This document shows, piece after piece, positions 1 to 64,000 of a stretch of 64,000 bases of DNA (positions are counted from its first letter, which is position 1; every line of letters starts with the position of its first letter). The translations under genes and the position numbers were made by a program. Origin of the DNA: a virus; the IMG/VR virus record IMGVR_UViG_3300032087_002755. One strand, 5' to 3'. The notes beneath the pieces are model-generated. The model was not told the DNA's origin, ran no database searches, and saw nothing but the letters and a program-made list of their open reading frames with translations.

Positions 1-1
1 C

Positions 2-211
2 TTCTATGCACTTCCCGAAGATATACAACATGTTCTCATAAACATGACTTTCAATTTAGGTGGAACTAGATTTGGTAAGTTTAATAATATGTGGAAAGGT
101 GTTGTTGAATGTGATTGGGAAAAGGTTGCAGTCGAAATGGAAGACAGCCGTTGGTTCAAACAAGTAGGAAGACGTTCAATCGAACTACAGGAGATTGTCA
201 GAAGTGTCTAA
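2..211 (+). CDS. T4-lysozyme-like (GH24) endolysin, C-terminal part (5' truncated by window)
   Basis: Frame 2 reads FYALPEDIQHVLINMTFNLGGTRFGKFNNM...DWEKVAVEMEDSRWFKQVGRRS...TAA; NMxFNLG and DSRWxxQVGxR are typical of T4-lysozyme-like proteins. Confidence 0.85.
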   Translation, partial: FYALPEDIQHVLINMTFNLGGTRFGKFNNMWKGVVECDWEKVAVEMEDSRWFKQVGRRSIELQEIVRSV

Positions 212-491
212 AGTAAAATGTATTAGACTTGACACTGGAGAAGTATTGATTGGTTTTGTTTCTACTTCACTAATCAGTGGTGATTATACAATCAGTGATG
301 CACAAATTTGTTTAACAAATACCGAAGACGGAAAGTATGAAGTTAACCTTGCACCATGGATTCCGTTTGCAAAAGAATATACATTCACAATAAATAAAGA
401 CTTAGTTCAAACAGTATTTGAACCAAGACCACAACTAGAAACTAACTTCAAAGTTGCAACTGGTAACAACAAAAGACAAAGGGGTAAATAA
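204..491 (+). CDS. small conserved phage protein, possible Sm-like fold
   Basis: IRLDTGEVLIG...LAPWIPFA pattern; lies just upstream of gp43; GTG start at 204 chosen by overlap with previous stop. Confidence 0.55.
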   Translation: MSKVKCIRLDTGEVLIGFVSTSLISGDYTISDAQICLTNTEDGKYEVNLAPWIPFAKEYTFTINKDLVQTVFEPRPQLETNFKVATGNNKRQRGK

Positions 492-724
492 TGGGAAGAG
501 AAACACTATTAAAAGCACTATTGAGTCAATATCAAGGTGAAATGGATATTGCAATGGCAAACATTGAAGTATACAAAAACAATCCAGCTGGTATTGGTGA
601 ACACCCCGACATTGCTCAAGCACTCGATACTCAAATTGAGAAACTTGCAAATGCAAAAGAAAAGTATGATGTCACTTATGACATTTTACACAACAAAAAC
701 AAAGTTACTACCTTGACAGAATAG
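491..724 (+). CDS. hypothetical protein
   Basis: ORF track; NPAGIGEHPDI motif; coupled TAATG start. Confidence 0.7.
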   Translation: MGRETLLKALLSQYQGEMDIAMANIEVYKNNPAGIGEHPDIAQALDTQIEKLANAKEKYDVTYDILHNKNKVTTLTE

Positions 725-742
725 ACCCCCTTGTAGTATAAT
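713..742 (+). promoter_or_regulatory. sigma70-like promoter for gp43 (ATG 6 nt after -10)
   Basis: TTGACA(713-718)-N18-TATAAT(737-742). Confidence 0.75.
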
Positions 743-748
743 AACTAC

Positions 749-3265
749 ATGGATTTCTATACTAACGTTTGCAGAACACGTGACAAAATACTTGTCAAAG
801 GCTACAAGAACGGGAAACAACAAAAACTAACAGTTTCCTACAGACCCAATCATTACATTCCTTCAAAGAAAGGAGACACCCCATTCAAATCATTAGACGG
901 AAGGTCACTGGAAGCAGTGAACCTAAACTCTATGGGTGGTGCAAGAAAGTTCAGAGAACAATACAATGGTGTAGACGGATTCGAAATCCATGGATACGAC
1001 AGATATATCTACACTTATATTGCAGATAAATTTCAAGGTGACATAGAGTTTGACTTAAAACATATAAAGATTGCAACACTTGATATTGAGTGTGAGTGTG
1101 AAGACGGATTTCCCGAACCAACTCTTGCAACTGAAAAGGTCAATGCAATCTCACTAAAACCACTTGGTAAAGATACACATGTTTTTGGTCTTGGGCCTTG
1201 GGAACACAACAGAACAGACGTAGTATATCATAACTGTAATAGTGAGGTTGACCTCTTAACTCAGTTTATCAAATACTGGAGACAAGAATCTTTTGATATC
1301 ATTACAGGTTGGAATGTAAACTCATTCGATATTACATATCTTTGTAATCGTATTGACAGAATACTAGGAGAGGGAGAACACAAGAAGCTTTCACCATGGA
1401 ATCAATGTGACGTGAGAGAATTCATGTCTAACTATGGTCAAAGACAAATGATATTTAATTTATATGGTGTCAACGTTCTTGACTATCTTGAACTCTATCG
1501 TAAACATACATTCGTAAATCAAGAATCCTACAAACTAGAAAACATTGCACAAGTAGAACTTGGAACAGGTAAACTAGATTACTCAGAGTATGGAAATCTA
1601 CATACACTCTACAAACAGGACTATGCAAAATTCTTAGAATATAATGTCAAAGACGTTGTCCTTGTTGAACAACTAGAAGAAAAACTTGGTCTGATTGAAT
1701 TGACTTGTGCAATGTCATACAATGCAAAGTGTAATTACAACGACACTTTCGGAATGGTGAAGTATTGGGAAACTATTATTTACAACTTCCTTAAAGAACA
1801 AAACATACAAACACCACCCCAAAGATTAAAGAGTGGTAATGATAAAACACACCAAATTATTGGTGCATATGTTAAAGACCCAATTGTCGGTGGACATGAC
1901 TGGGTTGTCTCTTTTGACTTGAACTCACTGTATCCACATATCATTATGCAATACAATATCTCACCCGAGAAAATGATAAAGGGAAACAGACAAGACTTGA
2001 CCATTGACAGAATGTTAAACAAAGAATGTGATTTATCTTATGTCTATCAACAAGGTCATGCAGTATGTCCAAACGGTGTAATGTATTCTAAAAACAAACA
2101 GGGATTTCTTCCCGAACTCATGGAAAAATTCTATGACGAAAGAAAAGAGTGGAAGAAGAAAATGATTGGTTATCAGAAAGAACGAGAAGTCTGTAAAGAA
2201 CCCAAACGTAAGAAAGAACTTGATACACTTATTAAACGTGCATATAACAATCAACAGGTTCGTAAGATTGCACTGAACTCTGCATATGGAGCTCTTGCAA
2301 ATCAATACTTTGCATTCTTTTCTATTGACCTTGCAGAATCAATTACTACCAGTGGTCAGTTAATTATCAAATGGGCAGAGAAGACCATTAACGAATTCTT
2401 AAACAAGACACTTAATACAGAAGGTGAAGACTATGTGATTGCAATGGATACTGATTCAGTTTATATCACTATGGATAAACTGGTTAAACAAGTGTTACCC
2501 GAAGAAACAGACAAGACTAAGATTGTAGATTTCCTAAACAAATCAGAGGGAATGATTGAACAAGTTCTTGCACGTGGTTTTGACGACCTTGCAGAATACA
2601 CCAATGCATTCCAACAGAAAATGCAAATGGGACGTGAGGTAATTGCAGACAGAGGTATTTGGACTGCAAAGAAAAGATACATTCTCAATGTTCACGATAA
2701 CGAAGGTGTCAGACTTGCAGAACCTAAACTTAAAATGATGGGTATTGAGACTGCAAAGTCTTCTACACCTCAATGGGTCAGAACCAAACTAACAGAAGCC
2801 TTAAAGGTGGTTATGAATGGAACTGAACAAGACCTATGGGAGTTCGTAGAGACTGCACGAAAAGAATTTAGAAACCTTCCACCCGAAGAAGTTGCATTCC
2901 CAAGAGGTGTTAAAAACCTCGTAACCTATTCAGACCCAGCTCATATTTACGGAAAGGGTACACCAATTCATGTTCGAGGTTCACTTCTACACAATCATTT
3001 ACTGAAATCCAAGAACCTCAACATGAGATATGAAATGATTAAGAACTCAGACAAGATTCGTTTTGCATATCTCACAACCCCAAATCCAATCAATGAAAAT
3101 GTAATTGCATTCTCAAGTTCTTTACCAAGAGAGTTAGACTTACATAGATTCATTGATTATGATATGCAGTTTGATAAAGCATTTAATGAACCATTAAAGA
3201 ATATTGTTAATCTAATCAACTGGAATGTAGAACCAGTTGCAAGTTTAGATTCGTTCTTTGGTTAG
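749..3265 (+). CDS. gp43: family B DNA polymerase
   Basis: Exo motifs DIECE and GWNxxxFDITY; pol motifs SFDLNSLYP, KIALNSAYG, MDTDS, KKRY; C-terminal clamp-binding SLDSFF. Confidence 0.98.
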   Translation: MDFYTNVCRTRDKILVKGYKNGKQQKLTVSYRPNHYIPSKKGDTPFKSLDGRSLEAVNLNSMGGARKFREQYNGVDGFEIHGYDRYIYTYIADKFQGDIEFDLKHIKIATLDIECECEDGFPEPTLATEKVNAISLKPLGKDTHVFGLGPWEHNRTDVVYHNCNSEVDLLTQFIKYWRQESFDIITGWNVNSFDITYLCNRIDRILGEGEHKKLSPWNQCDVREFMSNYGQRQMIFNLYGVNVLDYLELYRKHTFVNQESYKLENIAQVELGTGKLDYSEYGNLHTLYKQDYAKFLEYNVKDVVLVEQLEEKLGLIELTCAMSYNAKCNYNDTFGMVKYWETIIYNFLKEQNIQTPPQRLKSGNDKTHQIIGAYVKDPIVGGHDWVVSFDLNSLYPHIIMQYNISPEKMIKGNRQDLTIDRMLNKECDLSYVYQQGHAVCPNGVMYSKNKQGFLPELMEKFYDERKEWKKKMIGYQKEREVCKEPKRKKELDTLIKRAYNNQQVRKIALNSAYGALANQYFAFFSIDLAESITTSGQLIIKWAEKTINEFLNKTLNTEGEDYVIAMDTDSVYITMDKLVKQVLPEETDKTKIVDFLNKSEGMIEQVLARGFDDLAEYTNAFQQKMQMGREVIADRGIWTAKKRYILNVHDNEGVRLAEPKLKMMGIETAKSSTPQWVRTKLTEALKVVMNGTEQDLWEFVETARKEFRNLPPEEVAFPRGVKNLVTYSDPAHIYGKGTPIHVRGSLLHNHLLKSKNLNMRYEMIKNSDKIRFAYLTTPNPINENVIAFSSSLPRELDLHRFIDYDMQFDKAFNEPLKNIVNLINWNVEPVASLDSFFG

Positions 3266-3273
3266 GAGACACT

Positions 3274-3447
3274 ATGAAACACATGATACGTTGGATGAAG
3301 ATTAATGCATTTATTAATCTATATCTTGGAATAATTTTAACATTCGTTTTGATTGCACTGGTAGTGGATATTACACTGGACAGTTATTGGCATTCAAACG
3401 ACTTCAAAGATTTACTTTTAGGTAAAGATGTGGCACCTACTGATTAG
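3274..3447 (+). CDS. small membrane protein (57 aa, below ORF-track cutoff)
   Basis: SD AGGAG, ATG 3274; hydrophobic stretch FINLYLGIILTFVLIALVV. Confidence 0.6.
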   Translation: MKHMIRWMKINAFINLYLGIILTFVLIALVVDITLDSYWHSNDFKDLLLGKDVAPTD

Positions 3448-3670
3448 TATAAAGTTTTATGTGTATAGTGTATCGACTGCACATACACTGATAATGTTTT
3501 ATATGTTCCCAATTATACCAATTGCAATAGGTTATATACTTCTTGCAGCTGCAATAGGTGGTTTTGGTTTGTATATTGCATATGATTACGATAGAACATT
3601 CACTCAATACAAGAAAACTCAAAACCCGATGGATTGGGACTTGTTTGACACTAAATACCATAGGAGTTAG
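3428..3670 (+). CDS. small membrane protein
   Basis: Two hydrophobic segments; overlaps previous ORF. Confidence 0.55.
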   Translation: MWHLLISIKFYVYSVSTAHTLIMFYMFPIIPIAIGYILLAAAIGGFGLYIAYDYDRTFTQYKKTQNPMDWDLFDTKYHRS

Positions 3671-3717
3671 ATTCTCAGTTGGAGGTCTAATGAAATTAAT
3701 CCATAACGGAGTAAACA

Positions 3718-3993
3718 ATGAAAATAGCATATATTGCTATTTTTGTGGGTATATTACTTCCTTCTTGTGCCTCAGTTGGAGCAGTTATTGAAGGTGGTAA
3801 AGAGTTTACAACTGGTGTTGTCGATGGTGCAGTTCAAGGAACTCAAACATTGGTAAATGCAGTTGCAGATGATGTAGTCTCAGTTGGAACTTTAGCAGCT
3901 AATACTGCAACAGGTGTTGTTAACACTGTAGCAGACGAAGTTGATAGACAGACAGATGAACTACAAGAGGAAGAGAAAACTGAAAAAAAGTAG
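3718..3993 (+). CDS. lipoprotein (short isoform; see frameshift finding)
   Basis: SD GGAG; signal peptide ending LLPS-C lipobox; amphipathic Val/Ala/Gly-rich body; acidic tail. Confidence 0.8.
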   Translation: MKIAYIAIFVGILLPSCASVGAVIEGGKEFTTGVVDGAVQGTQTLVNAVADDVVSVGTLAANTATGVVNTVADEVDRQTDELQEEEKTEKK

Positions 3994-4085
3994 AGGAGGT
4001 CATTCCGACAGTTGTATTACTGGAGGCTATGATGCTCTATTGTTCAGAGTTCCCACAAAAATGTAGAACTAGAAGAGGGAACTAG
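3984..4085 (+). other. putative -1 programmed ribosomal frameshift site and -1 frame extension
   Basis: In-frame A_AAA_AAG (3984-3990) directly before TAG; AGAGGA 12 nt upstream; hairpin 3996-4037; -1 frame open to 4085. Confidence 0.65.
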
Positions 4086-4101
4086 TAGTTCCCTCTTTTT
4101 T
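4073..4101 (+). terminator. Rho-independent terminator
   Basis: AAGAGGGAACT-AGT-AGTTCCCTCTT followed by T-run. Confidence 0.85.
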
Positions 4102-4120
4102 ATTAACATAAATAAATATA

Positions 4121-4540
4121 ATGGCATATAGTAAACAAGTAGTAGATAGATTCGAAGAGGTTTTAAATAACCCCGAGAAACATGCAGTCGGAAGATTTGA
4201 CCCTAAAGACCCAATGGTCGCAACGGGTATGACTGGAGCTCCTGCTTGTGGTGATGTCATGAAACTTCAATTGAAGTTAGACATGGACGAGAGAATCGTT
4301 GATGTTAAATTTAAAACATATGGTTGTGGAAGTGCTATTGCAAGTTCTTCTTTGTTTGTTGACATGCTTACAGGTAAAACTATCGAAGAAGCAAAACTAG
4401 TTAAAGATAAAGACATTGCAGAAGCATTAGAACTACCACCAATCAAATTACATTGTTCTGTTCTTGCAGAAGACAGTATAAGAAAAGCAATAGAAAACTG
4501 GGAAGAAAAATCTTCTCATAGGAAACATAATTATGTATGA
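4121..4540 (+). CDS. iscU: Fe-S cluster scaffold IscU/NifU
   Basis: GAPACGDVMKLQ, FKTYGCGSAIASSS, LELPPIKLHCSVLAEDSI; all three Cys ligands present. Confidence 0.95.
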   Translation: MAYSKQVVDRFEEVLNNPEKHAVGRFDPKDPMVATGMTGAPACGDVMKLQLKLDMDERIVDVKFKTYGCGSAIASSSLFVDMLTGKTIEEAKLVKDKDIAEALELPPIKLHCSVLAEDSIRKAIENWEEKSSHRKHNYV

Positions 4541-4994
4541 GTATAAAGTAACAGTAGTCAAAGTCGTAGATGGAGACACTATTGATGTGGATATCGATTT
4601 AGGTTTTGGTATGGTTTACAAAAAACAAAGAGTTAGAATGTTGGGTATTGACACGCCAGAATCTAGAACTAGAGATAAAGTCGAAAAATTATTTGGTAAA
4701 GCAAGTAAGAAACACCTTAAAAAATTACTAGAGGAGTGTGAAAGTGTATCACTTGTATCACACGACAAAGGTAAATTTGGTAGAATCCTTGGTGAGTTAT
4801 TTACACACCACGTAGAAGGTCACCCAGTATTTGGTCATAAAGTTAATATCAACAAACAAATGATATTAGATTCACATGCAGTTCCTTACACTGGAGACAG
4901 TAAAGACCTAATTGAAGAACAACACTTGGATAACAGACAAAGAGTTATGCACCAAGGTTATGTAACACAAGAGGATATAGATAAAGTATCATGA
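4533..4994 (+). CDS. thermonuclease (SNase) family protein
   Basis: VVDGDTIDV, RVRMLGIDTPESR, GKFGRILG. Confidence 0.9.
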   Translation: MYEYKVTVVKVVDGDTIDVDIDLGFGMVYKKQRVRMLGIDTPESRTRDKVEKLFGKASKKHLKKLLEECESVSLVSHDKGKFGRILGELFTHHVEGHPVFGHKVNINKQMILDSHAVPYTGDSKDLIEEQHLDNRQRVMHQGYVTQEDIDKVS

Positions 4995-5161
4995 TTATAA
5001 CAATAATGGACTGTTTCTATATCTTTATGATTGCAATAATCTTTGGATTTATTATACACCTAGAATCTAAAGTTAATCAACTTGTTTCTATGATGGAAGA
5101 ACATATCAAGGTTGACCAAAAACTTTGTGAAATTTCAAACAAATTAGACAAAACCCCCTAG
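4991..5161 (+). CDS. small membrane-anchored protein (56 aa)
   Basis: ATGA overlap with previous stop; N-terminal hydrophobic helix. Confidence 0.5.
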   Translation: MIITIMDCFYIFMIAIIFGFIIHLESKVNQLVSMMEEHIKVDQKLCEISNKLDKTP

Positions 5162-5213
5162 ACAATAACGGACTACATATGTATAATAGAGTTATACATT
5201 ATGGAGAAGTGTT

Positions 5214-6266
5214 ATGTCATTTATTAAAGATTTAGTCAAATCAACTGGAAACGAATATGCAAATATAGTTTCAGATGGTGTGGCTGCTGGAGACGTAGAT
5301 ACATTCGTAGATACGGGTAGTTATGTCTTCAATTCACTTTTGAGTGGTTCACTATATGGTGGACTTCCCTCAAACAAAATCACTGCAATCGCAGGTGAAT
5401 CTGCAACAGGAAAAACTTACTTTGCCTTGGGTATGGTAAAACAATTCCTTGAAGACCACCCCGATTCTGCAGTTATCTATTTCGAATCTGAATCTGCAAT
5501 CAGTAAATCAATGATTGAAGATAGAGGAATCGATTCAAAAAGAATGGTTATCGTGCCTGTGGTCACTGTTCAAGAATTCAGAAAACAGGCAATATCCATA
5601 CTTGATAAGTATCTTGAAACACCCAAGGATAAGAGACCACCTATGATGATGTGTCTTGACTCACTTGGAATGTTATCAACTACTAAAGAAATCGAGGACA
5701 CTGCCGAGGGTAAAGAAACCCGAGACATGACTCGTGCTCAAGTTGTTAAAGGTGCATTCAGAGTTCTAACACTTAAGTTAGGACGTGCTGGTGTTCCAAT
5801 GATTGTAACTAATCACACTTATGACGTGATTGGTTCTATGTTCCCTCAGAAAGAAATGGGTGGTGGAAGTGGTCTCAAATATGCAGCCTCTTCAATTATC
5901 TATCTTTCAAAGAAAAAAGAGAAGGAAGGAACAGAAGTCGTTGGTAATATCATTCATTGTAAGAATGCAAAATCTAGATTGACTGTAGAAAATAGAATAG
6001 TTGACGTAAGACTATCTTATGACAGTGGACTAGATAGATACTATGGTCTTTTAGACCTTGCACTTGCAAGTGGAATCTTTGAGAAAAGTTCTACTCGTAT
6101 CAAACTACCAAATGGTAAAACAGAATTTGGTAAAACAATTAATAACAACCCCGAGAAATACTTTACACCCGATGTAATGGAAAGACTCGAAACAGTAGTA
6201 GAAGGATACTTTAAATATGGAAACACGAATAGAACAGACGATACTGAAGAACCTAGTTCAGAATGA
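5214..6266 (+). CDS. uvsX: RecA-like recombinase UvsX
   Basis: Walker [27 protein letters not shown]; adjacent to gp41. Confidence 0.95.
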
Positions 6267-7614
6267 AGAGTTTGCACGAAAGTGCGTCCCATTCATTAAG
6301 TCCGAGTATTTTGCCGATACTGATGAAAGAACTGTATTCAATGAAATACATGAATACTTTCAGAAGTATATCAAATCCCCAACTGTAGAAGCACTTCTCA
6401 TAAATCTTGAAAACAATTCTTCTCTTAACGAGAGTATTGCAAAAGGTTCAAAAACTATAGTTGATAAGATTGGTAAAGATAAGGAGACCACACCAAGTGA
6501 GTGGTTAGTGGAAGAAACGGAGAAATGGTGTAAAGATAGAGCAATCTATATTGCAGTCATGGATTCGATTGAAGTCATTGACAAGAAATCACAAAGGTCT
6601 ACTGGTGAAATACCCGAACTATTGAAAGACGCACTTTCCGTGTCCTTTGACACAAACATTGGACATGACGTGTTAGAAGACTCAGATGCAAGATGGGAAT
6701 TCTATCATACGGAAGAAGAGAAGATTCCGTTTGACTTAGAATACTTCAACAAGATTACCAAAGGTGGATTACCAAACAAAACACTTAACATTGTTCTTGC
6801 TGGAACTGGTGTTGGTAAATCATTGTTTATGTGTCACCAAGCTGCTTCATGTCTTATGATGAACAAGAATGTTTTATACATTACACTAGAAATGTCAGAG
6901 GAAAGGATTGCAGAGAGAATAGATGCAAACACTATGAATGTTCCTATGAAAGAATTACCCGACTTGTCTAAGAAAATGTTTGAGAAGAAAGTTGATAAAC
7001 TGAAAAACAAAACTAAAGGTAAACTTATAGTCAAAGAATATCCAACTGCAACTGCACATGTAGGACACTTCAGACACCTATTACAAGAATTGGATATCAA
7101 AAAAGACTTTCAACCCGATATTATATTTGTAGATTATCTGAACATATGTGCTTCACATAGAATCAAGCCAGGAGCTGGTGCAAACTCATACACACTAGTA
7201 AAGAGTATTGCAGAGGAACTCAGAGGTCTTGCAGTGGAGTTTGACGTTCCATTAGTCAGTGCAACACAAACCACAAGAAGTGGATTTGGTTCTACAGATA
7301 TAGGACTTGAAGATACTTCAGAATCCTTTGGATTGCCTGCAACTGCAGACTTAATGTTTGCATTGATTACCAGTGACGAACTAGAAGAACTAGACCAACT
7401 CGTAGTGAAACAGTTAAAGAACAGATACAATGACCCTACAATCTTCAAAAGATTTGTAATCGGTATTGATAGAAGTAGAATGAAACTCTATGATTGTGAA
7501 CAAGAAGCTCAAGAAGAGTTATTTGAGAATACTGAGAGTTATAATGACGACACTCCAGTGTTTGATAGAGGAAGGAATGATGGTCAAAAAAGGGACTTTA
7601 ACGACTTCAAATAA
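6217..7614 (+). CDS. gp41: replicative DnaB-like helicase
   Basis: [43 protein letters not shown]. Confidence 0.97.
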
Positions 7615-7661
7615 AAACCCTCTTTACAGACCACCTAAATAATGTTATACTAGATGGTTCT

Positions 7662-7838
7662 ATGAAGAAAGTGATAAAAGGTTCAGAGGTTATTTCAAGT
7701 ATAACCGAAAAAATTGAACTCAAAAAACAATTGAGAGATGCACGTGCATCTAAAGATATTAAAGAAATTGATAAGATTTCTAAAAAAATTGCAAAAATAG
7801 AGACAAAACTATCTTCCTCACCCCTTGCAAAATCCTAA
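7662..7838 (+). CDS. small basic coiled-coil protein (58 aa)
   Basis: Open frame MKKVIKGSE...LAKS downstream of a TATACT box. Confidence 0.5.
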   Translation: MKKVIKGSEVISSITEKIELKKQLRDARASKDIKEIDKISKKIAKIETKLSSSPLAKS

Positions 7839-7883
7839 ATAATAACATAGATTACATACACTATAGTTAATCACGGAGAAGAT

Positions 7884-8321
7884 ATGTCAAGAGAAACAGC
7901 AAAAACCCAATTAGAATCTGATATTGCAGCTTTAAATTCCAATAAAAATTGGTATAAAGGTGTAAGTGGTACTTATTCTGTTGTATCACAACCTAATTCA
8001 AGTGATTTTGGTGCTGATAAAACAACAGTAAGTTTATCAGATTGGACAGGTACAGGTAGAACTGGTTGGTTAACTGCATGGAAAACTGCAAATTCTTCAG
8101 TAACTAAAGACGATTCACATAGTTTCCCTGCTGATATTGCCGATTACTCACATACAGATTACTTGCAACATTATTTCAGAAGACATGAAGATATGGGTTC
8201 AGACTATGCTGATGACCATAAAGTCGTAACAGACATAGATGCAAATATCGCTGCACTTCAAACAGACTTAGATGCTATCAATGCATCTATAGCTGCTGGT
8301 GAAGAAGACCTAGGGTCATAA
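7884..8321 (+). CDS. hypothetical late protein
   Basis: Late-promoter-like CCTAAATA at ~7834; SD GGAG. Confidence 0.7.
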   Translation: MSRETAKTQLESDIAALNSNKNWYKGVSGTYSVVSQPNSSDFGADKTTVSLSDWTGTGRTGWLTAWKTANSSVTKDDSHSFPADIADYSHTDYLQHYFRRHEDMGSDYADDHKVVTDIDANIAALQTDLDAINASIAAGEEDLGS

Positions 8322-8371
8322 ATTTCCATAAATAGTAGTAATATCACCAAGATTGTGGTATAATTACTATT

Positions 8372-9571
8372 ATGGGTGCAAAAAATCTACATTTAGAACA
8401 TTTAGAAGACGAGATTATCAATCAAGGGATTGATGGTGGTCGTGGTGCTATAAACTTCTTACAGGGTCTTAGAGACATGTTGAAGGGTAATAGTAATTCA
8501 AGTGTTAATATGACAGTCAAATGGGACGGAGCTCCTGCTATCTTTTGTGGTAAACACCCCGAAACCAATCAATTCTTTGTTGCAAAGAAATCATTATTCA
8601 ATAAAGAACCTAAATTCTATACTTCAGAACATGAAATTAAAAACTCAGACCTTTCGGGTCAATTACAAGAAAAGTTTCTAACTTCATTCCAATGTCTATC
8701 TAAACTATCTTGGAATACAATCATGCAAGGTGATTTAATGTATACCAATGATAAGAAAATGCAAAAGATTGACGGACAATCTTTCGTCACATTTCAACCT
8801 AATACAATCATGTATGCAGTCAATGTAGAATCAGATTTAGGTAAAAAGATTGCAAACTCTAAAATGGGAATCGTATTTCACACTACCTATAGTGGTGGAA
8901 CTATAGAAGACCTATCTGCAAGTTTTGGTGCAAACATATCCAAACTAGGAAACAGTTCAGACGTGTGGATTGACGATGCAACATACAAAGATGTCAGTGG
9001 TAAAGGGTCAATGACTGCAAAGGAAACACTTGCACTTACACAAGAACTATCTAAAACAGGTAAAGCCTTTCATGGAATCAAAAGAAAGGATTTAGATAAG
9101 TTCCAAAAAATACAGGAAGAGATAGGTAGAAAAGGTGCTGGTGCATCATACAAAACATATTGTAATACACTTATCAGAGGTGGTTCATACAAACCAACCT
9201 ATGACGGATACATGAAACACTTTGAGAACTATTGGAGAGACAAAGTAGTTGGTAAAGTCAAAACAGAAAAAACAAAACAGATTAAAACAGAGATTGGTGA
9301 ACAACTTTATAACGAACTCAGAAGTTTAAAGAAAATGATAACTAATCTTACTTCATTTATGGGACACTTGGTTGTTGCAAAACAAATGATTATAGAATCC
9401 CTAAATAGAGTAAAGAGTATCGGAACTTTTAAAAAGACTGCAACAGGTTTCGAGGTAGTTAACCCCGAAGGTTATGTTGCAATTGATAGAACAGGTAGTG
9501 CAGTTAAACTCGTAGATAGAATGGAATTTGCATTCAATAACTTCACTGCACAAAAAGCGTGGGATAAGTAA
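8372..9571 (+). CDS. conserved T4-like phage protein (DUF6267-like) with ligase-type nucleotidyltransferase motifs
   Basis: KNLHLEHLED N-terminus; TVKWDG (motif I-like), QGDLMY, PEGYV, AVKLV. Confidence 0.7.
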   Translation: MGAKNLHLEHLEDEIINQGIDGGRGAINFLQGLRDMLKGNSNSSVNMTVKWDGAPAIFCGKHPETNQFFVAKKSLFNKEPKFYTSEHEIKNSDLSGQLQEKFLTSFQCLSKLSWNTIMQGDLMYTNDKKMQKIDGQSFVTFQPNTIMYAVNVESDLGKKIANSKMGIVFHTTYSGGTIEDLSASFGANISKLGNSSDVWIDDATYKDVSGKGSMTAKETLALTQELSKTGKAFHGIKRKDLDKFQKIQEEIGRKGAGASYKTYCNTLIRGGSYKPTYDGYMKHFENYWRDKVVGKVKTEKTKQIKTEIGEQLYNELRSLKKMITNLTSFMGHLVVAKQMIIESLNRVKSIGTFKKTATGFEVVNPEGYVAIDRTGSAVKLVDRMEFAFNNFTAQKAWDK

Positions 9572-10854
9572 TGAAATCATTCAGTGCATTTTTAACAGAA
9601 GCTAAAGACAAAGGTGTAGTGTTTACCTTTGGTCGATTCAATCCACCTACAACAGGTCATGCAAAGTTAGTAGACAAACTTAAGAAAGAATCAAAAGGTG
9701 ATGACGTTCTATTATTCACTTCACACTCAAATGACAGGGTTAAAAATCCACTATCACATAAAGACAAAATCAAATACTTAAGAAATTTCTTTGGAAAGAT
9801 TGTTCCTGATGCAAATGCAAGAACAGTATTTGAGATTGCAACACAATTACATAATAAAAAATACAAAAGAATAAAAATGGTTGTCGGTTCAGATAGAATT
9901 AGAGAATTTGAAAACCTATTAAACAAATACAACGGAGTGAAAGCACGTCACGGATTCTATAAGTTTGACGAAATCAATATAGTATCTGCTGGTGAAAGAG
10001 ACCCCGATTCAGATGATGTCAGTGGAATGTCTGCAAGTAAACTCAGAGGATATGCAGAGAAGGGTGACTTTGATAATTTCAAACAAGGTGTTCCAACAAA
10101 GAACAAAGGATTGATTCAGAAACTTTATAACGATATCCGTAAAGGAATGGGTATTGCAGAAGGAACACTACCACACTACATGGTTGAAGATTTAGTTAAA
10201 GAAGGAGTCTATGACCCAGGCACCTTTAAAGCAGTTTTCCTAAGTGGTGGGCCAGGCAGTGGTAAATCTGCAGTCGTAAAGAAATTAGCTTTGACTGCAC
10301 TTGGTTTAAAAATGGTCAACACTGATAAAGCATTTGAGAACGGACTAAAGAAAGCAGGAATGTCACTTGACCTTAGAGGTGCAGACTTTACTAAAGTAGA
10401 CCCTATCCGTGCAAAAGCAAAAAGTATTACAGGTAAAAATCTAGAATCCTATATCGAAGGAAGACTAGGTCTTATCTTTGACACTACAAGTGCAAAGTCG
10501 GGTAAGATTAAGAACTACAAAAAACTGTTAGACACATTAGGATATGAATACAAAATGGTATTTGTTAATGCAAGTCTAGACAATGCACAAAAAAGAAATG
10601 ACTTGAGGTCTAGAAAATTACCATCTGAGATTGTAAAACAAGATTGGGACGCTGCACAAAAAAATGCAAAAGAATATAAATCAATCTTTGGTAAAGACTT
10701 TGTAGAGATTAAGAATGATGACGACCTTGCAACACTAGATAAAAAAGCAAATTCACTATACAGTAAACTGTTAGGTTGGTCTACTTCATTCCCTAAAAAC
10801 AAACTTGCATTACAATGGAAGCAACGAGAGTTGGATGCAAAACGAACTAAATAG
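9571..10854 (+). CDS. HxGH cytidylyltransferase-like domain fused to P-loop kinase
   Basis: FTFGRFNPPTTGH, VGSDR and MSASKLR in N-half; FLSGGPGSGKS and IFDTT in C-half. Confidence 0.85.
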   Translation: MKSFSAFLTEAKDKGVVFTFGRFNPPTTGHAKLVDKLKKESKGDDVLLFTSHSNDRVKNPLSHKDKIKYLRNFFGKIVPDANARTVFEIATQLHNKKYKRIKMVVGSDRIREFENLLNKYNGVKARHGFYKFDEINIVSAGERDPDSDDVSGMSASKLRGYAEKGDFDNFKQGVPTKNKGLIQKLYNDIRKGMGIAEGTLPHYMVEDLVKEGVYDPGTFKAVFLSGGPGSGKSAVVKKLALTALGLKMVNTDKAFENGLKKAGMSLDLRGADFTKVDPIRAKAKSITGKNLESYIEGRLGLIFDTTSAKSGKIKNYKKLLDTLGYEYKMVFVNASLDNAQKRNDLRSRKLPSEIVKQDWDAAQKNAKEYKSIFGKDFVEIKNDDDLATLDKKANSLYSKLLGWSTSFPKNKLALQWKQRELDAKRTK

Positions 10855-10858
10855 TATT

Positions 10859-12193
10859 ATGTTAGAAGAACTTAGAGAAAAATTACGTAAGACCCAACAA
10901 GACAAAGAAGTTGAAGGCAAGAAAGGTTCTCAACCTAAGAAGTATTATGCTAAAGACGCAGACGGAGACGAAATGTCTAAGTCTACAAAAGATAAACGTG
11001 CATCTCACTTTGCTAATAATAAAGATAAAGAAGGTGAAGATGCATTTAAACCAGCACCAGGCGATTCACAAGCTGATACTAAACCTTCACAACACACTAA
11101 GAAGTATAAGAAAATGTTCGGAGAAGGTGCAGCCGATAAGTCACTTCAAAAGAAAGCAGATAAGAGTGGAATGCCAGTTGGTATTCTAAAACAAGTCTAC
11201 AAACGTGGTGTTGCAGCTTGGAAAGGTGGTCACAGGCCAGGCACTACACCCGAACAGTGGGGACATGCACGCGTCAATTCCTTTGTAACAAAATCAAAAG
11301 GAACATGGGGTGGTGCAGACCAAGACCTTGCAAAGAAAGTACAAGGTAAATCAGAGTCAATCGAAGAAGCAGTTGATATCAAAAAAGCACTTAAGAAAGT
11401 TAAAGGTCTAACTAAAAAACAATTAGAAGTGTTATCAACAATGAACACTACTCAGATATCAGTTGTTGTCAATCAATTATCTTCACTTGTCATGGGTGAA
11501 GCAATAAAAGAAGGTAAACTTGTAACTGATTGGAGAAGTATTTTAGATTACATATTCAAAAATATCAAAAAAATGATTGAAAAAGAATATGAAAAGAATC
11601 CCGAAAAAGGTTTAGGAATGATTAATCAGTTGGGTTCATATGTTAAAATGAAAGTCACCGATAAGAAACAAGAGAAGGGAAAACTATTCCTTAAGTTTGG
11701 TGAGGAGTTAGCAGAAGACGCTGCAGTAGACGCTGCAAACCTAAAAGCAAAACAAGTTGAAGAACTTGAGAGATTAAAACAAAGACATGAAGAAGAGTTA
11801 GAAGCACTTACTGATAGACACGAAAGAGAAACCGAGAAGGTTGCAAAACAAAAAGAAAAAGAAACACTAGACAAACAGATTCAATCAAAACGTGAAGCAG
11901 ATAGAAAAGCTGCAGAAAAAACAAACGAAGAAAGAGATTACAAAAAGGAGTATGAGAATTACCACTCAGACCCCGAACAAATTAAAAGACGTGCAAAAAG
12001 AAATGAAGCACGTAGAAGTCTTAAAGATAGAAAAGACATTAAAGGAAAAGACGTACACCATAAGGATAACAATCCTATGAACAATGACAAGTCTAATCTA
12101 TCAATTGTATCTCAAAAATACAACAGAACAGAACCAAGACTTAGAAAACTTAAAGAAAAGGGGTGTTTACCAAATGCCAAAAAACGGAAATAA
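10859..12193 (+). CDS. multidomain Lys/Glu-rich protein with C-terminal HNH-like module
   Basis: ATG 5 nt after ACTAAATA; VYKRGVAAW...WGHARVNSF module; RDYKKEY...KDVHHKDNNPMNN...NR. Confidence 0.75.
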   Translation: MLEELREKLRKTQQDKEVEGKKGSQPKKYYAKDADGDEMSKSTKDKRASHFANNKDKEGEDAFKPAPGDSQADTKPSQHTKKYKKMFGEGAADKSLQKKADKSGMPVGILKQVYKRGVAAWKGGHRPGTTPEQWGHARVNSFVTKSKGTWGGADQDLAKKVQGKSESIEEAVDIKKALKKVKGLTKKQLEVLSTMNTTQISVVVNQLSSLVMGEAIKEGKLVTDWRSILDYIFKNIKKMIEKEYEKNPEKGLGMINQLGSYVKMKVTDKKQEKGKLFLKFGEELAEDAAVDAANLKAKQVEELERLKQRHEEELEALTDRHERETEKVAKQKEKETLDKQIQSKREADRKAAEKTNEERDYKKEYENYHSDPEQIKRRAKRNEARRSLKDRKDIKGKDVHHKDNNPMNNDKSNLSIVSQKYNRTEPRLRKLKEKGCLPNAKKRK

Positions 12194-12857
12194 ACACGAC
12201 AACGGAGTACACGAACTCGGTACAGACGAAACAGTAAAAGCATATCAAGAAGATACGCCTGGTCAAGCAGTAGAAAAATACGTAAAAGAAAACCAAAAGT
12301 CATATCACGATTCAAAGAAAACTTTTTCTCAAATTGCAATCAACGAAACACTTGATACACTCCAACAAGAAAAAACCAATCTACTAGACAATCCATTCCG
12401 TTTAGGTTCTATGATGTATTTTGAAACGATTAAAGAAGCACGTAGATTAGTTACAGAAGACAGATACAAACTTACCGAAGTAGATAAGAACATTTTAGAT
12501 ACAGATATCGGACAGTTTGAAGTATATGAGGGGGAGTTAGTACCATTAGATTGTCCTCAATGGGAACCCATAAACGAAGAAGAAGAACCCGAACTCAACA
12601 AACCAAAAGCAGGTGGCCCTAAGAAATACTATGTATACGTTAGAGACCCACAAACTAAAAAGATTAAAAAAGTCACATGGGGAGACACTACAGGTCTCAA
12701 AGTGAAACTCGGAAACGAGAAAGCAAGAAAATCCTTCGCTGCACGACATAAGTGTTCACAACAGAAAGATAAAACTACTGCATCATATTGGGCATGTAGA
12801 TTACCTTACTATGCAAAACAGTTAGGTCTTTCAGACGGAGGAAATTTTTATTGGTAA
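12174..12857 (+). CDS. conserved T4-like phage protein (DUF6321-like C-terminal module)
   Basis: KKYYVYV...KKVTWGD...ARKSFAARHKC...TASYWAC; start at 12174 inferred. Confidence 0.7.
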   Translation: MPKNGNKHDNGVHELGTDETVKAYQEDTPGQAVEKYVKENQKSYHDSKKTFSQIAINETLDTLQQEKTNLLDNPFRLGSMMYFETIKEARRLVTEDRYKLTEVDKNILDTDIGQFEVYEGELVPLDCPQWEPINEEEEPELNKPKAGGPKKYYVYVRDPQTKKIKKVTWGDTTGLKVKLGNEKARKSFAARHKCSQQKDKTTASYWACRLPYYAKQLGLSDGGNFYW

Positions 12858-12869
12858 TGGAGATACATA

Positions 12870-13127
12870 ATGAAAAAAGAATTATATCATACTTATGCAA
12901 AAGACGACAGATATGCTGAAGTCTTTAAGTCAAAAGAAGGTTTTGAAGTAGACCTATACGAAGAGAAAAAACTCTTAGAAACAAGACAACTATACAATCA
13001 TTCAGAATCATATGCAGAAGATTGTGCCGACAATTGGGTTCAAGGTGTGTTTAATATAGAGAAAGAAGGAAGTTTCTATGGTTATAACGAAAAGTCTGAT
13101 AACTTCTACCCCGAGATAGATGACTAA
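12870..13127 (+). CDS. hypothetical protein
   Basis: SD GGAG; HSESYAEDCADNWV motif. Confidence 0.7.
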   Translation: MKKELYHTYAKDDRYAEVFKSKEGFEVDLYEEKKLLETRQLYNHSESYAEDCADNWVQGVFNIEKEGSFYGYNEKSDNFYPEIDD

Positions 13128-13425
13128 CCCTTATAAAGACCAAGTATATACCCAACACGGGACTGAACTGAAATACGTCATTAGAACGTTTCTAAGGGAC
13201 GTAGAGGTAGAGGAATTAGTTTGGCATAGGGACGATTCAAACAGAACCGTTCATATATTAGGGGGTGAAGGCTGGAAGTTACAGAAAGATGACGAACTAC
13301 CAGTTGAATTGGAAATAGGGAAAGATTATTACATACTGAAAGACCAGTATCATAGATTATTAAAAGGTGAAGGAGACTTAGTTCTTCGAATAGAAAATGT
13401 ACATTCATTTACAAAACAGGAATAA
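13120..13425 (+). CDS. cupin-like protein
   Basis: ELVWHRD...GWKLQ...YHRLLKG. Confidence 0.65.
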   Translation: MTNPYKDQVYTQHGTELKYVIRTFLRDVEVEELVWHRDDSNRTVHILGGEGWKLQKDDELPVELEIGKDYYILKDQYHRLLKGEGDLVLRIENVHSFTKQE

Positions 13426-13819
13426 AGAAAAGAAGGATTTGTGTCTTGAATGTGGACTTTGTTGTAATGGAAAGTTATTCAAACAAATGATAATTACTCC
13501 TGAAGAGAGTAGATATTTTAAGAAAGATAAAACCCTTTTAAAAAGTATAGAGTTAATTGCAACCGATAATGGTAGAAAGTCCGTACATTCTTACGTAAAA
13601 CTCCAAGCTTGTGACAATTTAGAGGAAGATAATAAGTGTTCAATCTATGAAAACAGACCACAAGTCTGCAGAGATTTTAAATGTGGAGTGTTAAAGTCAT
13701 ATGAAAAAGGAAATATGCACTGGAACACTGCACTAAATATTATCGAAGGAGTAAAGAATACACCTTCACGAGCAGGAGATAGGAAGAAACTGCTCAATAT
13801 TATGAACCTAAAGAACTAA
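13397..13819 (+). CDS. YkgJ-family cysteine cluster (CxxCxxCC) protein
   Basis: CLECGLCC...C...CSIYENRPQVCRDFKC. Confidence 0.85.
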   Translation: MYIHLQNRNKEKKDLCLECGLCCNGKLFKQMIITPEESRYFKKDKTLLKSIELIATDNGRKSVHSYVKLQACDNLEEDNKCSIYENRPQVCRDFKCGVLKSYEKGNMHWNTALNIIEGVKNTPSRAGDRKKLLNIMNLKN

Positions 13820-13839
13820 AAATTATAAATAATACTGTT

Positions 13840-14427
13840 ATGAGTTATAAATCAGAAAACTGGAAAGAAAAACTAGAACAAGTCCGTGGACACATTGCTT
13901 TAAAAGAAGGTAGTGTAGAAAAGACTGCAGACGAAATAATTAACGAAGATATCGAAAACGACCTTTTAACTGGATTCGAAGAAGACGTTAATCTTGAAGA
14001 AGAGTTAATCTTAGAAGCCTCAATGGGTGATGCAATTAAGAAAGTATTCAAAACCGATAGTGAAACAGAATCACTAGGTATTGCAAAACTTCTTAGTATG
14101 ACAGACGTTAAAGTTGCACTCCAAATGCAGAAACAAAATCCAAAAGGATTTAAGAAAACTACATTCGCTATGGGTGCAGATAACAGTCAGAGAGACATGA
14201 TTAAGGATAAAGACCTTCAAAGAATGTTTAAGAAAGCTGGTGTCAAACCATTAGACGATGAAGTTCAAGTTCAAGAAGAAAAACCAGTAAAAGAATCAGT
14301 AGAGAAATCTGCAGAAAAACTCGTAGAAAAAAATATGCTTGGTAGACTTGCAAAACAATTACATTTAACAACAGAAGGTAAACAGAAAATGTTTGACTAC
14401 TTCGAAAAAGGGGAATTAGAACAATGA
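13840..14427 (+). CDS. putative internal head protein
   Basis: TATAAATA at 13824; Lys/Glu-rich; repeated (L/I)xE sites. Confidence 0.6.
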   Translation: MSYKSENWKEKLEQVRGHIALKEGSVEKTADEIINEDIENDLLTGFEEDVNLEEELILEASMGDAIKKVFKTDSETESLGIAKLLSMTDVKVALQMQKQNPKGFKKTTFAMGADNSQRDMIKDKDLQRMFKKAGVKPLDDEVQVQEEKPVKESVEKSAEKLVEKNMLGRLAKQLHLTTEGKQKMFDYFEKGELEQ

Positions 14428-14747
14428 AACTAACATCAATGGGTCTATCACCCGAATTACTAGAAGCGTCTAGAACGGTTTTACAGAACTCAAAAGAGTA
14501 CGAAGATTTCTTTCAAGCAACACTTAAAAAGTTTGGTGTAACTTCACCTGCTGAATTAGATGGAGAAAAGAAAAAAGAATTCTTTGACTATATCGATAAG
14601 AACTGGAAAGGTGACGATGAGAAGAAAGAAGAAGTAAAAGAAGGAGAACTTCCACCTGCGTTAAAGAAAGCAATCGATAAGAAAAAAGAGGACGAAGACG
14701 AGTCAGACGATGACGATGACGATGACGAAGATAAAGACGAGGACTAG
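14424..14747 (+). CDS. acidic-tailed putative head protein
   Basis: YEDFF...KKEFFDYIDKNWK and GELPPALKKAI modules; Asp/Glu tail. Confidence 0.65.
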   Translation: MKLTSMGLSPELLEASRTVLQNSKEYEDFFQATLKKFGVTSPAELDGEKKKEFFDYIDKNWKGDDEKKEEVKEGELPPALKKAIDKKKEDEDESDDDDDDDEDKDED

Positions 14748-14749
14748 TC

Positions 14750-16414
14750 ATGAATTTGTTTTACGAGGCAAAAAAGGTATTAGATAAGGACGGGAAAGTT
14801 AATCCACTCGGCCCTTACGGAAAACAGAAACTTACAGGACGTGAGATTCAAGTCTATTTCAGACGAAACAAAGTTAAAGACAAAATAGTTAAGAAAGCAG
14901 TCGAGGTTGCATTAGACCTTGGTGGTGCAATGGATATTGCAATCAAATCCATTAGAGACTATTATGGGGATAAAGTCCTAAAATCAAAAGAAGTTCAAAC
15001 TGCACTTAAATTTGCAAACGAAGAATCATTCAAAGATTCATTCAATATGTTAGACGAAGATTACAAAAAAGTAATCAAAATGTATCCAAGAGACAGAGAT
15101 TGGAAAAAACTTATCACAAAACATAAACGTGCAATTGACTCAGTCAGAAAAAACGATGAAGATTTACCTAAAAAAGTAGAAGACGAATTACTAACATGGG
15201 CTTCACAAGCAGGTGAAGTGGGTAGTAAAGACGATGCAGAAGACTTCATAATGTCAATTATTGACGAAGGAACATTGTCAGAAGGTAAGAATCTTATGCC
15301 TGATATCCAAAAGATAGTTGACACTAAGGGTGCAGCTAAAGTCGGTGGTATAATGGTTGATATGTTTACTGCTTCAATGATTTCACAAATCTATGGTAAA
15401 GTAAACGACTCAAACAAAAAGAAAATGGAGAAGTCAAATATCTCTACACTTGTTGACCTTGCACAAAAAATGATGCAGAAAATGGGTGACAATATTGCAG
15501 AAGAAGTAAACCTACAAGAAGGAACATGGGCAGTCCCCGATTCATATACTAAACTAGTTAAACTCAATAAGTTCTTAAGTAAACCAGCAAACTTCAAAGA
15601 TGCACAATCCGTTCATAGATGGCACGTCCAAGCAGATGCACACTTCGGTGACGATTCATTCTCAGACGATATAGATGCATACAAGACTACACTTAAGGGT
15701 GGAGAAAATGATTTCTATGACAGAGGAAGTGTGCATAGTAAAGAATATATTGACCGCATGAAGAAATACAATAAGATTAAAGCTGGAACAGACTTAAGAG
15801 ACGTTTTAGAGAAAGAATTAACAGATTGGACTGGTGGTGTTTTGAAATTCAAAAATCACGAGATTGTTCAAATGCCAAGAGATTGGTATATGAAAGATAA
15901 TCCAAATGAAAAAGACGATAAGTCTCCAGTAAAAGCAAAATTAGAGTCAGTAGATTACCATACAAATGTAATCGTTGAAAAGTTCAAAAGAGGTAAAGGA
16001 AGATTGAAGTTTAAGAAATCTCCTCCAATCAAAGTAGAAGGTAATGCAGTATCAAGAGCTCAACAAGCTGCAATTGCAATTGCAAAGAAAAAGAAAAACG
16101 AATCTATTATGGATTCATACAGACAAATGTGGGAATCTGAAACCCTTGAAGAGAAAAAAGAGTTCAAACAGAAAGATATCGATATAGTTGCAAAACTTAC
16201 CGATAGAAACGAACACACATTATCACTTATGCATATTGCAAAAGCAGTAGGTGATAGGAAGGCAGGAAAAAAACTAGAATTAATTAGTAAGATGCATATG
16301 GAATACGGTTCTATGACTAAAGACCTTATGAACATGAGAAACGAAATCTATGACAATTTGAAGAAAGAAATGATGAAGTATTCGAATGGTAAAGACATGT
16401 ATAATGCAACATAA
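14750..16414 (+). CDS. modular Lys/Glu-rich protein, putative internal head polyprotein
   Basis: Short modules separated by LDE/LSE/LQE/LEE; VSRAQQAAIAIAKK motif. Confidence 0.7.
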   Translation: MNLFYEAKKVLDKDGKVNPLGPYGKQKLTGREIQVYFRRNKVKDKIVKKAVEVALDLGGAMDIAIKSIRDYYGDKVLKSKEVQTALKFANEESFKDSFNMLDEDYKKVIKMYPRDRDWKKLITKHKRAIDSVRKNDEDLPKKVEDELLTWASQAGEVGSKDDAEDFIMSIIDEGTLSEGKNLMPDIQKIVDTKGAAKVGGIMVDMFTASMISQIYGKVNDSNKKKMEKSNISTLVDLAQKMMQKMGDNIAEEVNLQEGTWAVPDSYTKLVKLNKFLSKPANFKDAQSVHRWHVQADAHFGDDSFSDDIDAYKTTLKGGENDFYDRGSVHSKEYIDRMKKYNKIKAGTDLRDVLEKELTDWTGGVLKFKNHEIVQMPRDWYMKDNPNEKDDKSPVKAKLESVDYHTNVIVEKFKRGKGRLKFKKSPPIKVEGNAVSRAQQAAIAIAKKKKNESIMDSYRQMWESETLEEKKEFKQKDIDIVAKLTDRNEHTLSLMHIAKAVGDRKAGKKLELISKMHMEYGSMTKDLMNMRNEIYDNLKKEMMKYSNGKDMYNAT

Positions 16415-16416
16415 CA

Positions 16417-16952
16417 TGAAAGATTTATTTAAAACATATCGTGAGATGCACTTACAAGAAGTGCAACAAAAAGAAGTTGATTCACTGAAAAAACTATCTA
16501 AAGATATGCAAGCAGTTCTAAAGGGTTATCAGAAGATTGCTAAAATGGGTGACAAAGAACTTAGGGACATGAAGTATAATAAAGATTACGAAGCAGTCCT
16601 TAAAGCAAGAGATGTAATCGTCTCATTGATTGGTAAAGTAAACACTCAAAAACTTTTAAATAAAGAAGAGACAACAGTAGACTTAGACGAAAGAATAAAT
16701 TTTCATGGTAAAAGTCCTGCTGAAAAAAAGAACTCAGAGTTCGATAGAAAATCAGAAATCAATGGTTATAAAAAGATTTTAAAGTCTATTGAAAAGATTA
16801 ACAAAGACCACGAGAAGTTTCAATATAACAATCGTGCATACGGCCCATCTAATATATTTAAAGGTCTACAAGAAGTTGAAAAAGCATGTTATGACATGAT
16901 ACGAGAAATAGAACAAGGCAAATGGGACGGTAAAGTGGACTTAGACTCATAA
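16417..16952 (+). CDS. putative internal head protein
   Basis: MKDLFKTYREMHLQE N-terminus; Lys/Glu-rich. Confidence 0.65.
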
Positions 16953-17491
16953 TGGATAAAGTAGACGCAAGATACAGAACGTTTAAAGAGAAACTTAAGA
17001 AACTCGGATACGTTAAAACAGACGCAAAAAAAGTCAATGCAGTCATGGAAAAGATTGGTGACTTTGGAATGATGTCAGACGCAGGTAATAAGAAGATTGC
17101 ACGTGCAGTATCACAAGCAAAGAACGAGAAAGATTTAAAAGACAAGTTAGATAAAATATCTACAATGGCAAAAGGTAAGTATGCAGAAGCTGAAGAAGAC
17201 GAGGTGTATCAAAGAGCATTAGATGCATTTCAATCTAAAGCAAAAGGGGTTCAGAATAGACCCGACGCTGCAATGCTAATGCAATTACGTAAGTTCAAAG
17301 ACGGAACCAAGGACGGTGAAGTCAGAACAGACGATATGAAGAAAATTAAGGTAAAAAACTCCGATGCGGTGAAAGTTCATGACGTTTTAATGAAGCTTAA
17401 GACACCCCTTCGGTCTAAATACCTACAGTTATTACAAAAAGACAAAAAGTCTTTTGATAAGGCATTTAAAGCAATCTTAAGGGTTGCATAA
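16952..17491 (+). CDS. putative internal head protein
   Basis: VDARYRTFKEKLKKLGY module; DFGMMSDAGNKKIA module. Confidence 0.65.
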   Translation: MDKVDARYRTFKEKLKKLGYVKTDAKKVNAVMEKIGDFGMMSDAGNKKIARAVSQAKNEKDLKDKLDKISTMAKGKYAEAEEDEVYQRALDAFQSKAKGVQNRPDAAMLMQLRKFKDGTKDGEVRTDDMKKIKVKNSDAVKVHDVLMKLKTPLRSKYLQLLQKDKKSFDKAFKAILRVA

Positions 17492-17505
17492 TATAGGAGA
17501 AGAAA

Positions 17506-17790
17506 ATGGCACTTTGGGGATTATTAGACAACGAAGCTTCTAAACCAAAATATCTTAACACTGCTGATAAAGCAGAATGTTACGGTGCTGATACAGCTGA
17601 GGTCGGTGCGACTGCTGGTGTAAATTCTGAAGGTTGGGTATTAAGAAAAGTAGTAGGGTCAAGAACTCAATTTGAAACATTGGTTGCAATGTCTTCAGGT
17701 TCAATGGGTGCTGACGTTGCTGACTTTGATGACGACTCAGACGTGAATACACCTGATGTTGATGACGATACAGTATTATCAGATAGTTAA
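17506..17790 (+). CDS. conserved T4-like phage protein (MALWG...GWV...ETLVAM)
   Basis: SD AGGAG; motif pattern; acidic tail. Confidence 0.7.
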   Translation: MALWGLLDNEASKPKYLNTADKAECYGADTAEVGATAGVNSEGWVLRKVVGSRTQFETLVAMSSGSMGADVADFDDDSDVNTPDVDDDTVLSDS

Positions 17791-17803
17791 TAGAGGATAA
17801 ATT

Positions 17804-18244
17804 ATGAAAACATTTAAAAACTTTATCTTGGAAGACGGTGGAAGTCAGATTCCAACAGACGGTCTTGGACTTTTTGCAAGTTCAGCTGGACTCAGTTCAG
17901 AAAAGGTACCACATGATATAGACGATGCAGACGTTAAAGCTAAGGTTAATGCAATCTTAGGTCAAGCTGCAGTGTCAGAATGGTTAAATCCAAAAGCCTG
18001 TGTTGCACAAATGGAAGCAAAACTTTCTCTATTAGGACTAAACAAAACAGGTGAATCAGACATAGAATTCACTGAAGGTAATGGTTCTTTCGACATTCAA
18101 TTCAACAGATATGGTGTTGTAACTGGTAAAACAGTTGATACACCTCATGACGAATTTGAAAGAGAAGAAAAAATCGTATCACTTAACGTGAAATACGAAC
18201 AGAACGAAAACGGAACATATAAAGTTATCGGTTCTTTAGTTTAA
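17804..18244 (+). CDS. hypothetical protein with capsid-targeting-like N-terminus
   Basis: MKTFKNFILE resembles T4 internal-protein CTS MKTYQEFIAE. Confidence 0.7.
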   Translation: MKTFKNFILEDGGSQIPTDGLGLFASSAGLSSEKVPHDIDDADVKAKVNAILGQAAVSEWLNPKACVAQMEAKLSLLGLNKTGESDIEFTEGNGSFDIQFNRYGVVTGKTVDTPHDEFEREEKIVSLNVKYEQNENGTYKVIGSLV

Positions 18245-18248
18245 AGTA

Positions 18249-18266
18249 GTGTCCCTTCGGGGACAC
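18249..18266 (+). terminator. stable cUUCGg hairpin (terminator or mRNA stabiliser)
   Basis: GTGTCCC-TTCG-GGGACAC right after a stop codon; no U-tract. Confidence 0.55.
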
Positions 18267-18283
18267 CTACATACTATTACATT

Positions 18284-18655
18284 ATGAGTCTATTTGACAA
18301 AATCACAGCAAAAAACTTTACGGCATATGCAATGAAGCACTATGACGACCCTCAATGTGAAGACATAGAGGATTTTCAAGAAGACCTTCGCAGATTCAGA
18401 TACCTTAAAAGATTATTACATAGATACCATGAAAATGGTGAATTACGTGAGCGTTTAATGCTGAATCACCTCATATGTATCTTTAATGTCTTTGGATATG
18501 ACGCTTGCATGAGAATGTTAGAGTTCAAAATCAAAGATAACAACTACTGGTCTTCTATAAAAACTATGTTATTATTCCTAGGATACATAGAAGAAGGTTG
18601 GAAAACTGAAATTCAAATTGACGAAAAGTTAGCAGAACGGTTAAGAGACCTTTAA
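18284..18655 (+). CDS. conserved T4-like phage protein
   Basis: YAMKHYDDPQC...EDLRRFRYLKRLL...LRERLMLNHLI...NVFG. Confidence 0.8.
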   Translation: MSLFDKITAKNFTAYAMKHYDDPQCEDIEDFQEDLRRFRYLKRLLHRYHENGELRERLMLNHLICIFNVFGYDACMRMLEFKIKDNNYWSSIKTMLLFLGYIEEGWKTEIQIDEKLAERLRDL

Positions 18656-18674
18656 AAATACCTAAATAGATTAT

Positions 18675-19265
18675 ATGCGTATAGTCGACACACTCATAGT
18701 ATTCCGAATTCTTAAGATGTTAACCACACCTTGGAATAAAATGCAGGCTTTTAAGTTTGGTTTTATTGACATGAACGGAAACAGAATCAAAGAAATTGAG
18801 GACGAGAACGGGAAAATGGTTAAAAATGAACCAGTCACAAAAAAAGAAAAGTCTTCCCTCACTCCTCTACATAGATTGGTATTCAATCTTAAAAAAATAA
18901 TCAACAAAGTTCCATTCGGTAAAACTCAATTTGCATCATATGTCACTGCACTTTTATTACTTAAAGAAGAATGTGATTTAGACAATGAACAAGCAGAAGA
19001 GTTATACGAGAAGTTCTACAGATTCCTAAAAGACGAAGATTTATTACAACCCGAAATGATTACAGAAACAATCAATGTCGGTAGATTAGAATTGGGAGAA
19101 ACATATAATATTAGATTCCCACTCAAACAGCAAGGTGATATAATACACCAACATAGAGACCAAGTCCTTGTTCACTCTGAATACGAAAAGATATATGGTA
19201 TTCAAACATACATTGGATTTGTTAACGAAGAGAGAGTCATATTGACTGCAGATGATGTTTATTGA
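18675..19265 (+). CDS. conserved T4-like phage protein
   Basis: FRILKMLTTPW...AFKFGFID...HRLVFNLKK; CCTAAATA 6 nt upstream. Confidence 0.75.
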   Translation: MRIVDTLIVFRILKMLTTPWNKMQAFKFGFIDMNGNRIKEIEDENGKMVKNEPVTKKEKSSLTPLHRLVFNLKKIINKVPFGKTQFASYVTALLLLKEECDLDNEQAEELYEKFYRFLKDEDLLQPEMITETINVGRLELGETYNIRFPLKQQGDIIHQHRDQVLVHSEYEKIYGIQTYIGFVNEERVILTADDVY

Positions 19266-20016
19266 ATCGATACAAGAAATAGATAACCTTACCTTTGGTC
19301 AACAAAAGGACTTAAAGAAACCCAAGTATAAGACACTTACACTATGGGACGAAGGTTGGGAAACCATAATGTTGGGTGCATATCCCAAAGGTTCTAAAGT
19401 CGTAGAAGAACTTAAAGAAGTTCAGAGATTGGTAAAAGGTGCAACAGACGAACAGAAACAACAATATATCAATTGTGACGAAGACGGTGCATACTATATC
19501 AAACAATACATGGACGACCATGACTTAGAATACAGTCAAGACACTATAGATTTTATTAGAAAACAGTGTAGTCCAGTAATCAAACACCACAAAAACCATT
19601 TCAATCGTGCAAGACCATATCAAGTTGCAGAACATTTAGGAATGGAATTTGAGAGATTTAATACTGATACAAGTGAAACACCTTCATACCCTAGTGGACA
19701 TACAACACAACCTTTAGTGGTTGCATTGTATTACAGTAAAATGTATCCACAACACCAAGCGGGTCTTATGAACGGTGCAAAGATTAGTGGATTCGGTAGA
19801 GTCATAGCAGGATTGCATTATCCTTCAGACTATGAAGCTGGTGCAAAACTCGGTAGAGAACTATTTGAGTTTATGAAAGTAGAAGAAATAAAAGAAGATG
19901 CACCAATGAATTCTACAGGAGGTGCAATTAGTATGCCTCCAACAATGCAAAAAAAGAAAAGAGATAAGAGATACGATACAGATAACATGTATAAACTCTT
20001 ACGTAGATACATTTAA
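19252..20016 (+). CDS. PAP2-superfamily phosphatase
   Basis: KxxFNRARP, PSYPSGH, RVIAGLHYPSD. Confidence 0.9.
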   Translation: MMFIESIQEIDNLTFGQQKDLKKPKYKTLTLWDEGWETIMLGAYPKGSKVVEELKEVQRLVKGATDEQKQQYINCDEDGAYYIKQYMDDHDLEYSQDTIDFIRKQCSPVIKHHKNHFNRARPYQVAEHLGMEFERFNTDTSETPSYPSGHTTQPLVVALYYSKMYPQHQAGLMNGAKISGFGRVIAGLHYPSDYEAGAKLGRELFEFMKVEEIKEDAPMNSTGGAISMPPTMQKKKRDKRYDTDNMYKLLRRYI

Positions 20017-20019
20017 GTT

Positions 20020-21177
20020 ATGAAATTTTTGAATTACCTAGCCCTTATTACGTCCATTGGAATTGCAACCATAGCTGCATATTTCAGTGTTCTTGGGCTT
20101 GCAACCATATTCAGTGGTGCATTCTTAGGTATTGTCATTATGGCAGGTGCATTAGAATTTGGTAAGATTGTCAGTGCGGCTTACCTACACATGTTTTGGG
20201 AGAAGTTAAATTACTTCAAGTATTATTTGGTAGTAAGTGTTATAGTGTTAATGTTAATCACCTCACTCGGGATTTTTGGATATCTTGCAAAAGCAAGTTC
20301 AGACACCTCATATGCAACTGAATTTGCACAACAGGAAATCAATCAAATAGACGGAAAAATAGGTAGAGAAGAGAACAGAATTGCACTAATTGAAGAGAGA
20401 ATCAGTGGATTAAACTCGGGTGGACTAGACGTATCAGACTCAGTCAATGCACAAATAGAGATAAGAGACGGTGCATGGGATAGAGTTCAAGGGGATATAG
20501 ACTTTGCACAAGGTCAAATCGACAATTTAAGGTCTGAATTGAAGTCGCTTGACACTTCGGTATCAGAACTCAGAAACAGGGGTGTAGAGACGATTACAGT
20601 GGACGAGGGGGTGTTTAATGACGAGGTTAGAGTCATTGATTATGTTGCACAAGCAGAGGAATTATATACTTCTCAACAACCCCAAAGAGAACAAATCCGT
20701 GCAGATATTAAAGAACAACAGGGTAACATAGACAAGTATAGAGACCAAGCTCAGAACACTATAGACACTGCAAATACAGAAATCAGTAGACTCCAAACTC
20801 TATCAAATGGAAATGCAGACGAAAAACTAGAAGAAATTGAAGAATACAATAGACAGATTGACACTATCTATGATACAATACAAGAGTTAAGAGAGGAAAA
20901 GTTTCCTTTCGAACAGGAAATACTCGGTTTTGAACGAGAAGTAGGGCCGATACAGTACATTGCAGAGGTTATATACGGACAAGAAGAGTCTGTCAAGTAC
21001 CTTGACAATGCAATTAGATGGGTGATTTTTGCACTTATCTTTGTGTTTGACCCACTTGCAGTGTTACTATTGATTACAAGTATTGCACTTATATCTAATC
21101 CGAGTGGAAAGACACCACGAGTATTAAAAATTTTAGATAGACCCACGGTCATAAGAGTACCAAAAAGGACTAAATAA
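20020..21177 (+). CDS. membrane protein with long coiled coil
   Basis: Three N-terminal TM segments, heptad coiled coil, EVGPIQYIAE, C-terminal TM IFVFDPLAVLLL. Confidence 0.8.
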   Translation: MKFLNYLALITSIGIATIAAYFSVLGLATIFSGAFLGIVIMAGALEFGKIVSAAYLHMFWEKLNYFKYYLVVSVIVLMLITSLGIFGYLAKASSDTSYATEFAQQEINQIDGKIGREENRIALIEERISGLNSGGLDVSDSVNAQIEIRDGAWDRVQGDIDFAQGQIDNLRSELKSLDTSVSELRNRGVETITVDEGVFNDEVRVIDYVAQAEELYTSQQPQREQIRADIKEQQGNIDKYRDQAQNTIDTANTEISRLQTLSNGNADEKLEEIEEYNRQIDTIYDTIQELREEKFPFEQEILGFEREVGPIQYIAEVIYGQEESVKYLDNAIRWVIFALIFVFDPLAVLLLITSIALISNPSGKTPRVLKILDRPTVIRVPKRTK

Positions 21178-21193
21178 ATCATTAGGAGATATT

Positions 21194-21370
21194 ATGTCAG
21201 AACGAGAAGAATTTACAGGAACACTTGAGGAACTTAAAGAGTTTCTTCAAGCTGAATATGCAAAAGTAAATAGAGAAACTACACCAGCTTCTAAACTTGC
21301 AGAAGTTGATGCGTCTTATAATGCAAACATGGCTTTATTACAATCACAAATTGACGAACAGAACAGTTAA
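21194..21370 (+). CDS. small late protein (58 aa)
   Basis: CTAAATA at 21170; SD AGGAG. Confidence 0.6.
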   Translation: MSEREEFTGTLEELKEFLQAEYAKVNRETTPASKLAEVDASYNANMALLQSQIDEQNS

Positions 21371-21408
21371 TACCATAAATAAAAGGTTAAATTTAACAGG
21401 AGATTAAC

Positions 21409-21606
21409 ATGTCAGAAGAAGATAAAGGTACCTTTTCTGCTGCTCAAGCTAAAGCTGCAATCGAAGCCGACGCACCCGTTGCACCAGCTGCCGACCTAAC
21501 AGGAGAAGCATTAACACTTGCACAAGCAAGTTATGACGCTTCTATGGTTACTCATAACGAGAAACTTGCAGAATTACAAGCAATCATTGACGCAACAGTA
21601 GAATAA
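21409..21606 (+). CDS. small Ala-rich late protein
   Basis: CATAAATA at ~21374; SD AGGAG. Confidence 0.65.
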   Translation: MSEEDKGTFSAAQAKAAIEADAPVAPAADLTGEALTLAQASYDASMVTHNEKLAELQAIIDATVE

Positions 21607-21647
21607 ACCCACTTGTATTTTCTCTCTTTTTATAGTATAATTAATGT

Positions 21648-22673
21648 ATGCTATGGTTAGAGAGAAAATATCTTTCCCGTATTGTTTCACTCGTTGAACT
21701 AGGGAAATGGAAGAACGACAATACACTGAATCATCGGTGTTTATATTGTGGTGATTCCCAAAAGAATCAGTTTAAAGCTCGTGGATTCCACTTTACAGTG
21801 GGTCAGAGTTTTGTCTACAAATGTCACAATTGTGGTCATTCGACCTCTTCAGTTAATTTTATCAAAGACCACTTTCCAGTTATTCATAAAGAATATCTAA
21901 AAGAGTGGTTGAAAGAAAAGGGTGTAAAACCTAAAAACCAAAAAATGTTGAGTGCAAACGAATTCAAGTTCACTCCAAATGAAGAATTACTAAATATGAA
22001 GAAAGTCGATTTGAGTGCAGTAGCCTTTAAGGTAACCGACAAGGTGATTGCACAAGAATTTGTTGATTCTCGACAGATTCCTAAAGAACGACAAGAAGAA
22101 CTTTGGTTCACACCTCAGGCACAAACCTTACATTTATTATCCAATAAGTATAAGGACAGAGTTTTGGGGAATGACCCAAGAATAATATTACCGTTCATAA
22201 GAGAGGACGGGGAACTGGTTGGTATCACGGGTCGTGCGATAAACGATTCACCTCTTAGATACCTAACCATGAGATTCCTAGATGATGTTCCACTCATCTA
22301 TAATATACAAAACGTGGACAAAACAAAAACTATCTATGTGACTGAGGGGCCGATAGACAGTTTATTCCTACCTAATAGTATAGCAGTCGGTGGTAGTGAT
22401 TTCAAAAAAATAGATGACTCGTTAAAGGACAATGCAATAATCATTTATGACAACGAACCACGAAACAAAGAAATAATTAAAAAGATTGAAGAGGTCATAG
22501 ACCTTGGATATAACGTGTGTATTTGGAATGAAAGAAGAGTGAGTGAATTTAAAGATATTAATGATATGGTTCTTGGTGGTTTAACACAAGAAGAAATTGT
22601 AGAAATTATAAATTCTAATACTTACAGTGGTCTCTCAGCAAAAGCAAAATTACAGGAGTATAAGAAGATATGA
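21648..22673 (+). CDS. gp61: DNA primase
   Basis: Zn ribbon CLYCGDS...CHNC; TOPRIM VTEGPIDSLF, YDNEPRN, KDINDM. Confidence 0.96.
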   Translation: MLWLERKYLSRIVSLVELGKWKNDNTLNHRCLYCGDSQKNQFKARGFHFTVGQSFVYKCHNCGHSTSSVNFIKDHFPVIHKEYLKEWLKEKGVKPKNQKMLSANEFKFTPNEELLNMKKVDLSAVAFKVTDKVIAQEFVDSRQIPKERQEELWFTPQAQTLHLLSNKYKDRVLGNDPRIILPFIREDGELVGITGRAINDSPLRYLTMRFLDDVPLIYNIQNVDKTKTIYVTEGPIDSLFLPNSIAVGGSDFKKIDDSLKDNAIIIYDNEPRNKEIIKKIEEVIDLGYNVCIWNERRVSEFKDINDMVLGGLTQEEIVEIINSNTYSGLSAKAKLQEYKKI

Positions 22674-24988
22674 ATTCAGACATAAGAGTATTGAAGTCAG
22701 ACGGGTCGAAGGTAGAAATCAATTTAGATAAAATCCACAAAATGGTACACAAAGCATGTAAGAAGATTACAGGTGTATCAGAGTCATTAGTAGAAATGAA
22801 TAGTGGATTACAATTCTATGACGGGATAACCACAAAGGACATACAAAAGATTCTAGTAAAATCTGCAAGTGATTTGATTTCACTTGAAAATCCTAACTAC
22901 CAATTTGTTGCAGCTAGATTATTACTCTTTGGAGTTCAGAAACAAGTATTCAACACCAAGTGGAAAGACTCAGAAATCTATCCACCACTCAAAGACATTA
23001 TTCAACGAAACATTGACATAGGAGTATATGACGATGACATTCTAAAATGGTATAAAGAAGAAGAGTTAGACCAATTAGACAAATATATCAAACACTCACG
23101 TGACCTTACCTTTACCTATGCTGGACTACAACAGATTGTAGACAAATATCTAGTGCAAGATAGGAAGAGTGGAATGGTATATGAAACACCACAATTCATG
23201 TATATGTTAATTGCTATGACTTTATTTAAAAAGTATAGTGGTGAACTAGGAGACAAATTAGAGTATGTCAAAAAATACTATGACGCGATTTCACAATTTA
23301 AAATCAATATCCCAACCCCCATCATGGCTGGAGTTAGAACTCCTTTACGACAATTTGCATCGTGTGTCCTTGTCGATTCAGACGACACTCTCGACAGTAT
23401 CTTCGCAAGTGATATGGCGATTGGAAAATATGTTGCACAAAGAGCTGGTATCGGAATTAACGCAGGAAGAATTAGAGGACTTGGTTCTAGAATTAGAGGA
23501 GGTGAAGTCCAACATACGGGAGCTATCCCATTCCTTAAAAAATTTGAGTCAACTGTTAGATGTTGCACCCAAAACGGGGTAAGAGGTGGAAGTGCAACAG
23601 TGCATTTTCCAATATGGCACCAAGAGATTGGAGACATATTAGTATTAAAGAACAACAAAGGTACTGAAGATAATAGAGTTAGAAAACTAGATTATTCAAT
23701 TCAGTTATCAGAATTATTTTATAAAAGATTTCTTGCAAATGAAGATATCACACTATTCTCACCACATGACGTGGAAGGGTTATATGAAGCATTCGGTACA
23801 CCCGACTTTGACGAACTCTATGAGAAATATGAACGTGCAACTTCTATTCCTAAAAAGAAAGTAAGTGCAAGAGAACTATTTACCAGTCTTCTAAAAGAAC
23901 GTGCAGAGACAGGTAGAATTTATATTATGAACATTGACCATTGTAACTCACATAGTTCATTCTTAGATAAGGTGAACATGAGTAATCTATGTCAAGAAAT
24001 TACTCTTCCTACAGACCCAATCCAACATATAGACGGACATGGGGAAATTGCACTTTGTATTTTAAGTGCAATCAATGTAGGAATTGTAAAAGAAGAGGAG
24101 TTGGAATCTCTTTGTGATTTATCAGTGAGAGGACTTGAAGAACTGATAGATTTCCAAGAATATCCAGTTGTAGCAGCTGAACAGTCAACCATTGCAAGAC
24201 GTTCCCTAGGAATAGGTTATATAGGACTAGCACATTACCTTGCAAAGAATAAAGTTCAGTATGGTGATTCAGATGCATTAAAACTGGTTCACGACTTAAC
24301 AGAGAGATTCCAATACTACCTTCTTAAATCGTCAAACAATCTTGCACGAATCAATGGTGCATGTATAGACTTTAACAGAACAAAATACAGTCAAGGATTA
24401 TTACCCATTGACCACTATAAGAAAGACGTAGACGAATTGGTTCCAAACAATCTTAACATGGATTGGGACAAACTAAGAAAGGATATCAAAGAACATGGTC
24501 TTAGACACTCCACATTGACTGCACAAATGCCCTCTGAGAGTTCCTCAGTCGTCTCTAATGCAACGAATGGAATAGAACCACCTAGAGACCACCTAAGTGT
24601 TAAGAAGAGTAAAAAAGGAACACTTAAACAGGTTGTTCCACAATATAGTATATTGAAGAATTTCTATACACTCTTATGGGACATGCCTGATAATACAGGA
24701 TATATCAATGTGGTTGCAGTTATGCAGAAATTCTTTGACCAAGCAATTAGTGGTAACTGGTCTTATAATCCCGAAAATTATGAAAACGGAGAAGTTCCAA
24801 TATCAGTCATGGCAAGAGACATGTTGACCACATATAAATACGGGTGGAAAACAAGTTATTACCAAAATACCATGGACGGGAAAACAGAAGACGTGGTTGG
24901 AGATATGCCAAGTGCAGTGGACGACGCTGCAAATGTAATGTCTCAATATGATGAGGGGGAAGAAGATTGTGAAGCATGTGCCATTTGA
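22670..24988 (+). CDS. nrdA: class Ia ribonucleotide reductase alpha subunit
   Basis: ATP cone, PTPIMAG, ASCVL, QNGVRGG, SNLCQEI, MPSESSS, C-terminal CEAC. Confidence 0.98.
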   Translation: MNSDIRVLKSDGSKVEINLDKIHKMVHKACKKITGVSESLVEMNSGLQFYDGITTKDIQKILVKSASDLISLENPNYQFVAARLLLFGVQKQVFNTKWKDSEIYPPLKDIIQRNIDIGVYDDDILKWYKEEELDQLDKYIKHSRDLTFTYAGLQQIVDKYLVQDRKSGMVYETPQFMYMLIAMTLFKKYSGELGDKLEYVKKYYDAISQFKINIPTPIMAGVRTPLRQFASCVLVDSDDTLDSIFASDMAIGKYVAQRAGIGINAGRIRGLGSRIRGGEVQHTGAIPFLKKFESTVRCCTQNGVRGGSATVHFPIWHQEIGDILVLKNNKGTEDNRVRKLDYSIQLSELFYKRFLANEDITLFSPHDVEGLYEAFGTPDFDELYEKYERATSIPKKKVSARELFTSLLKERAETGRIYIMNIDHCNSHSSFLDKVNMSNLCQEITLPTDPIQHIDGHGEIALCILSAINVGIVKEEELESLCDLSVRGLEELIDFQEYPVVAAEQSTIARRSLGIGYIGLAHYLAKNKVQYGDSDALKLVHDLTERFQYYLLKSSNNLARINGACIDFNRTKYSQGLLPIDHYKKDVDELVPNNLNMDWDKLRKDIKEHGLRHSTLTAQMPSESSSVVSNATNGIEPPRDHLSVKKSKKGTLKQVVPQYSILKNFYTLLWDMPDNTGYINVVAVMQKFFDQAISGNWSYNPENYENGEVPISVMARDMLTTYKYGWKTSYYQNTMDGKTEDVVGDMPSAVDDAANVMSQYDEGEEDCEACAI

Positions 24989-25967
24989 AGATAGAACTGT
25001 AGAACTAGTAAAAAATGTCAAAACTCCCAGTGGTAAGAGAAAGTCATTATCTTTAAAAACAAACCAACTTACTGCAGATTTTATTAACAACAGATATGTT
25101 GTACTCAGAGATTTTATAGACAAAGATATAATAACTTTTGCACTTGATTCATGGAAAACTGTAGAACACAATCCCGAATTATTAGATTTGATTGCACGTG
25201 AAGAGAAACATGATATCACATATAAGTCACCAAAGGGTTCTATAGGAAAATCAAGAGGTGGATACTGTTCTCCATGGGGTGTTGCACTAAATAGATACCT
25301 CAAAGACAAACTTAAAGGTGTTATTGACTTAGAGTTGGGTGAAACTTATTCATACACTAGAAAGTATGAGAGAGGTGCATATCTATCTGCACATAGAGAC
25401 AGACCAGCATGTGAAATATCTACAACAATATGTCTAGGATATAAAACAGACGATGGTAAACCTTGGAGAATATGGGTAGACAATTCTAGAAATTGGGTTG
25501 ATACTGATGACCATGATTATCTACAGAGTGAAACTCAAAAGATACCAAACAGATTAAGAAAATCTGTTCCCATAGATTTAGAGGTTGGTGACGTGTTACT
25601 TTACCAAGGCCCTAATGCAGCTCATTGGAGAGACCATTTAATTGGTGATTATAGTTATCATGTGTTTTGTCATTTTTATAATAGAGAAGGAAGAATGGCA
25701 TTAGACCACCCAAAAAGTAAGTGGAGAGGATTTGATACAAATACTCATAGGACTCACTTTAAAGATGGTTATCAACCTGGCGGGGGAAGATATACACCAC
25801 CATGTGTTTTAGAATATGATGCTAGAGAAAGTAGATATCATATGGAAGAGTCTAGACCACAAGAATTGCAAGATGCATATGACCAATTTAGAGAGTCATA
25901 TGAAAGTAGAGAGTTCGGCCCACCGTCTGAATTCTCAAATTTTTATGACATGGAAGATGATTTATGA
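24978..25967 (+). CDS. 2OG-Fe(II) oxygenase-like protein between nrdA and nrdB
   Basis: TYSYTRKY, HRDRPACEISTT, GDVLLYQG...HWR; GTG start at 24978 inferred. Confidence 0.8.
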   Translation: MPFEDRTVELVKNVKTPSGKRKSLSLKTNQLTADFINNRYVVLRDFIDKDIITFALDSWKTVEHNPELLDLIAREEKHDITYKSPKGSIGKSRGGYCSPWGVALNRYLKDKLKGVIDLELGETYSYTRKYERGAYLSAHRDRPACEISTTICLGYKTDDGKPWRIWVDNSRNWVDTDDHDYLQSETQKIPNRLRKSVPIDLEVGDVLLYQGPNAAHWRDHLIGDYSYHVFCHFYNREGRMALDHPKSKWRGFDTNTHRTHFKDGYQPGGGRYTPPCVLEYDARESRYHMEESRPQELQDAYDQFRESYESREFGPPSEFSNFYDMEDDL

Positions 25968-27061
25968 CAGTATTTAATAAAAACAAAGTAGATTTCACAA
26001 AGAACAAGATTTTCTTTGGTGAAGAGTTAAACACTCAACGATTTGATGAGTTCAAATATCCAGTATTTGATAAACTCACTCAGACACAATTAGGATTCTT
26101 TTGGAGACCCGAAGAAGTCTCTTTACAAAAAGACCGTGCTGATTATCAGAATCTTACTGAAGCACAAAAACACATTTTTACCTCTAATTTGAGGTATCAA
26201 ACCTTACTCGACTCAGTTCAAGGTAGAGCTCCATCCATAGCATTTTTACCGTTTGTGACTTTGCCTGAACTTGAGTCTTGTATTATCACTTGGGACTTTA
26301 TGGAGACAATCCATAGTAGAAGTTATACACATATCATTAAGAATGTGTATGCAAACCCAAGTGATATCTTTGACACTATACTAGACGAAGAAGCAATCGT
26401 AAAACGTGCAGAAATGGTCACTGAAAAGTATGACGAGTTCATTGCACTTGGTCGTAGAAGATTACTTGGTCTTAAAGTAGAGGATTACGATTTATATAAA
26501 GCATTATACCTTGCACTTATATCAGTTAATATCTTAGAAGGAATCAGATTCTTTGTGTCCTTTGCATGTTCTTTTGCATTCGGTGAGTTGAAACAAATGG
26601 AAGGAAGTGCAAAAATCATATCTCTGATTGCAAGAGACGAATCACAACACCTTGCAATATCACAACACATACTTAAAGCCTATAAGAATCAAGAGAATGA
26701 TAAGTTAATGAACAAAGTCATGAAGGATTGTGAACAGGAAGTGTACAAGTTATATGAGGATTCAGTAAATCAAGAAAAAGAATGGGCAGAGTTCCTATTC
26801 AAAGACGGGTCAATGATTGGACTAAGTGTTCCATTATTGAGTCAATATGTAGAATACATTGCAAACAAGAGATTACGTGCAATAGGTTTAAACCCTATAT
26901 ACGACATTTCAAGTGCAAATAACCCACTACCATGGACACAACACTGGTTCAACAGTAGAGGACTTCAGAATGCACCACAAGAGACGGAGATTGAATCTTA
27001 TCTCATTGGTGGTATTAAACAAGATGTCGATAACGACACATTCTCAGACTTTAAATTATAG
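25964..27061 (+). CDS. nrdB: class Ia ribonucleotide reductase beta subunit
   Basis: FFWRPEEV, LDSVQ, ETIHSRSY, LEGIRF, RDESQH, APQETE. Confidence 0.98.
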   Translation: MTVFNKNKVDFTKNKIFFGEELNTQRFDEFKYPVFDKLTQTQLGFFWRPEEVSLQKDRADYQNLTEAQKHIFTSNLRYQTLLDSVQGRAPSIAFLPFVTLPELESCIITWDFMETIHSRSYTHIIKNVYANPSDIFDTILDEEAIVKRAEMVTEKYDEFIALGRRRLLGLKVEDYDLYKALYLALISVNILEGIRFFVSFACSFAFGELKQMEGSAKIISLIARDESQHLAISQHILKAYKNQENDKLMNKVMKDCEQEVYKLYEDSVNQEKEWAEFLFKDGSMIGLSVPLLSQYVEYIANKRLRAIGLNPIYDISSANNPLPWTQHWFNSRGLQNAPQETEIESYLIGGIKQDVDNDTFSDFKL

Positions 27062-27069
27062 GAGTAGAT

Positions 27070-27300
27070 ATGATTGAGATATATGGAAAAACACAATGTC
27101 CATTTTGCGATAGAGCAAAAGCACTATGTGAACAAAAAGGAGTAGATTACGTCTATTATCAATTAGACGTGGATTTTGATAGGGAAAAACTATTAGAACT
27201 ATTTCCTACTGCAAGAACTTTTCCACAAATAAGAGAGAGAAAAATAGAAGCCAATTACGACTATATCGGAGGTTTCACTGAACTAGAAGCCTTGTTGTAA
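27070..27300 (+). CDS. nrdC: glutaredoxin
   Basis: CPFC, TFPQI, IGGF. Confidence 0.93.
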   Translation: MIEIYGKTQCPFCDRAKALCEQKGVDYVYYQLDVDFDREKLLELFPTARTFPQIRERKIEANYDYIGGFTELEALL

Positions 27301-27566
27301 TGAAAAAGTATCGTTTGTATTTAAATCCACCTCACAAACAAACAGTATTGGATAGAAGGTGGGAACATTTATTTAAAAATATAGATAGAATGTATCAAGA
27401 AGTCAGAGTATTGACTGCTGGATTAGATTTCTATCAACCCGAAGCAAAACACCCACTTCCGTATGCAACACTAGACGGTAAGAAAAAGAGTTTTGAGAAC
27501 ATATACAAACTTATAATGGTTCAGACGGGTAAAGCGGAAGACGACTATATTCCAAAGGAGGAATAA
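27300..27566 (+). CDS. hypothetical protein
   Basis: ORF track; coupled start/stop. Confidence 0.65.
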   Translation: MKKYRLYLNPPHKQTVLDRRWEHLFKNIDRMYQEVRVLTAGLDFYQPEAKHPLPYATLDGKKKSFENIYKLIMVQTGKAEDDYIPKEE

Positions 27567-27727
27567 TGGAATACGAAGTAGGATTTAGACTATTTTGTCA
27601 AAATTGCAAATCAGAGTGTGAAGTGTATCACAACATGGATTCACACCAATACGAATTAGATTACTGCCCTTTTTGTGGTGCAGAAATAGACGAAGACACT
27701 AGAGAAGAAATACACGAAGAGGAATAA
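27566..27727 (+). CDS. small zinc-ribbon protein (53 aa)
   Basis: SD GGAGG; CQNC...CPFCG. Confidence 0.7.
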   Translation: MEYEVGFRLFCQNCKSECEVYHNMDSHQYELDYCPFCGAEIDEDTREEIHEEE

Positions 27728-28039
27728 GTGGAAATCTACTGTAAAGACAACAAAATGTTGGACAAGGCTATCAGTCTTGCAGAACAGTTGAATATTGCAG
27801 ATGAACAGGGTGTCACTGTATACATAAAGAGACTTCCACCCTCATTCAAACAAAAAGGAATCATAGAATTCCCACGTCAATTCAAAGATGAGACACATAT
27901 TGATATTTACATCAAATATGACTCAGAAAGATACGTCACACTTGCACACGAAATGGTGCATTTAAGACAGGTCATAACAGACGGAATCTTAGACGAAAAC
28001 GAGGCTTATACCCTCGAAAAAACCCTCAAAATAGACTAA
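27728..28039 (+). CDS. HExxH metallopeptidase-like protein
   Basis: TLAHEMVHLRQ...ENEAY. Confidence 0.7.
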   Translation: MEIYCKDNKMLDKAISLAEQLNIADEQGVTVYIKRLPPSFKQKGIIEFPRQFKDETHIDIYIKYDSERYVTLAHEMVHLRQVITDGILDENEAYTLEKTLKID

Positions 28040-28057
28040 AAAAAGTCCCCAAAACAC

Positions 28058-28087
28058 TTGACAATGGGTGTCACTTTTAGGTATACT
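28058..28087 (+). promoter_or_regulatory. early promoter (ATG 6 nt after -10)
   Basis: TTGACA-ATGGGTGTCACTTTTAGG-TATACT. Confidence 0.8.
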
Positions 28088-28093
28088 AACAGT

Positions 28094-28597
28094 ATGGAAA
28101 ATAAAGTAATAAAGAGAATCTTCGTTGATATGGACGGAGTATTAGCAGATTTCAACACTGGTGTTGAGAATCTAACTGGGAGAGCATTCCCTAACACTGA
28201 CGCTGGTCACAATGACTATGACGAAAGGAAAGAAGAGTTAACCAACAAGAGATTATTCAGAAATCTTCCACCTATGGAAGATATGTATGACTTGGTTGCA
28301 TATATCAGACACACTGGACTTCCTTGGGAAATCTTGACTGCTGCTGGTGTTATCAACAGAGAGTTAGTAGTGTTTGACAAAAACGAGTGGATTAGAGAAT
28401 ATGTGAGTCCAAGTGTTGTTGTGACTTGCACTATGACTGGTAGTCAAAAAGGTATGTTTGCAATCAAAGGAAGTGTCCTTATTGATGACAGACAAAAGAA
28501 CCTTGATGCATGGGAGAAACATGGTGGAATTGGTATCTTACACACTAGTGCAGAAGACACCATTAACCAATTAAAAGAACTTAGAAAAGGAGTATAG
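28094..28597 (+). CDS. HAD-family 5'(3')-deoxyribonucleotidase
   Basis: IFVDMDGVLADF, ILTA, LIDDR; real start likely MENKV at 28094. Confidence 0.88.
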   Translation: MENKVIKRIFVDMDGVLADFNTGVENLTGRAFPNTDAGHNDYDERKEELTNKRLFRNLPPMEDMYDLVAYIRHTGLPWEILTAAGVINRELVVFDKNEWIREYVSPSVVVTCTMTGSQKGMFAIKGSVLIDDRQKNLDAWEKHGGIGILHTSAEDTINQLKELRKGV

Positions 28598-28598
28598 T

Positions 28599-29000
28599 AT
28601 GGGATTAGATAGAATTAAAGACGGGACTGCAAGGTGGTATGTGGTTAACACTCAGAATCTTGAGGAGTATGGAACAAACTTCCATAAGTTCAAGGGTGGT
28701 TCCGAGTATGTGATTGGATTCCACGTGGACTTACTTGTCTTTGAGGAGAATGCATATGGTGAGGGTGAACACTCTTATTATGAGTCCCCTTCACTCACTG
28801 AAGCTAGTGTTGCAGCTTTAGTCATGAAACACGTCAACAGACTGAATGGTCTGAGTGGTTCTTTTGATTATATCACTAACATTGAAGTGATTGATTCACC
28901 TTTTAACACACCCGACCACCCAACGTGGAGAGGTGGTGCAGAGGACTTGATTTCTGAAATCGAGGACTTGAGGGAATACAACAAAAATCTAGTTGCATAA
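28599..29000 (+). CDS. hypothetical protein
   Basis: SD AGGAG; TQNLEEYG...KFKGGSEY. Confidence 0.7.
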   Translation: MGLDRIKDGTARWYVVNTQNLEEYGTNFHKFKGGSEYVIGFHVDLLVFEENAYGEGEHSYYESPSLTEASVAALVMKHVNRLNGLSGSFDYITNIEVIDSPFNTPDHPTWRGGAEDLISEIEDLREYNKNLVA

Positions 29001-29031
29001 AATCCCCTAAACAATTCACCTATATATTACC

Positions 29032-29313
29032 ATGTTTAAGAAAATATGGAATTTTATCAAACGTATCCCTTATTATTCAATAAAGGTATCTCAATGGGTT
29101 GTTGAGACTTGTAAACGTCTCTTCACCAAACGTTTTAAAGTCACTGTATCATTTAATAGTGTATATGGAGACTCAGACGATAGAGTGTTTATTACAAGAA
29201 AAGTGTTAATTCAGAAAGAAAAGCACTTGAAATTTAGGGACGACCATGGTAAAATAGTAGAATACAGGAGTTCGGGTGGACTGAACTATATCATTGAGGA
29301 GTATGACGGATAA
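29032..29313 (+). CDS. hypothetical protein
   Basis: ORF track; late-promoter-like box 5 nt upstream. Confidence 0.65.
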   Translation: MFKKIWNFIKRIPYYSIKVSQWVVETCKRLFTKRFKVTVSFNSVYGDSDDRVFITRKVLIQKEKHLKFRDDHGKIVEYRSSGGLNYIIEEYDG

Positions 29314-29696
29314 TGCAACAGTTTTTTATCGCAATAATCCTTGTTCTCGGATTAAGTAGTTGGTATCTTTATAATGAAAACCAAACACTAACTGCAAATA
29401 ACCAAAAGTTAGAATATGCAGTAGAAGAACAAAAACAAGCTATCGTTGCAATTAAAGAGAATTACGAAAGACAAGGTAAATCTCTTTTACAAATGACACG
29501 AAAAGCTGCAGAAGCAGAAGCTGAAAAAGCAGAATATCTTTCTATTTTTTCAAGACACAACCTAGATTTACTTGCATTGAAAAAGCCAGGTCTTATCGAA
29601 ATAAGATTTAACAATGGAAGTGAAAAAGTAATGGAGGGATTAGAAAATGACACAAAAGAACTTTATAAGCTTACTGTGCCTGACACTACTGATTAG
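29313..29696 (+). CDS. i-spanin (Rz-like)
   Basis: N-terminal TM, periplasmic coiled coil, overlapped by a lipoprotein gene. Confidence 0.75.
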   Translation: MQQFFIAIILVLGLSSWYLYNENQTLTANNQKLEYAVEEQKQAIVAIKENYERQGKSLLQMTRKAAEAEAEKAEYLSIFSRHNLDLLALKKPGLIEIRFNNGSEKVMEGLENDTKELYKLTVPDTTD

Positions 29697-30198
29697 TGGT
29701 TGTTCTCTCATTCCAACAAGGAATGTAGAAATCGTATCAAAACCAATAGAGATAGATATCCTTCAACCCGATTTACCACGACCAGTGGATTTGACTGCAC
29801 CTAAATGGTTCGTAGTATCTGAAGCAAAGATTGCTAATCCGTGTAAACAAGTTATGAAACTTGACGAGAATGGTAATCACATTGTTAAAGAAGACGGAAC
29901 ACACCAGTTAACTAGACCAAAAGTTTGTGATAAGTCAGAAACAGAGAATCCCGAGTGGCCAGATGGATACACATATCTCGATAGATTCTTAGACGAAATG
30001 AAAAAACAAAATAATGGTGAAGTGTTGTTTGTTGCAACCACCATTGGTGACTACAAAGTCATGACAGAAGATATGCAAGAATTGAAAAGGTATATCAAAC
30101 AACTTGGAGAAGTTGTAATCTATTATCGTAATGTAACAATGCCTAACGGAGAGAAAGGAGTGGGTGTTGGTGTGAAAAAGAATGACAAAGGAAATTAA
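29647..30198 (+). CDS. o-spanin (Rz1-like lipoprotein)
   Basis: Lipobox LISG-C, Pro-rich segment, overlaps i-spanin. Confidence 0.75.
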   Translation: MTQKNFISLLCLTLLISGCSLIPTRNVEIVSKPIEIDILQPDLPRPVDLTAPKWFVVSEAKIANPCKQVMKLDENGNHIVKEDGTHQLTRPKVCDKSETENPEWPDGYTYLDRFLDEMKKQNNGEVLFVATTIGDYKVMTEDMQELKRYIKQLGEVVIYYRNVTMPNGEKGVGVGVKKNDKGN

Positions 30199-30946
30199 CC
30201 ATACACCTTATAGTCCAATCAGAGGAGTTACAACACCTCTGTTTCCTATTCAAATATTCAGAGGAACATTACCTCTAAATCATGACCAAGTTGCACAATC
30301 AGTTAGAAGTGCAATAGAACCTATCAGAGAATCTATTGAAGAAACCAATATGAATTACACTACTTACTTCAATGGTGAAGTGAGAGAGGAAATGTTTAAA
30401 GAACCATGGTACAAAGATTTCTCAGATATAATAAAAGACACTTATGTCGCATGGTTGTCTGAATACTTTGGTCATGATTTTACTGAAAACTGCAGAGACG
30501 ACATACACCTATTTGCATGGGCAAACCAATATCTCCAACCTAATCATCATGACACACATAACCACCCCGATACAGTAGTCAGTGGAACTTATTATGTCAA
30601 AGTAGATAGAGACAGTCAACCTATCAAATTTCTTAATCCAAATCCAGCAGCTTCAGTGTTTGGTGGTTCAAGACCCAAATCAATAAACCACACGACACTA
30701 CCTCATAATAACATAACAACAACTGGATATGGTATTACTCACCAAGAAGCATTTGTTCACCCAACTGAAGGTGAAGTGTTAATGTGGCCTTCTTACCTAT
30801 ATCATTCAGTTCCCTTTACAGAATCAAAAGACCCAAACTATGAGAGAATATCAATATCTTTTAATTTACACCATAGAGGGATAATCACCAATAATGAAAC
30901 AGGTAGAAATCTTAACTACAAATTTCTAGGAGAATCCAATGGGTAA
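30182..30946 (+). CDS. putative 2OG-Fe(II) oxygenase
   Basis: WAN...HNHP...SGTYY...WPSYLYHSV...RISISFN. Confidence 0.85.
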   Translation: MTKEINHTPYSPIRGVTTPLFPIQIFRGTLPLNHDQVAQSVRSAIEPIRESIEETNMNYTTYFNGEVREEMFKEPWYKDFSDIIKDTYVAWLSEYFGHDFTENCRDDIHLFAWANQYLQPNHHDTHNHPDTVVSGTYYVKVDRDSQPIKFLNPNPAASVFGGSRPKSINHTTLPHNNITTTGYGITHQEAFVHPTEGEVLMWPSYLYHSVPFTESKDPNYERISISFNLHHRGIITNNETGRNLNYKFLGESNG

Positions 30947-31628
30947 AGTATTTGCATATGACGAAAGATTCAAACAATCAGAGAACTGGGACGTATCCTA
31001 TGACGGATTTGCACTAACCATTGACAACTTTTATGAGAATCCCGAAGAGATATATGAATATCTTTTAAATACAGATTATCCATTGTGGAAATACAATCCC
31101 GAAAGAAAAAGTAAAAATGCAATTGAATACAATGATTGCAGAATCATAGATAAAATTGGTCACCCTACAAGATTGTATATAAATGACATGGAAAGAGTTC
31201 TAAATTGTTGTAGAAAACATTGGTGGAAATTTGATTATTCGTTTGATATGCAGTTTGAAGTAAATTGTTTTCAGACTATAACACAATTTGACAATACACT
31301 TCAACACTACCCACATATAGATTCGTCCTTCGACACACCCGACCACCTATCAACACTCAACATGTTAGTTTATCTTGACAAAGAAGAAGACGGTGGAACT
31401 GCAATATATGAAGGAACGTGGATTACTAACAACGAAGCGCAATCACTCCTATATCCAGTTGAAGACGATTTTGTATTGGATAGAGTGATACCTGCGAAAT
31501 TCAATAGGTGTGTCATATTCCCAGGCAATAGGTTGCATGGTGCATATATAAATGACTACAATAAATATACTGGAGACAAGTGGAGATACTCACAAGTGAT
31601 TTTCTTCCACCCACAACAAAATGCCTAA
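30939..31628 (+). CDS. 2OG-Fe(II) oxygenase-like protein
   Basis: IDNFYENP, PHID, LVYL..GGTAIY, FNRCVIF...HGA. Confidence 0.8.
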   Translation: MGKVFAYDERFKQSENWDVSYDGFALTIDNFYENPEEIYEYLLNTDYPLWKYNPERKSKNAIEYNDCRIIDKIGHPTRLYINDMERVLNCCRKHWWKFDYSFDMQFEVNCFQTITQFDNTLQHYPHIDSSFDTPDHLSTLNMLVYLDKEEDGGTAIYEGTWITNNEAQSLLYPVEDDFVLDRVIPAKFNRCVIFPGNRLHGAYINDYNKYTGDKWRYSQVIFFHPQQNA

Positions 31629-32277
31629 CGCAATACCAACACCAACTAATAAACTCGAAGAAGGAAGAGTAAGAGTCATAAGGCCTTTAAAACATCTTGA
31701 GACACCACCTACACTCATAATGATTGCAGAAGAAGCATTAAGTAAAGACGATTGTGATATCATTATTAATGAACATGCAAGTACAGTAGAAGCAAAAGTA
31801 AGTGTTGGTGACGGGAATGTTGTCACTCCACATAAAAAAGAACTGTTAAACAATCATATGCCATGGAAGTATGACTTGAATGGAATTAAGATAACAGTCG
31901 TTCCACAAGAAACAAATGCATTTAATATCATAACAGAAATCGTTGACCCATTCCTACCAAAGAATGACGACTATGGAATGATTTCATATATGACCATACA
32001 GGAATATCCACAAGGAACATTCTTTGCAACTCATAAGGACGATGCAGAGTCAAACGATAGTGCAACAGTAATATTCACACTCAATGAAGAATTTGAGGGT
32101 GGACAATTTCATATTAAAGGACATACAATTGCACAACGTAGAGGTTCTATGGTTTCATTTAATAATAACACTGAAGTATTTCATAGTGTAGACCCCATAC
32201 TCAGAGGTACGAGATTTGCACTTTGTATATGGTTTTGTCCGTTTGAGGAACTAGACGATGCAGAGTCACAAGTGTAG
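31621..32277 (+). CDS. prolyl-4-hydroxylase-like 2OG-Fe(II) oxygenase
   Basis: YPQG.FF.THKD, LNEEFEGG, HSVDPI..GTRF. Confidence 0.85.
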   Translation: MPNAIPTPTNKLEEGRVRVIRPLKHLETPPTLIMIAEEALSKDDCDIIINEHASTVEAKVSVGDGNVVTPHKKELLNNHMPWKYDLNGIKITVVPQETNAFNIITEIVDPFLPKNDDYGMISYMTIQEYPQGTFFATHKDDAESNDSATVIFTLNEEFEGGQFHIKGHTIAQRRGSMVSFNNNTEVFHSVDPILRGTRFALCIWFCPFEELDDAESQV

Positions 32278-32407
32278 TGTTTGTCATAAAACAGTAAAAA
32301 TGGAAGACATAAAATATCATACACCAGTAACAAAACCACCAGTGCATATATTTTGTGGGCCAGAATGTAGTTTAAAATATCATATGGAGAAAAGTGATGC
32401 CAGTTAA
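32258..32407 (+). CDS. small zinc-finger protein (49 aa, TRASH/FCS-like)
   Basis: SD GAGG; CSVC...IFCGPECS. Confidence 0.6.
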   Translation: MQSHKCSVCHKTVKMEDIKYHTPVTKPPVHIFCGPECSLKYHMEKSDAS

Positions 32408-32636
32408 ATTTGGAAAAACAACTAAACAAGTTGAAAGGGGAACTAAAAAAGTTACAATAGTTCACGAATACATGAAGTGTCAATCAAATAAGACACTTAT
32501 CGATGCATTCAATAAAGAGGGGACAAGACCTAAACTTAAACGTAAGATTAATGTCGAAATTGATAGACGTAATAAGTTAGGATTGTCAAATATAATATTT
32601 ACACGTGAGGAGAAATCAAATGGCATTTTGGGATAA
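32397..32636 (+). CDS. hypothetical basic protein
   Basis: SD GGAG; ORF track. Confidence 0.65.
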   Translation: MPVKFGKTTKQVERGTKKVTIVHEYMKCQSNKTLIDAFNKEGTRPKLKRKINVEIDRRNKLGLSNIIFTREEKSNGILG

Positions 32637-32784
32637 ATTTACCGATTGGTTAGGTTTCGAATGGGTCAGAGCAAGAGACGAGAAAGGTCGTTTTGTTGCA
32701 GATGACAAGTCAACACCTAATATAGACGAATCAAAGAAAAAAGTCTACAAGTCAAAAACAACCAAAAAATCTAAAAAGAAATAA
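32620..32784 (+). CDS. small basic protein (54 aa)
   Basis: SD GAGGAG; RARDEKGRFVADDKSTP; Lys-rich tail. Confidence 0.65.
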   Translation: MAFWDKFTDWLGFEWVRARDEKGRFVADDKSTPNIDESKKKVYKSKTTKKSKKK

Positions 32785-32790
32785 TTTACT

Positions 32791-32866
32791 GGGGCATTAG
32801 TTCAGTTGGGAGAACGCCTGCTTTGCAAGCAGGAGGTCATCAGTTCGATTCTGATATGCTCCACCA
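32791..32866 (+). tRNA. tRNA-Ala(TGC)
   Basis: Acceptor GGGGCAT/ATGCTCC with G3:U70; anticodon arm CCTGC-TTTGCAA-GCAGG; T-loop TTCGATT; encoded CCA. Confidence 0.95.
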
Positions 32867-32904
32867 GTTCGAGTCTTAAGACTTGAACTATACTAAATAC
32901 TAAT

Positions 32905-33522
32905 ATGAAATACTATTATACATATCGAGTTTTATTTAATAATGGTGACTATTACTTAGGCCAACACATTACTGATAATTTAGAAGATGGTTATACAGGT
33001 AGTGGAAAGAAACTCAATGAGAGAACAGACCCTTTCACATTTGATATACTAGAATACTACAATTCAGCAAAAGAATTAAACATTGCAGAGGCTGAGTTGA
33101 TTGGTGATTTATGGTATACAGACCCCAAGTGTCTCAATATGAAAGAAGGTGGTGTTGGTGGTTGGACTGCAGTTAATAAGACTTTAGATAGGTCTTATAT
33201 GTTGACTGAAGAGTATCGTGAGAAAAGGAGACAAATTGCAGAAAGATTACATAAGGAAGGTAAAATCAAGTCATTCACAAAAGAAGCATCTCTTAAAGGA
33301 CTTCTTAGAACGAGAGAACTATATCCACAAGGAACATTCCTAGGTAAGACACATACTGAAGAGACTAAGAAGAAGATTGGTCTGAATAGTGCAAAACACA
33401 TGAAAGGTGAAGGCAATCCACAATATGGTAAAATGTGGATAACCAATGAACAGGAATCTACAAGAATCAATAAGGGTGAATCTATACCCGAAGGTTGGAG
33501 AAAAGGACGAGTTATCATATAG
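32905..33522 (+). CDS. free-standing GIY-YIG/Seg-like homing endonuclease with NUMOD3-like repeat
   Basis: YYTY...YYLGQH...GYTGSG, NMKEGG, GKTHTEETKKKI, GNPQYGKMWITN, PEGWRKGR. Confidence 0.85.
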   Translation: MKYYYTYRVLFNNGDYYLGQHITDNLEDGYTGSGKKLNERTDPFTFDILEYYNSAKELNIAEAELIGDLWYTDPKCLNMKEGGVGGWTAVNKTLDRSYMLTEEYREKRRQIAERLHKEGKIKSFTKEASLKGLLRTRELYPQGTFLGKTHTEETKKKIGLNSAKHMKGEGNPQYGKMWITNEQESTRINKGESIPEGWRKGRVII

Positions 33523-33611
33523 GTGGGGTGGCAGAGTGGTTGAATGCACTGGTCTTGAAAACCAGCAAACTCGAAAGGGTTTCGTGGGTTCAAATCCCAC
33601 CCCCACCGCCA
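33522..33611 (+). tRNA. tRNA-Ser(TGA)
   Basis: Acceptor GGTGGGG/CCCCACC, G73, CCA; anticodon arm CTGGT-CTTGAAA-ACCAG; long variable arm; T-loop TTCAAAT. Confidence 0.95.
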
Positions 33612-33680
33612 TTTTCATAAAACCCTCTTATCAGATTCATTGATATGGGGTATAATAGAAGGTTAAAGGAGGTATATTAC

Positions 33681-34286
33681 ATGAAAAATATACTATTAGG
33701 ACTATTAGTCCTATCAACTACATTTGCATATGCAGATGTGAACGGAAGCATAGGTTACTCAAGTGACTATATGTGGAGAGGTGTCAGTCAATCGGCAGGT
33801 GCATCATCATTAAACGCAGGTATCGAATTGGATTCTAATGGATTCTTTGTTGGTGCATGGGTAGGTGAGGTGGACTTCGGTGACGAAGCAACTCAAGAGA
33901 GAGACCTATATGCTGGATATAATCTAAACGTTACAGATAGTTTAGATGTCACATTAGGTATAATCCAATATCGTTATGATAAAGGAGATTACGAAACCAT
34001 TGAAGAGGGATTTGTAAAGGTTGGATATAACAATCTAAACGTTGCATATTACTTGGATACGGATACAGAGGACGACTATGTACACCTACAATATAGATTG
34101 TGGTTCATTGACGCACTTGACGTATCTCTCGGATACGGATACCATGATGAAGATAATGATTTTTCAGCATTGTTATTGTCCAAAACATTTAATGACTTTA
34201 CACTAGGTGCATTAGTTATGTTAGACGAAGCGTTTGAAAATCAAACAACAGATTCAGTATCTTTTCACTTAACTTATAATTTTTAA
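33681..34286 (+). CDS. outer-membrane beta-barrel, TorF-family putative porin
   Basis: SD AGGAGG; signal peptide ...AYA; SDYMWRGVSQS; ERDLYAGY; terminal YNF beta-signal. Confidence 0.85.
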   Translation: MKNILLGLLVLSTTFAYADVNGSIGYSSDYMWRGVSQSAGASSLNAGIELDSNGFFVGAWVGEVDFGDEATQERDLYAGYNLNVTDSLDVTLGIIQYRYDKGDYETIEEGFVKVGYNNLNVAYYLDTDTEDDYVHLQYRLWFIDALDVSLGYGYHDEDNDFSALLLSKTFNDFTLGALVMLDEAFENQTTDSVSFHLTYNF

Positions 34287-34289
34287 GTT

Positions 34290-35018
34290 ATGTGGGGACT
34301 CAGACATAAAGAGAGTGGTGAAATACGTGCTTTCTTTATGCATTGTCCCAAGACCTCGGGTACACGAATCCTTAGATACGTATCAAAAACATACGGTGAC
34401 GAATATGAATTCAAAGCCATTGATACAATGTACAGAGAGGATAGTGTACTCCAACGGTCTATAGGTGAACGACAACTCATCTTACCCAAATCACCAGTGG
34501 AGAATCATTCCCACTTAACACTTGGACAAGCATTCTACATGTATCCAAATTTAAAATCGTACATTGAGAGAAAAAACATAGACGTTTTTACCATGGTACG
34601 TAATCCATACGATAGATTTGTATCGTGTGTAAGATTCATTCCAAATTTAATGATTAGTGATTTTGATAATCTTGGTCAGAGTGCAGTAGACAGATTGAGT
34701 CTAAACGATTTCAATTACTATTACACTACACTTGCACTACAACCACAATATCTCTATTCCTATGCAGACGAGTCAGACACAAAACCTTATGCACGGATTA
34801 TTCATTTAGAAAAGGTGACTGGAACTAAATACGAAGTTACGAATGGAATAGAAGTTGACTTTACAGAAAAGACATGGACTAACGAACATGCAAGACAAGA
34901 GATTAGTGAGAATACAAGACATGTACCTTATTGGATTCCAAAATTTGAACTAGACGAAGGTACACGTAAGTTCGTAGAATGGTTTTATGCAGAAGACTTC
35001 AAAAGAATTGGGTATTAG
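34290..35018 (+). CDS. sulfotransferase family protein
   Basis: FMHCPKTSGT, VRNPYDRFVS, FYAEDFKRIGY. Confidence 0.8.
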   Translation: MWGLRHKESGEIRAFFMHCPKTSGTRILRYVSKTYGDEYEFKAIDTMYREDSVLQRSIGERQLILPKSPVENHSHLTLGQAFYMYPNLKSYIERKNIDVFTMVRNPYDRFVSCVRFIPNLMISDFDNLGQSAVDRLSLNDFNYYYTTLALQPQYLYSYADESDTKPYARIIHLEKVTGTKYEVTNGIEVDFTEKTWTNEHARQEISENTRHVPYWIPKFELDEGTRKFVEWFYAEDFKRIGY

Positions 35019-35060
35019 AATTATAGGTCAGTTAGGTAAACTTTTACTATAAATATATGT

Positions 35061-35510
35061 ATGACTCATAAACATCACATAATACCAAAACACATGGGTG
35101 GAACAGACGACCCTTCTAATCTAATTACATTGACAGTAGAAGAACATGCACTTGCACATAAGAAAATATATGAAGAACATGGAAAAAGAGAAGACTACCT
35201 TGCATGGAAAGCTCTCAGTAAACAAATAGGCAATGAGGAGATATGGTTAAGAAGGTCTTCAATAGGTGGAAGAAATAATATGGGTAAACCCAAATCAGAA
35301 GAACATAGAAAGAAATTATCTAAATCAGTCAGTAAATACTTGACAGGTAAATACAAAGAAGGTGGTCATGGTGAGGAATTGAAACGAAAGATATCCGAAA
35401 GTATGAAAGGTAACACCAATTCTAAGAACCACTCCTCTGAAGAATATAAAAGAAAACAATCCCTTGCAATGAAAAAGGCATGGGAGAAGAGAAAACAGAA
35501 GCTGGATTAG
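35061..35510 (+). CDS. free-standing HNH homing endonuclease with NUMOD3-like repeats
   Basis: HKHHIIPKHMGGTDDPSNL..LTVEEHALAH; KSEEHRKKLS-type repeats. Confidence 0.88.
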   Translation: MTHKHHIIPKHMGGTDDPSNLITLTVEEHALAHKKIYEEHGKREDYLAWKALSKQIGNEEIWLRRSSIGGRNNMGKPKSEEHRKKLSKSVSKYLTGKYKEGGHGEELKRKISESMKGNTNSKNHSSEEYKRKQSLAMKKAWEKRKQKLD

Positions 35511-35575
35511 TTAAATCAGTATAACAATTGACTTGTAATCATTAGTAAGGGGAGCATAACCTCTATCCAGCACCA
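35501..35575 (+). tRNA. tRNA-Thr(TGT) with atypical D- and T-loops
   Basis: Acceptor GCTGGAT/ATCCAGC + ACCA; D-stem GTTA/TAAC; anticodon loop CTTGTAA; T-stem AGGGG/CCTCT with loop AGCATAA. Confidence 0.8.
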
Positions 35576-35581
35576 TATACA

Positions 35582-35617
35582 GGGGGGTTGACAATGACTC
35601 CCCTTTTTTCGTATAAT
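35582..35617 (+). promoter_or_regulatory. overlapping terminator hairpin and early promoter
   Basis: GGGGGGTT-GACAAT-GACTCCCC-TTTTTT contains TTGACA(35588)-N18-TATAAT(35612). Confidence 0.7.
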
Positions 35618-35623
35618 AATAGA

Positions 35624-35918
35624 GTAGGAAATCGAGACGGAAGTTAGTTGGTTGTGAGAGGTTGTTCCGTATAGATAAGGTGTTCCACAATGTTAAAGTC
35701 AAATAAGACGTGGCATATAATCGTGAGTTGTGGAAGGAAACCGAACAGAGAAGCACTTGAAATCTTTGACGAATTGGAATAGTGTGGTAAACGAATTTCC
35801 GTATGGTCACTACCTATTGACCTTAATAAAATTGGGGTAAGGCCTCACTAGAAGGACACGGTGTAAAGAATTGGGTATTAAAACCCAAGACATTGAACGA
35901 TTGTAGTCAAATAACAAA
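35624..35918 (+). ncRNA. candidate structured ncRNA in tRNA cluster
   Basis: ~300 nt with no + strand ORF, upstream promoter, several stems. Confidence 0.45.
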
Positions 35919-35922
35919 AGTC

Positions 35923-35997
35923 GGTCTGTTAGTATATCGGTGAGTATGCCTCCCTGTCACGGAGGAGAGAGGGGTTCGATTCCCCTACAGACCGCCA
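35923..35997 (+). tRNA. tRNA-Asp(GTC)
   Basis: Acceptor GGTCTGT/ACAGACC, G73, CCA; anticodon arm CCTCC-CTGTCAC-GGAGG; T-loop TTCGATT. Confidence 0.95.
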
Positions 35998-36126
35998 ACT
36001 TTCAATTGTTATAAATAATATTGTTACACAATTGTAACATAACTGAAACATTTAAGATACAAGAGTAAGTAGCCATATAGGTGAAGTCCAGTTGTCGGAT
36101 AGTTTCTAACATAACAGGAGATAAAA

Positions 36127-36237
36127 ATGCGTAAATTAGCATCATTGTCTGCCTCGTATCTTAGGACACAAGCAGACAAATTCAATAAGTTAATGAAATC
36201 GGGACGACTTAATAAAGTAGTCAAATTAGTTTCATAA
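36127..36237 (+). CDS. small basic peptide (36 aa)
   Basis: SD AGGAG; MRKLASLSASYLRTQADKFNKLMKSGRLNKVVKLVS. Confidence 0.55.
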   Translation: MRKLASLSASYLRTQADKFNKLMKSGRLNKVVKLVS

Positions 36238-36242
36238 TCCAC

Positions 36243-36271
36243 TTGACAGAAACCCATGTATCGAGTATACT
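36243..36271 (+). promoter_or_regulatory. early promoter (ATG 6 nt after -10)
   Basis: TTGACA-N17-TATACT. Confidence 0.75.
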
Positions 36272-36277
36272 TAATAC

Positions 36278-36616
36278 ATGGGTTTTTTAAATCTTAGTTC
36301 TAGTATTCGTTATTCCCCACATGGGAAAAAACGTAAGACGAATGCATTTAACAGACCAAAAAAATCCACTAAATATAAACAACTAATTGCAGAACAACAA
36401 AAACTTTATGACCAAGTGATGCAAGAGGTTGAAGATACGATTCCAAGTTGGGTAGGAACACATACAGGTGATATCACACCACGTAAAGAGCCTATGCAAT
36501 ACACTGGGGAACGTAAATTATTAGGAATCGCAACCATGCATAAATCGAACATGGTTCCTATCTTCGAAGAGGATAAAGAACATGCAATCGATATTGCACG
36601 AATGCGAAGAAGTTAA
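36278..36616 (+). CDS. hypothetical protein
   Basis: YTGERKLLGIATMHKSNMVP motif. Confidence 0.75.
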   Translation: MGFLNLSSSIRYSPHGKKRKTNAFNRPKKSTKYKQLIAEQQKLYDQVMQEVEDTIPSWVGTHTGDITPRKEPMQYTGERKLLGIATMHKSNMVPIFEEDKEHAIDIARMRRS

Positions 36617-36645
36617 TATATTATAAATCTATAGGAGATTATATT

Positions 36646-37539
36646 ATGCCAATGCAAATGGTAGTTGTCAAAACAAAAGACAACGGTGTTACAGGAGAAG
36701 AAGTTAATCAATTCTTCAGAAGGACTCAACGTCAAAGAATATTGCGACCGAATGAAGACGGAATCGCATTATATAAATTTCATGTTTATACAGACGACCC
36801 AACAGGAATAGAAGAAAGGGACGAGATTAATATTATACCTTTCTTTGCACGTGAGAGTGACGTTATTACGGATTCTGCATATCGTAAACTGGATTTATTT
36901 AATTTTTCCAATTTCGGTGAAGGAACCAAGACATGTATTGTTGACCCAAGGTTAGTGTTCAAAGACTTTTCACTCGCGGAACTTGCAAGTGGTATTCCCG
37001 ACGCTGGTACAACCCACGAAACACACCATACCTTCACACCCGAAGAAACTCAAGAAATTGCAGATAATAAAACAACCTTTATTCAACAAGCACACGCATG
37101 GTGGGACGGAACACCAACAACCTATCACCATTCGTTACTCATGTTTGTCCAAGGGGGTTGGGAATGGTTATTAACAGAATTTGCAAAAGACCCCGAAGGA
37201 ATTCAAAGTACCTACCCTGGCGAGGAAGGATTTCAGACATGGTTAGAGACGTTATTAGAAGACCCTAGACTCAAAGAAATCCCTATTACCTATGGTGCAT
37301 TAGCAGAATACACCCCACATGACAGGGTTAAAAATACCCTATTGAATGACGAATTCGAAACCAAAGTACGTGGTACATGGGGTGACAACTTCCGTATGGG
37401 TGGTGACGAGGAAGCACTATTGTTTGAATTTGACCATGAATATCGTGACTTATCCAAACACTGTTCTTTTTTATATTTGAATCAACCACATGGGGAAGAC
37501 GCACGTGAAGACGAGTGGTTAGACCTATGGATTTTATAA
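36646..37539 (+). CDS. hypothetical protein, weakly glycosyltransferase-like
   Basis: SD AGGAG; FHVYTDDPTGI...YRKLDLF resembles phage GT-A proteins, but no clear DxD. Confidence 0.55.
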   Translation: MPMQMVVVKTKDNGVTGEEVNQFFRRTQRQRILRPNEDGIALYKFHVYTDDPTGIEERDEINIIPFFARESDVITDSAYRKLDLFNFSNFGEGTKTCIVDPRLVFKDFSLAELASGIPDAGTTHETHHTFTPEETQEIADNKTTFIQQAHAWWDGTPTTYHHSLLMFVQGGWEWLLTEFAKDPEGIQSTYPGEEGFQTWLETLLEDPRLKEIPITYGALAEYTPHDRVKNTLLNDEFETKVRGTWGDNFRMGGDEEALLFEFDHEYRDLSKHCSFLYLNQPHGEDAREDEWLDLWIL

Positions 37540-38183
37540 AAGACCCACGTTTTTTATATAATATTCCACAATTTTTATCACCCAAAGATTGTGACCATAT
37601 CCAAGAGTATATTCACTTCATAGAGGGGGATATACTCAAGGGTGTCGACCCCAAAGAAAACGACTACAGCGGGTTAACCAATAGACACGGTTCTTATAAC
37701 TTCTTTGAACAAGTCGACAGAGACCTCGATATCCCACTACCCACACTCATACGAGACTTGGTCTATGACTTTTTCCCTAACGAAGACACTGACGAGATTT
37801 GGGTCAAGAGTTGGGCCAATAAACTCTATGAAGGTGAACACTTACCCTTACACTACCATGGTGTAGACTTCGAGACCGACCCACATACGTTTATCTCAGG
37901 CAACATATTCCTATCAAACAACAAATACGACTGGTACACACACTACGCGACCTACGGCAATATAATCAACGAACAAGGTACATTATCCCTTATCTCCAGC
38001 TATCTAGAACATGGTGTTCCCCATAACCCAGTCCCTTACCACAGATATTCCACTGCGTTTGACGTATGGTTCACAAAACCCGAAGACGAAGATATAACAC
38101 ATATGACCTATTGGAACAAACACGCGACCTTCGGTGGTAAGACACACTTTATCCAACCCAAAGACCTAAAGAATAATGAGTAA
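37527..38183 (+). CDS. 2OG-Fe(II) oxygenase-like protein
   Basis: SWANKL..GEHLPLHYH, ISGNIFL, SYLEHGV, RYSTAFD. Confidence 0.75.
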   Translation: MDFIKDPRFLYNIPQFLSPKDCDHIQEYIHFIEGDILKGVDPKENDYSGLTNRHGSYNFFEQVDRDLDIPLPTLIRDLVYDFFPNEDTDEIWVKSWANKLYEGEHLPLHYHGVDFETDPHTFISGNIFLSNNKYDWYTHYATYGNIINEQGTLSLISSYLEHGVPHNPVPYHRYSTAFDVWFTKPEDEDITHMTYWNKHATFGGKTHFIQPKDLKNNE

Positions 38184-38400
38184 ATCCTCACGTGCAATCC
38201 ATAAAGAGACTGCGACCACGGTATTCACAGGGTTACTTATCAACTATCCACTGAATCTCATAGGGTTGTATATACTCATAGATAGACTCGAATGGTCTAA
38301 TAGTCTACACATAGGGACTACAATCACTGCATATATGACCTTTATTGCGTATACACGGGTCTATATCATACGCAGATACTTCTCTAAAACCACTCTGTAG
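38176..38400 (+). CDS. small membrane protein
   Basis: Two hydrophobic helices; YIIRRYF end. Confidence 0.7.
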   Translation: MSKSSRAIHKETATTVFTGLLINYPLNLIGLYILIDRLEWSNSLHIGTTITAYMTFIAYTRVYIIRRYFSKTTL

Positions 38401-38582
38401 GGGGTGTAGGAATATAATCTCAGAGCGTCTTAGGGCGTTCCGAATATAATTACACACTTTAACACACTTCTACACACAAAATAATGGTATATGGGAGTAA
38501 TGTGAGAATAGTGAATAAATGGAGTTTGCTCGGTGTTGTTCGGGGAGCTTAAACACTTATTTAGTTGGGAGTCAAGAGCCTT

Positions 38583-38680
38583 GCGAACCCCTTTGCTGTA
38601 AGGGTTTCAGAGCATGTCTCTCAGCACGACCCCATATACCCCCTCCCCGCAAACCCAAGCACAGCAAGGGTTTCAGAGCA
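38583..38680. repeat. two direct copies of palindromic GC(G/A)AACCC-N9-AAGGGTTTCAGAGCA
   Basis: Copies at 38583-38614 and 38649-38680 (66-bp period). Confidence 0.8.
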
Positions 38681-38712
38681 CCTCAGAGAAACCTTCTGAG
38701 CCATACTGAGAC

Positions 38713-38742
38713 TTGACAATGACCCTCACTTTTTGTTATACT
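38713..38742 (+). promoter_or_regulatory. early promoter
   Basis: TTGACA-ATGACCCTCACTTTTTGT-TATACT. Confidence 0.8.
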
Positions 38743-38870
38743 ATGTCTATAATGAGGAAATACAAAGGAGACATTATGAAGACATTAAAGAAACACGGAC
38801 TACTGGACAAAGACTTCCTTCAAGGGATATCATTGTTCTTACTCCCTATAGTATTAAAGGTGATTATATA

Positions 38871-38996
38871 ATGTATGTGTTAACGATTAATGGTATTGTC
38901 TATCTGTATGATAATGAGAAAGACGCTCGTAAAGCCTTTCATGAGTCCGTTGCAAAGAATGGTCTTGATAATGTAAAGGTGACGTATAATGGTTGA
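38871..38996 (+). CDS. small early protein (41 aa)
   Basis: SD AAGGTGA; MYVLTINGIVYLYD... Confidence 0.5.
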   Translation: MYVLTINGIVYLYDNEKDARKAFHESVAKNGLDNVKVTYNG

Positions 38997-39234
38997 TTCA
39001 TATAACCTAACAGACGCTAACTGTATCATGGGTAAGTATCTTGCAACAGAGTGTCCCATTACCATTCAATTAACTAAACAGGAAATGGACTTAGCCACTA
39101 TGAAGACTGGAGATATTAATGCTTCATGGTATTCTATGTGTTGCTTAGTCCTTAGGCGAACGGGTGTAGAGATAATCGATAATATACACATTGATTACCT
39201 AGTGGTTAACGGAAATAAACGTAAATTCCACTAG
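38989..39234 (+). CDS. hypothetical early protein
   Basis: SD AAGGTGA; ORF track. Confidence 0.6.
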   Translation: MVDSYNLTDANCIMGKYLATECPITIQLTKQEMDLATMKTGDINASWYSMCCLVLRRTGVEIIDNIHIDYLVVNGNKRKFH

Positions 39235-39372
39235 ACACGAAGCCTGTTTTAGTGTATAATAGAGTTATATCACGAGATTTGACTAGGGAGTTGTATCGTG
39301 GATTGCTTTGAGAGAAGTCCCTAGGGTTGACACCACCGAGACAGTCCAAGGGGGAATGAGAAAGCCCCCTAC

Positions 39373-39402
39373 TTGACAATGGGTGTCGATAAATGTTATA
39401 CT
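39373..39402 (+). promoter_or_regulatory. early promoter
   Basis: TTGACA-ATGGGTGTCGATAAATGT-TATACT. Confidence 0.8.
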
Positions 39403-39588
39403 ATGAGTATAATGGGATAACTCGGCTACGTTTCCTACGAGGGCCTGAGAGACGTTCTAAGACGTTCTTTGAGGGGGTCAGTGGTGAGACATATCTGAGC
39501 AGCTCTGAGAACCTTAGAACAGTGCTGTGGGACTCCTAGGGGTTTTGTTAGTCGACTCAACCCCCCCTCAAATAGTTAACGGAGAGTG

Positions 39589-39721
39589 TATGCAAAGACT
39601 AATAAATTTTTTTCGGGGGTATTTTGACTCTCTCAGCTATTTTCGTATTATCCTCTATATAAGCCTGATTTGGTTTTTCACCTATACACTTATATGGGTT
39701 TATGTTATAATGACACTATGA
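39589..39721 (+). CDS. small membrane peptide (start approximate)
   Basis: SD GGAG before MQRLINFF; one TM helix. Confidence 0.45.
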
Positions 39722-39860
39722 ATATAATAATTAATGAAATTACAAATTTGAACAATATCGGCCTTGCAATCATACTCAGTTTTATGCTGGTCTGTTGTTA
39801 TGGGGTTTATTTAATACTCAATGACACTGAAGACTGAATATACACCGATATACTAGATTT

Positions 39861-40295
39861 ATGAAAACATGTACCAAATGCAATAAGACAAAACCTGCGA
39901 CTACTGAGTTCTTTCCAACAAGAGAGAAAGGAAACTTACGTGCAGACTGTAAGCTTTGTTATAATGCTTATATGAGAAGTATGAACTATAAGTATGCAAA
40001 GTCACATATGATAAATGATGCAAAGATTCGTGCAAAAAAGAAAGGTTTAGAGTTTGATTTAAACCCAAAAGATGTTATTTGGCCTACACATTGTCCTATA
40101 CTGGGAATAAAACTTGAACACAATAGAGGTACTTCCAAGGATAACTCTTACACTATTGATAGAATAGATAACACTAGAGGTTATACCATAGACAATATAC
40201 AGATTATATCTAAACTTGCAAACCAAATAAAAAATAGTGCAACTCCCGAACAAGTGTATACTGTAGGGAATTATATGATGGAAAACTATACGTGA
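39861..40295 (+). CDS. HNH-type endonuclease with N-terminal zinc finger
   Basis: CTKC...CKLC; CPILG; IDRIDNTRGYTIDNIQIIS..ANQIK. Confidence 0.85.
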   Translation: MKTCTKCNKTKPATTEFFPTREKGNLRADCKLCYNAYMRSMNYKYAKSHMINDAKIRAKKKGLEFDLNPKDVIWPTHCPILGIKLEHNRGTSKDNSYTIDRIDNTRGYTIDNIQIISKLANQIKNSATPEQVYTVGNYMMENYT

Positions 40296-41155
40296 GAGAG
40301 ACACCGACATATACACCTGTAGACCTCGTAGAAGGTATTCACTTTAAACGTGAAGACCTCTATGCACCTTATGGGGATTCTTTTATCAGTGGTGGTAAGA
40401 TACGTCAGTGTAGAGACCTAGTTGAGAGAAACTTAGATTATATTCGCACTGAGTGTGGTAATACTATCGCAACTGCAGCCTCTATACACAGTCCACAGTC
40501 CCCTATTGTTGCTAGAGTCGCACAAGAGTTTGATTTGAATTGCATTATAGGGTTTGGGAATACCACTGTCGAGAAGTCGTTAAAACAGATTCCTATGCAG
40601 TGGTGTCATGAACTGGGTGCAGAACTCGTAGTCTTATCTGAATCCCAAGGGTTCAACAACGTATTATATTCGAACTTAAATAAATTAAAGGAGACTAGAC
40701 CTTTCTTTCCCATACTCTTTGGGTATGCAGCTCAAACCCACCGTGAGAGTATTGTTGACCGTATCTCTGAACAGGTGCAGAACATACCTTCAAAATGCCG
40801 TGTCTTGTATGTACCAGTGGGGTCGGGTGTTACACTCGCAGGGGTCTTAGAAGGTCGTAGGAAGTATGGTGGGGACTTTGATATCGTAGGGTTACAACCG
40901 TTTGGGTATGACCGTGTCGGAACCGTGACGGGTATCTGCGAAGGTATGGTGCATGAATACGATTATGAGTTTCGTAAGGGTAATTATCCCTATGCAAAAC
41001 TCCACCCTCGTAATGTGGGGTCTATCGAATTGGATATGATATATGAATCTAAGGCCTTTGACATGGTGGATTGGAAAAAGAACGGTCACGAGTGTTATTG
41101 GATTATCGGTAATACAAATAAATTAAGGAGAGGCTATAATGAGTCCAAAGTTTGA
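40292..41155 (+). CDS. PLP-dependent fold-type II enzyme (ACC deaminase/D-cysteine desulfhydrase-like)
   Basis: FKREDL, SGGKIRQ (PLP Lys), VPVGSGVTLAG, LDMIYESK. Confidence 0.85.
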   Translation: MRETPTYTPVDLVEGIHFKREDLYAPYGDSFISGGKIRQCRDLVERNLDYIRTECGNTIATAASIHSPQSPIVARVAQEFDLNCIIGFGNTTVEKSLKQIPMQWCHELGAELVVLSESQGFNNVLYSNLNKLKETRPFFPILFGYAAQTHRESIVDRISEQVQNIPSKCRVLYVPVGSGVTLAGVLEGRRKYGGDFDIVGLQPFGYDRVGTVTGICEGMVHEYDYEFRKGNYPYAKLHPRNVGSIELDMIYESKAFDMVDWKKNGHECYWIIGNTNKLRRGYNESKV

Positions 41156-41435
41156 CGAAAAAGAATTAAAAAACAGTAATAGAATATTTAAATCCTCGAC
41201 ACCTAAATACACTACAGATTGGTATGTCAAGTGGACTTCGAGTTTCTTCATATTAATCTCTATGAGTATGCGAGGTATCGAAGGTTTACAGTTTTTAGAC
41301 CTTTGTTTCTCACTGATAGGTGTCACAGGTTGGTTAATTGTTGGGGTTTTATGGAAAGACCGTGCGTTAATCCTCCTTAACGGTGTCGGTGTCGCATTAT
41401 TATTAAGAACATTATTACAAACATTATACTTATGA
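41139..41435 (+). CDS. small multi-pass membrane protein
   Basis: DWYVKW...GVTGWLIVGVLWKDRALILLN. Confidence 0.75.
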   Translation: MSPKFDEKELKNSNRIFKSSTPKYTTDWYVKWTSSFFILISMSMRGIEGLQFLDLCFSLIGVTGWLIVGVLWKDRALILLNGVGVALLLRTLLQTLYL

Positions 41436-41665
41436 TAGAATTTATATTTGTTGATTTATTGACATTACCTTTTAATATATTCGTTTGGGTACTCAAATAC
41501 TTTGGCTCTTTGTTGTTTTGGGTTGCACTGGTGTCGTACCTATGGAGTGTTCGAAGTCAGCTAGGGGATTGGTTATCGGATAAGTTTACTTCGTTCAGTG
41601 ACCGTCTCAGACGTTCTAAGAAGGATACAGACACCCTTAACGACATTGACGATTATATTCTATGA
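41432..41665 (+). CDS. small membrane protein
   Basis: ATGA coupling; hydrophobic N-half. Confidence 0.6.
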   Translation: MIEFIFVDLLTLPFNIFVWVLKYFGSLLFWVALVSYLWSVRSQLGDWLSDKFTSFSDRLRRSKKDTDTLNDIDDYIL

Positions 41666-41687
41666 ACTGGGGACACTAAATACTATT

Positions 41688-41873
41688 ATGGAAACAAATT
41701 TAATACTTATACACATTCTCTTTATTGGTGCATGTGTTTATTTCTCACACCGAAGTGGTTACAAGTCGGGTCAGAAAGAATTATTCAACGACTTAACCAA
41801 AGAAGTAGTCAACGTGGTTGAACTTAAAGAACAAATTAAAAAAAGAATTAAAGAAGAAGAAGCAAAACTTTAA
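41688..41873 (+). CDS. small membrane-anchored protein
   Basis: ATG 5 nt after ACTAAATA; TM helix then GYKSG. Confidence 0.6.
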   Translation: METNLILIHILFIGACVYFSHRSGYKSGQKELFNDLTKEVVNVVELKEQIKKRIKEEEAKL

Positions 41874-41891
41874 TATAACAGGAAATATATT

Positions 41892-43142
41892 ATGAAAATC
41901 GTTGGAATCAATTCAAGTCACGACACGTCTTTGTGTCAGTACGATACCGAAACTAAATCACTAGACTTTATGCACGAAGAAGACCGTTTTCGTAGACACA
42001 AATACTGGTCACCTTCACACGTCCCTACCATTGACGGTGAACCCGACGCACAATATCACCCCGACACCCTTACGTGTATCTACAAAGGTGGTGTTGAGGT
42101 TCCCGATAAGCTGGTCTTTGCAAGTTACGATAGACGTTCACAAAACATAGAACTCGACAGTGACGCATTACTCAGAGACCGTGCATTGTCGATTGAGATT
42201 GCAAAATATATTAAGGAAGAACCTTTTAACAATGTTCGAATGAATGCGTTCCAAGACAAATATGCAGACGTGGTTAAAGGTTCGGGTGCGGGTGGTATTA
42301 ATGAGGAAATGCAAATTCATGATTCCTTTGCAAATCAATTTCAAGGTTTAAACAATTATTACTTTTGGTACGAACACCACTTGTATCACGCCTATTGTGG
42401 TTATCACTTAAGTCCTTATATTGCAGACGGTGAGACTGCCATTGCAATCGTGTGGGACGGTGGTGGTGCTAGACTTGGTTGGGATAGAGGTTGGGACGGT
42501 TATCAAGAAATCGAATCTATCTATCGTATGGAACATGGTAAAGTTGCACAACGTCAATGGGTGTTGTCAAGTAATCACCGTTTTCTAGGTGACCTCAAAG
42601 GTGAACACTTCCCAAATCAAATGGACGGTGAACTGGATTACACGGGTGCCAACATAATCGAAACCATTGACGGTGTGGATTATGAATATACGTCACGTGC
42701 AAGTAACGGTATGGACTTCTCTAATATGTCACATGCGTTAGGGTGTGATGACTTTGGTCGTGCCGCAGGTAAGGTCATGGGTATGGCTTCTTACGGTGTT
42801 GTAGGAACCCCCGAACAAAGACGTTTCAATAAGTTTGCACTTGCACAAGAATTAGAACTTCATGCGTTTGAACATTCATGTAACACCATACAAAAAGCAA
42901 TCGATTTAAATCCCGACTGTAAGAATATTTTGTTAAGTGGTGGTTACAGTTTGAACTGCACCAACAACTACAAATACCTCAGTCGTTTTCCCGACCACCA
43001 ATTTTACGTAGACCCTATTCCCCATGACGGTGGAACTGCGTTTGGTGCGTGTATTCACCTTGAGTACCTACTGGAAGAATCTAAGATTGACGAACCAACA
43101 AATATAAATGGAGAGAGTGATGATACTAACGGAGATACATAG
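41892..43142 (+). CDS. carbamoyltransferase (CmcH/NodU) N-terminal Kae1-like domain
   Basis: IVGINSSHD, EEDRF.R.K, EHHLYHA, VWDGGG, AGKVMGMASYG, SGGYSLNC, PHDGGTAFG. Confidence 0.9.
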   Translation: MKIVGINSSHDTSLCQYDTETKSLDFMHEEDRFRRHKYWSPSHVPTIDGEPDAQYHPDTLTCIYKGGVEVPDKLVFASYDRRSQNIELDSDALLRDRALSIEIAKYIKEEPFNNVRMNAFQDKYADVVKGSGAGGINEEMQIHDSFANQFQGLNNYYFWYEHHLYHAYCGYHLSPYIADGETAIAIVWDGGGARLGWDRGWDGYQEIESIYRMEHGKVAQRQWVLSSNHRFLGDLKGEHFPNQMDGELDYTGANIIETIDGVDYEYTSRASNGMDFSNMSHALGCDDFGRAAGKVMGMASYGVVGTPEQRRFNKFALAQELELHAFEHSCNTIQKAIDLNPDCKNILLSGGYSLNCTNNYKYLSRFPDHQFYVDPIPHDGGTAFGACIHLEYLLEESKIDEPTNINGESDDTNGDT

Positions 43143-43737
43143 AAATTTAGATGACGTACTGTCACAACTGATTGAGAACCAACAGATAGTTGCAATCTTT
43201 CAAAATGCTTCCGAGTGGGGGCCTCGTGCATTGGGTAATCGTAGTATACTCTTTGACCCAAGAAACAGTCATGCAAAACAAATTGTCAATGCAGTTAAGA
43301 AACGTGAAGACTATCGTCCTTTCGCAGGAACGGTTCTGTTAGAACATGCACATGAATATTTTGAAATGTTACAACTCAAAGAATCACCGAACATGTCTTT
43401 TGCAATTCAAGCGAAACAAAAAGCCTATGACGAGATTCCTAGTTTGGTTCATGCAGACGGAACCTGTAGAATTCAAACAGTGACCGAAGAACAGAATCCA
43501 AACTATTATAATTTGATTAAAGGGTTTGGTGATTTAACAGGAACACCGATTATCTTTAACACTTCATTTAACCTCGGTGGTGAAGCACTGGTCGAGAATA
43601 TCTTTGATGCAATATCTACATGTAATCGTTCAGAGATAAATCACTTGTATGTTCCCGAAGACCAAGACGTAACCATTCCATACGAACTGGTTAAAGACAA
43701 AAGAAAAAACTATCCACCCAGTCATCTCAACGATTAA
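43120..43737 (+). CDS. carbamoyltransferase C-terminal YrdC-like domain
   Basis: SEWGPRALGNRSIL, KKREDYRPFA, HADGTCRIQTV, NTSFN; own SD GGAGA. Confidence 0.92.
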   Translation: MILTEIHRNLDDVLSQLIENQQIVAIFQNASEWGPRALGNRSILFDPRNSHAKQIVNAVKKREDYRPFAGTVLLEHAHEYFEMLQLKESPNMSFAIQAKQKAYDEIPSLVHADGTCRIQTVTEEQNPNYYNLIKGFGDLTGTPIIFNTSFNLGGEALVENIFDAISTCNRSEINHLYVPEDQDVTIPYELVKDKRKNYPPSHLND

Positions 43738-43750
43738 TATAAATACTTCT

Positions 43751-44077
43751 ATGATAGAAGTTTCAGACATTGCAATAGAAAAACTACTAGAGAGAAATGT
43801 ATCAAGTGTAAGACTTGGTGTCACTGGTGGTGGTTGTGCTGGTTACGAATATGTTTTTGCAGAAGATACTATTAGAGAAGGTGACGAAGTCATAGACTAT
43901 GGTAAGTTTTCTTTTCTTATAGATAAGAATAGTCAACCCTTTTTAGAAGGTATGACACTAGATTATATTAAAGAAGGAATAAACGAATTTTTTAAATTTA
44001 TAAATCCTAATGAACAATCCAGTTGTGGTTGTGGAGTGAGTGTGCAATTCAATGAAAACATCATCAGCAAAAGCTAA
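43751..44077 (+). CDS. iscA: A-type Fe-S carrier (IscA/HesB)
   Basis: VRLGVTGGGCAGYEY, NPN...CGCGVS. Confidence 0.92.
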   Translation: MIEVSDIAIEKLLERNVSSVRLGVTGGGCAGYEYVFAEDTIREGDEVIDYGKFSFLIDKNSQPFLEGMTLDYIKEGINEFFKFINPNEQSSCGCGVSVQFNENIISKS

Positions 44078-44393
44078 AGGTCGTAAATTACAACAGTGGT
44101 TTGCAAACGTTCTAGTGGAGACACTAGGACTGGACGAAGAAGATATCGAATCAAGACCAATGGGTTCACAAGGTGAAGACATTATTCTTGGAAAACAATC
44201 TAGACAATTATTTCCTTTTAGTGTAGAATGTAAGAATCAAGAAGCAGTTAATGTATGGAAAGCATACGAACAAGCTTCTGAAAACTGCAAAGGGTATGAA
44301 CCCCTTGTAGTCATAAAAAGGAATCGTACCAAACCCCTAGTGGTTATGGACGCACAAAAATTTGTTGAACTATTAAAAATACATGAGGAATAA
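44052..44393 (+). CDS. PD-(D/E)xK nuclease, Holliday-junction-resolvase-like
   Basis: SAKAKGR, GEDII, SVECKNQE. Confidence 0.75.
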   Translation: MKTSSAKAKGRKLQQWFANVLVETLGLDEEDIESRPMGSQGEDIILGKQSRQLFPFSVECKNQEAVNVWKAYEQASENCKGYEPLVVIKRNRTKPLVVMDAQKFVELLKIHEE

Positions 44394-45810
44394 AAACTTG
44401 TTATCTTTTAACGAACTCATCTCGGAAGAGAAGAAGAATGATACACCCTATCGACTTGTAGTTATTGCAGAACGTCGCATGGTAAAAAAGGCCAAGAAGA
44501 ATTCAGACAAACCCGTAGTTAAAAAACCTAGTTCCACTTCCAGTAAACTTTACAACCTTGCAAAAGAACGTGGGTGTGAAGTGTATAGTGTTAAAGTGAA
44601 TGGTGCATACATTGAACGTTCAGACGATGGTGTAATCACCGTACACAACCAAGACGATAAGAAAGGTTTTGAATTAGATGCAGATACACTTGTTATGGTT
44701 CGTGGTGCTGTTACAGCAAAAGATTCCTACTTAGATTTAATTAGTCAGATAGAAAGATACGGATTCCCTGTAGTCAATTCAAGGGAGTGTATCGAAGTAT
44801 GTGCAGATAAGTTTAGAACGTATTTGCGATTACAGGAAATCGGAATGAACCAACCTAAAACAGTTTTGGTTCCAAACGAAGACCCCGAGACTGTAGACTT
44901 AGCTGCAGAAAGACTCGACAACGACTTCCCAATGGTTCTAAAGACACTTCAAGGTGCAAAGGGAGTTGGTGTATTGCTTGTGGAAACGGAACGTTCTCTG
45001 CAGTCTACAGTGAGTCTAGTGTATAAGATTGACCCTAATTGTGATATCCTTTTACAGGAGTATATCGACATGGAATATGATGTCCGTGTTATGATAAACA
45101 ATAAAAGAATTATTGGTGCAATGAAACGTAAGAAAATCATTGACGACTTCCGTTCTAATATTTCACAAGGTGCAGAAGCAGAAGAAATCGAACTAACAGA
45201 TTTAGAAAAAGAAGCTTGTCTTATCGCTGCAAAAGCAGTAAACGGTCAATGGGTTGGTGTTGACTTTATTCCTGCGGATAACAGAGAGAAAGATGCACCT
45301 TATATTTTAGAGGTCAACCAGTCGCCTGGGTCACAAGGAATCTCAGAAGCAATCGGTGAAGAAGTTTGTGAGATTGTCATAGACGATTACTTCGACAGAA
45401 ACATATGGAAGAAGAGTGCAACAGAATGTGGTGTTCTCGAGTCCATAGAGGTCGATGGTGAGACGATGACTGCTAAGCTAGACACTGGGAACAGTGCAAA
45501 GGCATGTGCCCTTCACGCAGACGAATATGAGATTAAAGGTAAGGTCGTTCACTTCACTCGTGACGGTAAAAAATATAAGAAACCTCTAATCAGAGAACTT
45601 ACATTATTGAAACCTGCCGAAACTAGACCAGTGGTGATGTGTGAGTTAAACTTCTTAAATACTATATATGAACAGGAAGTCAGTTTAGACCAAAGAGGTA
45701 AAATCCCTTTTCTTGCAAATAGAGATTTTATGAATCGTGCAAACTTAATGATTAACCCGTCTAGGAAATTCCTATTGACAAACAAACACGACACTTCTGA
45801 AGAGGACTAG
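44383..45810 (+). CDS. rimK: RimK-like ATP-grasp ligase fused to RimB-like retropepsin-type protease
   Basis: DKFRT, LKTLQGAKGVGV, LQEYI, DVRV, FRSNISQG, GVDFI, LEVNQSPG; then AKLDTGN, RPVV, ANRDFM. Confidence 0.88.
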   Translation: MRNKNLLSFNELISEEKKNDTPYRLVVIAERRMVKKAKKNSDKPVVKKPSSTSSKLYNLAKERGCEVYSVKVNGAYIERSDDGVITVHNQDDKKGFELDADTLVMVRGAVTAKDSYLDLISQIERYGFPVVNSRECIEVCADKFRTYLRLQEIGMNQPKTVLVPNEDPETVDLAAERLDNDFPMVLKTLQGAKGVGVLLVETERSLQSTVSLVYKIDPNCDILLQEYIDMEYDVRVMINNKRIIGAMKRKKIIDDFRSNISQGAEAEEIELTDLEKEACLIAAKAVNGQWVGVDFIPADNREKDAPYILEVNQSPGSQGISEAIGEEVCEIVIDDYFDRNIWKKSATECGVLESIEVDGETMTAKLDTGNSAKACALHADEYEIKGKVVHFTRDGKKYKKPLIRELTLLKPAETRPVVMCELNFLNTIYEQEVSLDQRGKIPFLANRDFMNRANLMINPSRKFLLTNKHDTSEED

Positions 45811-45811
45811 C

Positions 45812-45841
45812 TTGACAATGACTTAAACTTTTTGTTATACT
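45812..45841 (+). promoter_or_regulatory. early promoter (ATG 6 nt after -10)
   Basis: TTGACA-ATGACTTAAACTTTTTGT-TATACT. Confidence 0.8.
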
Positions 45842-45847
45842 TTGTTT

Positions 45848-46555
45848 ATGAATACAAAACCAACAATCCAAGAACGAATGCAGAACAAGGCAGAACTTGC
45901 CTTGATAGAAGTTGAAGCCCAAATAGATAACCTTATGGATAAGAAGTCGACAAACTTCTCCATGCACAAATATCTTAAACAATTAGATTACAGTGGAAAG
46001 GTCGTTAAGTATATGAAAGGGTTCACTGAAGAAATGGTTTACGAGTTAGAAAACAAAGAAGAGTGTGAACAGTTAACTGAAGCATATAACTTTCTAACTG
46101 CAACACAAAAGAAGAAAGTCATTAAGATACTCAAAGGGTTTGAATCTGATATTGACAAGTATGTTGCAGAATACAAACCCATACGTAAAGCTCCTAAACC
46201 TAAAACACCTAAACAATTAGTTAAGACACTACCCTATCTTAAACAACACGGTAAGTATCATTCTATAGACCCCGAAGAAATTATTCGTGCAACACACTTG
46301 TTCACTTATAATGTTGCAAGTAAGAAGTTTACTAAGTTTGAAACATGGGGTGGACTATCCGTTAAAGGTTCACGAATCATTGATTATGATTCATGTCAAG
46401 AAAAGACCTTGACAGATACCAAGTTACTTGATAGAATATATAAAGGTGGTAATATAATTGCAAAGAACTTCATAGATGAGATTCCACGCTCCAAGTTAAA
46501 AGACGGAAACGATTTACTTACTAAAAATACATTATTAATAAAAGTGATTAAATGA
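45848..46555 (+). CDS. conserved T4-like phage protein upstream of RNase H
   Basis: PTIQERM, QLTEAY, SIDPEEII, GLSVKGS. Confidence 0.75.
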   Translation: MNTKPTIQERMQNKAELALIEVEAQIDNLMDKKSTNFSMHKYLKQLDYSGKVVKYMKGFTEEMVYELENKEECEQLTEAYNFLTATQKKKVIKILKGFESDIDKYVAEYKPIRKAPKPKTPKQLVKTLPYLKQHGKYHSIDPEEIIRATHLFTYNVASKKFTKFETWGGLSVKGSRIIDYDSCQEKTLTDTKLLDRIYKGGNIIAKNFIDEIPRSKLKDGNDLLTKNTLLIKVIK

Positions 46556-47388
46556 TACTAATAGATTTTACTCAGACCATAATTGCTGGTCTGATGGTTC
46601 AACTCAAGTTGAATGACGGACAATTAAGTGAAGACAAACTTAGACCTATGATAATTAATTCCATTCGGAATTATCAAAAGAAATATGCAAGAGACTATGG
46701 AGAGATTGTTCTTTGTACGGACGCTGCAAATCCTTGGAGACGTGACTACTTCCCCAACTACAAAGCAAACAGAAAGAAACTCAGAGAAGAAGACGATAAG
46801 GATTGGGGTGTAATCTTTAATACACTACAGATTATCAAAGACGAACTCAGAGATAACTTCCCATACCGTTACATGTATGTGGAGAATTGTGAAGCAGACG
46901 ATATCATTGCAATATTATCAAAACATATAACGGAAGACATACTTATCATTAGTGGTGATAAAGACTTCCAACAATTACAATCATTCGACCATGTTGCACA
47001 ATGGTCACCTAATCTAAACAAACAAGTAATATGTGAAGACCCTAACCTATTCCTAAGAGAACATATTCTCACTGGTGATAAGTCAGACGGGATACCTAAT
47101 ATCCTATCCAGTGACGATTGTATGGTAGAAGGGATTAGACAAACACCATTACGTAAACCAATCAAAGATAAGTACCTCAGAATATCGATTGAAAATGACG
47201 ATAAATACTATAGGAACTATCTAAGAAATCAAACATTAATTGACTTCGAATTTATCCCACAAGATATAGAAGATAGAATTTTAAGTGAATTTGAAAACAC
47301 TGCACCCGTTAAAGGTAAAGTGTTTGACTACCTAAGAACTCATAGACTAAATGAGTTGTTAGACAACATAGGAGATTTTTCGTTATGA
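46552..47388 (+). CDS. rnh: T4-type RNase H / 5'-3' flap exonuclease
   Basis: ILIDF, WRRDYFPNYKANR, EADDIIA, SGDKDFQQL, GDKSDGIPN. Confidence 0.95.
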   Translation: MILIDFTQTIIAGLMVQLKLNDGQLSEDKLRPMIINSIRNYQKKYARDYGEIVLCTDAANPWRRDYFPNYKANRKKLREEDDKDWGVIFNTLQIIKDELRDNFPYRYMYVENCEADDIIAILSKHITEDILIISGDKDFQQLQSFDHVAQWSPNLNKQVICEDPNLFLREHILTGDKSDGIPNILSSDDCMVEGIRQTPLRKPIKDKYLRISIENDDKYYRNYLRNQTLIDFEFIPQDIEDRILSEFENTAPVKGKVFDYLRTHRLNELLDNIGDFSL

Positions 47389-47903
47389 CGGAAGAGAAAA
47401 AAAGAGGAAGGGGTAGACCGAAAGGAGCTCCCAATAAACCAAAGTTAGAATTGGTCACCGAAAGAAAAGAGTTGACTAAAGATGCAGACGTATATGAAAT
47501 ACTATGTCAAGCAGAACTTGTTGCAGAAGAATCACCCGACCTTGCAGTTCAAGGACTACAAGTCTTTGGTGAAAGAAACGGTGCAGTAAGATTTTTATTA
47601 CAGTGGGTATTTGACGACAACATTAAGTCAACACTACCCGAAGGTAAGACACCTTACAATTCAGACGATGCACCTGCGACAGACCTTGCACCAACAAGTC
47701 TTAGATTTGAAGTAAGGTTGTTTAAATATTTTGTAACAGAAGAAGTTGCAGAAGCTCGTAGAGAGACAATGTGGATTCAACTGTTAGAAGGGATACCAAA
47801 GAAAGAAGCAGAGTTAATGGATTTGGTAAAAGACAAGATATGGCCTTTCAAAAATATCACTAAAGATATTGCACAAAAAGCCTTTCCCGAACACATAAAA
47901 TAA
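47385..47903 (+). CDS. conserved T4-like phage protein with N-terminal AT-hook
   Basis: RGRGRPKG; LPEGKTPY; RRETMWIQLLEGI. Confidence 0.75.
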   Translation: MTEEKKRGRGRPKGAPNKPKLELVTERKELTKDADVYEILCQAELVAEESPDLAVQGLQVFGERNGAVRFLLQWVFDDNIKSTLPEGKTPYNSDDAPATDLAPTSLRFEVRLFKYFVTEEVAEARRETMWIQLLEGIPKKEAELMDLVKDKIWPFKNITKDIAQKAFPEHIK

Positions 47904-48008
47904 ATAAATATTAATGTCCTCAGAGACTATACATATTATAAAGGAAAGTTATTATTCTTTCCAATGTGTAAAACTTTCTAGTCGAGTAGGACTCCATGGA
48001 GTTATATA

Positions 48009-49493
48009 ATGGAAGAGAACAAAACATCATTTGCAAGCGAACAGGTTCCAGCACGTGAACCCACTGAACTTGAAAAGGTTCAACAACGTATCGCCAATTA
48101 TCAGATAGGTATCAAACCTCAATCTGCACAGGCCGTAAACACTTTATTAGAGTTACACTTAAAGAGTGGTCTAATTAAATTAGAAGAACTTGAAGCAGTT
48201 GTTTCAGTAAGAGACGAAGTTCAAAAAGGACTTACTCAATATAATCTATCAGTTGAAACTGCACAAAGACAACTTGCAGAATTAGTAGAAGCAGATAGAG
48301 TTGCAAAGGAAACTGCAATTGCAGCGGAGAAAGCAGAACTCGTAGAGAAAGTTAGAGACCAACGTAAACAAAGAAAAGACGCAGAACTTAAAGTTGCACA
48401 ACTAGAAGCAATACTTGCGTCACACGGTGTTAACGTGGACTTAAACAATGACGGAGTTATTGGTGTCAAAGCAGGTGATTTAAATGCAGACGGATTTGTA
48501 GAACTTACTAAAGAAGAAGCTGCAACACTCGCTGCAGAACATGGAGTCACAATACCTCAGACTACTATTCAGAAAGGAACGATAGACGAAACACCTAAGA
48601 CGACTTCTAAAGCATTTGCAATGGCAAGACTTCTTAATCCCGAAGACGAGTCTATAACTGAAGACCCAGCACTTGCAGAAAAGATTGAAGAAACAAAAAC
48701 AGCAGTTTCAGAGTGGGAAGACCAACAAGAAACTGAAGTCCCCGAAGAAGAAATGGTATTCGGAAATGAGTCTACAGAAGAAGACGGATTTGATTTACCA
48801 GTAGAAGAAGAATCTATTACAATCGAATTACCAGTTCCCGAAGATGCAAAAGGTATTGAAGCATTCTTAGAAGAAGTAGAAACAGTTAAACAAGAAGCAG
48901 AGATAGACGACATTGACGAAGAACAATTCAATCAATCATTCGAAGAAGAACCACATACAGAAGTTTCTAGAAGGGAGAGAGTATTACTTGACCCATTAGA
49001 AGCAAGTCAAAGAAGTGACGAACTAAAAATTGCAGAAGAGGATACTAAGACAGAACCTACTTATGCTAAACCAAGTGCAGTTCCTATTACCTCAACCAAC
49101 ATGCCTAGACAGACATTGAAAAGTGGTGATAGTATAGAAGCAGAAGTTAAAGAACAGAAGATTAACACTTATGATTCCGAAGAGGAAATGTTAGAAGCTG
49201 TTCAACAAAAGATTGACACTGCAAAAGAACAAGAAGAAGAAGAGTTTGACGAAATAACTATTCCGAGTGCAGACGAACTCAAAGGAATGACTAAAGCAAA
49301 AATCAAAGAAGTTGCAGAAGGTTTAAACTTCGAAGTGTCAACGTCTGATACTAAAGATACAATGATTGAAAGTATTGCAACTCAAACAGAAAGTCTAATC
49401 GAGTCTTTACAAGAAACTGATGAATTTGTCAGTGCAACTGAAACAGTGAAAGGAGAAGATGATGATGATAGACGAGATGGTGGCTACTTCTAG
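48009..49493 (+). CDS. acidic coiled-coil protein with DxNxDG loops and C-terminal HeH-like module
   Basis: DLNNDGVI and DLNADGFVE; ELKGMTKAKIKEVA...TKDTMIESI. Confidence 0.75.
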   Translation: MEENKTSFASEQVPAREPTELEKVQQRIANYQIGIKPQSAQAVNTLLELHLKSGLIKLEELEAVVSVRDEVQKGLTQYNLSVETAQRQLAELVEADRVAKETAIAAEKAELVEKVRDQRKQRKDAELKVAQLEAILASHGVNVDLNNDGVIGVKAGDLNADGFVELTKEEAATLAAEHGVTIPQTTIQKGTIDETPKTTSKAFAMARLLNPEDESITEDPALAEKIEETKTAVSEWEDQQETEVPEEEMVFGNESTEEDGFDLPVEEESITIELPVPEDAKGIEAFLEEVETVKQEAEIDDIDEEQFNQSFEEEPHTEVSRRERVLLDPLEASQRSDELKIAEEDTKTEPTYAKPSAVPITSTNMPRQTLKSGDSIEAEVKEQKINTYDSEEEMLEAVQQKIDTAKEQEEEEFDEITIPSADELKGMTKAKIKEVAEGLNFEVSTSDTKDTMIESIATQTESLIESLQETDEFVSATETVKGEDDDDRRDGGYF

Positions 49494-49878
49494 AGATTCA
49501 GAAGTTAAACCTATCCACCCAGTTAGTCCTAGATATCAACAAGAATTAAATTATGAGGGAGTTCGTTTAGAAGTCCCTTATGATTATGCAATGAAGAGTG
49601 GACTACTCTTCTCACCTCATGCACGTGTGTATGAAGAAGACGGTTCATATCTTATCTCATGTCTACCCCTAGACAAAGAAACCAAACCATTCGTAACACC
49701 TACATATTACTATAAGGTAAACGGGTGTCCAGTAAGTGAAGAACTCAACGACTTAACGTGTTCTGTATTCATTGCAATCCCCGAACCAATATTTAATGTA
49801 GGAGATAAAATTCGTTATGAATACCAAAGTGAAAAAGATACAGGAACAGAAAGACACATCAAGTGTAGTCTCAGTTAA
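49477..49878 (+). CDS. hypothetical protein (start uncertain)
   Basis: ORF track; overlaps previous gene. Confidence 0.6.
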   Translation: MVATSRDSEVKPIHPVSPRYQQELNYEGVRLEVPYDYAMKSGLLFSPHARVYEEDGSYLISCLPLDKETKPFVTPTYYYKVNGCPVSEELNDLTCSVFIAIPEPIFNVGDKIRYEYQSEKDTGTERHIKCSLS

Positions 49879-49881
49879 ACC

Positions 49882-50811
49882 ATGGAACAAAGAAATATCC
49901 CAATTACAGCTGTTGACCAATTCGATTTTCTTGAACATAGGAAAAAACAGGAAGAACTTCATTGGAACTCAGTCCAAGGTAAGTCACCTTTAGATTCTAT
50001 TCTCACTGTAGAGATAAACACAACAGAACTCTGTAATAGAACGTGTGTGTTTTGTCCACGACACGACCCTAAAGTTTTCCCTAACAGAAACCTACACTTA
50101 ACCATTAAAGGTGCAACAACGATTGCTGAGGAACTTGCAGAGAACCAATTCAGAGGTAAGATATCTTTTAGTGGGTTTGGTGAGAACTTACTTAACCCCG
50201 ACTTCATAGAAATCGTAAAGGTGTTTAGATGCAACTTACCTTATGCAACACTAGAGTGTAATACTAACGGAGATAAGTTAGACATAGATTACATTAACGG
50301 ATTGTATAAGAGTGGATTAGATTTACTCTACATTAATCTGTATGACGGGATAGAACAAATGGAACACTTCGACACTATGATGGCTAATGCAAGAGTGCAT
50401 GAAGACCAATATAGATTCAGAATGCATTGGGGTGACTTTGAGAAACACGGATTGATACTAAACAACCGTAGTGGTGTAGTTGACTGGGTTGGTGTTGAAG
50501 ACGACACTATCGAAAACCTAAAAGGTAAACCATGTCATTACCCCTTCTATAAAATGTTTGTTGATTGGAACGGAGACGTATTGTTCTGTTCTAACGATTG
50601 GGGAAGAGAACATGTCGTAGGTAATCTATTGACTATGTCTTTACATGATGTATGGTTCTCTAAACCTATGACAAAGATTCGTAAGAGATTAATGAAAGGA
50701 GATAGAAGTCAATCTCCTTGTAATAAATGTAGTGTAGACGGTTCACTATTTGGAAAACCGTCATTTGATATAGTTAAGGAATATTATGAGAGTAGCAATA
50801 ACAGGAAGTAG
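49882..50811 (+). CDS. radical SAM protein with SPASM/Twitch-type C-terminal domain
   Basis: CNRTCVFC, SGFGE, NTNG, CHYPF...VDWNGDVLFCSND, VGNL, PCNKC. Confidence 0.92.
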   Translation: MEQRNIPITAVDQFDFLEHRKKQEELHWNSVQGKSPLDSILTVEINTTELCNRTCVFCPRHDPKVFPNRNLHLTIKGATTIAEELAENQFRGKISFSGFGENLLNPDFIEIVKVFRCNLPYATLECNTNGDKLDIDYINGLYKSGLDLLYINLYDGIEQMEHFDTMMANARVHEDQYRFRMHWGDFEKHGLILNNRSGVVDWVGVEDDTIENLKGKPCHYPFYKMFVDWNGDVLFCSNDWGREHVVGNLLTMSLHDVWFSKPMTKIRKRLMKGDRSQSPCNKCSVDGSLFGKPSFDIVKEYYESSNNRK

Positions 50812-51382
50812 TGGTCTAGCAAAAATAATTGCAGACACACTTGAAGCAACACCCTTCAGAGGGAACACAATTAAGGTAGACTCAATTCGTTGTGAAGACA
50901 TTACGTCTAACGGAACCAACTGTTGGGTATTCAGTGGATATCAACCTGCTGACGTTTTAATCAATCTTGCACATCAAGACCAATCAAAGATTCTATCTAT
51001 TGCACATGAAGCTTGGGAAGGTGAGAAGACAAAGTTCATTATCAATATCTCCAGTCGTGCAAGTCAACCAAACATATCAAAAGGTTATGTGTATGCAAGT
51101 GAGAAAGCACAACTCAATCACCTTGCAAACAATTATCATTACAACTCTTCGAAGAGATACAAAATGACAACCATTAACTTAGGACTTCTCAATGACGAAA
51201 GTCTACCAAGTGTTAAACACCAAGACGTTGCTGGACTTATCTATAAACTGATTACGTCTTATCCCGATTACGAAGTTGCAGACATAACACTTCAAGCACA
51301 TGCAAACTACCAAAGTGTTCAGAGTGATAAAGAAACACTTAGAGACATGGAAAGGTTTACAATGTCTGATATAATTTCCTAA
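50786..51382 (+). CDS. short-chain dehydrogenase/reductase-like protein
   Basis: AITGSSGLA, LINLA, INISS, YASEK (YxxxK). Confidence 0.8.
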   Translation: MRVAITGSSGLAKIIADTLEATPFRGNTIKVDSIRCEDITSNGTNCWVFSGYQPADVLINLAHQDQSKILSIAHEAWEGEKTKFIINISSRASQPNISKGYVYASEKAQLNHLANNYHYNSSKRYKMTTINLGLLNDESLPSVKHQDVAGLIYKLITSYPDYEVADITLQAHANYQSVQSDKETLRDMERFTMSDIIS

Positions 51383-51390
51383 ATAATACT

Positions 51391-51639
51391 ATGAGTATAG
51401 AATACAACGATTTTGGTTTTACTGCAATGGACGCTGAGGAACTTGCCTCAGTAGATACAAAGATTGTAGAAAAGACCACAACTGCAACTGAAGTTATTAA
51501 TAGACTTGATAACTTTATTAGACCACTCCTTGAGAATCTTGCAAAGGATTCAGACAAGGAATACATCTACTGGCCTAACAGGATTGATATTATCAACAAG
51601 AAGATTGCAGAATTAGATGAAATACAAAAAACCCTCTAG
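51391..51639 (+). CDS. conserved phage protein
   Basis: DFGFTAMD...PLLENL...YIYWPNR; CCTAAATA 5 nt upstream. Confidence 0.75.
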   Translation: MSIEYNDFGFTAMDAEELASVDTKIVEKTTTATEVINRLDNFIRPLLENLAKDSDKEYIYWPNRIDIINKKIAELDEIQKTL

Positions 51640-51763
51640 ACATATCTTAGAGGTTAGTATATAATATATACTAGAGGTTAGAAAAAAAATCTAATCAAAT
51701 TAATCAATTTGATTTTCCCTTTCAATTGCAAAGGAATCTTCGAATTATAAACAAGGAGGCATT

Positions 51764-53107
51764 ATGCCAAACAAAAATACAGAGCAAATATCAGAGCTCT
51801 TTCTATCTGATAAAACCACCAAAGAAGAAATTCAAGCATGTATAGATGAAGATATGTTCTCATATGAGAGATATCCATCTGCAAAATTGAACCAAGACTT
51901 TGGTATCTTAAACGTCCCATGTAGAAATATCTATTATGATATTGACCCTATAACTGGAGAAATTATTCAAAAGTATAGAGCTGGGATTCCTTTGTTCATG
52001 GACTACATTGAACTCAAACTACCAAAACTATATGAAAATGGTTTTGACTTTACTAAACCAATCGGTTATCTAAAAGTCACTCATAAAGTGTTAGATAAAG
52101 ATGGTAATTTAGATGTAGAGAAATCTAAATTTGAACCTATATCTGCAACACATAGAAGTAAGTATTATCAAAACATTGATTTATCTTACATGGCATTTAG
52201 AGTAGTTGATGCAGACTACAGAGCATGTGGTATCATAGGACTAAAATCTAATATAGATGCACCTAAAGCAATACTTGGTAAACCAGTTGATGTAGTCAAC
52301 TACGTTATGACAGGACAAAAGAAAGGTGAATATAAAATACCAAAATCAAAAGAAGAAGAAGTAGTGAAACAAATTATTGAAGAAATAATGGGTCAGTGTG
52401 CAACTTCGACTAAAAAAATGGTAGTCAAATTGATATTAGAAAGTCTAGGAGTTCAATCAAGAATTAGAAGTTTAACTGCTGGAACAATTAAGTCCTTACA
52501 TAAAGAATACAAAAACACTTGGTCAAAGTATGGACTTGGAATGAAATACAGTGATTATACTAAATCTTTCGGAACTACCTTCACTAAAGGTTATGCAGAT
52601 AATAGTTTCTATGATGCAATCAAAAGATACATTGAAACCTATGATGATTTTGGTGGAATAGGAACTACTGCAAATGTCTATGTTGTCGATTCTGCAATGA
52701 ACGTAGAAAACCCATGGTTATCACGTGCAAGAATTGTAGACGAATATAATGAAACAAGAGATTTCTTTAATAAACTCTTGAACTTTGCAAGAGATAATCC
52801 CGATTTGAAAATCGAAGAAGTTTTTAAATTAGGAGTTGCATATCCTCAAATAAATGACCATTCAGATTTTGATAGAGAATTACCTAACGAGGAAATTCCT
52901 CTTAATCATAAAGAACTGAAAAAGGCTCTAAAGAAGGTTGTGAAGGAAAGACAAAAACTAACTCAAAAGAGAGTTAGTGGTATTGCAAAGGGTTTATCAA
53001 AGTGTGGTGTTCAACAACAGCAACAAGTTAATGAAACACTTAGTGAAGTTCTTTCAATTTCCTTTGAAGATGTGAAGTTCAATAATCTACCTCATCAATT
53101 AGATTAA
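51764..53107 (+). CDS. hypothetical protein (447 aa)
   Basis: SD AGGAGG; flanked by promoter-like and terminator sequences. Confidence 0.75.
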   Translation: MPNKNTEQISELFLSDKTTKEEIQACIDEDMFSYERYPSAKLNQDFGILNVPCRNIYYDIDPITGEIIQKYRAGIPLFMDYIELKLPKLYENGFDFTKPIGYLKVTHKVLDKDGNLDVEKSKFEPISATHRSKYYQNIDLSYMAFRVVDADYRACGIIGLKSNIDAPKAILGKPVDVVNYVMTGQKKGEYKIPKSKEEEVVKQIIEEIMGQCATSTKKMVVKLILESLGVQSRIRSLTAGTIKSLHKEYKNTWSKYGLGMKYSDYTKSFGTTFTKGYADNSFYDAIKRYIETYDDFGGIGTTANVYVVDSAMNVENPWLSRARIVDEYNETRDFFNKLLNFARDNPDLKIEEVFKLGVAYPQINDHSDFDRELPNEEIPLNHKELKKALKKVVKERQKLTQKRVSGIAKGLSKCGVQQQQQVNETLSEVLSISFEDVKFNNLPHQLD

Positions 53108-53117
53108 TCCATAAAAG

Positions 53118-53156
53118 AAAAAGGGGTTGACTATGACCCCTTTTTTTTAGTATACT
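53118..53156 (+). promoter_or_regulatory. overlapping terminator and early promoter
   Basis: AAAAAGGGGTT-GACTAT-GACCCCTTTTTTTT contains TTGACT(53127)-N18-TATACT(53151). Confidence 0.75.
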
Positions 53157-53184
53157 AGTAGAGTAATAAATTAAGGAGAATACA

Positions 53185-53334
53185 ATGGAAATTACAAAAG
53201 AAGATTTACAGAGTTTTGCACATGACGCTGCTATAGAAGAACAAGAAGCAAAAGAACGTGCAGAGAAAAACGAGTGTGTATGTGGAACGGTGAACTGTTC
53301 TACTGAATATGCATGTCATACAAGTGGGTTTTAA
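53185..53334 (+). CDS. small Cys-rich peptide (49 aa)
   Basis: SD AAGGAG; ends NECVCGTVNCSTEYACHTSGF. Confidence 0.65.
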   Translation: MEITKEDLQSFAHDAAIEEQEAKERAEKNECVCGTVNCSTEYACHTSGF

Positions 53335-53335
53335 T

Positions 53336-53602
53336 ATGAATTCAATATATGACAAATACGAAGATAAGATAGTTCGTATGGGTAGGAATCTAATTACCCT
53401 TGCAGAGACCAATCAGTTGTTTCCCGATAACGATGAGTTATGGAATGCAGCCGTTACTGCTGGTAATAAACTGGTAACAGTTGGAATGACTTACACTCGG
53501 TTTAACGACTTCTCAGATTTAACAGATAAGGAAACAGAAGCAGTTTACACTTACTTAGATGAGTATGGTATTGAACACCCTTCTGTTCCTATGGATTTTT
53601 AA
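53336..53602 (+). CDS. hypothetical early protein
   Basis: ORF track, start re-set to MNSIYD. Confidence 0.65.
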   Translation: MNSIYDKYEDKIVRMGRNLITLAETNQLFPDNDELWNAAVTAGNKLVTVGMTYTRFNDFSDLTDKETEAVYTYLDEYGIEHPSVPMDF

Positions 53603-53620
53603 TAGGGGGTTAATTACCTC

Positions 53621-53704
53621 GGGTATGGGACAGGGAATCGAATCATCACCAAGTCCACAAGCATATATTATGACATGCGTGAAAACTGAATTCCCATCCC
53701 ACCA
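53621..53704 (+). ncRNA. candidate small RNA with acceptor-like stem and 3' ACCA
   Basis: GGG(T)ATGGGA...TCCCATCCC-ACCA in an intergenic gap. Confidence 0.35.
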
Positions 53705-53815
53705 AATTTTACAGGAGATTATATGAGAGATGACAGAATGATGTGGTTTGGGTTTTTTGGACTCATACTTACATGTGCGTATATTATATTATTTTTAAAT
53801 TAATTGATAAAAAGC

Positions 53816-53845
53816 TTGACAATGGGTCTCACTTTTTAGTATACT
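53816..53845 (+). promoter_or_regulatory. early promoter
   Basis: TTGACA-ATGGGTCTCACTTTTTAG-TATACT. Confidence 0.8.
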
Positions 53846-53873
53846 AATAGAGTAGAAGATTAAAGGAGAAAAT

Positions 53874-54245
53874 ATGAAATTATCACAATTAGTAAACGAA
53901 GTTAACACTGAACAAGAGTTGTTGCAATTATGTGACAAACTATGTGCAGATTTACTTGCTGAACACTTAAAACAATATCCAACACTTACAGAGTATAATT
54001 ACTTCTATGAAGTAAATCGTAAGTATATCAAAGTCATAACAGACAGTGGAAACCAACATTCTGTTTGGGGTTTCATTAATAGAAAAGAATGGACTAAAGG
54101 AAATGCTGGAATCACTTTCAAAGAAGGTGATGTTTTAATGTCTGCTGGTTGGAGTAAACCAGCGTTGAATGCACCAAGGGGAAACCTTTTTGACGGATAC
54201 CAAATTGGTGGTATGAGAAAATACGGCCCCGACTATTTAAGATAA
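53874..54245 (+). CDS. conserved phage early protein
   Basis: RKYIKV...SVWGF...GDVLMSAGWSKPA..APRGN. Confidence 0.8.
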   Translation: MKLSQLVNEVNTEQELLQLCDKLCADLLAEHLKQYPTLTEYNYFYEVNRKYIKVITDSGNQHSVWGFINRKEWTKGNAGITFKEGDVLMSAGWSKPALNAPRGNLFDGYQIGGMRKYGPDYLR

Positions 54246-54255
54246 GGAGTAAAAT

Positions 54256-54510
54256 ATGTTAAATGCTAAATTAATAAAAGAACTGAAATCCCTCGATTCT
54301 CTTGCAGACTTAAATGCTGTAAGTTCTTTGGTGGGTGAACTTAAAACCCTACTTGGTAAAAATACCATAGTTGCTGGTTCTAAAGTTTACGTGGTACAGA
54401 AAACCAAGAAAACACTTGGTACTGTTGTTAAAGTTAAAATCAAAAGAGCGACTGTTGACCTTCCTAATGGAAGATACTCGGTTCCTCTTGGAATGTTGGA
54501 GGCAGCGTAA
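54256..54510 (+). CDS. hypothetical protein, SH3-like C-terminus
   Basis: SD AAGGAG; GTVVKVKIKRATV. Confidence 0.7.
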   Translation: MLNAKLIKELKSLDSLADLNAVSSLVGELKTLLGKNTIVAGSKVYVVQKTKKTLGTVVKVKIKRATVDLPNGRYSVPLGMLEAA

Positions 54511-54866
54511 TGTCGAATATAATTGAATACGAAGTGTCTGAAAGTGGGAAGAGTGGTTCTTCCCTCCAAGGATACGTTACTACGACCTATGATAAACTCA
54601 TAGGTCTCTTAGGTAAACCTACTTACATGGACGCAGACCCATATGCAAAAGTTAATTGTGAATGGTGTTTGACTATTAAAGTCCAAGACGAAGATGACCC
54701 CGAAGATTGGGATTATGAATTTGCTTCCATTTATAATTGGAAGGACGGAAGAGTTCCTTTAGAGACATACAGTTGGCATGTCGGTGGTTTCAAATATGAT
54801 ATCGAAGACCTAGTTGCAAAAATATTAGATGGAGATATCGAACCAGTATATTCTGAGGTTGCATAA
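54510..54866 (+). CDS. hypothetical protein
   Basis: SLQGYV..TYDKL...KVNCEW...IYNWK...WHVGG. Confidence 0.75.
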   Translation: MSNIIEYEVSESGKSGSSLQGYVTTTYDKLIGLLGKPTYMDADPYAKVNCEWCLTIKVQDEDDPEDWDYEFASIYNWKDGRVPLETYSWHVGGFKYDIEDLVAKILDGDIEPVYSEVA

Positions 54867-55438
54867 TGAAAGACATGTTGCATAGTAAATACGGAAAAGC
54901 AATTGACGAGGAAGTCAAGTATACAGGTTCAGTAATGTTTAAATCATTTCTAGCAGGAATGGGATTTGGTGCCTTACTAATGTTTATTTTAATGATACCA
55001 AGTAAGGTAGAAGCTTCTGATGCTAACAATGAGATTTTCTGTTTAGCACAAAACATTTATTTTGAAGCTGGTAATCAACCACTCGCAGGTAAGATTGCAG
55101 TGACACAAGTAGTGTTGAATAGAATGCAACACCCTAACTACCCAACAACTGCTTGTGGTGTAGTGTATCAAGCAAAGTGGAGAACAAACTGGAAAGGAGT
55201 AGAAGTTCCTATCAGACACCAGTGTCAGTTCAGTTGGTTTTGTGACGGTAAATCAGACGACCCATTGGATAGTCCAACGTGGTTGTCTTCACTTAACATT
55301 GCAAGGAACGTAGTGCAAGGTGCATACGGTGATATCACTGAAGGTGCAACACACTACCATAGTGTATATGTTAATCCATATTGGTCAGACTCATTGAATG
55401 AGACTGTAGTTATTAACGAACACATTTTTTACAAATAA
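54866..55438 (+). CDS. cell wall hydrolase (SleB/Hydrolase_2)
   Basis: CLAQNIYFEA, VVLNR, CQFSW.CDG, GATHYH, HIFY. Confidence 0.92.
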   Translation: MKDMLHSKYGKAIDEEVKYTGSVMFKSFLAGMGFGALLMFILMIPSKVEASDANNEIFCLAQNIYFEAGNQPLAGKIAVTQVVLNRMQHPNYPTTACGVVYQAKWRTNWKGVEVPIRHQCQFSWFCDGKSDDPLDSPTWLSSLNIARNVVQGAYGDITEGATHYHSVYVNPYWSDSLNETVVINEHIFYK

Positions 55439-55439
55439 T

Positions 55440-55607
55440 ATGTTAGAGATTATAGGATTATTAACGTGTATCTATCTTGCATTTAAGATATTTCCATCAG
55501 TTATAAAGTTTACAGTTAAACTTGCAGTTGCAATTTTGTTATTCATATTTGCAATTATGGTTTATACATTTTTCTTCCCACCAATGATACAGATTTTAAT
55601 AGCATGA
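55440..55607 (+). CDS. small membrane protein (55 aa)
   Basis: Two TM helices filling the gap; ATGA-coupled to next gene. Confidence 0.55.
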   Translation: MLEIIGLLTCIYLAFKIFPSVIKFTVKLAVAILLFIFAIMVYTFFFPPMIQILIA

Positions 55608-55825
55608 CAAAACAAGAATTAGTAAAACTATTTGAGAAACTTCACAAAGAAGACAAAGACGGAAAGATTGAAGCTATTGTCCATGATGTCAATGGTGGTA
55701 TGTTTACAACAGATAGTATTAGATTAGATATGGACGGTGGTAGACTTATCATATGTCAAATCAATAGTCCATGTTATGAATCAAACAAAAAGAATTGGAA
55801 ACAAGAATTGGAGTTTATAAAATGA
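55604..55825 (+). CDS. hypothetical protein
   Basis: ORF track. Confidence 0.6.
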   Translation: MTKQELVKLFEKLHKEDKDGKIEAIVHDVNGGMFTTDSIRLDMDGGRLIICQINSPCYESNKKNWKQELEFIK

Positions 55826-55992
55826 ATAAAGAAACTGAGTCATGTGTAGTGTGCAAGTGTGATACTAAAATACCAGTTGACACTCATGTCGAGAAAAGAA
55901 ACTATTTTATTGACGGGGTAGGACAAACTTGTTCTACATGTTTTAGTAAATTATATCATATTGAGGAGAAAGAAGAATGTATGATAATGTAG
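55822..55992 (+). CDS. small zinc-finger protein
   Basis: SD GGAG; CVVC...GQTCSTC. Confidence 0.65.
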   Translation: MNKETESCVVCKCDTKIPVDTHVEKRNYFIDGVGQTCSTCFSKLYHIEEKEECMIM

Positions 55993-56246
55993 AAAGATTT
56001 AGAGAGTATCTTAAAGATACTCAGTATATTAACGGTGGAGTGCAACATGTGTATGCATTTCCAAACGGTTATGGTGCAAGTGTGGTTAAACACGATTTCT
56101 CATACGGTGGTAAAAACGGTTTATGGGAATTAGCGGTTCTCAATGGAGAAGAGTTGTGTTATACTAGTGGTATAACTGAAGATGTTATTGGACACCTTTC
56201 ATGGAAGAACGTGGAAGAAACCTTATCGGAGATTAAACAACTATGA
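55977..56246 (+). CDS. conserved phage protein
   Basis: FPNGYGASVV...SYGG..GLWELAVL...DVIGHL. Confidence 0.8.
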   Translation: MYDNVERFREYLKDTQYINGGVQHVYAFPNGYGASVVKHDFSYGGKNGLWELAVLNGEELCYTSGITEDVIGHLSWKNVEETLSEIKQL

Positions 56247-56776
56247 ATCTATTCTACTTACATGAAGACCCTTGGAGGTCTGCCGAATTACATTGTGATA
56301 AACACGTAGTCAAAATGATTATCGAGTATGCACAAATGTTATCCACTGCACATAGAATGTTAGACGGAACTCAATACACCGATTCTTCTAGTGGACGTAG
56401 AATCCAAAGGTGGGAACTAGATTACGACAGAGAACCTATCTTATATAAAGCCTCTCATATCAATCACCCTTCTACACGTTGGGTCAGAGAGAACTCTTGT
56501 CAGTATCGATATGCATATGATATGTTCACTGCACTATGTGACGAATACACTTATCGTTATGAGAAGGTACACTTAACTGATACTAAACTCAGAAAGATAC
56601 TAAGTCACTTGCCTGATAATATTAAAACAGGTGCATGGTCAGAACCACCTCAGTGTATGCCTGAAGATGTCAAAGTTGAAAATGACACTATATCTGCATA
56701 CCATAAATACTATGCAATCTATAAAAAAGAATTTGCAAAGTGGACTGATAGACCTGTTCCACAATTTATGTTATGA
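56243..56776 (+). CDS. pyrimidine-dimer DNA glycosylase (DenV-related) family protein
   Basis: MNLFYL...HCDKHVVKMIIEYAQMLSTAH, HINHP, EYTYRY, PPQCMP. Confidence 0.8.
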   Translation: MNLFYLHEDPWRSAELHCDKHVVKMIIEYAQMLSTAHRMLDGTQYTDSSSGRRIQRWELDYDREPILYKASHINHPSTRWVRENSCQYRYAYDMFTALCDEYTYRYEKVHLTDTKLRKILSHLPDNIKTGAWSEPPQCMPEDVKVENDTISAYHKYYAIYKKEFAKWTDRPVPQFML

Positions 56777-56946
56777 GAATAGTGTTACAAAATTATGGTG
56801 ATTGTGTTTTATACGCAGAGAGACCATTCGGATATAGAAGATTCATAGTAGAATGGCCTACACATACACAACTGTTTAGTAGTATATGGTATAGGGAAGA
56901 ACAAGTAAGACAAATCATTGAGGAGAAATTAAATGCCGACATATGA
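56773..56946 (+). CDS. small hypothetical protein (57 aa)
   Basis: ATGA coupling; fills gap. Confidence 0.5.
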   Translation: MRIVLQNYGDCVLYAERPFGYRRFIVEWPTHTQLFSSIWYREEQVRQIIEEKLNADI

Positions 56947-57241
56947 TTTTCTAAACACTGAAACTGGTGAATTGGTAGAATACCAAATGTCTTGGAGAGA
57001 CCTCGAAGATTTCAGATTAAACAACCCACACCTCAAACAACAAATATCTGCACCTAACCTTGTGGGTGGTACAGGTGACAGAGTTAAACCCGATAGTGGA
57101 TTCAATGAAGTAATGTCCAAGATTGCTTCTAACAATATCGACACACCATTAGGTGAAAGGTATCACCGAAAGTCTGCAAAAGAAGTAAAGACTAGAGATA
57201 CTATCCAAAAGCATATTGACATACAGTCAAGAAAGAAGTAA
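56933..57241 (+). CDS. FmdB-like regulatory protein
   Basis: MPTYDF.NT.TGE...NPHLKQ...GFNEVM. Confidence 0.7.
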   Translation: MPTYDFLNTETGELVEYQMSWRDLEDFRLNNPHLKQQISAPNLVGGTGDRVKPDSGFNEVMSKIASNNIDTPLGERYHRKSAKEVKTRDTIQKHIDIQSRKK

Positions 57242-57249
57242 AATAAGAT

Positions 57250-57933
57250 ATGACACAATTAAAAACAACCTTACTGGATTTGTATGAATTAGAAAATCTA
57301 GATTTAAAAACAACAAACAAAGACGGTAAGAGATATTACACGGATACAGATGAAACTTTTTACTATCCAAGTGTCACCAGTGTCACGGGTCTACTATCAC
57401 GTGACCATATCAAGTTGTGGAGAAAACGTGTAGGTGAAGAGACTGCAAACAAGATTACTGCACAAGCAACTAAACGTGGAACTAACTTCCATAACCTAGT
57501 AGAAGATTATTTAAGAAAAGAAAAAGAGTTTATAGAGTTTGATAACGTATTACAAGAAGGAATGTTTAAAGCTATGCAACCAGTATTAGACGAGATTATA
57601 CCGATTGCAATTGAAGCACCTCTCTATTCAAACGTATTACAAATGGCTGGACGTGTCGATTGTGTTGGTATCTTTGACGACCAGTTAAGTATTATAGATT
57701 TTAAAACCAGTGCAAAGTATAAAGAAGAGTACATGGCAAAACCATGGTACATTCAAATGACTGCATATGCAATTATGGTAGAAGAACTTACGGGTCAGGC
57801 AATCGAAGAGATTACTGCATTAGTAGCTGTGGAAGGACACAACGCCTTTCAAATATTCTCTGCAAATCCAATGGATTATGTTGACGAATTGAATGACCTT
57901 CGAGTAAGGTATAAAAATGTTTATGGAGTATAA
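57250..57933 (+). CDS. PD-(D/E)xK exonuclease (Cas4/MGME1-like)
   Basis: YPSVT, RGTNFH, AGRVDC, IIDFKTS, QMTAYA. Confidence 0.9.
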   Translation: MTQLKTTLLDLYELENLDLKTTNKDGKRYYTDTDETFYYPSVTSVTGLLSRDHIKLWRKRVGEETANKITAQATKRGTNFHNLVEDYLRKEKEFIEFDNVLQEGMFKAMQPVLDEIIPIAIEAPLYSNVLQMAGRVDCVGIFDDQLSIIDFKTSAKYKEEYMAKPWYIQMTAYAIMVEELTGQAIEEITALVAVEGHNAFQIFSANPMDYVDELNDLRVRYKNVYGV

Positions 57934-57935
57934 CA

Positions 57936-58244
57936 ATGAGTGAAACAAAAGAATTTAATTTAAACGGAGATTTCAATTGGAATAAGATAATCTCCAAAGG
58001 TGATGAGTGGGTAGAGTCCCAAGCATACGATAGTGCATATGATACACTATTAGAGTATCTTGAAATCGATAGTGAGGAAGACCTAACAGAAGAAGTGTTA
58101 GACCAAGCAGACCACCTTATCGATTATTTAACAACACCTTATTCAGAAGGTGGACTTGGTGTTCATGATACTAGTCCGACTTACTATGCTTACTATAGTA
58201 TAGTTAGAGACTGGAGAGACAACATGGAACTGGAGCAGTTTTAA
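57936..58244 (+). CDS. acidic hypothetical protein
   Basis: SD GGAG; ORF track. Confidence 0.65.
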   Translation: MSETKEFNLNGDFNWNKIISKGDEWVESQAYDSAYDTLLEYLEIDSEEDLTEEVLDQADHLIDYLTTPYSEGGLGVHDTSPTYYAYYSIVRDWRDNMELEQF

Positions 58245-58700
58245 ATGGAAATTGAAATAGGAAAAGAATATCATATCTATCCGAAGTTTAAAAAGTCTTA
58301 CACTGAACGTGAAGTGTTTAAGAACAATGACAACGAAGATAGAGTGGTCATAGAATGTCTTTGGAGAAGTGGTTGTTATATCATTAAGGTGACTAACGAA
58401 GAAGAGAAGGAAACCTTAGAAGCTTATATGAAAGATGATGCAGAAGGTGATATGGAACCATGTGAATTCGAAGAGAATGAATTCATAGAATCCTTTGACG
58501 AATGTGGACGTGATTATTATATCCACCTTGCAGAAGGGAGTGAAGCAGACGAAGACGAAATGCAAGAACAACTGGAAGAAGAAGGACATGATTGGTTATG
58601 GGAAAACAACTATGACTCATGGGATTGTGAACACTTCTTTCGTTTACCATTACAAGTAGACCCAGTTGACCCCGAAAACAGATATAACTTAAGGTGGTAA
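58245..58700 (+). CDS. acidic hypothetical protein
   Basis: KKSYTERE...WRSG pattern. Confidence 0.7.
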   Translation: MEIEIGKEYHIYPKFKKSYTEREVFKNNDNEDRVVIECLWRSGCYIIKVTNEEEKETLEAYMKDDAEGDMEPCEFEENEFIESFDECGRDYYIHLAEGSEADEDEMQEQLEEEGHDWLWENNYDSWDCEHFFRLPLQVDPVDPENRYNLRW

Positions 58701-58701
58701 T

Positions 58702-58941
58702 ATGATATCAAGAAAAGAGTTCTCAGAACAAGTTGAAAAACTAATTGTCAAAGGACGAGGTGCAGATATCATGTCTGCAATTGTAAAGGTTTGTGAGTTA
58801 AACAATATCGAACCCGAAAGTGCAAAGAGATTGTTAACACAACCTCTCAAAGATAAACTGGAAGCAGAAGCTGCTGGTTTAAATTTAATTAACCGAGGTA
58901 AGAATTCCAAAGGAAGTATTGCCTCATTCTTTTCAGATTAG
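58702..58941 (+). CDS. gp33: late-promoter transcription coactivator
   Basis: FSEQVE...AIV..CE.NNIEPE...LKDKLEAEA..LN; upstream of gp59/gp32. Confidence 0.88.
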   Translation: MISRKEFSEQVEKLIVKGRGADIMSAIVKVCELNNIEPESAKRLLTQPLKDKLEAEAAGLNLINRGKNSKGSIASFFSD

Positions 58942-58949
58942 GAGTAATT

Positions 58950-59237
58950 ATGAAAAAAGGTGATATAGTAGCAGTCGTTGCTACAAGTGGTGAGTATGTT
59001 GGTGAACTAGTAAGTAGTAAACCAGTAACACTTGCTAATCCAAAAATGATTGTCAACACACCCGAAGGAGGAATGGGTTTCTCTAAAGGTGTTGCAGTGA
59101 CAGGTGAAGTGAATCCAACTGAAATGATATTTGGTTCATATGTTTTTATTGCTAAGTGTAACAAAGAAGTTGCAGAAGCACATAGAACTGCAGTAAGTGG
59201 TATCGAAATTCCAAAGGAAAAGAAGATAATAACTTAA
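58950..59237 (+). CDS. small Sm-like hypothetical protein
   Basis: GDIV.V..TSGEYVG; C-terminal SGIEIP. Confidence 0.65.
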   Translation: MKKGDIVAVVATSGEYVGELVSSKPVTLANPKMIVNTPEGGMGFSKGVAVTGEVNPTEMIFGSYVFIAKCNKEVAEAHRTAVSGIEIPKEKKIIT

Positions 59238-59827
59238 TGACAAGTCGTGAAGGATATGATGCATACACTCTTTATCTTGGAATAAAGTTACACTTTCATT
59301 CTAAGGACTATGACTTTATAAAGTACAATGGTAAAGTAAAGAGTGATATCAATTCATTTCTGAAACGAAAGGACAAATACCACTTTGGTAAATTGTTCAA
59401 AACCCACAAACAAGAATTGCAAGACTTTTACATTGCAAACTTGTCTCTAAAGGACTCATGGGCTGGTGACTTACTTGATAACGAGTGTGTTAAAGTCTAT
59501 AAGGAATGGAAGAAAAGAAATCAGAAACTATCGTATCTATTTGAAACGGAAGTTGCTGATTTACTTCGTAAGAGGACTATCAATAAAGTGTTAGAAGTGA
59601 AGAACGGACAACACCCTATATTACTCAAAGAGTTTTTAGGTAAGAAGATATCCCTCGAGACGATGTGTATCTTAGATGAAATCATTGGTTTCACCAAAGA
59701 TTGGGAACGACTCATTTCGGAAAATTTGGTCTACCCCGATGTACAGAATAGGATAAACAAATACAAAAGTTTTGTATCTGTAGATATCAATAAGTACAAA
59801 AAGGTGTTGATTGAATTATGCTTATAG
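59237..59827 (+). CDS. gp59: helicase loader
   Basis: YLGIKLHF...YDFIKY.GK...FLKRKDKY.F.KL; ISLET. Confidence 0.92.
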   Translation: MTSREGYDAYTLYLGIKLHFHSKDYDFIKYNGKVKSDINSFLKRKDKYHFGKLFKTHKQELQDFYIANLSLKDSWAGDLLDNECVKVYKEWKKRNQKLSYLFETEVADLLRKRTINKVLEVKNGQHPILLKEFLGKKISLETMCILDEIIGFTKDWERLISENLVYPDVQNRINKYKSFVSVDINKYKKVLIELCL

Positions 59828-60011
59828 AAGCGTTTCAAAGGACATACACTAGTATGTATAAAAACTTAAAGTCTAAGAAATACTAAATATAAGGTATGTT
59901 TCAAAAACCCTCTTGTAGGATTAGTAGAAATATACTATAATAGGAGTATAGGAACCAAGGTTCTTATACATGATAAAATGCTAATACAATGTTATACAAT
60001 AGGAGAATACA

Positions 60012-60911
60012 ATGTCAACATCATTAGATAAACTAAGAGCAGCAATGGAAACTGCTTCCCCTTCAGCGGGAGAAAAAAAATCCTTTCAAGACGACACCAT
60101 GTGGAAACCCGAACTAGATAAAACTGGTAATGGTTATGCTGTGGTTCGTTTCTTACCTACTCCCGAAGGAGAAGAGATGCCTTGGGTATCATACTTCGAC
60201 CACGGGTTCCAAGGGCCAGGCGGTTGGTATATTGAGAAGTCTTTGACTACCCTCAATAAACAAGACCCTGTCTCTGAATACAATTCTCAGTTGTGGAATA
60301 CAGGAATTGAAGCAAACAAAGAGATTGCACGTAAACAGAAAAGACGTTTACATTATGTGTCTAATGTCTATGTTGTTTCAGACCCAAAAAATCCCGACAA
60401 TGAGGGTAAAGTTTTCAAATACAGATTTGGTAAAAAAATCTTTGAACAACTCAAAGAAGCTATCTCACCTGCGTTTGAAGACGAAAATGCAATAAATCCT
60501 TTTGATTTAAGAGGAGAAGGTGCTAACTTCAAAATCAAAATCAGAAAAGTAGACGGATACTGGAACTATGATAAATCAGAGTTCGAAAGTCCTTCACCAC
60601 TTTTTGATGACGAAGATAAGTTAAATGAGATAAATAACTCTACTTATTCTTTAAACGAAGTGATTGCACCAAGTGAGTTCAAGTCTTATGACGAACTAAA
60701 AGAGAAACTCGATAGAGTTCTCGGACTCACTGGAAGTGTATCAACTGCTACTGCAGAAAGTGTTGCAGAAGACTTAGACGAAGTGCCTTGGTCAAATGTA
60801 AACACTGAAACTGTTGCAGAGGAACCTGTAATCGCATCAGCAGAATCTACTCCACAAGTTGAAGAAGATGACGCGATGGATTACTTTAAGAAACTAGCTT
60901 CTGATAGTTAG
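60012..60911 (+). CDS. gp32: single-stranded DNA-binding protein
   Basis: WKPELDKTGNGYAVVRFLP, HGFQGPGGWYIE, GANFKIKIR, NYDKSEF; acidic tail DAMDYFKKLA. Confidence 0.97.
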   Translation: MSTSLDKLRAAMETASPSAGEKKSFQDDTMWKPELDKTGNGYAVVRFLPTPEGEEMPWVSYFDHGFQGPGGWYIEKSLTTLNKQDPVSEYNSQLWNTGIEANKEIARKQKRRLHYVSNVYVVSDPKNPDNEGKVFKYRFGKKIFEQLKEAISPAFEDENAINPFDLRGEGANFKIKIRKVDGYWNYDKSEFESPSPLFDDEDKLNEINNSTYSLNEVIAPSEFKSYDELKEKLDRVLGLTGSVSTATAESVAEDLDEVPWSNVNTETVAEEPVIASAESTPQVEEDDAMDYFKKLASDS

Positions 60912-60924
60912 TTTCTAATATGGG

Positions 60925-61079
60925 GTAGTCGTTTAATTCATAATGAATAACTTGAAAGACGACTACAACACTAAGACCGTGGAAATGGGGGTACTTAGTA
61001 AGGGAAAGGTCAGTAGCAAATCTATTGCGGACTGGTCGGTGAAGAACGGGTTGCTGTAAGGCGTGGGGTGACTTCACAC
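60925..61079 (+). ncRNA. candidate structured RNA downstream of gene 32
   Basis: GC-elevated 180-nt intergenic gap with several stems. Confidence 0.4.
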
Positions 61080-61091
61080 TTTTAGATTATT

Positions 61092-61979
61092 ATGAAAAGT
61101 GAATACTACAAAAACATTCTACCATGGAATGAAAACGAAAGGGTTATCGACCAGTTTGGTTGGAACCCTCAGTCAGTTATAACACCTACTAAATCATCTA
61201 AGAACAATTGGGACGATGCATACTTAACTGCATACGAAGAAAAGAGAGGAGTTTGTCCTCGTCTTCCTAATGGTTTAATGATGTCGGAGTTTCATGCTGG
61301 TTTATGTGAGAACATAGTTCACTATTGGTCTATGGTTGGTGATACAATCGTTGACCCTTTTGCTGGAAGAATGACACGTGCATTCGTGTCTGCTTCATTA
61401 GGAAGAAATTATGTTGGTTATGACGTATCTTCTGAAACAGTAAAAAAAGTTAGAGAGGAAATGGGAAGACATTCCTTTGACGGATACTATGATATCTTAG
61501 AGAGTGACGGGTGTGAAATGTCTCATACAGATGATGAGAGTGCAAACTTAGTTATGACTTGTCCACCTTACGGGGATATAGAAAGATATGAAAGTGCAGA
61601 GGGTCAGTTATCCGACCTAAGAAAGTATGAAGACTTTTGTGAAAGGATACAAGTTTGTGGAAACAACATAGAGAGAGTTTTAAAGCCAGGCGGGTTTTGT
61701 GTTTGGGTTTGTGGTGATTGGAGAAGGGACGGAGAATACAAACCTTTTCATTCAGATACCATAAATATGTTCACTAAATCGGGTCTGAAATTACATGATA
61801 TAATAGTCATGAAGAACGACACTATATTTGCAGCCTTACAAGCGGGTAAGTGTGCAAGTAAACGATACACTGCGAAAGTACATGAGTTCATTCTAGTGTT
61901 TCGTAAAGAAGGAGAACTAGAGTATAGTTCAGATAAAATAAAAAACAGAGAGGAATCGTTAGAACAATTTTTTAAATAA
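61092..61979 (+). CDS. N4-C/N6-A DNA methyltransferase family protein
   Basis: IVDPFAG (SAM binding), TCPPY, LKPGG, HEFILVF. Confidence 0.85.
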
Positions 61980-61980
61980 T

Positions 61981-62229
61981 ATGACAACAGTAACACCAAG
62001 AATAAATCCTAAGAATAGGCAAGAAGAACCTTTTGACAGAATGTTAAGAAGGTTTAAAAAGAATTGTGAGAAGAAGGGTATAGTTCAAGAGTGTAGAGAC
62101 AGAAAGTATTATGAGAAACCTAACACTAAGAGAAATCAAAAGAATCAAGAGATTAAACGTAGAAGGAAGTTGGAAGCAAAACGTGCTAACCAACCAAGAA
62201 GACACCCCTTCTATGGTGTATTAAAATGA
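61981..62229 (+). CDS. rpsU: 30S ribosomal protein bS21
   Basis: [27 protein letters not shown]. Confidence 0.93.
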
Positions 62230-62345
62230 GAACAAAGAGAGAAAAAAGAGTTATTAGACAGTTTCTTATCTCTGCATTGATAGGGATATTAGGTATAGCA
62301 GCTGCAATATATCTTTTTTTAAATTATCAACCACCACTGATATAA
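62226..62345 (+). CDS. small membrane peptide (39 aa)
   Basis: ATGA coupling; basic N-terminus then TM helix. Confidence 0.5.
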
Positions 62346-62351
62346 TGAATT

Positions 62352-62552
62352 ATGACAAAATGGCATGGAGGAAAGGGTTCCAAAAGACGGAACTCAAACG
62401 AGGAACTCTACTCAGATAACTGGGAGAAAATCTTTGGCAAACCAAAACCTAATGTCAGTGTTCGTAAAGAAACACCCACCCACGGACTAACTCAAGTCCA
62501 CAAAGATAAAACGAAGGTTATCCCTCGTAAAGATAAGTATAAAACGATTTAG
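62352..62552 (+). CDS. small basic conserved phage protein
   Basis: WHGGKGSKRR...YSDNWEKIF...VHKDKTK. Confidence 0.7.
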   Translation: MTKWHGGKGSKRRNSNEELYSDNWEKIFGKPKPNVSVRKETPTHGLTQVHKDKTKVIPRKDKYKTI

Positions 62553-64000
62553 AAGTCTTCGTCACCAATACCCATTGCACCACCAAACTTATAGACTGAA
62601 TAGTCGTCATTGTTAGTTTGTGGTTTGTTTAGGTTATTGTATGTTCTTCCTTGATTGACAATGTTTTGATTACTTGCCATTGCAATTTGATTTCCAGTAG
62701 AAGCAGTTGCAGACACTTCTTGTCTTGCATTCTTAACCATTCCACCTTGGTCTTGAACACCAGCTGCAGAAATCTCTTCGGGTGAATATAAGTGTGGTAT
62801 TCCGAATTTTTGTCTTGCAACAATATTGTGTTCTAACATCATTTCTTGCAGTTTAGATAATCTAATTTCTTCTGCTTGTCTTTGACCAGTAAGTTCTGCT
62901 TTGACTTGTGACATTTCCATTGACATTGCACTAGGTTGTCTTTGAACGTCTCCACCTGTTCCTATGAAGTCGTCTAACTCATCTGCAGCGTAATATGCAC
63001 CACCCGAAATACCATCAAGTCTCTGTTGTGATTTTTGTGCTTGTTCAGCAATTCTTTCTTCTTCAGTGGTTCCCATCATTTTTCCAGCAAATGAAGTCAT
63101 TTTATCCCACCAACTTTCTTCTTTAGGAACACCACTTTCTAATCTGATAAGTGCAGCTGATAATAAATCAATAGATTCTGCGAATTTTTTTAGACTCTTT
63201 GCTTTTCCGTCAACGTCACTAAACAACTTAATAGCACCTTCTGCATTTTGTAGTTTTTCAAATGCAACTCCTAGTTGTGTAATCTTAGTCATGTCTACAT
63301 CTTGTAAACCTTTTGCAAAGTCAGTGACTTTCTCCATAGGAGATTTTGCACCGAATAGACTTCCGATACCTTCCATTAGACTTCCTAATAGATTTCCACC
63401 AGTCATTGCTACTAGACCAGCACCAATCGCTGCTAATCCAGCACCAACTAGAATTAAGTTAGCACCGTCAACCAAACTAATCTTAATAAGGTCACCAATG
63501 AACATATTGAATGCACCAGCAGCCATTTCAGCTGCAAATGCAAATGGAATCAGAGCTGCACCTAAGGCTGCGATTGCAACAGCACCTAATAACATTACTG
63601 GAAGCATACCACCCAGTATTGCAGCTGCTACACCTAGTGCAGTAAGTCCGACTGCAATGGTTAGTATAGTTCCTAAACCTGCGTCTTTCATTAACTTAAG
63701 TGCAAATGCAAATGGAATTAAGGCTGCACCCAATACACCGATTGCAAGAGCACCTTTAAGAATTCCAAATGTTGCTTTACCGATAAGTCTTGCAAACATG
63801 ATTAAAGCACCAAGTGCAACAAAACCTTTAAACATAGTTTTGAAGTCTAATCCATTAAATGCTTTTAGTCCTATTGCAAGAAGTCCTACTGTTCCACCAA
63901 GTATACCAAGTGTTAATGCACCTTTTAATACTTTAGAGTCACCAAATTTTTTGACTCCGTTTGCAATTGATTTTAAGAAACCACCACTCTTGCCTGATTT
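62549..64000 (-). CDS. tape-measure/baseplate-hub-like protein, C-terminal part (5' end outside window)
   Basis: Frame stays open from 64000 (KSGKSGGFLKSIA...); repeated GALAI..LGAALIPFAFA Gly/Ala-rich helices; converges on the gene 32 block as in T4-like genomes. Confidence 0.7.
   Translation of the reverse strand, partial: KSGKSGGFLKSIANGVKKFGDSKVLKGALTLGILGGTVGLLAIGLKAFNGLDFKTMFKGFVALGALIMFARLIGKATFGILKGALAIGVLGAALIPFAFALKLMKDAGLGTILTIAVGLTALGVAAAILGGMLPVMLLGAVAIAALGAALIPFAFAAEMAAGAFNMFIGDLIKISLVDGANLILVGAGLAAIGAGLVAMTGGNLLGSLMEGIGSLFGAKSPMEKVTDFAKGLQDVDMTKITQLGVAFEKLQNAEGAIKLFSDVDGKAKSLKKFAESIDLLSAALIRLESGVPKEESWWDKMTSFAGKMMGTTEEERIAEQAQKSQQRLDGISGGAYYAADELDDFIGTGGDVQRQPSAMSMEMSQVKAELTGQRQAEEIRLSKLQEMMLEHNIVARQKFGIPHLYSPEEISAAGVQDQGGMVKNARQEVSATASTGNQIAMASNQNIVNQGRTYNNLNKPQTNNDDYSVYKFGGAMGIGDEDF

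What the first reader, a model, noticed from the sequence alone, without database searches (positions are those of the whole stretch)
3718..4101. Complete -1 programmed frameshift signal giving a second, Cys-tailed isoform of a phage lipoprotein
Seen: the lipoprotein ends ...GAA AAA AAG TAG, so an in-frame A_AAA_AAG heptamer (3984-3990) abuts the stop. An SD-like AGAGGA lies 12 nt upstream (3966-3971). A stem-loop starts 5 nt downstream (GAG/CTC, GTCAT/ATGAT, inner TCC/GGA or CAGT/ACTG; 3996-4037). The -1 frame has no SD-led start near its 5' end, yet reads VEEVIPTVVLLEAMMLYCSEFPQKCRTRRGN and stops at 4085, inside the terminator hairpin. Established: A_AAA_AAG plus an internal SD 10-14 nt upstream plus a downstream hairpin is the E. 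coli dnaX/IS-type -1 frameshift architecture; phage frameshifts are best known in tail-chaperone and capsid genes. Inference: two lipoprotein isoforms made at a fixed ratio, the longer with a hydrophobic helix and a Cys pair. With the two small membrane proteins upstream (3274-3670) this may be an undescribed envelope module (receptor blocking/superinfection exclusion or lysis accessory).
Basis: partly seen in the sequence, partly recalled or inferred. Interest (0 to 1): 0.82.

Follow-up and report, generated by a model that had tools for sequence, protein, structure and literature searches.

The report
Conserved -1 frameshift in phage lipoprotein
A small lipoprotein gene of uncultured marine T4-like phages ends in a textbook ribosome slip site that almost certainly yields a short protein and a 31-residue-longer one with a disulfide-loop tail; the mechanism is known, but its use in this gene family is unreported.

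Summary
The lipoprotein ORF (3718-3993) ends GAA AAA AAG TAG, with A_AAA_AAG in frame at 3984-3990. A hairpin follows, and the -1 frame is open for 31 codons to TAG 4083-4085.

Comparative evidence for programmed -1 frameshifting is strong. Among 92 distinct homologous gene ends:
- 52 have an in-frame slippery heptamer (A_AAA_AAG or G_GGA_AAG) and an open -1 frame that reaches a conserved C-terminal module, [Y/F]Cx2-3Px2C.
- 36 have neither heptamer nor module.
- None has a heptamer without the module.

Extension lengths vary from 33 to about 60 residues, yet the -1 register is kept. Substitutions are mostly synonymous in the -1 frame only. Some clades have no start codon anywhere in the extension. 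One contig has the two frames fused by a 29-nt deletion. Hairpins start 6-8 nt after the heptamer with different stem sequences.

The upstream SD-like element is not conserved (8 of 26). The tail is amphipathic, not a membrane helix.

In other phages the gene sits inside a curlin-like/FecR/CHASE2-cyclase operon, and a 57-residue membrane protein travels with it. The protein's function is unknown.

No Pfam, PHROG, GenBank-phage or literature match was found. The scan reached the same reading earlier on another genome (e1-5799660). I class it as a new member of a known kind.

The parts
3274..3447 (+). 57-aa single-pass membrane protein ('tm57'), co-conserved upstream partner of the lipoprotein gene
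   Evidence: ORF list. tblastn finds it 56-100% identical about 720 nt upstream of the lipoprotein stop throughout the window clade. It is also upstream in the distant clades L075, L141, L144 and L154. No Pfam or PHROG match.
3428..3670 (+). 80-aa membrane protein between tm57 and the lipoprotein gene; poorly conserved
   Evidence: ORF list. It is 36-95% identical within the window clade. A 92-113 aa membrane protein holds the same position in L075, L141, L144 and L154.
3718..3993 (+). Lipoprotein gene, 0 frame (91-aa precursor, the short isoform). Signal peptide plus lipobox LPSC, with the lipidated Cys17 at 3766-3768. The mature part has an 11/3 amphipathic-helix periodicity.
   Evidence: The Cys and the following A-S-V-G are invariant in alignments of 21 sequences; Cys, Ala, Val and Gly stay invariant and Ser nearly so among 38. 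Hydrophobic periodicity peaks at 3.67 residues (power 98.5, against 53.8 at 3.6). Clade-specific indels are exactly 11 residues. AF2 predicts helices at low confidence.
3984..3990 (+). Slippery heptamer A_AAA_AAG in the 0-frame register X_XXY_YYZ
   Evidence: It is conserved in frame, 0 or 3 nt before the 0-frame stop, or replaced by G_GGA_AAG, in 52 of 92 distinct homologous gene ends. It is never present without the -1 frame module.
3991..3993 (+). 0-frame stop TAG directly after the heptamer; it ends the short isoform
   Evidence: the stop is always 0 or 1 codon after the heptamer.
3991..4039 (+). Stem-loop 3' of the slip site. The core stem 3999-4003/4029-4033 (GUCAU/AUGAU) lies 8 nt after the heptamer. 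The inner stems are CC/GG and CAGU/ACUG.
   Evidence: MFE -16.7 kcal/mol, z -2.6. The core stem is kept in 10 of 10 clade members, and 2 inner pairs change on both sides. Other clades have hairpins of different sequence starting 6-7 nt after the heptamer, z down to -4.3. In the PKKD clade, 4 of 11 pairs show compensatory changes.
3990..4085 (+). -1 frame extension of 31 codons plus TAG 4083-4085. It is joined to the lipoprotein only by frameshifting (long isoform, about 122-aa precursor).
   Evidence: The -1 frame is closed by TGA 3981-3983 just 5' of the heptamer. Variable sites by -1 frame codon position are 7:2:18. The synonymous fraction is 0.64, against 0.08 and 0.10 in the other frames.
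4038..4064 (+). Conserved C-terminal motif Y-C-S-E-F-P-Q-K-C (Cys codons at 4041-4043 and 4062-4064), preceded by an amphipathic helix
   Evidence: C, P and C are invariant and Y nearly invariant in the alignment of 17 extensions from distinct clades. The helix has pLDDT 69-77 in the natural fused homologue. The same motif occurs in tandem in secreted bacterial proteins P0110 and P0113.
4071..4101 (+). Intrinsic terminator hairpin plus T-run that closes the unit; the -1 frame stop lies in its loop
   Evidence: -17.7 kcal/mol, z -4.5, no shuffle as good. A hairpin plus T-run is present at this position in the related loci.

Best explanation
The lipoprotein mRNA is decoded in two ways.

Most ribosomes read GAA AAA AAG and stop at TAG 3991-3993. 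This gives a 91-aa precursor. After signal-peptidase II processing at Cys17 it becomes a lipid-anchored, roughly 75-residue amphipathic-helix protein in the host envelope.

A fixed fraction of ribosomes pause over the hairpin that starts 8 nt downstream. Both Lys-tRNAs slip back one base on A_AAA_AAG, and translation continues in the -1 frame for 31 more codons. The resulting long isoform has the same lipid anchor and body, plus a C-terminal amphipathic helix and a C-x6-C loop. Because it is exported with the lipoprotein, the loop can form a disulfide in the periplasm.

What is shown by comparative sequence analysis:
- the slip site;
- the hairpin;
- a -1 frame that is protein-coding, has no start of its own and is attached to the lipoprotein;
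- strict co-occurrence of heptamer and extension.

What is inferred:
- that the shift happens on the ribosome, and at what rate;
- the disulfide;
- the envelope location;
- the role. My best guess, from gene neighbourhood only, is a two-form envelope component working with the co-conserved 57-aa membrane protein and, in many phages, with the curlin-like/FecR/CHASE2-cyclase operon.
For: 1. The heptamer is in register and abuts the stop. The -1 frame is closed by TGA right before it.
2. Of 92 distinct homologous gene ends, 52 have heptamer plus module in an open -1 frame, 36 have neither, and 0 have a heptamer without the module.
3. Two different canonical heptamers are used, A_AAA_AAG and G_GGA_AAG. 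They interchange at least 5 times on the family tree, at least 2 of them forced by well-supported branches. Both are among the most shift-prone in E. coli (PMC5009743).
4. Extension lengths of 33, 34, 36, 39, 40, 44, 45, 51, 52 and 55-61 aa all keep the -1 register.
5. There is a coding signature in the -1 frame only.
6. Clades L118/L119 have no ATG, GTG or TTG anywhere in the extension. L154/L156 have none until 3 codons before the motif, and L055 and L151 none until 2 codons before it.
7. Contig L070 (protein P0097) has the two frames fused in frame by a 29-nt deletion that removes the slip site and the hairpin's 5' arm.
8. Hairpins begin 6-8 nt after the heptamer and have different, partly covarying stems.
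9. The module has no signal peptide of its own. Its bacterial relatives P0110 and P0113 are secreted proteins.
Against: - There is no experimental or proteomic evidence, and the efficiency is unknown.
- In the window's own clade the hairpin is modest (consensus -5 kcal/mol; z -2.6).
- GGAGG lies 2 and 5 nt before ATG ATG (4029-4034), so a separate 17-18 aa peptide cannot be excluded for this clade alone.
- Clade L163/L168 has G_GAA_AAG with a TAATG stop-start overlap.
- Contigs L223 and L224 carry the module in the +1 frame with no canonical slip site. A -1 shift is therefore not the only arrangement in the family.
- The fused contig L070 is a single 1.3x-coverage assembly.
- The host, and hence its Lys-tRNA set, is unknown.
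Confidence: 0.88

Rival explanations
1. The downstream reading frame is a separate micro-gene. It would be translated from its own start (ATG ATG at 4029-4034) or by termination-reinitiation after the lipoprotein stop, giving a free 17-18 aa Cys-pair peptide.
For: In the window clade GGAGG (4022-4026) lies 2 and 5 nt upstream of the two ATGs. In clade L163/L168 an ATG overlaps the stop as TAATG. Gene callers have called such small ORFs (P0115, P0116, P0118).
Against: - The 13-39 codons between the heptamer and any ATG are open in the -1 frame in every heptamer-bearing lineage, and they evolve as coding sequence.
- L118/L119 have no start codon in the extension. L154/L156, L055 and L151 have one only 2-3 codons before the motif.
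- SD-like cores precede the first ATG in only some clades.
- The ATG ATG of the window is base-paired in the hairpin.
- A free peptide has no signal peptide, whereas the motif occurs in secreted proteins.
- The -1 register would not need to be conserved under this model.
Confidence: 0.05
2. The long form arises from transcriptional slippage. RNA polymerase would add or drop an A in the A-run, so a fraction of mRNAs encode the fusion in one frame.
For: The window has a run of seven A (3983-3989). Transcriptional slippage on A/T runs is used by some bacterial and IS genes (reviewed in PMC5009743).
Against: - Known productive slippage uses runs of about 9 or more.
- The PKKD clades have only six A, and the G_GGA_AAG clades have three G plus three A, yet they keep the same architecture.
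- The conserved 3' hairpin at 6-8 nt and the strict X_XXY_YYZ register fit ribosomal slippage.
Confidence: 0.04
3. This is a sequencing or assembly error in a homopolymer, so the gene is really one continuous ORF. Alternatively, the -1 frame is open by chance and means nothing.
For: A-runs are error-prone. One long-read contig (L158, protein P0114) does show an apparent in-frame fusion, but its lipoprotein gene is riddled with other frame errors.
Against: The same heptamer plus stop is found in well over 100 independent contigs from many metagenomes, in clades 50-100% identical, including the non-homopolymer G_GGA_AAG. The chance of open frames across 9 lineages is about 6e-10. The coding signature is in the -1 frame only.
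Confidence: 0.01

Closest known systems
E. coli dnaX tau/gamma -1 programmed frameshift
   Same: It uses the same heptamer A_AAA_AAG, read by tandem Lys-tRNA slippage, with a 3' stem-loop a few nucleotides downstream. One gene gives two products that share the N-terminal body at a ratio set by translation.
   Different: - In dnaX the shifted frame stops almost at once, so the frameshift product is the shorter one. Here the unshifted frame stops at once and the shift adds a 31-60 residue functional module.
- The dnaX upstream SD-like stimulator is not a conserved feature here (8 of 26).
- The gene family is unrelated.
Phage tail assembly chaperone G/GT frameshift (lambda G_GGA_AAG; conserved in dsDNA tailed phages)
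   Same: A phage gene carries a slippery heptamer near its 3' end, and some clades here use the very same G_GGA_AAG. The shift extends the protein into an overlapping -1 frame ORF, so a short and a long form are made from one mRNA.
   Different: This is not a tail gene. It lies between gp43 and uvsX here, and inside a curlin-like/CHASE2 operon elsewhere. It encodes a secreted lipoprotein with no PHROG or Pfam match. The extension is a short disulfide-loop module.
IS3-family / IS911 / IS1222 orfA-orfB frameshifts and B. subtilis cdd (A_AAA_AAG, x_xGA_AAG, A_AAG sites)
   Same: These use shift sites ending in A_AAG followed by a hairpin or pseudoknot. The variant G_GAA_AAG of clade L163/L168 resembles the non-canonical x_CGA_AAG sites listed in PMC5009743.
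   Different: Those are transposases or a metabolic enzyme. There is no sequence or functional relation.
Small phage lipoproteins of known role (T5 Llp, Cor of phi80/N15, o-spanins such as Rz1)
   Same: They are small, phage-encoded, SPII-type lipoproteins acting in the host envelope.
   Different: There is no sequence similarity (no PHROG hit). There is no adjacent i-spanin or lysis cassette. None of those is known to be made in two forms by frameshifting. The body here is an 11/3-periodic amphipathic helix.
CP12 C-terminal disulfide loop (Y-C-x-x-N-P-x3-E-C)
   Same: The resemblance is at motif level only: an aromatic residue, Cys, Asn-Pro and an acidic residue before the second Cys at the very C-terminus. 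This is recalled from memory.
   Different: The loop here is two residues shorter and sits in an exported protein. The Pfam CP12 model is far below threshold (E 0.16 on bacterial protein P0110 only; none on the phage extensions). It is not a member.

Membership tests
-1 programmed ribosomal frameshift site (tandem-slippage type) | X_XXY_YYZ heptamer in the 0-frame register | tested here: met
   A_AAA_AAG at 3984-3990. A_AAA_AAG or G_GGA_AAG is in register in 52 distinct homologous gene ends.
-1 programmed ribosomal frameshift site (tandem-slippage type) | Stimulatory RNA structure about 5-9 nt 3' of the heptamer | tested here: met
   In the window the core stem lies 8 nt downstream, MFE -16.7 kcal/mol, z -2.6. 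Other clades have hairpins 6-7 nt downstream with different stems, z down to -4.3. Compensatory changes are seen. It is weakest in the L045 clade.
-1 programmed ribosomal frameshift site (tandem-slippage type) | The -1 frame ORF is conserved, protein-coding, and lacks its own initiation site | tested here: met
   There is a stop immediately 5' of the heptamer in the -1 frame. The synonymous bias is in the -1 frame only. Some clades have no start codon in the extension.
-1 programmed ribosomal frameshift site (tandem-slippage type) | The transframe protein is actually produced at a reproducible ratio | not testable with these tools
   This needs a reporter assay, a western blot or mass spectrometry.
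dnaX-type three-part signal | Internal Shine-Dalgarno-like element 10-14 nt 5' of the heptamer | tested here: inconclusive
   AGAGGA lies 12 nt upstream in the window. A 4-nt SD-like core in that zone is present in only 8 of 26 distinct upstream sequences, and it arises from Glu codons. It is not a conserved element.
Bacterial SPII lipoprotein | N-terminal signal peptide ending in a lipobox with an invariant Cys | tested here: met
   M-K, then a hydrophobic core, then L-P-S-C. The Cys is invariant in 38 aligned homologues, and the -3 to -1 positions fit the [LVIF]-x-[SG]-C pattern. Lipidation itself was not tested.
Phage tail chaperone G/GT frameshift family | Gene pair located between the major tail and tape-measure genes; chaperone fold | tested here: not met
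   The gene lies between the DNA polymerase and the NifU/SNase/UvsX genes, or in the curlin-like/CHASE2 operon. No PHROG match.
Spanin (o-spanin or u-spanin) | Lipoprotein paired with, or embedded in, an i-spanin gene within a lysis cassette; or a C-terminal membrane span (u-spanin) | tested here: not met
   There is no spanin PHROG hit and no i-spanin-like neighbour. The extension is amphipathic and charged, with no membrane span.

The most novel reading that the evidence does not exclude
The frameshift may set the stoichiometry of two forms of an envelope lipoprotein that belongs to the curli-like (CsgF/CsgG, curlin-like, FecR-like, CHASE2-cyclase) system of marine T4-like phages. Under this reading the short form coats or tethers the membrane through its 11/3 amphipathic helix. 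The minority long form would present a disulfide-loop docking module to another component. The secreted proteins of that operon also carry Cys pairs near their C-termini. The family would then also show evolutionary turnover of recoding: swaps between two heptamers, one large loss, a natural fusion and a +1-frame variant. That would make it a natural series for studying how recoding signals are gained and lost.
Probability: 0.2. Interest if true: 0.75.

Novelty: new member of a known kind. Interest (0 to 1): 0.6.

Why it matters
Well-supported cases of productive -1 frameshifting in bacteria and their phages are few: dnaX, IS elements, tail chaperones, some capsid genes, copA and cdd. This adds a new gene family, an exported lipoprotein, that is widespread in abundant, uncultured marine myoviruses. 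At least 251 IMG/VR contigs and more than 100 protein clusters carry the family.

The comparative support is unusually clean. Two interchangeable heptamers are used, heptamer and extension co-occur strictly, and a natural in-frame fusion exists.

For annotation, the 31-60 residue module is currently missed or called as an orphan micro-ORF.

For biology, it flags an unstudied envelope component. That component is genetically linked to the puzzling curli-like operon of pelagic myophages. The finding also gives simple constructs for asking what the component does: short-only, long-only and wild type.

Tried and rejected
- **Family searches found nothing above threshold.** Pfam, PHROGs and a Pfam scan of the 17 extension peptides gave no hit.
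- **No cultured or cellular relatives found.** tblastn of the lipoprotein against 50,697 GenBank phage records gave no match. A pattern scan of GTDB species genomes found no relative. No cultured phage or cellular copy is therefore known from these searches.
- **Nearest cultured phages are distant.** gp43 is only 49% identical to cyanomyophage polymerases.
- **Rfam gave nothing near a gathering score** on 3900-4150.
- **The protein atlas gave viral hypotheticals only**, plus a weak Gly-zipper lead at 0.84, which I did not pursue.
- **AF2 of the natural fused homologue was poor.** Mean pLDDT was 47.7. The body is helical but unreliable, and only the C-terminal helix reaches about 70-77. I ran no fold search because the model is too poor.
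- **A composite alignment failed.** MAFFT misplaced the short extension peptides when aligned with the lipoproteins.
- **A word-based search for other fused forms** with the P0097 tail found only P0097 itself.
- **P0114 is not evidence for a fusion.** Its contig (L158) is a long-read assembly with several other frame errors in the same gene.
- **L159 (P0111) got little weight.** It appears to be a stand-alone module ORF, but it is a 542-nt, 0.86x-coverage contig.
- **The consensus terminator scanner missed the 4071-4099 hairpin**. Folding confirmed it.
- **The whole genome is not held**, so the curli/CHASE2 operon upstream of the window could be checked only in related loci.
- **Literature searches found no report** of a frameshift in a phage lipoprotein. 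The pelagimyophage paper that describes the curli operon mentions neither lipoprotein nor frameshift (PMC7029224).

Full report
**1. What is in the window**

The ORF at 3718-3993 (+) encodes a 91-aa protein. It has a short basic N-terminus, a hydrophobic core and the lipobox L-P-S-C, with Cys17 at 3766-3768. Its last codons are GAA AAA AAG TAG. The heptamer A_AAA_AAG (3984-3990) is therefore in the X_XXY_YYZ register and touches the stop.

In the -1 frame a TGA (3981-3983) lies immediately 5' of the heptamer. The -1 frame is thus open only from the slip site onward. It runs 31 codons, through Y-C-S-E-F-P-Q-K-C (4038-4064), to TAG 4083-4085. That stop lies in the loop of a strong terminator hairpin (4071-4099; -17.7 kcal/mol, z -4.5).

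Bases 3991-4040 fold into a stem-loop of -16.7 kcal/mol, z -2.6. Its core stem GUCAU/AUGAU begins 8 nt after the heptamer. AGAGGA lies at 3966-3971.

**2. The replicon**

The neighbours are a T4-type DNA polymerase (749-3265), a NifU-like protein, an SNase-like nuclease, UvsX and a gp41-type helicase. The polymerase is at most 49% identical to those of cultured cyanomyophages. The lipoprotein has no match in 50,697 GenBank phage records or in GTDB species genomes.

It is common in uncultured marine viral contigs. There are 107 protein clusters and 251 IMG/VR contigs. The window therefore comes from an uncultured marine T4-like myovirus.

Earlier notes of this scan place a CsgF/CsgG/curlin-like/FecR/CHASE2-cyclase operon just upstream of the window in the same genome (e1-5784420). 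Such a curli operon was described for pelagimyophages, without mention of this gene or of any frameshift (PMC7029224).

**3. Comparative test of the frameshift**

I collected about 220 homologous loci from IMG/VR and metagenome assemblies. I reduced them to 92 distinct gene ends that had at least 200 nt of downstream sequence.

| Gene end | Count |
|---|---|
| In-frame canonical heptamer within 0-1 codon of the 0-frame stop, with an open -1 frame reaching the module (amphipathic helix plus [Y/F]-C-x2-3-P-x2-C) | 52 |
| Neither heptamer nor module | 36 |
| Heptamer without the module | 0 |
| Exceptions (informative; see section 6) | 4 |

Two different heptamers are used: A_AAA_AAG, followed by TAG, TAA, GAC TAA or GAC TAG, and G_GGA_AAG, followed by TAG or TAA. 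Both are among the most shift-prone sequences in E. coli. G_GGA_AAG is also used for tail-chaperone (g-t) frameshifting in an archaeal virus (review PMC5009743); from memory, it is the lambda G/GT site too.

On a tree of the mature domain the two heptamer types interchange at least five times, at least two of them forced by well-supported branches. The tree has only 67 columns and is poorly resolved. The slip-site residues were left out of it.

**4. The extension is coding, and it is attached**

The extension is 33, 34, 36, 39, 40, 44, 45, 51, 52 or 55-61 residues long in different clades. Every indel has preserved the -1 register.

Between the slip site and the motif the -1 frame has no stop in any lineage. 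The other two frames have 0-6 stops each. The chance of an open frame is 0.03-0.37 per lineage, and the product over nine lineages is 6e-10.

Within the window's clade, variable sites fall 7:2:18 on -1 frame codon positions 1:2:3. Of the codon differences, 64% are synonymous in the -1 frame, against 8% and 10% in the other frames. Two other clades show the same pattern.

The stretch upstream of the first ATG shows Leu codons changing among TTA, TTG, CTT and CTG.

Start codons are scarce or absent:
- Clades L118/L119 have no ATG, GTG or TTG anywhere in the 38-codon extension.
- L154/L156 have none until 3 codons before the motif.
- L055 and L151 have none until 2 codons before the motif.

The module therefore cannot in general be made from its own start.

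One contig (L070, protein P0097, 136 aa) has a 29-nt deletion relative to its sister L071. The deletion removes the 3' part of the slip site and the 5' arm of the hairpin, and it fuses lipoprotein and module in one frame. This is a natural 'long-only' allele, though it rests on a single 1.3x-coverage assembly.

An exhaustive profile search with the extension alignment found the same motif in tandem copies in bacterial proteins with signal peptides (P0110 and P0113, the latter in genome assemblies next to fadB/fadA-like genes). It also found orphan micro-ORF calls for the phage extensions. The module thus looks like an extracytoplasmic disulfide-loop unit. In the phages only fusion to the lipoprotein gives it a route out of the cytoplasm.

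**5. Stimulatory elements**

In nearly all clades a hairpin starts 6-8 nt 3' of the heptamer, with unrelated stem sequences. Examples are GCCU..UCUCC/GGAGA..AGGC, CUUCAUC/GAUGAAG, CCUUCUUA/UAAGAAGG, CCUUUUCUC/GGGAAAAGG and CCCCU/AGGGG. The z-scores go down to -4.3.

In the PKKD clade RNAalifold gives 11 pairs, 4 of them with compensatory changes.

In the window's clade the GUCAU/AUGAU stem is invariant and two inner pairs covary. The consensus energy is only -5 kcal/mol, and the L045 subclade is weak.

The residues encoded by the hairpin are the least conserved part of the extension, and they are the part deleted in the fused allele. This fits an RNA-level role.

The upstream SD-like element is not conserved. 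Only 8 of 26 distinct upstream sequences have a 4-nt core in the right zone, and it arises from Glu codons.

No Rfam family matches.

**6. Exceptions**

- **A derived clade and L072 lack both heptamer and module.** The clade has 27 distinct proteins and acidic tails such as E-E-E-Q-E-K. Together with L072 this is most simply one large loss and one small loss. PRF-bearing lineages lie on both sides of the deepest, well-supported split, so the signal is probably old in the family.
- **L163/L168 have G_GAA_AAG, one G-to-A change away from the G_GGA_AAG of their sister L169.** They also have a TAATG stop-start overlap, while keeping the 6-nt spacer and a CCCCU/AGGGG hairpin. This may be a weaker A_AAG-type site, or a step towards a separate gene.
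- **L223 and L224 carry an intact, conserved module in the +1 frame.** These are two independent contigs. They have no canonical slip site and no conserved start, since the GTG in one is GTA in the other. Their sisters L225-L229 have CC A_AAA_AAG TAA and the -1 frame. I could not explain this. It could be +1 or -2 recoding, or a recently disabled gene.
- **L158 (P0114) looks fused, but it is an error-ridden long-read assembly**.

**7. What the protein may be**

The mature body has a hydrophobic periodicity sharply peaked at 3.67 residues (11/3). Clade-specific indels are exactly 11 residues. This fits an 11-mer-repeat amphipathic helix of the kind that lies on membranes or forms hendecad coiled coils. 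AF2 predicts helices at low confidence (pLDDT below 50). The C-terminal helix of the module reaches 69-77. There is no known family.

The 57-aa membrane protein at 3274-3447 is co-conserved upstream of the lipoprotein in the window clade and in the distant clades L075, L141, L144 and L154.

Outside the window clade, the gene lies between a curlin-like repeat protein with a FecR-like protein upstream and a CHASE2 class-III cyclase downstream. This holds for most heptamer-bearing loci that have enough flanking sequence. The curlin-like and FecR-like proteins of these operons also carry Cys pairs near their C-termini (compare note e1-5784421).

This points to an envelope role connected with that operon. 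It remains inference from neighbourhood alone.

**8. Comparison with what is known, and verdict**

Mechanistically this is a standard tandem-slippage -1 PRF. It has the dnaX and IS911 heptamer, or the lambda G/GT heptamer, plus a 3' hairpin.

It differs from dnaX in two ways. Here the shift lengthens the product, and the SD stimulator is not conserved. It differs from G/GT in gene, location and product.

I found no report of frameshifting in a phage lipoprotein. The scan reached the same reading earlier on a related gene of another genome (e1-5799660, and e1-5782730 at first-reader stage). My tests were run independently on this window and agree.

My confidence that a transframe lipoprotein is made by -1 ribosomal frameshifting is about 0.88. 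I class it as a new member of a known kind, with interest 0.6.

Noticed in passing
L223:1480-1720 and L224:460-700 (IMG/VR contigs 3300006919_007525 and 3300004369_000172): In this sub-clade the conserved C-terminal module lies in the +1 frame of the lipoprotein ORF (the ORF ends GAA GAA AAG AAG TAG). There is no X_XXY_YYZ heptamer and no conserved start codon. Sister contigs have the canonical -1 arrangement. This may be +1 or -2 recoding, or a freshly disabled gene.
   Followed up: partly
L070:459-569 versus L071:600-655: A natural in-frame fusion of lipoprotein and module (P0097, 136 aa) is created by a 29-nt deletion that removes the slip site's 3' part and the hairpin's 5' arm. It rests on a single contig at 1.3x coverage.
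   Followed up: yes
L163:1480-1620 (also L168); sister L169: A variant site G_GAA_AAG has the stop overlapping an ATG (TAATG), followed by a 6-nt spacer and a CCCCU/AGGGG hairpin. The sister contig has the canonical G_GGA_AAG and no ATG. This may be a transitional state between frameshift and coupled separate gene.
   Followed up: partly
P0110, P0113 (L166:4001-4411, L167:4001-4411; bacterial genome assemblies): These are secreted bacterial proteins of 136-144 aa made of 3-4 tandem copies of the same Y-C-x-x-N-P-x-x-C-E motif, separated by charged helices. They have no Pfam family. The motif is reminiscent of the CP12 C-terminal loop, but it is far below the Pfam threshold.
   Followed up: partly
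window 3769-3960 (mature lipoprotein body): Hydrophobic periodicity is 3.67 residues (11/3), and clade-specific indels are exactly 11 residues. The body is an 11-mer-repeat amphipathic helix, of the kind seen in lipid-surface-binding proteins or hendecad coiled coils.
   Followed up: partly
L054, L055, L059, L060, L062, L065, L075 (about 400-3200 nt upstream and 100-2700 nt downstream of the lipoprotein stop): In these phages the lipoprotein gene sits between curlin-like/FecR-like genes and a 685-689 aa CHASE2 class-III cyclase. The curlin-like and FecR-like proteins each end with a Cys pair (C-x3-C or C-x5-C) followed by a short beta-strand-like S-I-T-Q tail.
   Followed up: partly
window 4121-4540 and 4533-4994: A NifU/IscU-like Fe-S scaffold gene (PF01592, E 5e-39) and a staphylococcal-nuclease-like gene (PF00565) lie directly downstream. 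The NifU gene is present in only some members of the window clade.
   Followed up: no
window 32791-32866, 33522-33611, 35923-35997: There are three phage tRNA genes (Ala-TGC, Ser-TGA, Asp-GTC). The window has no tRNA-Lys, so decoding of the slip site depends on the host's Lys-tRNA.
   Followed up: no
L158:1300-1760 (252-kb long-read contig): The lipoprotein gene is broken by several frame errors in a pilon-polished long-read assembly. Its apparent in-frame fusion (P0114) is an assembly artefact, not evidence.
   Followed up: yes
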